Assembly (NCBI GenBank): GCA_965261025.1
Contig: OZ253438.1
Coordinates: 1,020,001 to 1,052,000, forward strand
From: Chlamydiales bacterium
GTDB lineage: Bacteria; Chlamydiota; Chlamydiia; Chlamydiales; SM23-39
Direction: 5' to 3'
DNA: 32,000 nucleotides
Part shown: positions 1 to 32,000 of the stretch, one piece after another
How the letters are laid out: every line of letters begins with the position of its first letter
How positions within the stretch are numbered: the stretch's first letter is position 1
Notes under the pieces: model-generated
What the model was told of the DNA's origin: nothing
What the model saw: only the letters and a program-made list of their open reading frames with translations
Databases searched by the model: none
Position numbers and translations under genes: made by a program

Positions 1-463
1 AGGAGGACTGCATATAGAAACCGACGTATACCCCGGGTTTATGACGGATTGGCAGCAACTTTTTGTCCCCTTTCTTACTCAATGTGAAGGAATTTCTGTA
101 GTTCATGAAACTGTTTATGAAAAAAGATTTGGATATACCAAAATTTTGCAAGAGATGGGAGCAGAGCTATCCCTTTTTACTGAATGTTTAGGAAGTAAGT
201 CTTGTAGATTTTCTTTTGGCAGCCACAAACATAGCCTGATAGTGAAAGGAGCCACTCCTTTAAAAGCCCACGACATCTCTATACCAGACTTACGGGCCGG
301 TTTTGCTTATCTCATAGCTGCTTTAGTAGCGGAAGGGACCTCTACTATATGCAATGTCTCCTTTCTGGATAGAGGCTATGACTCCTTTGTAGAAAAACTT
401 GCCAGTTTGGGGGCCGATATTGAAAGAGTCTCCCTCTCTCCTAAAGAGAAGGTTTCTGTTTAA
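1..463 (+). CDS. murA: UDP-N-acetylglucosamine 1-carboxyvinyltransferase (MurA), C-terminal part; 5' end lies outside the window
   Basis: Frame 2 is open from the window edge (GGLHIETDVYPGFMTDWQQ...). MurA-type C-terminal motifs are present: PGF.TD.Q, DLRAGFAYLIAALVAEGTS and LDRGY..FVEKL..LGA. Confidence 0.85.
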   Translation, partial: GGLHIETDVYPGFMTDWQQLFVPFLTQCEGISVVHETVYEKRFGYTKILQEMGAELSLFTECLGSKSCRFSFGSHKHSLIVKGATPLKAHDISIPDLRAGFAYLIAALVAEGTSTICNVSFLDRGYDSFVEKLASLGADIERVSLSPKEKVSV

Positions 464-489
464 TCTTTCTTCTTTTTATACTCTCTCCC

Positions 490-1467
490 ATGGATAGATG
501 GCGAGTTATTCAAAAGAAAAACTTTGTAAAGCTGCAAAAACTTCTTGCCTTTTTAGAGATAGATAAGACCTGTTCTTTGTGGGAAAAACCTCTTTTTCCT
601 TTAAACGTGCCTTATCGCTTAGCAGAAAAAATGAAAAAAAAAGATCCTAAAGATCCTCTTTTCCTTCAATTTGTTCCTTCCCAAGAAGAAAAAATAGAAA
701 AAAAAGGGTTTTTCAAAAACCCCACAAAAGACCCCTCCTTTTTACAAACTCCTAAACTTTTACAAAAGTATGAAAAAAGAGCTCTTTTACTTACTACTTC
801 TGCTTGTGCTATGCATTGTAGATACTGCTTTCGACAAAATTTTTCTTATGAAACTACCCCCTGTTTTTCCCAAGAGTTAGAAGAGATAAAAAAAGACTCT
901 TCCCTTTTTGAAATTATCCTGAGTGGAGGAGACCCCCTTTCTTTATCTTCTTCTTCTCTACACTCTTTATTAAAAGAGTTGGATAAAATACCCCACCTAA
1001 AAGTTATCCGATTTCATACTCGATTTTTGTTGGGAATTCCTGAAAGAATAGATTCTTTTTTTGTTCACTTCTTATCTTCTCTAAGAAAAAACTTGGTTTT
1101 TGTCCTCCATGTAAATCACCCCAATGAGCTCGATACAGACATAGAAAAAGCGGTTCTTCATTTAAGAAAAATTCCCTCTCAGCTGCTCTGTCAAACCGTT
1201 TTGTTAAAAGGTGTGAATGATAACGTATCTACTCTTGTTAGGCTCTCTGAAGAGTTGATTAAAATAGGGATTCTTCCTTATTACTTACACAAACTAGATC
1301 CTGTACGTGGATCTCACCCTTTTGAAGTGGCTCCCCAAAAAGCGCTTTTTTTGATTCAGAAACTAAGAGAAAAAGTACCGGGTTATGGAGTCTTTCGCTT
1401 CGTCCAAGAAATCCCAGGGGAAAAAAGCAAAACAGAGCTACATCCTATCCACTACTTCAATACCTAA
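490..1467 (+). CDS. epmB: Lysine 2,3-aminomutase-like radical SAM protein (EpmB/YjeK family, EF-P modification)
   Basis: CAMHCRYCFRQ is a CxxxCxxC radical-SAM cluster motif, followed by SGGDPL. The 325-aa length and overall layout are typical of YjeK/KamA-like proteins. Confidence 0.8.
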   Translation: MDRWRVIQKKNFVKLQKLLAFLEIDKTCSLWEKPLFPLNVPYRLAEKMKKKDPKDPLFLQFVPSQEEKIEKKGFFKNPTKDPSFLQTPKLLQKYEKRALLLTTSACAMHCRYCFRQNFSYETTPCFSQELEEIKKDSSLFEIILSGGDPLSLSSSSLHSLLKELDKIPHLKVIRFHTRFLLGIPERIDSFFVHFLSSLRKNLVFVLHVNHPNELDTDIEKAVLHLRKIPSQLLCQTVLLKGVNDNVSTLVRLSEELIKIGILPYYLHKLDPVRGSHPFEVAPQKALFLIQKLREKVPGYGVFRFVQEIPGEKSKTELHPIHYFNT

Positions 1468-3180
1468 TAGGTGTAGTCCTTTTTCTAATACTCTACCTAC
1501 CAGATGACAAAGCAGAAGTCGGCTTTTTTCTTCTAAAGCTCCCTCTACTCTACAATCCCTGAAAAACGCATTAAACCTTTCTGCTAAATCATATAGGTAA
1601 TCGGTAAATCTATGCGGTAAAAGATCCTGAGCAAAGTGAGACAATACCTCAGGAAATCTGGCTATATGTAGCGCTAAAGAAATCTCTGAAGGATGCTCAA
1701 GACATATCTGAGCCGTCTTATACAGGGAAGTGGGATCTAGTTTTACCTTTCTTTTAATTCCTTGCACTCTCACATAAGAATACAGGAGAAATATAGCTGT
1801 ATTTCCTTCAAACTGAAGCATTTTATCATAGCTGAAAAGATAATCCCTCTGTCTGTGGGTAGAAAGATCCGCATATTTAATAGCAGAAATAGCCAAAGTC
1901 TTTGCTAAGGCTTTTTTTTCTTCTTCTCCCCCTTCAGAAGGTCGTTCTTCTAAAATCTTTTCCGCTTTTTCTATCCCCTCCTCTAAAAGATCCATCAGTT
2001 TCACGGTTTCCCCGGATCGCGTCTTTAGCCTTTTTCCATCGGAGCCTAAAACTACCCCAAATCCTACATGATCTAATTTCGTCTTTTGGGGATCCCAAAA
2101 ACCTGCCTTTTTAGCTACCTCAAAGACCATTTCAAAATGAAGCGATTGTCCCTGATCGACTACCAAAATGATCTGATCTGCTTTTTCCACCCAGATCCGA
2201 TGCTTCAAAGCAGCTAGATCCGTAGTAGCATAATTGAATCCCCCGTCAGATTTTTGCACAATGAGGGGAAGAGGTTTATTTCGTTTAGAAACAAACCCTT
2301 CTAAGAAAACGCACTTGGCTCCTTCAGAAAGAGAAACAATCCCCTTTTCCTCCAACTCTTTTACAACCTGTTGGAGAAAGTCATGATAAAAAGACTCTCC
2401 TCTTTCCTCAATAGATACTCCTAAAAGGTCATAAATTTTATGAAAAGCCTCCCGGGAGATTTGGCAAAATTTTTCCCAGATTTCTAAAGACTTTTTCTCC
2501 CTTTTTTGTAAAGAAACTACTTCTTTATGGGCCCGCTTTTTAAAAACTTCACTCTGATCAAATTCTTTCTTTGCTTCCTTATAAAAATGCATCAAATCAG
2601 AAAGGGTAAATTTTCTCTGCCCAGAAAGAATATGAGGCTCTTTTTCCTTCACATAAGCAATTAACATCCCAAACTGGGTCCCCCAGTCTCCCACATGGTT
2701 CAGACGAAGAACCTTATGGCCTAAAAAAGTAAAAAGACGGGCCAGAGATTCTCCAATGATTGTAGAACGAAGGTGACCTACGTGAAGCTCTTTTGCAATA
2801 TTAGGAGAAGAAAATTCTACGATCACCTTCTCTATTTTCTTAGGAGTTTCCACTCCCAAGCGGGGATCTTTTACCATCTCTTCCACCCTTTTTTGTAAAA
2901 ACTGGGAATCAAAGGTAAAGTTGATAAAACCAGGGCCGGCTACTTCCACTTGGGAAAAAAGACCCTTCTCTTGCAAAAGGGGGAGTAATTTCTGAGCTAC
3001 TTCTCTAGGAGGCTTTTGCAAGCTCTTCCCTAATTTCAAGGCATCATTACACTGGTAGTGACCAAATTTTTCATTCTGGCACCCCACCACTTCAGCCTGC
3101 CAAATATCCCTCTTTTCTGGAAAAACTTCTTGGACTGCTTTAGTCGCTTTTTTCCGTACAATCTCAACTAAAGATTCCAT
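1438..3180 (-). CDS. argS: Arginine--tRNA ligase
   Basis: Class I HIGH motif in SSPNIAKELHVGHLRS, conserved GDWGTQFGML, and the typical ArgS C-terminal ...DRM stop. I chose the start at Met20 of the tracked ORF (MESLVEIV...) because AAGGAGAGA sits immediately upstream. This start also removes the overlap with the upstream gene that ends at 3188. Confidence 0.93.
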   Translation of the reverse strand: MESLVEIVRKKATKAVQEVFPEKRDIWQAEVVGCQNEKFGHYQCNDALKLGKSLQKPPREVAQKLLPLLQEKGLFSQVEVAGPGFINFTFDSQFLQKRVEEMVKDPRLGVETPKKIEKVIVEFSSPNIAKELHVGHLRSTIIGESLARLFTFLGHKVLRLNHVGDWGTQFGMLIAYVKEKEPHILSGQRKFTLSDLMHFYKEAKKEFDQSEVFKKRAHKEVVSLQKREKKSLEIWEKFCQISREAFHKIYDLLGVSIEERGESFYHDFLQQVVKELEEKGIVSLSEGAKCVFLEGFVSKRNKPLPLIVQKSDGGFNYATTDLAALKHRIWVEKADQIILVVDQGQSLHFEMVFEVAKKAGFWDPQKTKLDHVGFGVVLGSDGKRLKTRSGETVKLMDLLEEGIEKAEKILEERPSEGGEEEKKALAKTLAISAIKYADLSTHRQRDYLFSYDKMLQFEGNTAIFLLYSYVRVQGIKRKVKLDPTSLYKTAQICLEHPSEISLALHIARFPEVLSHFAQDLLPHRFTDYLYDLAERFNAFFRDCRVEGALEEKSRLLLCHLVGRVLEKGLHLLGIEVVDRM

Positions 3181-3187
3181 TCTCTCC

Positions 3188-4315
3188 TTAAAGAAAGAGA
3201 GGAAAATGCGGTTTTTTGGTCCTCTTTCCAATTCCATATCGAATACGATACTCCGCTAAAGCATTGGCTGCAGCTTGCGTAGACATACGATTTTTTTCTG
3301 CTATCTCATAAATACCTAAAAGATTTTCATAAATCTTTTCTACCTTGTCTCTAGGTCTTTTCGGATGATAACCCTCTTCTTCTAGTTCTGCCGATACATT
3401 CAAAAGTCCCCCTGCATTCACTACAAAGTCGGGTGCATACAAAATTCCCCTCAGTTGCAAAAGGTCTGCATGCTCCTCCTTTTCCAGCTGATTATTGGCT
3501 CCCCCTACAATTGCCTTGCAGGCAAATTTCGTCAGGGTCCGATCATGAATCACTTGTCCCCTTGCACAAGGAGAAAGTACATCACATTCCACCTGTAGGA
3601 TCTCTTCTGCAGAGACTACCGAAGCTCCATATTTACCGGCAAGAGCTCTTGCTCTATTTTCATTAACATCACTTACAATCAGATCTGCTCCTGCCCAAAA
3701 AAGATACCCCAAAAGAGCTCCTCCCACACTTCCCAAACCCTGTATGGCTACCGTCTTTCCTTCCAAAGAATCCGTTTTATAAAGCTTTTGTACGGCAGAC
3801 TGAATCCCTTTAAAGACCCCCCTAGCAGTAAAAACCCCAGGATCGCCGCTTCCCTTATCTCCAGGAAGGCCTACTACGTAGTTAGTCTTGCTTCGAATTA
3901 TCTCTACATCTTTCGTGGTACACCCCATATCCTCTGCGCAAATATAAAGCCCTTCCAAAGACTCTACTGCTTCTGCAAAAGCTAGTAAAAGCTCTTCTTT
4001 ATTTTCTGCATTGGGATTTGCTATGATGACACTCTTTCCTCCTCCAAAACCTACTTCGGCTACAGCTGATTTATAAGTCATCCCCTTAGCTAAGCAAAGT
4101 ACATCTTTTAAAGCCTCTTCAAAGCTCCCATAAGGAAGGATCCTAGTCCCCCCTAAAGCAACCCCTAGGCTAGTGCTGTGTATCGCAATAATCGCTTGTA
4201 ATCCCACTGAAGAATCTGTTACCTTCAAAACTTTTTCGTAACCAAAAACAGATAACTCCTCCATTTTCAAGGATCCCCTCTGTAAAAAGGTACTCTCTTG
4301 CCTTAGCGTACTCAT
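3188..4315 (-). CDS. Glu/Leu/Phe/Val-family amino-acid dehydrogenase (leucine dehydrogenase-like)
   Basis: Catalytic-Lys block GFGGGKSVI, Rossmann motif GLGSVGGAL and GGANNQL; the length of about 360-375 aa fits LeuDH/ValDH/PheDH. The start is ambiguous: both ATG 4315 (GAGGG 7 nt upstream) and ATG 4264 (MEELSVF..., GAGGGGA upstream) have SD-like sequences. Confidence 0.85.
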   Translation of the reverse strand: MSTLRQESTFLQRGSLKMEELSVFGYEKVLKVTDSSVGLQAIIAIHSTSLGVALGGTRILPYGSFEEALKDVLCLAKGMTYKSAVAEVGFGGGKSVIIANPNAENKEELLLAFAEAVESLEGLYICAEDMGCTTKDVEIIRSKTNYVVGLPGDKGSGDPGVFTARGVFKGIQSAVQKLYKTDSLEGKTVAIQGLGSVGGALLGYLFWAGADLIVSDVNENRARALAGKYGASVVSAEEILQVECDVLSPCARGQVIHDRTLTKFACKAIVGGANNQLEKEEHADLLQLRGILYAPDFVVNAGGLLNVSAELEEEGYHPKRPRDKVEKIYENLLGIYEIAEKNRMSTQAAANALAEYRIRYGIGKRTKKPHFPLFL

Positions 4316-4385
4316 GGATCAACCCTCTTTTAAAAAATTAAGTGACTATACCTTAAGTAAAAACCTTAGGTAAGTTTCTTTTATA

Positions 4386-4403
4386 CCCCTCGCAAATGAG
4401 GGG
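4386..4403. other. Perfect 6-bp stem / 6-nt loop hairpin (CCCCTC GCAAAT GAGGGG) in the divergent intergenic region
   Basis: The inverted repeat was read directly. It lies about 70 nt upstream of the dehydrogenase start on the minus strand. Confidence 0.3.
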
Positions 4404-4603
4404 AAATTTTAACAAAATCTTTACTTAGAAAACAAGCTATTCTCTTTTTTAAAAAATCCACCTCGTTTTTATTTTCCCCTTCTTGTTTTAAATGTGTTCG
4501 CTATGCTAAAAGCTTAGGCTACTACTTTAGAAAGGCTGAGGACTAAATAGACTCAGTACATAGTTCTTTTTTAGCAAGCTTTTCAGCATGAGGTTCGGAC
4601 TAG

Positions 4604-5320
4604 ATGACTAAAACGAAAATAGATAGTGCACTAAAGAAAAATTTACTCGTTTTTTTGCAAAAACAAAAAAGCACAGACCTCCTAAGCAGTTACCTATTTT
4701 ATATAGAGAAAAAATTTCATTTAAAACCTGTTTTATTCCCTAAAGAGAAAATTATTTACCAAAGTTTAGACTCTTTAGTACAAAAACTGGAAAAAGAAGG
4801 GAAGCTTTGCAGGGAAGTAGAAATAAAAATTCAATTTGGACAACAAAGCGTAAATGAAAAAACTACAAAGATTTATATTTGCCCTTTTACGGGAAAGGTC
4901 TTTGGAGATAACACTCATCCGAATCCTCAAGATGCTATATATGACTGGGTTTCCCGTTGCCCTGAAAACACAGAAAGGGTAGGCGGGCTTAAGGCAAAAC
5001 GGTTCCTAGTTTCTGAAGATCCAGAAATCATCAAAAACTATTATACCAAAAGAAAAGATCCCATTACAAAGGTAGTTTTCTCTTCTGTCATTTCTGGAAA
5101 GCTCTTTAACAGCAAAGAGGCCGTTGTAGAGGACTTTATAGAAAATCATGTGAAAAAACTTTCTTTACAAGAAGTGCAAAATCAAAACCGCTTTCAAATA
5201 GAAGAAACTTTTTTAAGTTTTATAAGAGAACAGGTTACAGAGACAAAGATCTCTCGATTTGTTGAAGAACTTTCCCAAGAGGAAGACTTTGAGCCTTATT
5301 TGCAGAAATGGCTAAAGTAG
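4604..5320 (+). CDS. Hypothetical protein (238 aa), no family recognised
   Basis: Long ORF in the co-directional gene run. Its 3' end overlaps the tsaE start by 13 nt, suggesting translational coupling. No motif identified apart from two isolated Cys-Pro dipeptides (ICPFTG, SRCPEN). Confidence 0.6.
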   Translation: MTKTKIDSALKKNLLVFLQKQKSTDLLSSYLFYIEKKFHLKPVLFPKEKIIYQSLDSLVQKLEKEGKLCREVEIKIQFGQQSVNEKTTKIYICPFTGKVFGDNTHPNPQDAIYDWVSRCPENTERVGGLKAKRFLVSEDPEIIKNYYTKRKDPITKVVFSSVISGKLFNSKEAVVEDFIENHVKKLSLQEVQNQNRFQIEETFLSFIREQVTETKISRFVEELSQEEDFEPYLQKWLK

Positions 5321-5772
5321 AAAGAGAACCTCCTAAGGAAGGAAAGTATTTTTTTTCTTCCTATGAAGAAGTAAAAAATTGGGCCGCAGGGTTTGTGTCT
5401 CTTCTTAGAAAAAATACCGTTGTCGCCTTGCATGGAAACCTCGGGGCGGGAAAAACCTCTTTCGTAAAGGCCTGCGCTCCTTTTCTGGGAATAGCTCCTT
5501 CCTTAGTAACCAGCCCGACGTTCTCTTATCTTCACGTTTATGAAGGAGATTTTTTCCTATATCATTTTGATTTGTACCGCATCTTCTCTTTAGAGGATTT
5601 TCTACATTTAGGATTTGAAGAATATTTTACTAAAACAGGTATTTGTCTTATTGAATGGCCTGAAAAAATAGCCTCTATTTTACCTAAAGAAACGCTGCAT
5701 TTACACTGGGATTTTGCTAATCTTGGAAGAATGGTAACCTTTAAGAAGGAGCTTTCCCTTTGCCTTCAATAG
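5308..5772 (+). CDS. tsaE: tRNA threonylcarbamoyladenosine (t6A) biosynthesis ATPase TsaE (YjeE)
   Basis: P-loop GNLGAGKTSFVK followed by SPTFSY..Y......HFDLYR and IEWPE, the canonical TsaE layout. Size is 154 aa. Confidence 0.85.
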   Translation: MAKVEREPPKEGKYFFSSYEEVKNWAAGFVSLLRKNTVVALHGNLGAGKTSFVKACAPFLGIAPSLVTSPTFSYLHVYEGDFFLYHFDLYRIFSLEDFLHLGFEEYFTKTGICLIEWPEKIASILPKETLHLHWDFANLGRMVTFKKELSLCLQ

Positions 5773-6512
5773 AAAAAGAAGAGTTTATTTGTCTTGACTG
5801 CGAAACAACCGGTCTGGACTTAGAAAAAGATCAGATTATTGAAGTAGCTTTTGCTCGTTTTACTTTTTCTGAAGTTTTGCAAACTTATGAAACTTTGATT
5901 GATCCAAAGTGCGCTATTCCCGAGGCCTCCCAACAAATCCATAATATCTCTGTAGAAATGCTCGAAGGAAAACCCCACATCGGAGCCATCCTTCCAGAAT
6001 TGCTACCACAGATTTCGGGCCATGTGATTGTAGGTCATGGTATTTTTTTTGACCTATCTTTACTGGCTAGAGAAGCAAAAAAGATGAACCTATCCATTCC
6101 CAAACCTTTTTTTCCCTACATAGATACGCTAAGAATGGCCAGACTCTATGGGGAAAGCCCTGTAAATTCTTTAGAGAAGCTACGGCAACATTTTCAAATC
6201 CCTTCTTATGGATCTCACCGGGCCATGAGCGATGTAATGGTAAACATAGAGGTGTTTAAAAAACTAGCTACCCCTTACAAAAGCACAGAACATTTACGCG
6301 CCGTTTTACAAAAACCTATCCGACTCAAAACCATGCCTTTAGGAAAACATAAAGGCAGAAAATTTGAAGAGATCCCTCTAGAATATCTTCTATGGGCTCA
6401 GAAAAAAAATTTTGATGAAGACCTTACCTATTCTATAAATTCAGAGATTAAGGCACGAAAGAAAAGGAGGGGCTTCCAGCAAGCTTCTAACCCCTTTTCT
6501 TCCCTTTCTTGA
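5760..6512 (+). CDS. DEDDh 3'-5' exonuclease (DNA polymerase III epsilon / DnaQ-like) with a C-terminal GKHKG...YLLW domain
   Basis: Exo I ICLDCETTGLD, Exo II VGHGIFFDLSLL and Exo III HRAMSDV. The C-terminal MPLGKHKGRKFEEIPLEYLLWA resembles the small domain often fused to such exonucleases. The only start upstream of Exo I is TTG at 5760, overlapping tsaE by 13 nt. Confidence 0.8.
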   Translation: MPSIEKEEFICLDCETTGLDLEKDQIIEVAFARFTFSEVLQTYETLIDPKCAIPEASQQIHNISVEMLEGKPHIGAILPELLPQISGHVIVGHGIFFDLSLLAREAKKMNLSIPKPFFPYIDTLRMARLYGESPVNSLEKLRQHFQIPSYGSHRAMSDVMVNIEVFKKLATPYKSTEHLRAVLQKPIRLKTMPLGKHKGRKFEEIPLEYLLWAQKKNFDEDLTYSINSEIKARKKRRGFQQASNPFSSLS

Positions 6513-6666
6513 CCTCGGATTATCTTCCAAAGAAAAAAACGAATCAAAGCAGTGAACCCCTCTTCCGTCCTAGGATTTTCTAAAATATTTAATATAAGTA
6601 AGTTAAAAAAACACCTTGTAAATTCAAAATTTATAATGTTTTATTAACGATATTTATAAAAATATC

Positions 6667-6695
6667 TTGATATATAAAACTTTTATTAGTATAAT
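6667..6695 (+). promoter_or_regulatory. Sigma-70-like promoter candidate for the first MORN gene (TTGATA - 17 nt - TATAAT)
   Basis: -35 TTGATA at 6667-6672, an exact 17-nt spacer, and consensus -10 TATAAT at 6690-6695. It sits 37 nt upstream of ATG 6733. In an AT-rich region such matches can arise by chance. Confidence 0.4.
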
Positions 6696-6732
6696 ATGTG
6701 TCTCTAATACAATTAATTAAGGTAAATTTTTT

Positions 6733-8580
6733 ATGTCAGCAAAGACCGAAGCTGCTAGTTCAGTTACCCCAAAAAGTGTTGTTTTTTTCGCTAAAAAAAA
6801 AGAGGATCAACCCCTTGAGTCTACAAAAAAAGTCATGCCATTGGCTATGGATGCTTTAAGTCAACAGCAAAATACCTCTGCCCCGTCTAGCAAAATCTAT
6901 GAAAAATCTACTCAAACTCAGACTCTTCTTGAAAAAGAAGTTTTTATCTTCAAGACCAGCACAAGTTATGGAAGCTTTTTCGATGCTACAGGAAAAAATC
7001 AGGGAGCCATACGGTATCCCGACGGAAAAACCTATATAGGATCTATTAGAAATAGCTCAGAGGCTCACGGTTGGGGAACCTTAATACTCGAAGATGGAAC
7101 ACAATGCCGAGGCCTTTTTGAAAAGGACCTATTACCAAAAGGCACCCTTGTCTATCCTGATTCTTCCATTTATAGAGGATCTATTAAGAATAACTCAAAA
7201 GCCCACGGCTGGGGGACCCTAGTTTTGGAGGATGGAACACAATGCCAAGGCCTTTTTGAAGAAGGCCTATTACCAAAAGGCACTATCATCTATCCCGATT
7301 TTATAGTTTATGAAGGCGCTATTCAAAATAATAAAGCATGTGGTATGGGAACCTTGATTCTGGAAGATGGAACGAGATGTGAAAGCGTTTTTGATAACGG
7401 AAAAGCGGGAGAGTGTACCATTAGCTATCCTGACGGAACTGTTTACGAGGGAACCGTGGATGAAAGTTTCCAACCCCATGGAAAAGGAACTTTCTTCTTC
7501 GAAGATTCTACTAGGTGTGAAGGCGTTTTTGATAACGGAAAAGCAGGAGAGTGTACCATCCAATACCCCGATGAAATGGTTTATAAAGGAACTATCAAGG
7601 AAAATTTCGAACCTCATGGGAAAGGGGCTTTTATCTTTAAAAACGGGGTTTCCCATGAAGGAGAAATAGAAAATGGAGTCCTGAAGGGAAAAGGGGTATT
7701 TCGTAATGAAGCAGGTGTTTCTATCTCGGGCAGATGGGTTCAAAACGGCTTTATCGCAGATGATTCTTTTTTAAGAATAAACAACCCCGTATTTCTTAGT
7801 AGTCTGCTAAACGAAACCCTCTTTCCTCGAGGTCTAAATGCTTTGGGTATTTTTTGTAATTACTACGAAGAAAGAAACCTCTATCCAGAGCTTACCCGTT
7901 TTTTTAAAGAAACACTCAGAATTAATAACCTTCCTCAAGAAAAATTAGTAGAAGAGATTTTGACAGGCTTAAATAAAGAACAAACTTCTGACTCTTATTT
8001 ACTTCCTCTTAGCAGTAAAGAACACCAGATGCTATTAGAAATTGTATCAAAAAAATCTGTTGTTATTTTCAAAATATACAACTCTGGAGAAGGAGTAGAC
8101 CATCATGCAAAAAAACCTGTTAAGGAAGGCTTAGAGCCTCCAATCTATGATCACTATCAGACTATGCTGCAAATTCAAGTTCCTAAAAAGCATGTTACAA
8201 AGCGTCTTATTAAAAATATCCTGAATGTATTGAGTAGTACAGAAAAAGCTTACAGCCTTTTTTTAGAGCTTCCGGAAGTCTGTATATTAAAGCAAGAAGC
8301 CCCGATAATTTGGCAAAAAGAGCAGAAAGGCTCTAACTGTACCTTAAGAAGCCTACTGGTTTTTTTGAAACATAAGCTAGGTAGCGCAAATTATAACGAA
8401 ATGAAAATAAATCTTCTTAGTGACTGCGAAAAGGCTATAAAAGAAGGCTCTGATGAATTTACAAGATCATTTTTACCCGTGCTCGTAGCAAAAAGGCTCA
8501 AAAGGCAAGAAAAATTCAGGGATAAAATAGCCTCATCTCCCCAAAACGAAGATTCTACCATCAAAAACAGCAAAATTTAG
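6733..8580 (+). CDS. MORN-repeat protein (615 aa) with a conserved C-terminal His/Asn/Cys (CE-clan-like) domain; candidate effector
   Basis: Low-complexity N-terminus, then about five 46-aa double-MORN units (Y.G......HGWGT....DG....G.F..G...KG). A domain of about 260 aa follows and is shared with the 9294..10613 paralog. It contains YLLPLSSKEHQMLLEI...VIFKIYNSGEG and WQKEQKGSNCTLR. Confidence 0.85.
   Translation: MSAKTEAASSVTPKSVVFFAKKKEDQPLESTKKVMPLAMDALSQQQNTSAPSSKIYEKSTQTQTLLEKEVFIFKTSTSYGSFFDATGKNQGAIRYPDGKTYIGSIRNSSEAHGWGTLILEDGTQCRGLFEKDLLPKGTLVYPDSSIYRGSIKNNSKAHGWGTLVLEDGTQCQGLFEEGLLPKGTIIYPDFIVYEGAIQNNKACGMGTLILEDGTRCESVFDNGKAGECTISYPDGTVYEGTVDESFQPHGKGTFFFEDSTRCEGVFDNGKAGECTIQYPDEMVYKGTIKENFEPHGKGAFIFKNGVSHEGEIENGVLKGKGVFRNEAGVSISGRWVQNGFIADDSFLRINNPVFLSSLLNETLFPRGLNALGIFCNYYEERNLYPELTRFFKETLRINNLPQEKLVEEILTGLNKEQTSDSYLLPLSSKEHQMLLEIVSKKSVVIFKIYNSGEGVDHHAKKPVKEGLEPPIYDHYQTMLQIQVPKKHVTKRLIKNILNVLSSTEKAYSLFLELPEVCILKQEAPIIWQKEQKGSNCTLRSLLVFLKHKLGSANYNEMKINLLSDCEKAIKEGSDEFTRSFLPVLVAKRLKRQEKFRDKIASSPQNEDSTIKNSKI
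7015..7743 (+). repeat. In-frame tandem repeat, period about 138 nt (46 aa = two MORN motifs), about 5 units
   Basis: Units begin at about residues 95, 141, 187, 232 and 278 (YPDGKTYIGSI / YPDSSIYRGSI / YPDFIVYEGAI / YPDGTVYEGTV / YPDEMVYKGTI). Neighbouring units share long nucleotide identities, for example ggaacacaatgcc.aggcctttttgaa and gcgtttttgataacggaaaagc.ggagagtgtaccat. Confidence 0.85.
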
Positions 8581-16180: not shown

Positions 16181-18824
16181 GTTGTATGTTGTAGATGCTG
16201 TAAATTATATATTTCGTTCCTATTATGCAATCGCTCCTATGACCAATAAAGAGGGGCACTCAACTTCTGCTTTGTATGGTTTCATTCGCTCTTTACAAAA
16301 ACTAATTCAAGAGTTTCAACCTGAATATTTAGTGGCCGTCTTTGATGGACCTGACAATGCTAAAACAAGAAGAGCCTTATATCCAGATTATAAAAAAAAC
16401 AGGAAAGAAGCTCCCCAAGATCTTTATACTCAAATTGAGTGGGCCTATCAATTTTGTTCCCTAGCAGGAATTCCTGCCCTTTGTAAGGGAGGAGTTGAGG
16501 CGGATGACACCATCGCAAGTATTGCTACTTGGGCTCAGAAAGAAAAAGCCAAAGTCTTTCTGTGCACTGCAGATAAAGATCTTTGTCAACTTGTCTCAGA
16601 AAATATTTTTGTTTTGAATACACATAAACAAAACCAGTTATTTGATACAGAAAAGGTCCACGAATTTTTTGGGGTTTATCCTTCTCAGATGCTGGATCTT
16701 CTTGCCATGATGGGAGATGCTTCAGATAATATTCCAGGGATAGCCGGTTTTGGTCCTAAGACCTCTTCTGCCCTTTTAAAAGAGTTTGGTTCTTTAGAAA
16801 AGATTTTTCACAATTTGGAAAAAATAAAAGGAAAGAAAAAAGAAATTTTACAAAAAGAAAAAGAAAAGGCCCTGTTAAGTAAAAGGCTAGCTTCTTTAGA
16901 CCTTTCTATTCCCATTCCTCAGGAGATTTTTTTCTACAAAATAAAAGAGCCTGATAGATCAGAGCTTTCTGCTTTTTATAGAAAGATGGGATTTTTCTCT
17001 CTTTTGCAAGAACCTTCTCAAACAAAAGATCTAAAAAAAACTAAAACTGACTACATCCTTATCCAAGATAAGGCCTCTTTAAAAAAGCTCCTTCTTCTTT
17101 TGACAAAACAGTCAGAAATTGTCTTAGACACAGAAACAACCCATATTCGCCCCTTTGAAGCAGAACTAGTAGGAATTGGCTTCTGTATAAAACAAGGGCA
17201 AGCTTACTACGTTGCTTTTAATGGTCCTTTTTCCTTTAACGAGCTTTATTCCCTTATTAAACCCGTTTTAGAAAATCCCCAGCTTCGCTTCATAGGCCAT
17301 AACTTAAAATATGATTTACATGTATTGGAAAATCATGGCTTTTTTTTGAAAGGAATCTATTTTGACACTCTTTTAGCTTCCTATGTTCTTTCCCCAGAAC
17401 AAAGAAGACATAATCTAGACCTTCTCACTTTGGAGTATTTTCACCACAAAAAAATAGCTACACAAGCTCTTTTAGGAAAGGGGAAAAACCAGATTACTAT
17501 GAAAGAAGTTCCTTTGGAAAAAGTGGCTGAATACTGTTCGGAAGATGTCGATTTTACTTTGCGACTAAAAACACTTTTTTCCCAAAAGCTAAAGGAAAAG
17601 CAGCTTGACTCTCTTTTTTTTGACGTAGAGATGCCCCTTCTTCCTGTTTTGGCAAAGATGGAGAGAAGGGGGATTTTTTTAGACGTCTCCAAGTTAGAGG
17701 ATATGCGTCTTTTCTTAGAGGAAAAAATCTCTACCTTAGAAAAAGAAATTTATGAAGAAGTAGGTCTTAAATTTAATCTTAATTCTCCCAAACAACTGAG
17801 TGAGGTACTTTTTCAAAGATTGGGTCTTAAAAATCCGGGAAGAAAAAAAACAGAGTATTCTACAGGAGCAAAGGTATTAGAAATGCTTTCGGAAGAGCAC
17901 GCAGTGGCTTCTAAAGTTTTGCAATATAGAGGACTGGAAAAACTTCGTTCCACTTATGTAAATGCTTTAATCAAGCAAATTAATCCGAAAACCAAAAGAA
18001 TCCACCCCACTTTCAATCAATCGGTAACTGCTACAGGAAGGCTCTCCTGCCAAGACCCCAACCTACAAAACATCCCTATAAGAACGGTTGAGGGAAAGAA
18101 GATCCGAGAGGGATTTGAGCCTCAAAAACAGGGCTGGGTTTTTCTCTCTGCAGACTATTCTCAAATTGAGCTGAGACTTTTGGCTCATTTTAGTGAAGAT
18201 CCTTCTTTGATCAGGGCCTTTCAAAAAGGAGAAGATATTCATGCCAGTACGGCTTCTTCCCTCTTTCAAGTACCCCTCTCTGAGGTTACAGAGAAAATGC
18301 GCCACCAAGCAAAAGCCGTAAATTTTGGAATTCTCTACGGTCAAAGCGCATTTGGCCTTTCAGAAGAACTTCGTATCCCTGTAAAACAAGCTTCTCTGTT
18401 TATCCAAAAATATAAGGCCCAATATCCTGAGGTACAAAAATATTTACAAACTTGCATAGAGGGCGCGGAAAAAAAAGGAGTGACTTATACCCTGATAGGA
18501 AGGCAAAGACCTATCCCAGAAATTCACAGTAAAAATCCTCACTTAAAACAAGCAGCACAAAGGCTTGCTATCAATACGCCCCTTCAGGGCAGCTCTGCAG
18601 ATATTATCAAGCTTTGTATGATTCAAATTGAAAAAGAGATAACTCAGCACCAAAAGCAAGGCTTTATGATCCTTCAGGTACATGACGAATTAATTTTTGA
18701 AATCCCTGAAGAAGAGCTCCCTTTTTTCCAAAAAATGGTGAAAGAAAAAATGGAAACCGTTGTTTCTCTAAAGGTTCCTTTAACGGTAAATCTCTCCGTT
18801 GGCAAAAATTGGGGGGAATGTTAA
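16173..18824 (+). CDS. polA: DNA polymerase I (5'-3' exonuclease, 3'-5' exonuclease and polymerase domains)
   Basis: 5' nuclease GVEADD and GDASDNIPG. Exo motifs VLDTETT, GHNLKYDL and YCSEDVD. Polymerase motifs DYSQIELRLLAH (A), RHQAKAVNFGILYG (B) and QVHDEL (C). Confidence 0.95.
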   Translation: MNELYVVDAVNYIFRSYYAIAPMTNKEGHSTSALYGFIRSLQKLIQEFQPEYLVAVFDGPDNAKTRRALYPDYKKNRKEAPQDLYTQIEWAYQFCSLAGIPALCKGGVEADDTIASIATWAQKEKAKVFLCTADKDLCQLVSENIFVLNTHKQNQLFDTEKVHEFFGVYPSQMLDLLAMMGDASDNIPGIAGFGPKTSSALLKEFGSLEKIFHNLEKIKGKKKEILQKEKEKALLSKRLASLDLSIPIPQEIFFYKIKEPDRSELSAFYRKMGFFSLLQEPSQTKDLKKTKTDYILIQDKASLKKLLLLLTKQSEIVLDTETTHIRPFEAELVGIGFCIKQGQAYYVAFNGPFSFNELYSLIKPVLENPQLRFIGHNLKYDLHVLENHGFFLKGIYFDTLLASYVLSPEQRRHNLDLLTLEYFHHKKIATQALLGKGKNQITMKEVPLEKVAEYCSEDVDFTLRLKTLFSQKLKEKQLDSLFFDVEMPLLPVLAKMERRGIFLDVSKLEDMRLFLEEKISTLEKEIYEEVGLKFNLNSPKQLSEVLFQRLGLKNPGRKKTEYSTGAKVLEMLSEEHAVASKVLQYRGLEKLRSTYVNALIKQINPKTKRIHPTFNQSVTATGRLSCQDPNLQNIPIRTVEGKKIREGFEPQKQGWVFLSADYSQIELRLLAHFSEDPSLIRAFQKGEDIHASTASSLFQVPLSEVTEKMRHQAKAVNFGILYGQSAFGLSEELRIPVKQASLFIQKYKAQYPEVQKYLQTCIEGAEKKGVTYTLIGRQRPIPEIHSKNPHLKQAAQRLAINTPLQGSSADIIKLCMIQIEKEITQHQKQGFMILQVHDELIFEIPEEELPFFQKMVKEKMETVVSLKVPLTVNLSVGKNWGEC

Positions 18825-19414
18825 AATTGAGAAAAATTGCTGTAACAGGCAGTGTTTCATGTGGTAAGACTACCGTTTGTGGTTTGTTGCAGAAAGAGGG
18901 TGCTTACTACATTTCTACCGATGAGATTGTTCATAAGTTGCTCCTTTCCGATACAACTCTCGGCGTCCAGCTAACAAAGCTTTTGGGAAAAGAGGTTTTA
19001 GTAGGAGGTTCTTTTTCTAAAGATTTGATAGCTGAAAAGGTGTTTAAAAACCCAGAACTTCTAAGAGGGTTAGAAAAACTGCTCCACCCTCTTGTTTTAC
19101 AAGAAGTAGACAAACTCTACCAAGGGGCAAAAAAGGAAAAAAAACACCCCCTTTTTGTAGTAGAAATACCGCTACTTTATGAAATAGGAGAAGAAAAAGC
19201 TTACGATCGAGTTATTTTCGTAACCTGTAAAGAAGAGCTAATAAGACAAAGGAAAAAAGACTTCACAAAAAGAGCTTTCGAGGAAAGGAAGAAAAGGTTT
19301 CTTTCTTCTTCAGAAAAAGAAAAAAAAGCCGATTTTGTCATAGAAAACAATGAAGGGAAAAAAGAACTTACCCAACAAGTAAAAAAAATCTACCAACAAC
19401 TTTTAACTTTATAG
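18818..19414 (+). CDS. coaE: Dephospho-CoA kinase
   Basis: The P-loop [10 protein letters not shown] sits close to the N-terminus, and the size of about 198 aa fits. ATG 18818 ([11 protein letters not shown]) overlaps the polA stop. The tracked ORF begins at an upstream TTG (18809). Confidence 0.85.
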
Positions 19415-19428
19415 AGGAGTTTTCTTTC

Positions 19429-20748
19429 ATGAACCAGGAAGAAAATCAGGCACATAAAAACGCCACACGTACAGCTACTGCTGAGAAAATGCAAATTACC
19501 AAGATTTCAGAATTGCAGAGAATGTCTATAGACCAGTTGCATGAATATGCAAAGTCATTAGATATCCGACATGCCAGTTCGCTAACGAAATCACAAATTG
19601 TTTTCGAAGTAGTAAAAGCCATCTCAGAAAAACCCAATGAAGTATTGTTTGGAGAAGGCGTGTTAGAAGTTCTTCCGGACGGTTTTGGTTTTTTAAGATC
19701 CCCTAACTATAATTATTTACCCTCTGCCGAAGATATCTATGTGTCTCCTGCTCAGATCCGCAGATTTGAGCTTAGAAAAGGAGATACTTTGTATGGTACT
19801 ATTCGCCCTCCTAAGGACAAGGAAAAGTATTTCGCTCTTTTAAAAGTGGAAAAGATCAATCAAAAAACTCCAGAGGAGATGAAAAACCGAATTCTGTTTG
19901 AAAATCTTACCCCTTTGTATCCCAATCAAAGACTCATTATGGAGACCTCCAAAGAGAAAATGACTACTAGAGTGCTAGATCTTGCAGCCCCTATTGGCAA
20001 AGGACAACGGGCGATGATCGTAGCTCCTCCTAAAGCGGGAAAAACCATTTTGTTACAAAACATTGCCAACGCCATAGAAACGAATAATCCTGAAGTCTAT
20101 CTTATTGTCCTACTCATTGACGAAAGGCCAGAGGAAGTAACGGATATGATTCGAACTGTCAAAGGAGAAGTAGTCTCTTCCACCTTTGATGAACCTCCAG
20201 AAAGACACGTACAAATTGCAGAAATGGTTATTGAAAAATCTAGAAGAATGGTTGAATCAGGTCATGATGTCGTTATCTTGTTAGACTCTTTAACAAGACT
20301 GGCAAGAGCTTATAACACAGTCCAACCTCATTCTGGAAAAATCCTCACAGGTGGAGTTGATGCAAATGCCCTACATAAGCCTAAGCGATTTTTTGGAGCG
20401 GCTCGAAATATTGAGCATGGGGGGTCTTTAACTATTATAGCCACTGCTATGGTAGATACAGGTTCTCGGATGGATGATGTGATTTTTGAGGAATTCAAAG
20501 GAACAGGAAATATGGAACTAGTCCTTTGTAGAAATCTAGCAGACCGCAGGGTGTTTCCTGCTATTGACCCTGTAAAAAGTGGAACTAGAAAAGAAGATCT
20601 TCTCTATCATCCTTCCGAGCTAGAAAAGATCTTTTTATTGAGAAGACACCTAGCAGACCTTACTCCTTTGGATGCTATGAATCTTCTTCTTTCCAGGTTA
20701 AAAAAGACAAACAGCAATGCAGAGTTTCTTCTTTCTATGAAAGAGTAG
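19429..20748 (+). CDS. rho: Transcription termination factor Rho
   Basis: The N-terminal and RNA-binding region includes [14 protein letters not shown]. Walker [18 protein letters not shown], and the C-terminal GTGNMEL.L.R.LA.RR.FPAID. GAGGAG SD upstream. Confidence 0.95.
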
Positions 20749-20802
20749 GAAAAACTTCTCAGGAAATCTCTTTTTGCATAAAACAGAGAGAGAGGGGTGA
20801 AT

Positions 20803-21639
20803 ATGCGGTTTCTCACTAGATTTATAGCGCTTGTTCTTTTTGCTATCTCTGGGTTTTGGTGCTGGGAAAATCTACCCGAGGTCAGGTCTTTAGTACATGA
20901 TCTTCTCAGCTTAGGCAAGTTTCAGACGCTAGAGGTAAGACATAGTGCTGAAATGATCATGCACAAGCACCAAAAGTCGCTTTTGACTGATGATAACCAC
21001 ACTTTTTTAGAGCCTACCTTAAAATTTTATCCCTATCTTCTGATGGAGGTAAAGTATACCAAACCAACAGGAAGAACCGGAGAAGGGATTCTTCTATGGA
21101 GTTTAGTAGATGGCGAAATGGTTATTAATACCCGATCTTGGGAAAAGACTCATGGATTTTTAGATTGTATTGACTCAGGAGCTGATTTAAATGACTTTAA
21201 GATTATTAATGCCCTTTCTCAAAAAGGGGGCATTTTAGACAGAGAGGGTCTCTCTCAACTTTTGGGAGAAAATAATGAAAAATTAGACCTTTGGCTAGAG
21301 AGCTGCCGAAAAAAAAGCTTAATTGTACAGACGGGGAACTTCTTTAGGCTTCACTTACAAAATCCAAAATTACAAGCAATTCCGGAAACCAAGCTAGATC
21401 ATTGGCTGGTTACTAAATCGGCTAAGTCCGCTATTCGGGTTCCTAAAAAATATAGGGCTTCCCAAATTGAAACTATTGCTAAGGCTGCTTTTGGAAAGGA
21501 CTTTGCGATTCGAAAAAAGATTGAAGTGTTTCTTCCCGTATATAGCATTATAGTACAAAACCCTGATGGATCTCAGATGACTACCTACTGGAATGCTTTA
21601 AACGGACAAAAAGTGGAAAAACCCTACCATCTAGAGTAG
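20803..21639 (+). CDS. Hypothetical protein with an N-terminal transmembrane/signal-anchor segment
   Basis: Long ORF in the co-directional run. AGAGGGG SD precedes ATG 20803, and the GTG at 20797 lies inside that SD. Hydrophobic FIALVLFAISGFWCW. No family recognised. Confidence 0.6.
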   Translation: MRFLTRFIALVLFAISGFWCWENLPEVRSLVHDLLSLGKFQTLEVRHSAEMIMHKHQKSLLTDDNHTFLEPTLKFYPYLLMEVKYTKPTGRTGEGILLWSLVDGEMVINTRSWEKTHGFLDCIDSGADLNDFKIINALSQKGGILDREGLSQLLGENNEKLDLWLESCRKKSLIVQTGNFFRLHLQNPKLQAIPETKLDHWLVTKSAKSAIRVPKKYRASQIETIAKAAFGKDFAIRKKIEVFLPVYSIIVQNPDGSQMTTYWNALNGQKVEKPYHLE

Positions 21640-21860
21640 TGCCTTTTTTTTCTCAAATTTAAACGGAAAAAACCCCTTACCCCTTTATTTATCGAAGCCC
21701 TGTTCAATTCATCCTACAAGCTTGAAGGATAGGTGCTCTTTACTCTTATTATTCATGATAGCAACCAAGGGCTTCTTCAAAATTTCCCGCTATAGCTCGA
21801 TTTTACCAATATTTGCTCTAAATCAAAGAACTCCGTACACTATGGGCCGTTTTATATCCT

Positions 21861-21950
21861 GGAAAGATGGCTGAGTGGCTGAAGGCACGTCCCTGCTAAG
21901 GACGCATACCTGATTATAGGGTATCGAGGGTTCGAATCCCTCTCTTTCCG
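21861..21950 (+). tRNA. tRNA-Ser (anticodon GCU), long variable arm, CCA not encoded
   Basis: Cloverleaf folded by hand. Acceptor GGAAAGA/TCTTTCC; anticodon stem CGTCC/GGACG with loop CTGCTAA (anticodon GCT); variable arm ATACC...GGTAT; T arm GAGGG-TTCGAAT-CCCTC; discriminator G. It aligns well with E. coli tRNA-Ser as I remember it. Confidence 0.92.
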
Positions 21951-22023
21951 TCCTTTCCTTCCTAAAAAACCCGTGACTTAAGCTCCCTTTTTTTTCTATA
22001 CTCCAAAGAAATATGGGGTGTCT

Positions 22024-22407
22024 ATGTTCAGAAATACCTGGCTTGCGGCTACAAAAATATTGATTTGGATCTTATTTATCTCCTGGTCTTCCTTATTGCT
22101 TCATCTAGTTTTGAAAGGATTTTCCCCTTGGATTTTTTTCAGTATAGATTTTTTTACTCTCTCTGTGCTTTTTATCCTCTCCCTATTGCTTTGTTTCAAA
22201 CCCTCTAAACTGCTTTTCTCTTTTACTTTGGGTTTTATTTTAGCTGACTTATTTCTTCATTTTATTAGTTTTACACAAGGTTATATCTTTCTATCTCAAA
22301 AAGGCGCTCCTCTTTATCCATTAATGCTTCCTCTTTTTTTCCTTATTTATAAACTCGCATTGCTTTATGTTGCTTATAAAGCATATAAAACTTGCCCTCC
22401 TGCTTAA
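22024..22407 (+). CDS. Small polytopic membrane protein (about 127 aa), hypothetical
   Basis: About four hydrophobic segments. It ends 3 nt before the dnaB start. The start could be GTG 22018 or ATG 22024. Confidence 0.5.
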   Translation: MFRNTWLAATKILIWILFISWSSLLLHLVLKGFSPWIFFSIDFFTLSVLFILSLLLCFKPSKLLFSFTLGFILADLFLHFISFTQGYIFLSQKGAPLYPLMLPLFFLIYKLALLYVAYKAYKTCPPA

Positions 22408-22410
22408 GCT

Positions 22411-25308
22411 ATGAATAAAAAAGAAAAAAAAGTTCGTTTTGCGCCTCATTCTAAAGAGTCAGAGATGATGGTTTTAGGTTCTATGCTCACAAGCATAGGA
22501 AATCTAAACATAGCTGTAGATCTTCTTCTACCTTCTGATTTTTACTATACAGAGCACCAAACTATTTTTGACATCCTGAAAGGGCTTTATCACCAAGATA
22601 AACCTGCAGATATCCATATCGTTTCAGAAATCCTTCGCTCCCAAGAGAAACTAGAAGAAGTAGGAGGAGTTTCTTATCTAACGCTATTAGCTCAATATGC
22701 AGGTACCTCTGCCTATATGGAAGAGTATGCAAAAATGGTGAAGGAAAAATCTCTGCTTAGAAAAATGATTGAAGCTTCACAAGATATCGAAAGAAAAGCC
22801 TTCAGTGGTAAAGAAGAAGCTTCTTCTCTTCTAGATGAAGCGCAAGCTCATTTTTTTCATATCTCTCAAACGGCTAACTGTGATAATTCTCTACTGTTAT
22901 CTGATATTTTATCAGGCGCAAAATCAAAGGAACACCTTCCTTACCTAAAACTTTTAGAGGAAAGACAAAAGACCTATCTAGAAAAAGGAGCCGATGCTAC
23001 CAAAACCGTGGGTCTGCCTTCTCGATTTTTAGATGTGGATAAGATGATTCATGGGTTTTCTCCTTCTAACTTGATGATTTTAGCAGCAAGGCCTGCTATG
23101 GGAAAGTGTGTAACAGGGGATACCTTAATTTTAGATCCTAAAACAGGCCTTCTTCATCCCATAAAAGAGTTAGTCGAAAAAGAAGAAGCCACTATCCTTT
23201 CTTTCACCCAAAAAGGGGATTTTGAAATAAGAAAGCCTTCTGCCTTTTTAGCAGATGGGATAAAACCGACTTTCGTCATCAAAACAGCTTCAGGAAAAAC
23301 TATAGAAGCCACTGCTACCCATCCTTTTCTAACTCCTTTAGGATGGAAAGCGGTAAAAGATTTGCGAGAAGGAGAAAAAATAGCCTCACCCAGATCTCTT
23401 CCCTATTTTGGAAAAGCAGAACTTGCCAAAGAAGAGATTAAGATGGCAGCCTTTTTAATAGCACAACCTTCTTTCTTAAAAGGATTTTCTTTTTCTTTGG
23501 GGAAAAAGGCTCTTTCTACTGACTTCTACGAAACAGCAAAAGCTTTTTCTTATGAGGTAGAGCAAAGAAAAGAAAAGGCTTTTTTGAAGGAGAAAAAAAC
23601 CACTTGTACAAAAGAGCCCTTTCTCTCTCCGATCTTTTCTTACTACAAAAAAGAAAGAAAACTTCCCCCTTCGTTTTTTGAATTAAAAAAATCGCTTCTA
23701 GCTCTTTTTCTTAGCCGTTTTTTTTCTGCCCATCTTTCTCTAGAAGTAGATTTTGCCCAAAAAAAGATCTTACTTGATTTGGACAATAAGCCCTTTTTAA
23801 AACAGATACAACATCTTCTCTTGCGTTTTGGTATTCTGAGCCTAATTTCTTTGAAAGCCTTAAAAATGGGTTTCAGGCCGCAGTATCAATTGATAATTGA
23901 GGAAGAAGCTTCCTTTGCTCTATTCTTTCTGGAAATCTCTCTCTTGGGAAAAAACCCTACTTTCCCTATAAAACCTCCCAAATTGGAAGAAATTTTCTTT
24001 GAGCCTATTATTGCTCTTTCTCCGACTGGTAATAAAGAGGTTTACGATCTTTGTGTAGAAACCACCCATAACTTTATAGCGGCTGATCTGATCGTACATA
24101 ACACCGCTTTACTTCTGAATTTTGCAGAAAATGTCTGTTTTAAAAATGATGTCCCTGTAGGAATTTTTTCTTTAGAAATGGATGCACAACAAATCATCCA
24201 TAGGATTGTCTGCTCCCAATCGGGGGTAGAATCAGATAAAATCCTTTCTGGTTCTCTAAATGGTATGGAATATCAGTCAGTGGTTACTGCCGTGCGAAAA
24301 ATGCAAAAGCATACCATGCTCATAGATGATCAGCCAGGCCTGAAGATCACTGACTTAAGAGCTAGAGCTAGAAGAATGAAAGAAACTCATGATATTGGCT
24401 TTTTACTCATTGACTATTTACAACTTCTTTCCGGATCAGGAAATAATCGCTCTATGGAAAGTAGACAAATGGAAGTGTCTGAAATCTCGCGTCTTTTGAA
24501 GACTTTGGCAAGAGAACTCAATATCCCCGTCTTAGTAGCTGCGCAGCTTTCTAGAAAAGTGGAAGAAAGGCAAGGCCATAGGCCCCAAATGAGTGATTTA
24601 CGCGAATCTGGATGCCTTAATAAAGATGCTCTGATACAAGATGCTCAAACAAATCAAACCTACTCCATTGAAGAACTGGCTTTAAGAAAAACTCAAACTC
24701 CCTTTTTTGTTCACGCAGTAGATGATTCTTGCACTTTAGGAGAACATAAGCTTGTCAAAGCCTTTTATTCAGGAATAAAGCAGGTATATGAGCTAAAAAC
24801 AGTTTCTGGAAAAGTAATCCGTGCTAGTGCAAACCACCCTTTTAGGACTAAAAGAGGATGGGTTCGTCTAGACGAGCTAAAAGAAAATGAACCCCTTTTA
24901 GCTCTGCAAGAAGCTTTCCCTTCTTCTTCAAATGCTTTAGTACAAGAAAAAATTTCTACCAAAACAAAGCTTTTCTGGGATCCTCTTCTTTCTCTGGAAA
25001 AACTAGGAGAGGAAAAAGTATACGATGTCACAGTAGAAGGAGTACATAACTTTGCCACAAACGGTCTTATTGTCCATAACAGCCTAGAACAAGATGCTGA
25101 TCTCATCATGTTTTTGTTGAGAAGAGATTACTATAATCCTCAAGACAATCCAGGCCTGGCAGAGTTAATCATTGGCAAAAACCGTCATGGAGGAACGGGT
25201 ACCGTAAATCTTTTATTTAGAAAAGAACTCGGTCAATTTAAAAACTATATCCCCTTAAAAGAAGGCGAGGTTTTTGAAAATGAAGCGGCTTTTGATCACT
25301 TTTCCTGA
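22411..25308 (+). CDS. dnaB: Replicative DNA helicase DnaB precursor containing two inteins (965 codons; predicted spliced product 477 aa)
   Basis: Exteins carry the DnaB N-terminal domain (SKESEMMVLGSML...) and a Walker A split as ARPAMGK|...|TALLLNFAENV. Also present are FSLEM, IDYLQLL, EVSEISRLLKTLARELNIPVLVAAQLSR, and DLRESG|...|SLEQDADLIMFL. Confidence 0.95.
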   Translation: MNKKEKKVRFAPHSKESEMMVLGSMLTSIGNLNIAVDLLLPSDFYYTEHQTIFDILKGLYHQDKPADIHIVSEILRSQEKLEEVGGVSYLTLLAQYAGTSAYMEEYAKMVKEKSLLRKMIEASQDIERKAFSGKEEASSLLDEAQAHFFHISQTANCDNSLLLSDILSGAKSKEHLPYLKLLEERQKTYLEKGADATKTVGLPSRFLDVDKMIHGFSPSNLMILAARPAMGKCVTGDTLILDPKTGLLHPIKELVEKEEATILSFTQKGDFEIRKPSAFLADGIKPTFVIKTASGKTIEATATHPFLTPLGWKAVKDLREGEKIASPRSLPYFGKAELAKEEIKMAAFLIAQPSFLKGFSFSLGKKALSTDFYETAKAFSYEVEQRKEKAFLKEKKTTCTKEPFLSPIFSYYKKERKLPPSFFELKKSLLALFLSRFFSAHLSLEVDFAQKKILLDLDNKPFLKQIQHLLLRFGILSLISLKALKMGFRPQYQLIIEEEASFALFFLEISLLGKNPTFPIKPPKLEEIFFEPIIALSPTGNKEVYDLCVETTHNFIAADLIVHNTALLLNFAENVCFKNDVPVGIFSLEMDAQQIIHRIVCSQSGVESDKILSGSLNGMEYQSVVTAVRKMQKHTMLIDDQPGLKITDLRARARRMKETHDIGFLLIDYLQLLSGSGNNRSMESRQMEVSEISRLLKTLARELNIPVLVAAQLSRKVEERQGHRPQMSDLRESGCLNKDALIQDAQTNQTYSIEELALRKTQTPFFVHAVDDSCTLGEHKLVKAFYSGIKQVYELKTVSGKVIRASANHPFRTKRGWVRLDELKENEPLLALQEAFPSSSNALVQEKISTKTKLFWDPLLSLEKLGEEKVYDVTVEGVHNFATNGLIVHNSLEQDADLIMFLLRRDYYNPQDNPGLAELIIGKNRHGGTGTVNLLFRKELGQFKNYIPLKEGEVFENEAAFDHFS
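23107..24102 (+). mobile_element. Intein 1 (332 aa) inserted in the DnaB P-loop (GK|T), with a degenerate LAGLIDADG-type endonuclease scaffold
   Basis: Starts CVTGDTLIL (block A). Block B is IEATATHPF, block F is VYDLCVETTHNFIA, and it ends DLIVHN followed by +1 Thr. The central region has LAGLIDADG-like relics (MAAFLIAQPSF, FLSRFFSAHLS) and FLKQIQHLLLRFGILS. Removing it restores ARPAMGKTALLLN. Confidence 0.88.
24613..25080 (+). mobile_element. Intein 2 (156 aa), a natural mini-intein at the Ssp-DnaB-type insertion site (RESG|S)
   Basis: Starts CLNKDALI. Block B is IRASANHPF, then GWVRLDELKENE, and block F/G is VYDVTVEGVHNFATNGLIVHN followed by +1 SLEQD. It closely parallels the Synechocystis DnaB intein as I recall it (IKATANHRF, GWKRLDEL, VFDLTVPGPHNFVANDIIVHN|SIEQD). 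There is no endonuclease domain. Confidence 0.9.
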
Positions 25309-25691
25309 AACAGGTTTTTTTTTATCTCAGGAAAATATTCATAAACAGTGTAACCCAGATCTGGGAAAATAAGAAAAGAGTTCAAAGCAGAGCCGTTTAA
25401 GACCCTGAACATAGGGAAAAAAGGAGAAGCCTCTAAAAAAGCCCGAAATAAAAATCCTACTACCCGAGCCATTTTTTCTATTTTACTCCCCTTTTGAGAG
25501 AGGGTCCCAATAGAAAGAGCGCAATCAACAAAGGCACAAAAACCCTGCACATAGGGAAGAGGAAAGTAACTTATCAGCCTAAAAGTGTTCCATACCGGAA
25601 AGTCTTCTTTGGTAATAGCACCATTATCGGAAAAATCCCCTGCCCCCCTATAGTCTATATAAAAACCAAAAGGGCGTAAAAAAGTATCCAT
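25296..25691 (-). CDS. Hypothetical protein (131 aa)
   Basis: It is the only ORF filling the gap between dnaB and the AT-rich tract. GGAGA lies about 10 nt upstream of the ATG. Its 3' end overlaps the dnaB stop convergently by 13 nt. No family recognised, so it could be spurious. Confidence 0.4.
   Translation of the reverse strand: MDTFLRPFGFYIDYRGAGDFSDNGAITKEDFPVWNTFRLISYFPLPYVQGFCAFVDCALSIGTLSQKGSKIEKMARVVGFLFRAFLEASPFFPMFRVLNGSALNSFLIFPDLGYTVYEYFPEIKKNLFQEK

Positions 25692-32000: not shown

Follow-up and report, generated by a model that had tools for sequence, protein, structure and literature searches.

The dnaB locus and its two inteins

The dnaB gene of the window (the whole 32,000-nucleotide stretch of Chlamydiales DNA that was analysed) lies downstream of polA, coaE, rho and tRNA-Ser and upstream of mnmG and lplA, and is a syntenic chromosomal housekeeping locus. 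The gene encodes a helicase precursor interrupted by two inteins, with the following features (a slash marks an insertion point):

22411..25308, + strand: dnaB ORF, 965-aa replicative helicase precursor with two inteins (ORF list; Pfam DnaB, DnaB_C; TIGR00665)
22411..23106, + strand: N-extein, aa 1-232, delimited by alignment with intein-less chlamydial DnaBs; its end supplies the first half of Walker A (...ARPAMGK)
23107..24102, + strand: intein 1, 332 aa, class 1, at DnaB insertion site b (P-loop, GK/T)
23107..23430, + strand: N-terminal splicing lobe of intein 1, aa 1-108, with Cys1 and block B T69-A-T-H72
23431..23979, + strand: homing-endonuclease (HEN) relic of intein 1, aa 109-291, predicted LAGLIDADG fold kept, both catalytic motifs lost
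23428..23472, + strand: LAGLIDADG helix 1 relic, block C, aa 108-122, EEIKMAAFLIAQPS, with Gln120-Pro121 in place of Asp/Glu-Gly
23689..23739, + strand: LAGLIDADG helix 2 relic, block E, aa 195-211, SLLALFLSRFFSAHLS, with His209-Leu210 in place of Asp-Gly
23980..24102, + strand: C-terminal splicing lobe of intein 1, aa 292-332, with block F Asp314/Cys316/His321 and block G His331-Asn332
24103..24612, + strand: middle extein, precursor aa 565-734, from Thr+1 (the T of GKT) to the H4 motif (...SDLRESG)
24613..25080, + strand: intein 2, 156-aa mini-intein without HEN, at site a (RESG/C...VHN/SLEQ), precursor aa 735-890
25081..25308, + strand: C-extein, SLEQDADL... to the stop codon

Positions 23107-24102 translate into exactly 332 aa (CVTGDTLIL...AADLIVHN); the residues before them read ...ARPAMGK and those after them TALLLNF. 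This segment matches the Hint/intein models (Pfam Intein_splicing PF14890, E = 2.9e-21; TIGR01445, E = 2.9e-11; TIGR01443, E = 1.3e-4) and is missing precisely from six related chlamydial dnaB genes, in which the junction reads ARPAMGK-TA.ALN; its absence is exact throughout the sequences L002-L009. The model matches and the precise absence from orthologs identify it as an intein between the Lys and Thr of the DnaB Walker A motif, as an earlier note on this DNA had proposed. The same note held that excision would restore the P-loop, and removal of the 332 aa from the translation indeed gives ARPAMGK/TALLLNF, with GKT regained.

The splicing blocks A, B, F and G, read as intact in that note, contain the quoted residues: ATHPF at aa 70-74 (block B), THNF at aa 320-323 and the terminal HN at aa 331-332. 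Across an alignment of 38 sequences, H72, D314, H331 and N332 vary little or not at all. All splicing residues of intein 1 are kept in a second genome (L001), and the nucleophiles Cys1 and Thr+1 are kept both there and in P0067 (PIS03257.1), a chlamydial relative described below. Judged by its Hint fold, nucleophiles, blocks B, F and G and mode of insertion, intein 1 belongs to the class 1 inteins. Membership of class 3, whose block positions are B:12, F:4 and G:5, was rejected, as intein 1 begins with Cys1 and carries Asp314 where class 3 has the block F Cys. The class 3 WCT triplet is also absent from it, with Phe74 at the Trp position, two residues downstream of the block B His, and Val330 at the Thr position that precedes His-Asn. 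Class 3 inteins, the type of Msm DnaBi1 and of the DnaB intein of mycobacteriophage Bethlehem, are characterised by this WCT triplet in blocks B, F and G and by a catalytic block F cysteine (PMC6195587; PMC2807308).

The earlier note had implied a single intein and thus a mature protein of 633 aa. A second intein in the same reading frame, with a Pfam Intein_splicing match of 2.4e-19, corrects this picture: after two excision events the DnaB protein would have 477 aa, the same length as the intein-less chlamydial orthologs. The orthologues of intein 2 are a 431-aa intein with an intact HEN in L003 and a partial one in L002.

The residues present suggest that splicing of intein 1 would follow the standard class 1 pathway. 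The 965-aa precursor would be translated with its ATP-binding loop split by intein 1. Cys1, assisted by T69 and H72 of block B, would perform the N-S acyl shift, and the thioester would then be attacked by Thr+1, the P-loop threonine itself, to give a branched intermediate. Cyclisation of Asn332, helped by His331 and His321, would free intein 1, and the O-N shift would leave an intact GKT. With intein 2 also removed at the H4 motif, a normal 477-aa DnaB would result.

The catalytic residues of intein 1 are conserved, its exteins are under strong purifying selection and DnaB is an essential protein, all of which suggests that it does splice. One could suppose instead that it does not splice and that this dnaB copy is decaying or non-functional, the helicase being supplied by another gene; only 32 kb of the genome were viewed and a second dnaB might lie outside. 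However, two genomes with saturated synonymous divergence have both kept the 965-codon frame intact, their exteins show 91% identity with dN of 0.03-0.07 (strong purifying selection), neither intein has lost any of its splicing residues and the housekeeping neighbourhood is preserved, which makes a non-splicing copy extremely improbable. Annotators should treat 965-aa dnaB genes of this lineage as genuine, and not as fusions or misassemblies.

The endonuclease domain and its chlamydial relatives

The central part of intein 1 was said in the earlier note to retain a LAGLIDADG scaffold, and both sequence and model agree with this. The LAGLIDADG_3 model matches with E = 1.5e-6, in the second half only, and the HLLLRFGI helix (aa 236-243) is invariant across the family. 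The AlphaFold2 model of intein 1 (pLDDT 90, pTM 0.91) displays two helix plus beta-hairpin units; confidence is lower in the central block (intein residues ~121-180), where pLDDT averaged over 10 residues ranges from 56 to 90. The best Foldseek matches are the HEN-containing inteins 7QSU, 7QST, 1DQ3 and 1VDE, with query-normalised TM-scores of 0.62-0.69, and I-DmoI is also among the matches.

The catalytic positions were assigned by sequence alignment with intact homologs and by the helix ends of the model, the Foldseek comparison contributing scores only. The two relic strings, LIAQPS (aa 117-122) and FFSAHLS (aa 205-211), align with LIADGN and LFSCDGT of P0067, with FIAEGH and LFSCDGS of P0001 and with LLGDGY and LWAADGN of L003. 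In an alignment of 34 inteins, as well as against P0067, the acid-Gly positions are occupied by Q120/P121 and H209/L210, and the modelled helices 108-119 and 195-208 stop at these relic catalytic positions. The proposed loss of the catalytic acids is thereby borne out, with Gln and His at the acid positions and Pro and Leu at the glycines; the intact acids that the earlier note named as refuting evidence did not turn up in these alignments. L001 bears the same lesions (SQP, SHL).

Compared with P0067, intein 1 lacks about 150 aa. The loss appears against P0067, P0117 and P0109 as two deletions of ~75 aa, the first within half-domain 1 and the second between the HEN core and block F. The LAGLIDADG_3 score is 28.8 bits, as against 66-80 bits in intact relatives. 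The domain has the predicted alpha-beta-beta-alpha-beta-beta-alpha fold of a LAGLIDADG enzyme and lacks both the acid-Gly helix ends and the full set of DNA-contacting segments. It appears from its sequence to be a dead endonuclease that still folds in the LAGLIDADG manner. As catalytic acids, glycines and ~150 aa are all missing, the element would no longer home and would be inherited vertically.

The closest full-length relative of intein 1 outside the pair formed by the window and L001 is P0067, encoded in the metagenome-assembled genome of Chlamydiae bacterium CG10_big_fil_rev_8_21_14_0_10_42_34. It belongs to the same phylum, occupies the same site b and is 40% identical to intein 1 over 331 aligned residues. 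The two have the lineage-specific strings CVTGDT, PSAF.ADG.KPTF, VETTHNF and HLLLRFGI in common, and the VETTHNF of block F is shared specifically by them. P0067 differs in that it is 492 aa long, retains intact copies of the two LAGLIDADG motifs (YLIADG, LFSCDG) and is not accompanied by a site-a intein.

All stages of the intein life cycle are found among the few chlamydial dnaB genes recovered in this analysis: empty sites in L004-L009; a full intein with an intact endonuclease at site b in PIS03257.1, and at site a both in L003 and, to judge from its truncated contig, in L002; an apparently dead endonuclease that keeps its predicted fold at site b in the window and L001; and an endonuclease wholly lost in the site-a mini-intein of the same two genomes. 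The presence or absence of these inteins is polymorphic at 94% extein identity. This set is a convenient natural series for the study of endonuclease decay, with every stage represented at the two sites of one gene.

The same diversity gives some ground for the idea that the endonuclease of intein 1 remains active through non-canonical catalytic residues and that the intein is still mobile. Inteins with intact HENs circulate at both chlamydial DnaB sites, the polymorphism at 94% identity implies homing within the phylum, and the relic has kept its LAGLIDADG fold and second-half Pfam match. Nevertheless, the metal-binding acids and helix-packing glycines are replaced (Q-P, H-L) in both the window and L001, ~150 aa that the closest intact relative possesses are missing, intact relatives score more than twice as high with the Pfam model, the composition is ameliorated, and the pattern of sharing between the window and L001 fits vertical descent. 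We therefore regard continued activity as very improbable.

Fixation of intein 1 and retention of the relic

The version of intein 1 with these lesions is known from two genomes, the window and L001, and comparison of the two reveals a gradient of dN, which is lowest in the exteins (0.03-0.07), higher in the N-terminal splicing lobe (0.115) and highest in the HEN relic (0.35). Amino acid identity is 87% in the N-extein (dN 0.07) and 95% in the middle extein (dN 0.028; this bin, precursor aa 565-740, extends six residues into intein 2), the value of 91% given above for all exteins being that obtained with corrected boundaries. It decreases to 81% in the N-terminal splicing lobe and to 55% in the relic. 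The excess of change in the HEN over the splicing lobes is significant (Fisher OR 2.85, p = 1.6e-5). Synonymous differences (pS) amount to 0.63-0.9, a saturation that makes dN/dS rough and the inactivation undatable.

Since the lesions are common to L001 despite the saturated synonymous sites, the evidence supports an old inactivation and a fixed intein 1. The GC content, GC3 and codon adaptation of intein 1 equal those of host genes; this fully ameliorated composition, together with the shared lesions, supports the fixed, non-homing status that the earlier note had suggested.

By these substitution patterns the relic is under relaxed purifying selection and is kept in frame. It contains no stop codons in the window and L001, whereas in neutral simulations identity never exceeds 36% and 0-0.05% of the frames stay open. 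Its retention is most likely explained by the need to splice an essential protein, which an unfolded or truncated insert would compromise.

The selection on the relic could also be read as exaptation, in which the HEN-derived domain no longer cuts DNA and either binds DNA or a replisome partner, making splicing conditional, or acts as an intramolecular chaperone for the split Hint fold. Its 55% identity and open frame, set against the neutral simulations, its confidently predicted fold (weaker in the central block), the invariant HLLLRFGI helix and the recorded cases, from other systems, of P-loop inteins that splice conditionally (PMC6195587) are in line with such a role. Folding constraint alone, however, accounts for the selection signal, and the relic changes at roughly three times the rate of the splicing lobes, with 7 gap columns between the window and L001. 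It has also lost segments that intact relatives possess, including the region just before block F. Moreover, an exhaustive HMMER search with the window intein as query yielded 67 homologous Cys1 inteins at the ARP..GK/C...HN/T site of other DnaBs, and both LAGLIDADG motifs are missing in 29 of these sampled inteins, including 18 of the 21 in the 200-360 aa size class; the relic thus looks like a generic stage of decay. We consider exaptation unlikely.

A related speculation is that splicing of intein 1 is conditional and couples replication to the developmental or redox state of the chlamydial cell. One possible route would be a reversible Cys1-Cys316 disulfide. Cys316 is present in the window and L001 and is replaced by Ser in P0067; lying two residues past Asp314, on a beta-strand it should face the same way, towards the active site. 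The endonuclease relic might add a sensing or binding surface. Such coupling seems to us quite doubtful; if true, an obligate intracellular bacterium would have evolved, independently and in class 1, an analogue of the redox-gated DnaBi1 of mycobacteria, which is of class 3.

The reading that we prefer, with a probability of about 0.88, is that intein 1, of class 1 and with a dead endonuclease, has become fixed in the dnaB gene on the chromosome of an environmental Chlamydiota bacterium and is inherited vertically.

Relation to known inteins

Among solved structures, the best sequence matches of the splicing lobes are the DnaB mini-inteins 1MI8, 4O1R and 6FRG (E of ~1e-18 to 1e-19), which stem from Synechocystis sp. 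PCC 6803 (Ssp DnaB; 6FRG, 1MI8) and Nostoc punctiforme (Npu DnaB; 4O1R). They belong to the same Hint subfamily as intein 1 and were crystallised in forms with the HEN removed. We take these inteins to derive from site a, i.e., the site of intein 2, with flanks of the RESG/C...HN/SIEQD type. The Tli and Pho VMA inteins (7QSU, 7QSS, 7QST), PI-PfuI (1DQ3) and PI-SceI (1VDE) combine, as intein 1 does, a Hint domain with a nested LAGLIDADG domain. The Foldseek matches to them have E values of 1e-18 to 1e-11 at a sequence identity of 11-18%; they differ from intein 1 in their host proteins and in their larger endonuclease. Of these, at least the classic enzymes PI-SceI and PI-PfuI retain their acidic residues and cut DNA.

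The earlier note pointed to a mycobacterial P-loop intein, correctly as to its site and its response to redox state and zinc, yet that intein is of class 3, has no HEN and belongs to another lineage. DnaBi1 of Mycobacterium smegmatis (Msm) is a redox- and zinc-responsive class 3 mini-intein (Kelley et al. 2018, PMC6195587), whose block F contributes the catalytic Cys118; a disulfide between this residue and Cys48 serves as its redox switch (PMC6195587). It resembles intein 1 in its DnaB P-loop site and in the presence of a second, H4-motif intein alongside (PMC6195587; Woods et al. 2020, PMC7360933), and for both inteins ATP binding is presumed to be impossible before splicing. In contrast to DnaBi1, intein 1 is of class 1, has Asp314 at the equivalent block F position and carries a HEN relic. 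The regulatory residues of DnaBi1 have no counterpart in intein 1, and redox or zinc control is therefore not transferable by homology.

The nearest known systems are the catalogued site-b inteins. Site b in the P-loop, defined by insertion between the Lys and Ser/Thr of Walker A (PMC4760082; PMC6195587), is an established hot spot for DnaB inteins, with Actinobacteria and Cyanobacteria among its hosts (Novikova et al. 2016, PMC4760082), and DnaBs with inteins at site b and site a together have already been catalogued (PMC4760082). Intein 1 shares with them the insertion at GK/T or GK/S, the Cys1 class 1 blocks, the nested LAGLIDADG domain and the double b + a architecture; in it, as in the catalogued members, the +1 Thr/Ser doubles as the Mg-coordinating residue of the P-loop. 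Its identity to non-chlamydial site-b members is ~25-40%. The earlier note knew of no described DnaB inteins in Chlamydiota, and our literature search for them likewise found no paper; intein-bearing DnaB proteins of chlamydiae, such as PIS03257.1, are nevertheless deposited in public databases. Chlamydiae are missing from the host clades of the 2016 survey (PMC4760082).

Site, class, double architecture and frequent endonuclease decay are all documented, and intein 1 adds little to intein biology: it is an unremarkable member of the most frequent group of bacterial inteins, and only the phylum of its host makes it notable. Unlike the catalogued site-b inteins, it resides in a host outside the ten clades of that survey (PMC4760082), and it extends the host range of DnaB inteins to the Chlamydiota, obligate intracellular bacteria with reduced genomes.

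The two inteins of dnaB

The DNA at window positions 23107-24102 translates to exactly 332 residues (intein 1), starting with CVTGDTLIL and ending with AADLIVHN, flanked by ...ARPAMGK on the N side and TALLLNF on the C side. This agrees with the earlier note, which had proposed a 332-residue intein with these junctions in the P-loop of the replicative helicase DnaB, and all the motif strings that it cited were found at definable positions. The same open reading frame (ORF) contains another intein, intein 2, which was absent from that note. The P-loop insertion point of DnaB is defined as site b, and those within motif H4 as sites a and c (PMC4760082); intein 1 occupies site b and intein 2 site a.

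The dnaB ORF and its inteins
22411-25308, + strand: dnaB precursor ORF, 965 aa (ORF listing of the window)
24613-25080, + strand: intein 2, 156 aa, precursor aa 735-890 (Pfam Intein_splicing, E = 2.4e-19)
Intein 1, residue 1: Cys1
Intein 1, T69-A-T-H72-P-F: block B
Intein 1, aa 117-122: LIAQPS
Intein 1, aa 205-211: FFSAHLS
Intein 1, aa 236-243: HLLLRFGI
Intein 1, D314 and T320-H-N-F323: block F
Intein 1, H331-N332: block G

The search of the 332-aa segment against Pfam and Hint-type families that the earlier note had proposed was positive. The segment alone matched Intein_splicing (E = 2.9e-21) and LAGLIDADG_3 (E = 1.5e-6) from Pfam, as well as TIGR01445 intein_Nterm (E = 2.9e-11) and TIGR01443 intein_Cterm (E = 1.3e-4), and the crystallised Synechocystis and Nostoc DnaB mini-inteins (6FRG, 1MI8, 4O1R) matched both of its splicing lobes with E values of about 1e-18 to 1e-19. 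The match to intein families is far above chance.

Following the standard class 1 pathway, Cys1 would form a thioester with the aid of block B Thr69 and His72, attack by Thr+1, the P-loop threonine itself, would produce a branched intermediate, cyclisation of Asn332 would be aided by His331 and His321, and an O-N shift would re-form GKT; the H4 motif would also have to lose intein 2. Because the 332 residues split the Walker A loop, nucleotide binding by unspliced DnaB should be impossible; for the P-loop intein of mycobacteria, Kelley et al. likewise assume this, with RadA as the precedent that they cite (PMC6195587).

Intein 2 is a mini-intein without endonuclease, located inside the H4 DNA-binding motif, with the junctions ...SDLRESG/CLNKDALIQ...NGLIVHN/SLEQDADL (slashes mark the splice points). 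DnaB minus both inteins has 477 aa, the same length as intein-less orthologs. A 114-aa antisense ORF (24765-25109, - strand) lies mostly within intein 2 and extends 29 nt beyond it into the coding sequence of the C-extein; it is probably a by-product of coding-strand composition and not a gene.

Host locus and site occupancy among chlamydial dnaB genes

The neighbours of dnaB are, in order, S49 protease, polA, coaE, rho, tRNA-Ser(GCU), dnaB itself, mnmG/gidA, lipoate ligase and sdhB/sdhA, and farther upstream lie genes for a TLC ATP/ADP translocase, a DUF2709 protein and a MORN-repeat protein.

Other features of the window
4604-5320, + strand: DUF2709 protein
6733-8580, + strand: MORN-repeat protein, 615 aa
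12271-13857, + strand: TLC-family ATP/ADP translocase
21860-21953, + strand: tRNA-Ser (anticodon GCU), 94 nt (ARAGORN and Rfam)

The order polA...rho...dnaB-gidA-lplA is the arrangement conserved on chlamydial chromosomes. A search of genome contigs with the 965-aa precursor returned nine loci (L001-L009), six of which are labelled Chlamydiae or Chlamydiales, one being Ca. Algichlamydia; L001, L005 and L009 were placed in the same chlamydial group from the identity of their DnaB exteins to those of the window (61-91%). Given this gene order and these relatives, the window dnaB encodes the housekeeping replicative helicase, and its host is an environmental Chlamydiota bacterium; the phylum given in the earlier note is right. 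The DUF2709 protein, the MORN-repeat protein and the TLC translocase fit the obligate intracellular life of a chlamydia.

The Rfam scan of the whole window showed no RNA family besides tRNA-Ser. On either side of this tRNA, immediately upstream of dnaB, are two ORFs (20797-21639 and 22018-22407, both + strand), neither with a Pfam match; the latter (129 aa) looks like a small, very hydrophobic membrane protein, and an L001 ORF of matching size (3602-3994) immediately precedes the L001 dnaB. A 131-aa ORF on the opposite strand (25296-25691, -), also with no Pfam match, shares 13 nt with the region of the dnaB stop codon. As a similar-sized ORF in L001 (6910-7347, -) has the same position and orientation, this could be a genuine, conserved gene for a hypothetical protein.

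Occupancy of DnaB sites b and a
Window, L001: site b, 332/339-aa intein with decayed endonuclease; site a, 156-aa mini-intein
L002 (dnaB 4001-6079), L003 (dnaB 3998-6688): site b, empty; site a, full-size intein with intact endonuclease motifs
L004-L009 (L005 dnaB 3974-5437): site b, empty; site a, empty
P0067 (PIS03257.1): site b, 492-aa intein (aa 233-724) with intact YLIADG and LFSCDG; site a, empty
P0088 (partial protein): site b, intein whose available sequence, which stops after the endonuclease core, has both endonuclease motifs

The window and L001, whose exteins are 91% identical, both carry the two inteins. The site-a intein has 431 aa in L003, and the L002 copy ends at the contig end; the endonuclease motifs are intact in both (LLGDG, with WATDGN in L002 and WAADGN in L003), and intein 2 appears to be their endonuclease-deleted ortholog. 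There was a recent intein gain or loss in the L002/L005 branch, since the exteins of the two are 94% identical and only L002 has the intein; such a presence/absence difference suggests that homing, or precise loss of an intein, took place recently within Chlamydiota. P0067 comes from the metagenome-assembled genome of Chlamydiae bacterium CG10_big_fil_rev_8_21_14_0_10_42_34, its exteins show 63-74% identity to the chlamydial set versus 36-39% to non-chlamydial DnaBs, and the N-extein of P0088 is 80% identical to its own. The P0067 intein is 40% identical to intein 1 and, judged by its motifs, is likely the active-type counterpart of the decayed window copy.

Decay and retention of the endonuclease domain

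To examine the homing endonuclease, 34 inteins were aligned together and the closest relatives separately. Block C reads LAYLIADGN, WAYFIAEGH and LAHLLGDGY in the intact relatives P0067, P0001 and L003, versus AAFLIAQPS in the window and GAYFLSQPS in L001, so aligned that Gln120 stands at the acidic metal-ligand position and Pro121 at the next Gly. In block E the intact relatives have LFSCDGT, LFSCDGS or LWAADGN, the window FFSAHLS and L001 FFSSHLS; His209 replaces the Asp and Leu210 the Gly. Two stretches of about 75 aa each, one within the first half-domain and the other between block F and the endonuclease core, are missing from the window and L001 copies relative to P0067, P0117 and P0109. 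In the window copy LAGLIDADG_3 is detected over the second half only, at 28.8 bits, versus 66-80 bits in intact relatives. Intact acidic residues at the catalytic positions, which the earlier note had named as the finding that would refute inactivation, were absent from intein 1 in these alignments, and we infer from these motifs, as did that note, that its endonuclease is inactive.

An AlphaFold2 model built from a 38-sequence alignment (mean pLDDT 90, pTM 0.91) has two long helices (108-119 and 195-208) that stop exactly at Gln120 and His209. In Foldseek searches of PDB with the whole model, the top matches were endonuclease-containing inteins (Tli and Pho VMA inteins, PI-PfuI, PI-SceI; E = 1e-18 to 1e-11, TMq 0.62-0.69), and mini-inteins covered the Hint part only. 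The model therefore indicates that the LAGLIDADG fold survives in the relic (aa 109-291), bearing out the retained scaffold described before.

Since L001 has the same four substitutions (both acid-Gly pairs), these are older than the split between the two genomes. Both inteins equal the host in GC, GC3 and codon adaptation, and no compositional sign of recent acquisition was found in these measures. Synonymous differences between the window and L001 are saturated (pS 0.63-0.91); with dS saturated or undefined, ω is unreliable, and dN, amino acid identity, Fisher tests and neutral simulations were used instead. Extein and intein identities were tabulated with intein 2 boundaries at aa 735-890.

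Non-synonymous divergence, window versus L001
Exteins: dN 0.03-0.07
Intein 1, N-splicing lobe: dN 0.115
Intein 2: dN 0.21
Intein 1, C-splicing lobe: dN 0.23
Intein 1, endonuclease relic: dN 0.35, plus 7 gap columns

Divergence forms a gradient, lowest in the exteins and highest in the relic, which differs from the splicing lobes with a Fisher OR of 2.85 (p = 1.6e-5). The relic is not drifting freely: it retains 55% protein identity and an open frame in both genomes, whereas identity in neutral simulations never rose above 36% and 0-0.05% of frames stayed open, even with dS set to half its lowest estimate. Because both values exceed neutral expectation, the relic is kept, under relaxed constraint, as a domain that folds. 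The simplest explanation is that splicing of an essential protein would suffer if its insert were truncated or misfolded; exaptation of the relic for another role is possible but not needed.

Comparison with known DnaB inteins

DnaB is the commonest bacterial intein host, with 317 inteins in ten clades, and inteins at b and a together occur in Actinobacteria and Cyanobacteria; Chlamydiae are not among the host clades of that 2016 survey (Novikova et al. 2016, PMC4760082). Exhaustive HMMER with the window intein gave 3,840 matches at E <= 1e-3, and among the best 150 were 67 other Cys1 inteins at DnaB ARP..GK/C...HN/T. Further matches lie at GK/S or GK/T of other P-loop NTPases. By pattern-based, approximate counts limited to the endonuclease region, both LAGLIDADG motifs were present in 30 of the 67 site-b inteins, one in 8 and neither in 29; neither was found in 18 of the 21 with 200-360 aa. 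By these proportions, half-decay of the endonuclease is routine among DnaB P-loop inteins.

In a word-index protein search, the nearest inteins were in a DPANN archaeal ATPase P-loop, dCTP deaminase and DnaB site a, a ranking that exhaustive HMMER showed to be sampling bias. An ectopic origin of intein 1 from another host protein was rejected, as the top HMMER matches are mostly DnaB site-b inteins and the nearest is chlamydial. Homologous inteins 25-33% identical to intein 1 by BLASTP occur in P0001, P0002, P0006, P0008 and P0010, and in P0003, P0009, P0011, P0013 and other proteins. Those of DPANN-archaeal proteins interrupt Walker A motifs (...GSGK/C...HN/SY), and those of dCTP deaminase, which is not known to be a P-loop protein, lie at ...CLGK/C...HN/STYARCG. 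That unrelated hosts have the local GK/S or GK/T context in common hints that similar target sites guide ectopic spread.

The earlier note had mentioned a P-loop intein of mycobacterial DnaB whose splicing responds to redox and metal conditions. That intein, Msm DnaBi1, does respond to oxidants, zinc and reactive chlorine, and it has its insertion site in common with intein 1 but not its class: it belongs to class 3, as a mini-intein that lacks an endonuclease, has its catalytic cysteine in block F and is switched by a Cys48-Cys118 disulfide (PMC6195587), and intein 1 belongs to class 1. The regulation of Msm DnaBi1 cannot be transferred to intein 1 by homology. Cys316 of intein 1 (window 24052-24054, VYDLCVE), two residues past block F Asp314, is kept in the window and L001 and is Ser in P0067. 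It could be a disulfide partner of Cys1; conditional, perhaps redox-gated splicing through Cys1 and this lineage-specific cysteine, tied to chlamydial development, seems very improbable.

A literature search for DnaB inteins or inteins in Chlamydiota found no paper on a chlamydial intein among the titles and abstracts listed, in line with the earlier note; in PMC3423634 the only inteins discussed are those of giant viruses that infect amoebae. Such proteins are, however, already in databases, annotated just as replicative DNA helicase. What is new here is limited to the phylum of the host and to the neat life-cycle series that a few chlamydial genomes provide. The earlier note was correct in both observation and interpretation, and the element that it describes, intein 1, is ordinary for its kind, which is well characterised.
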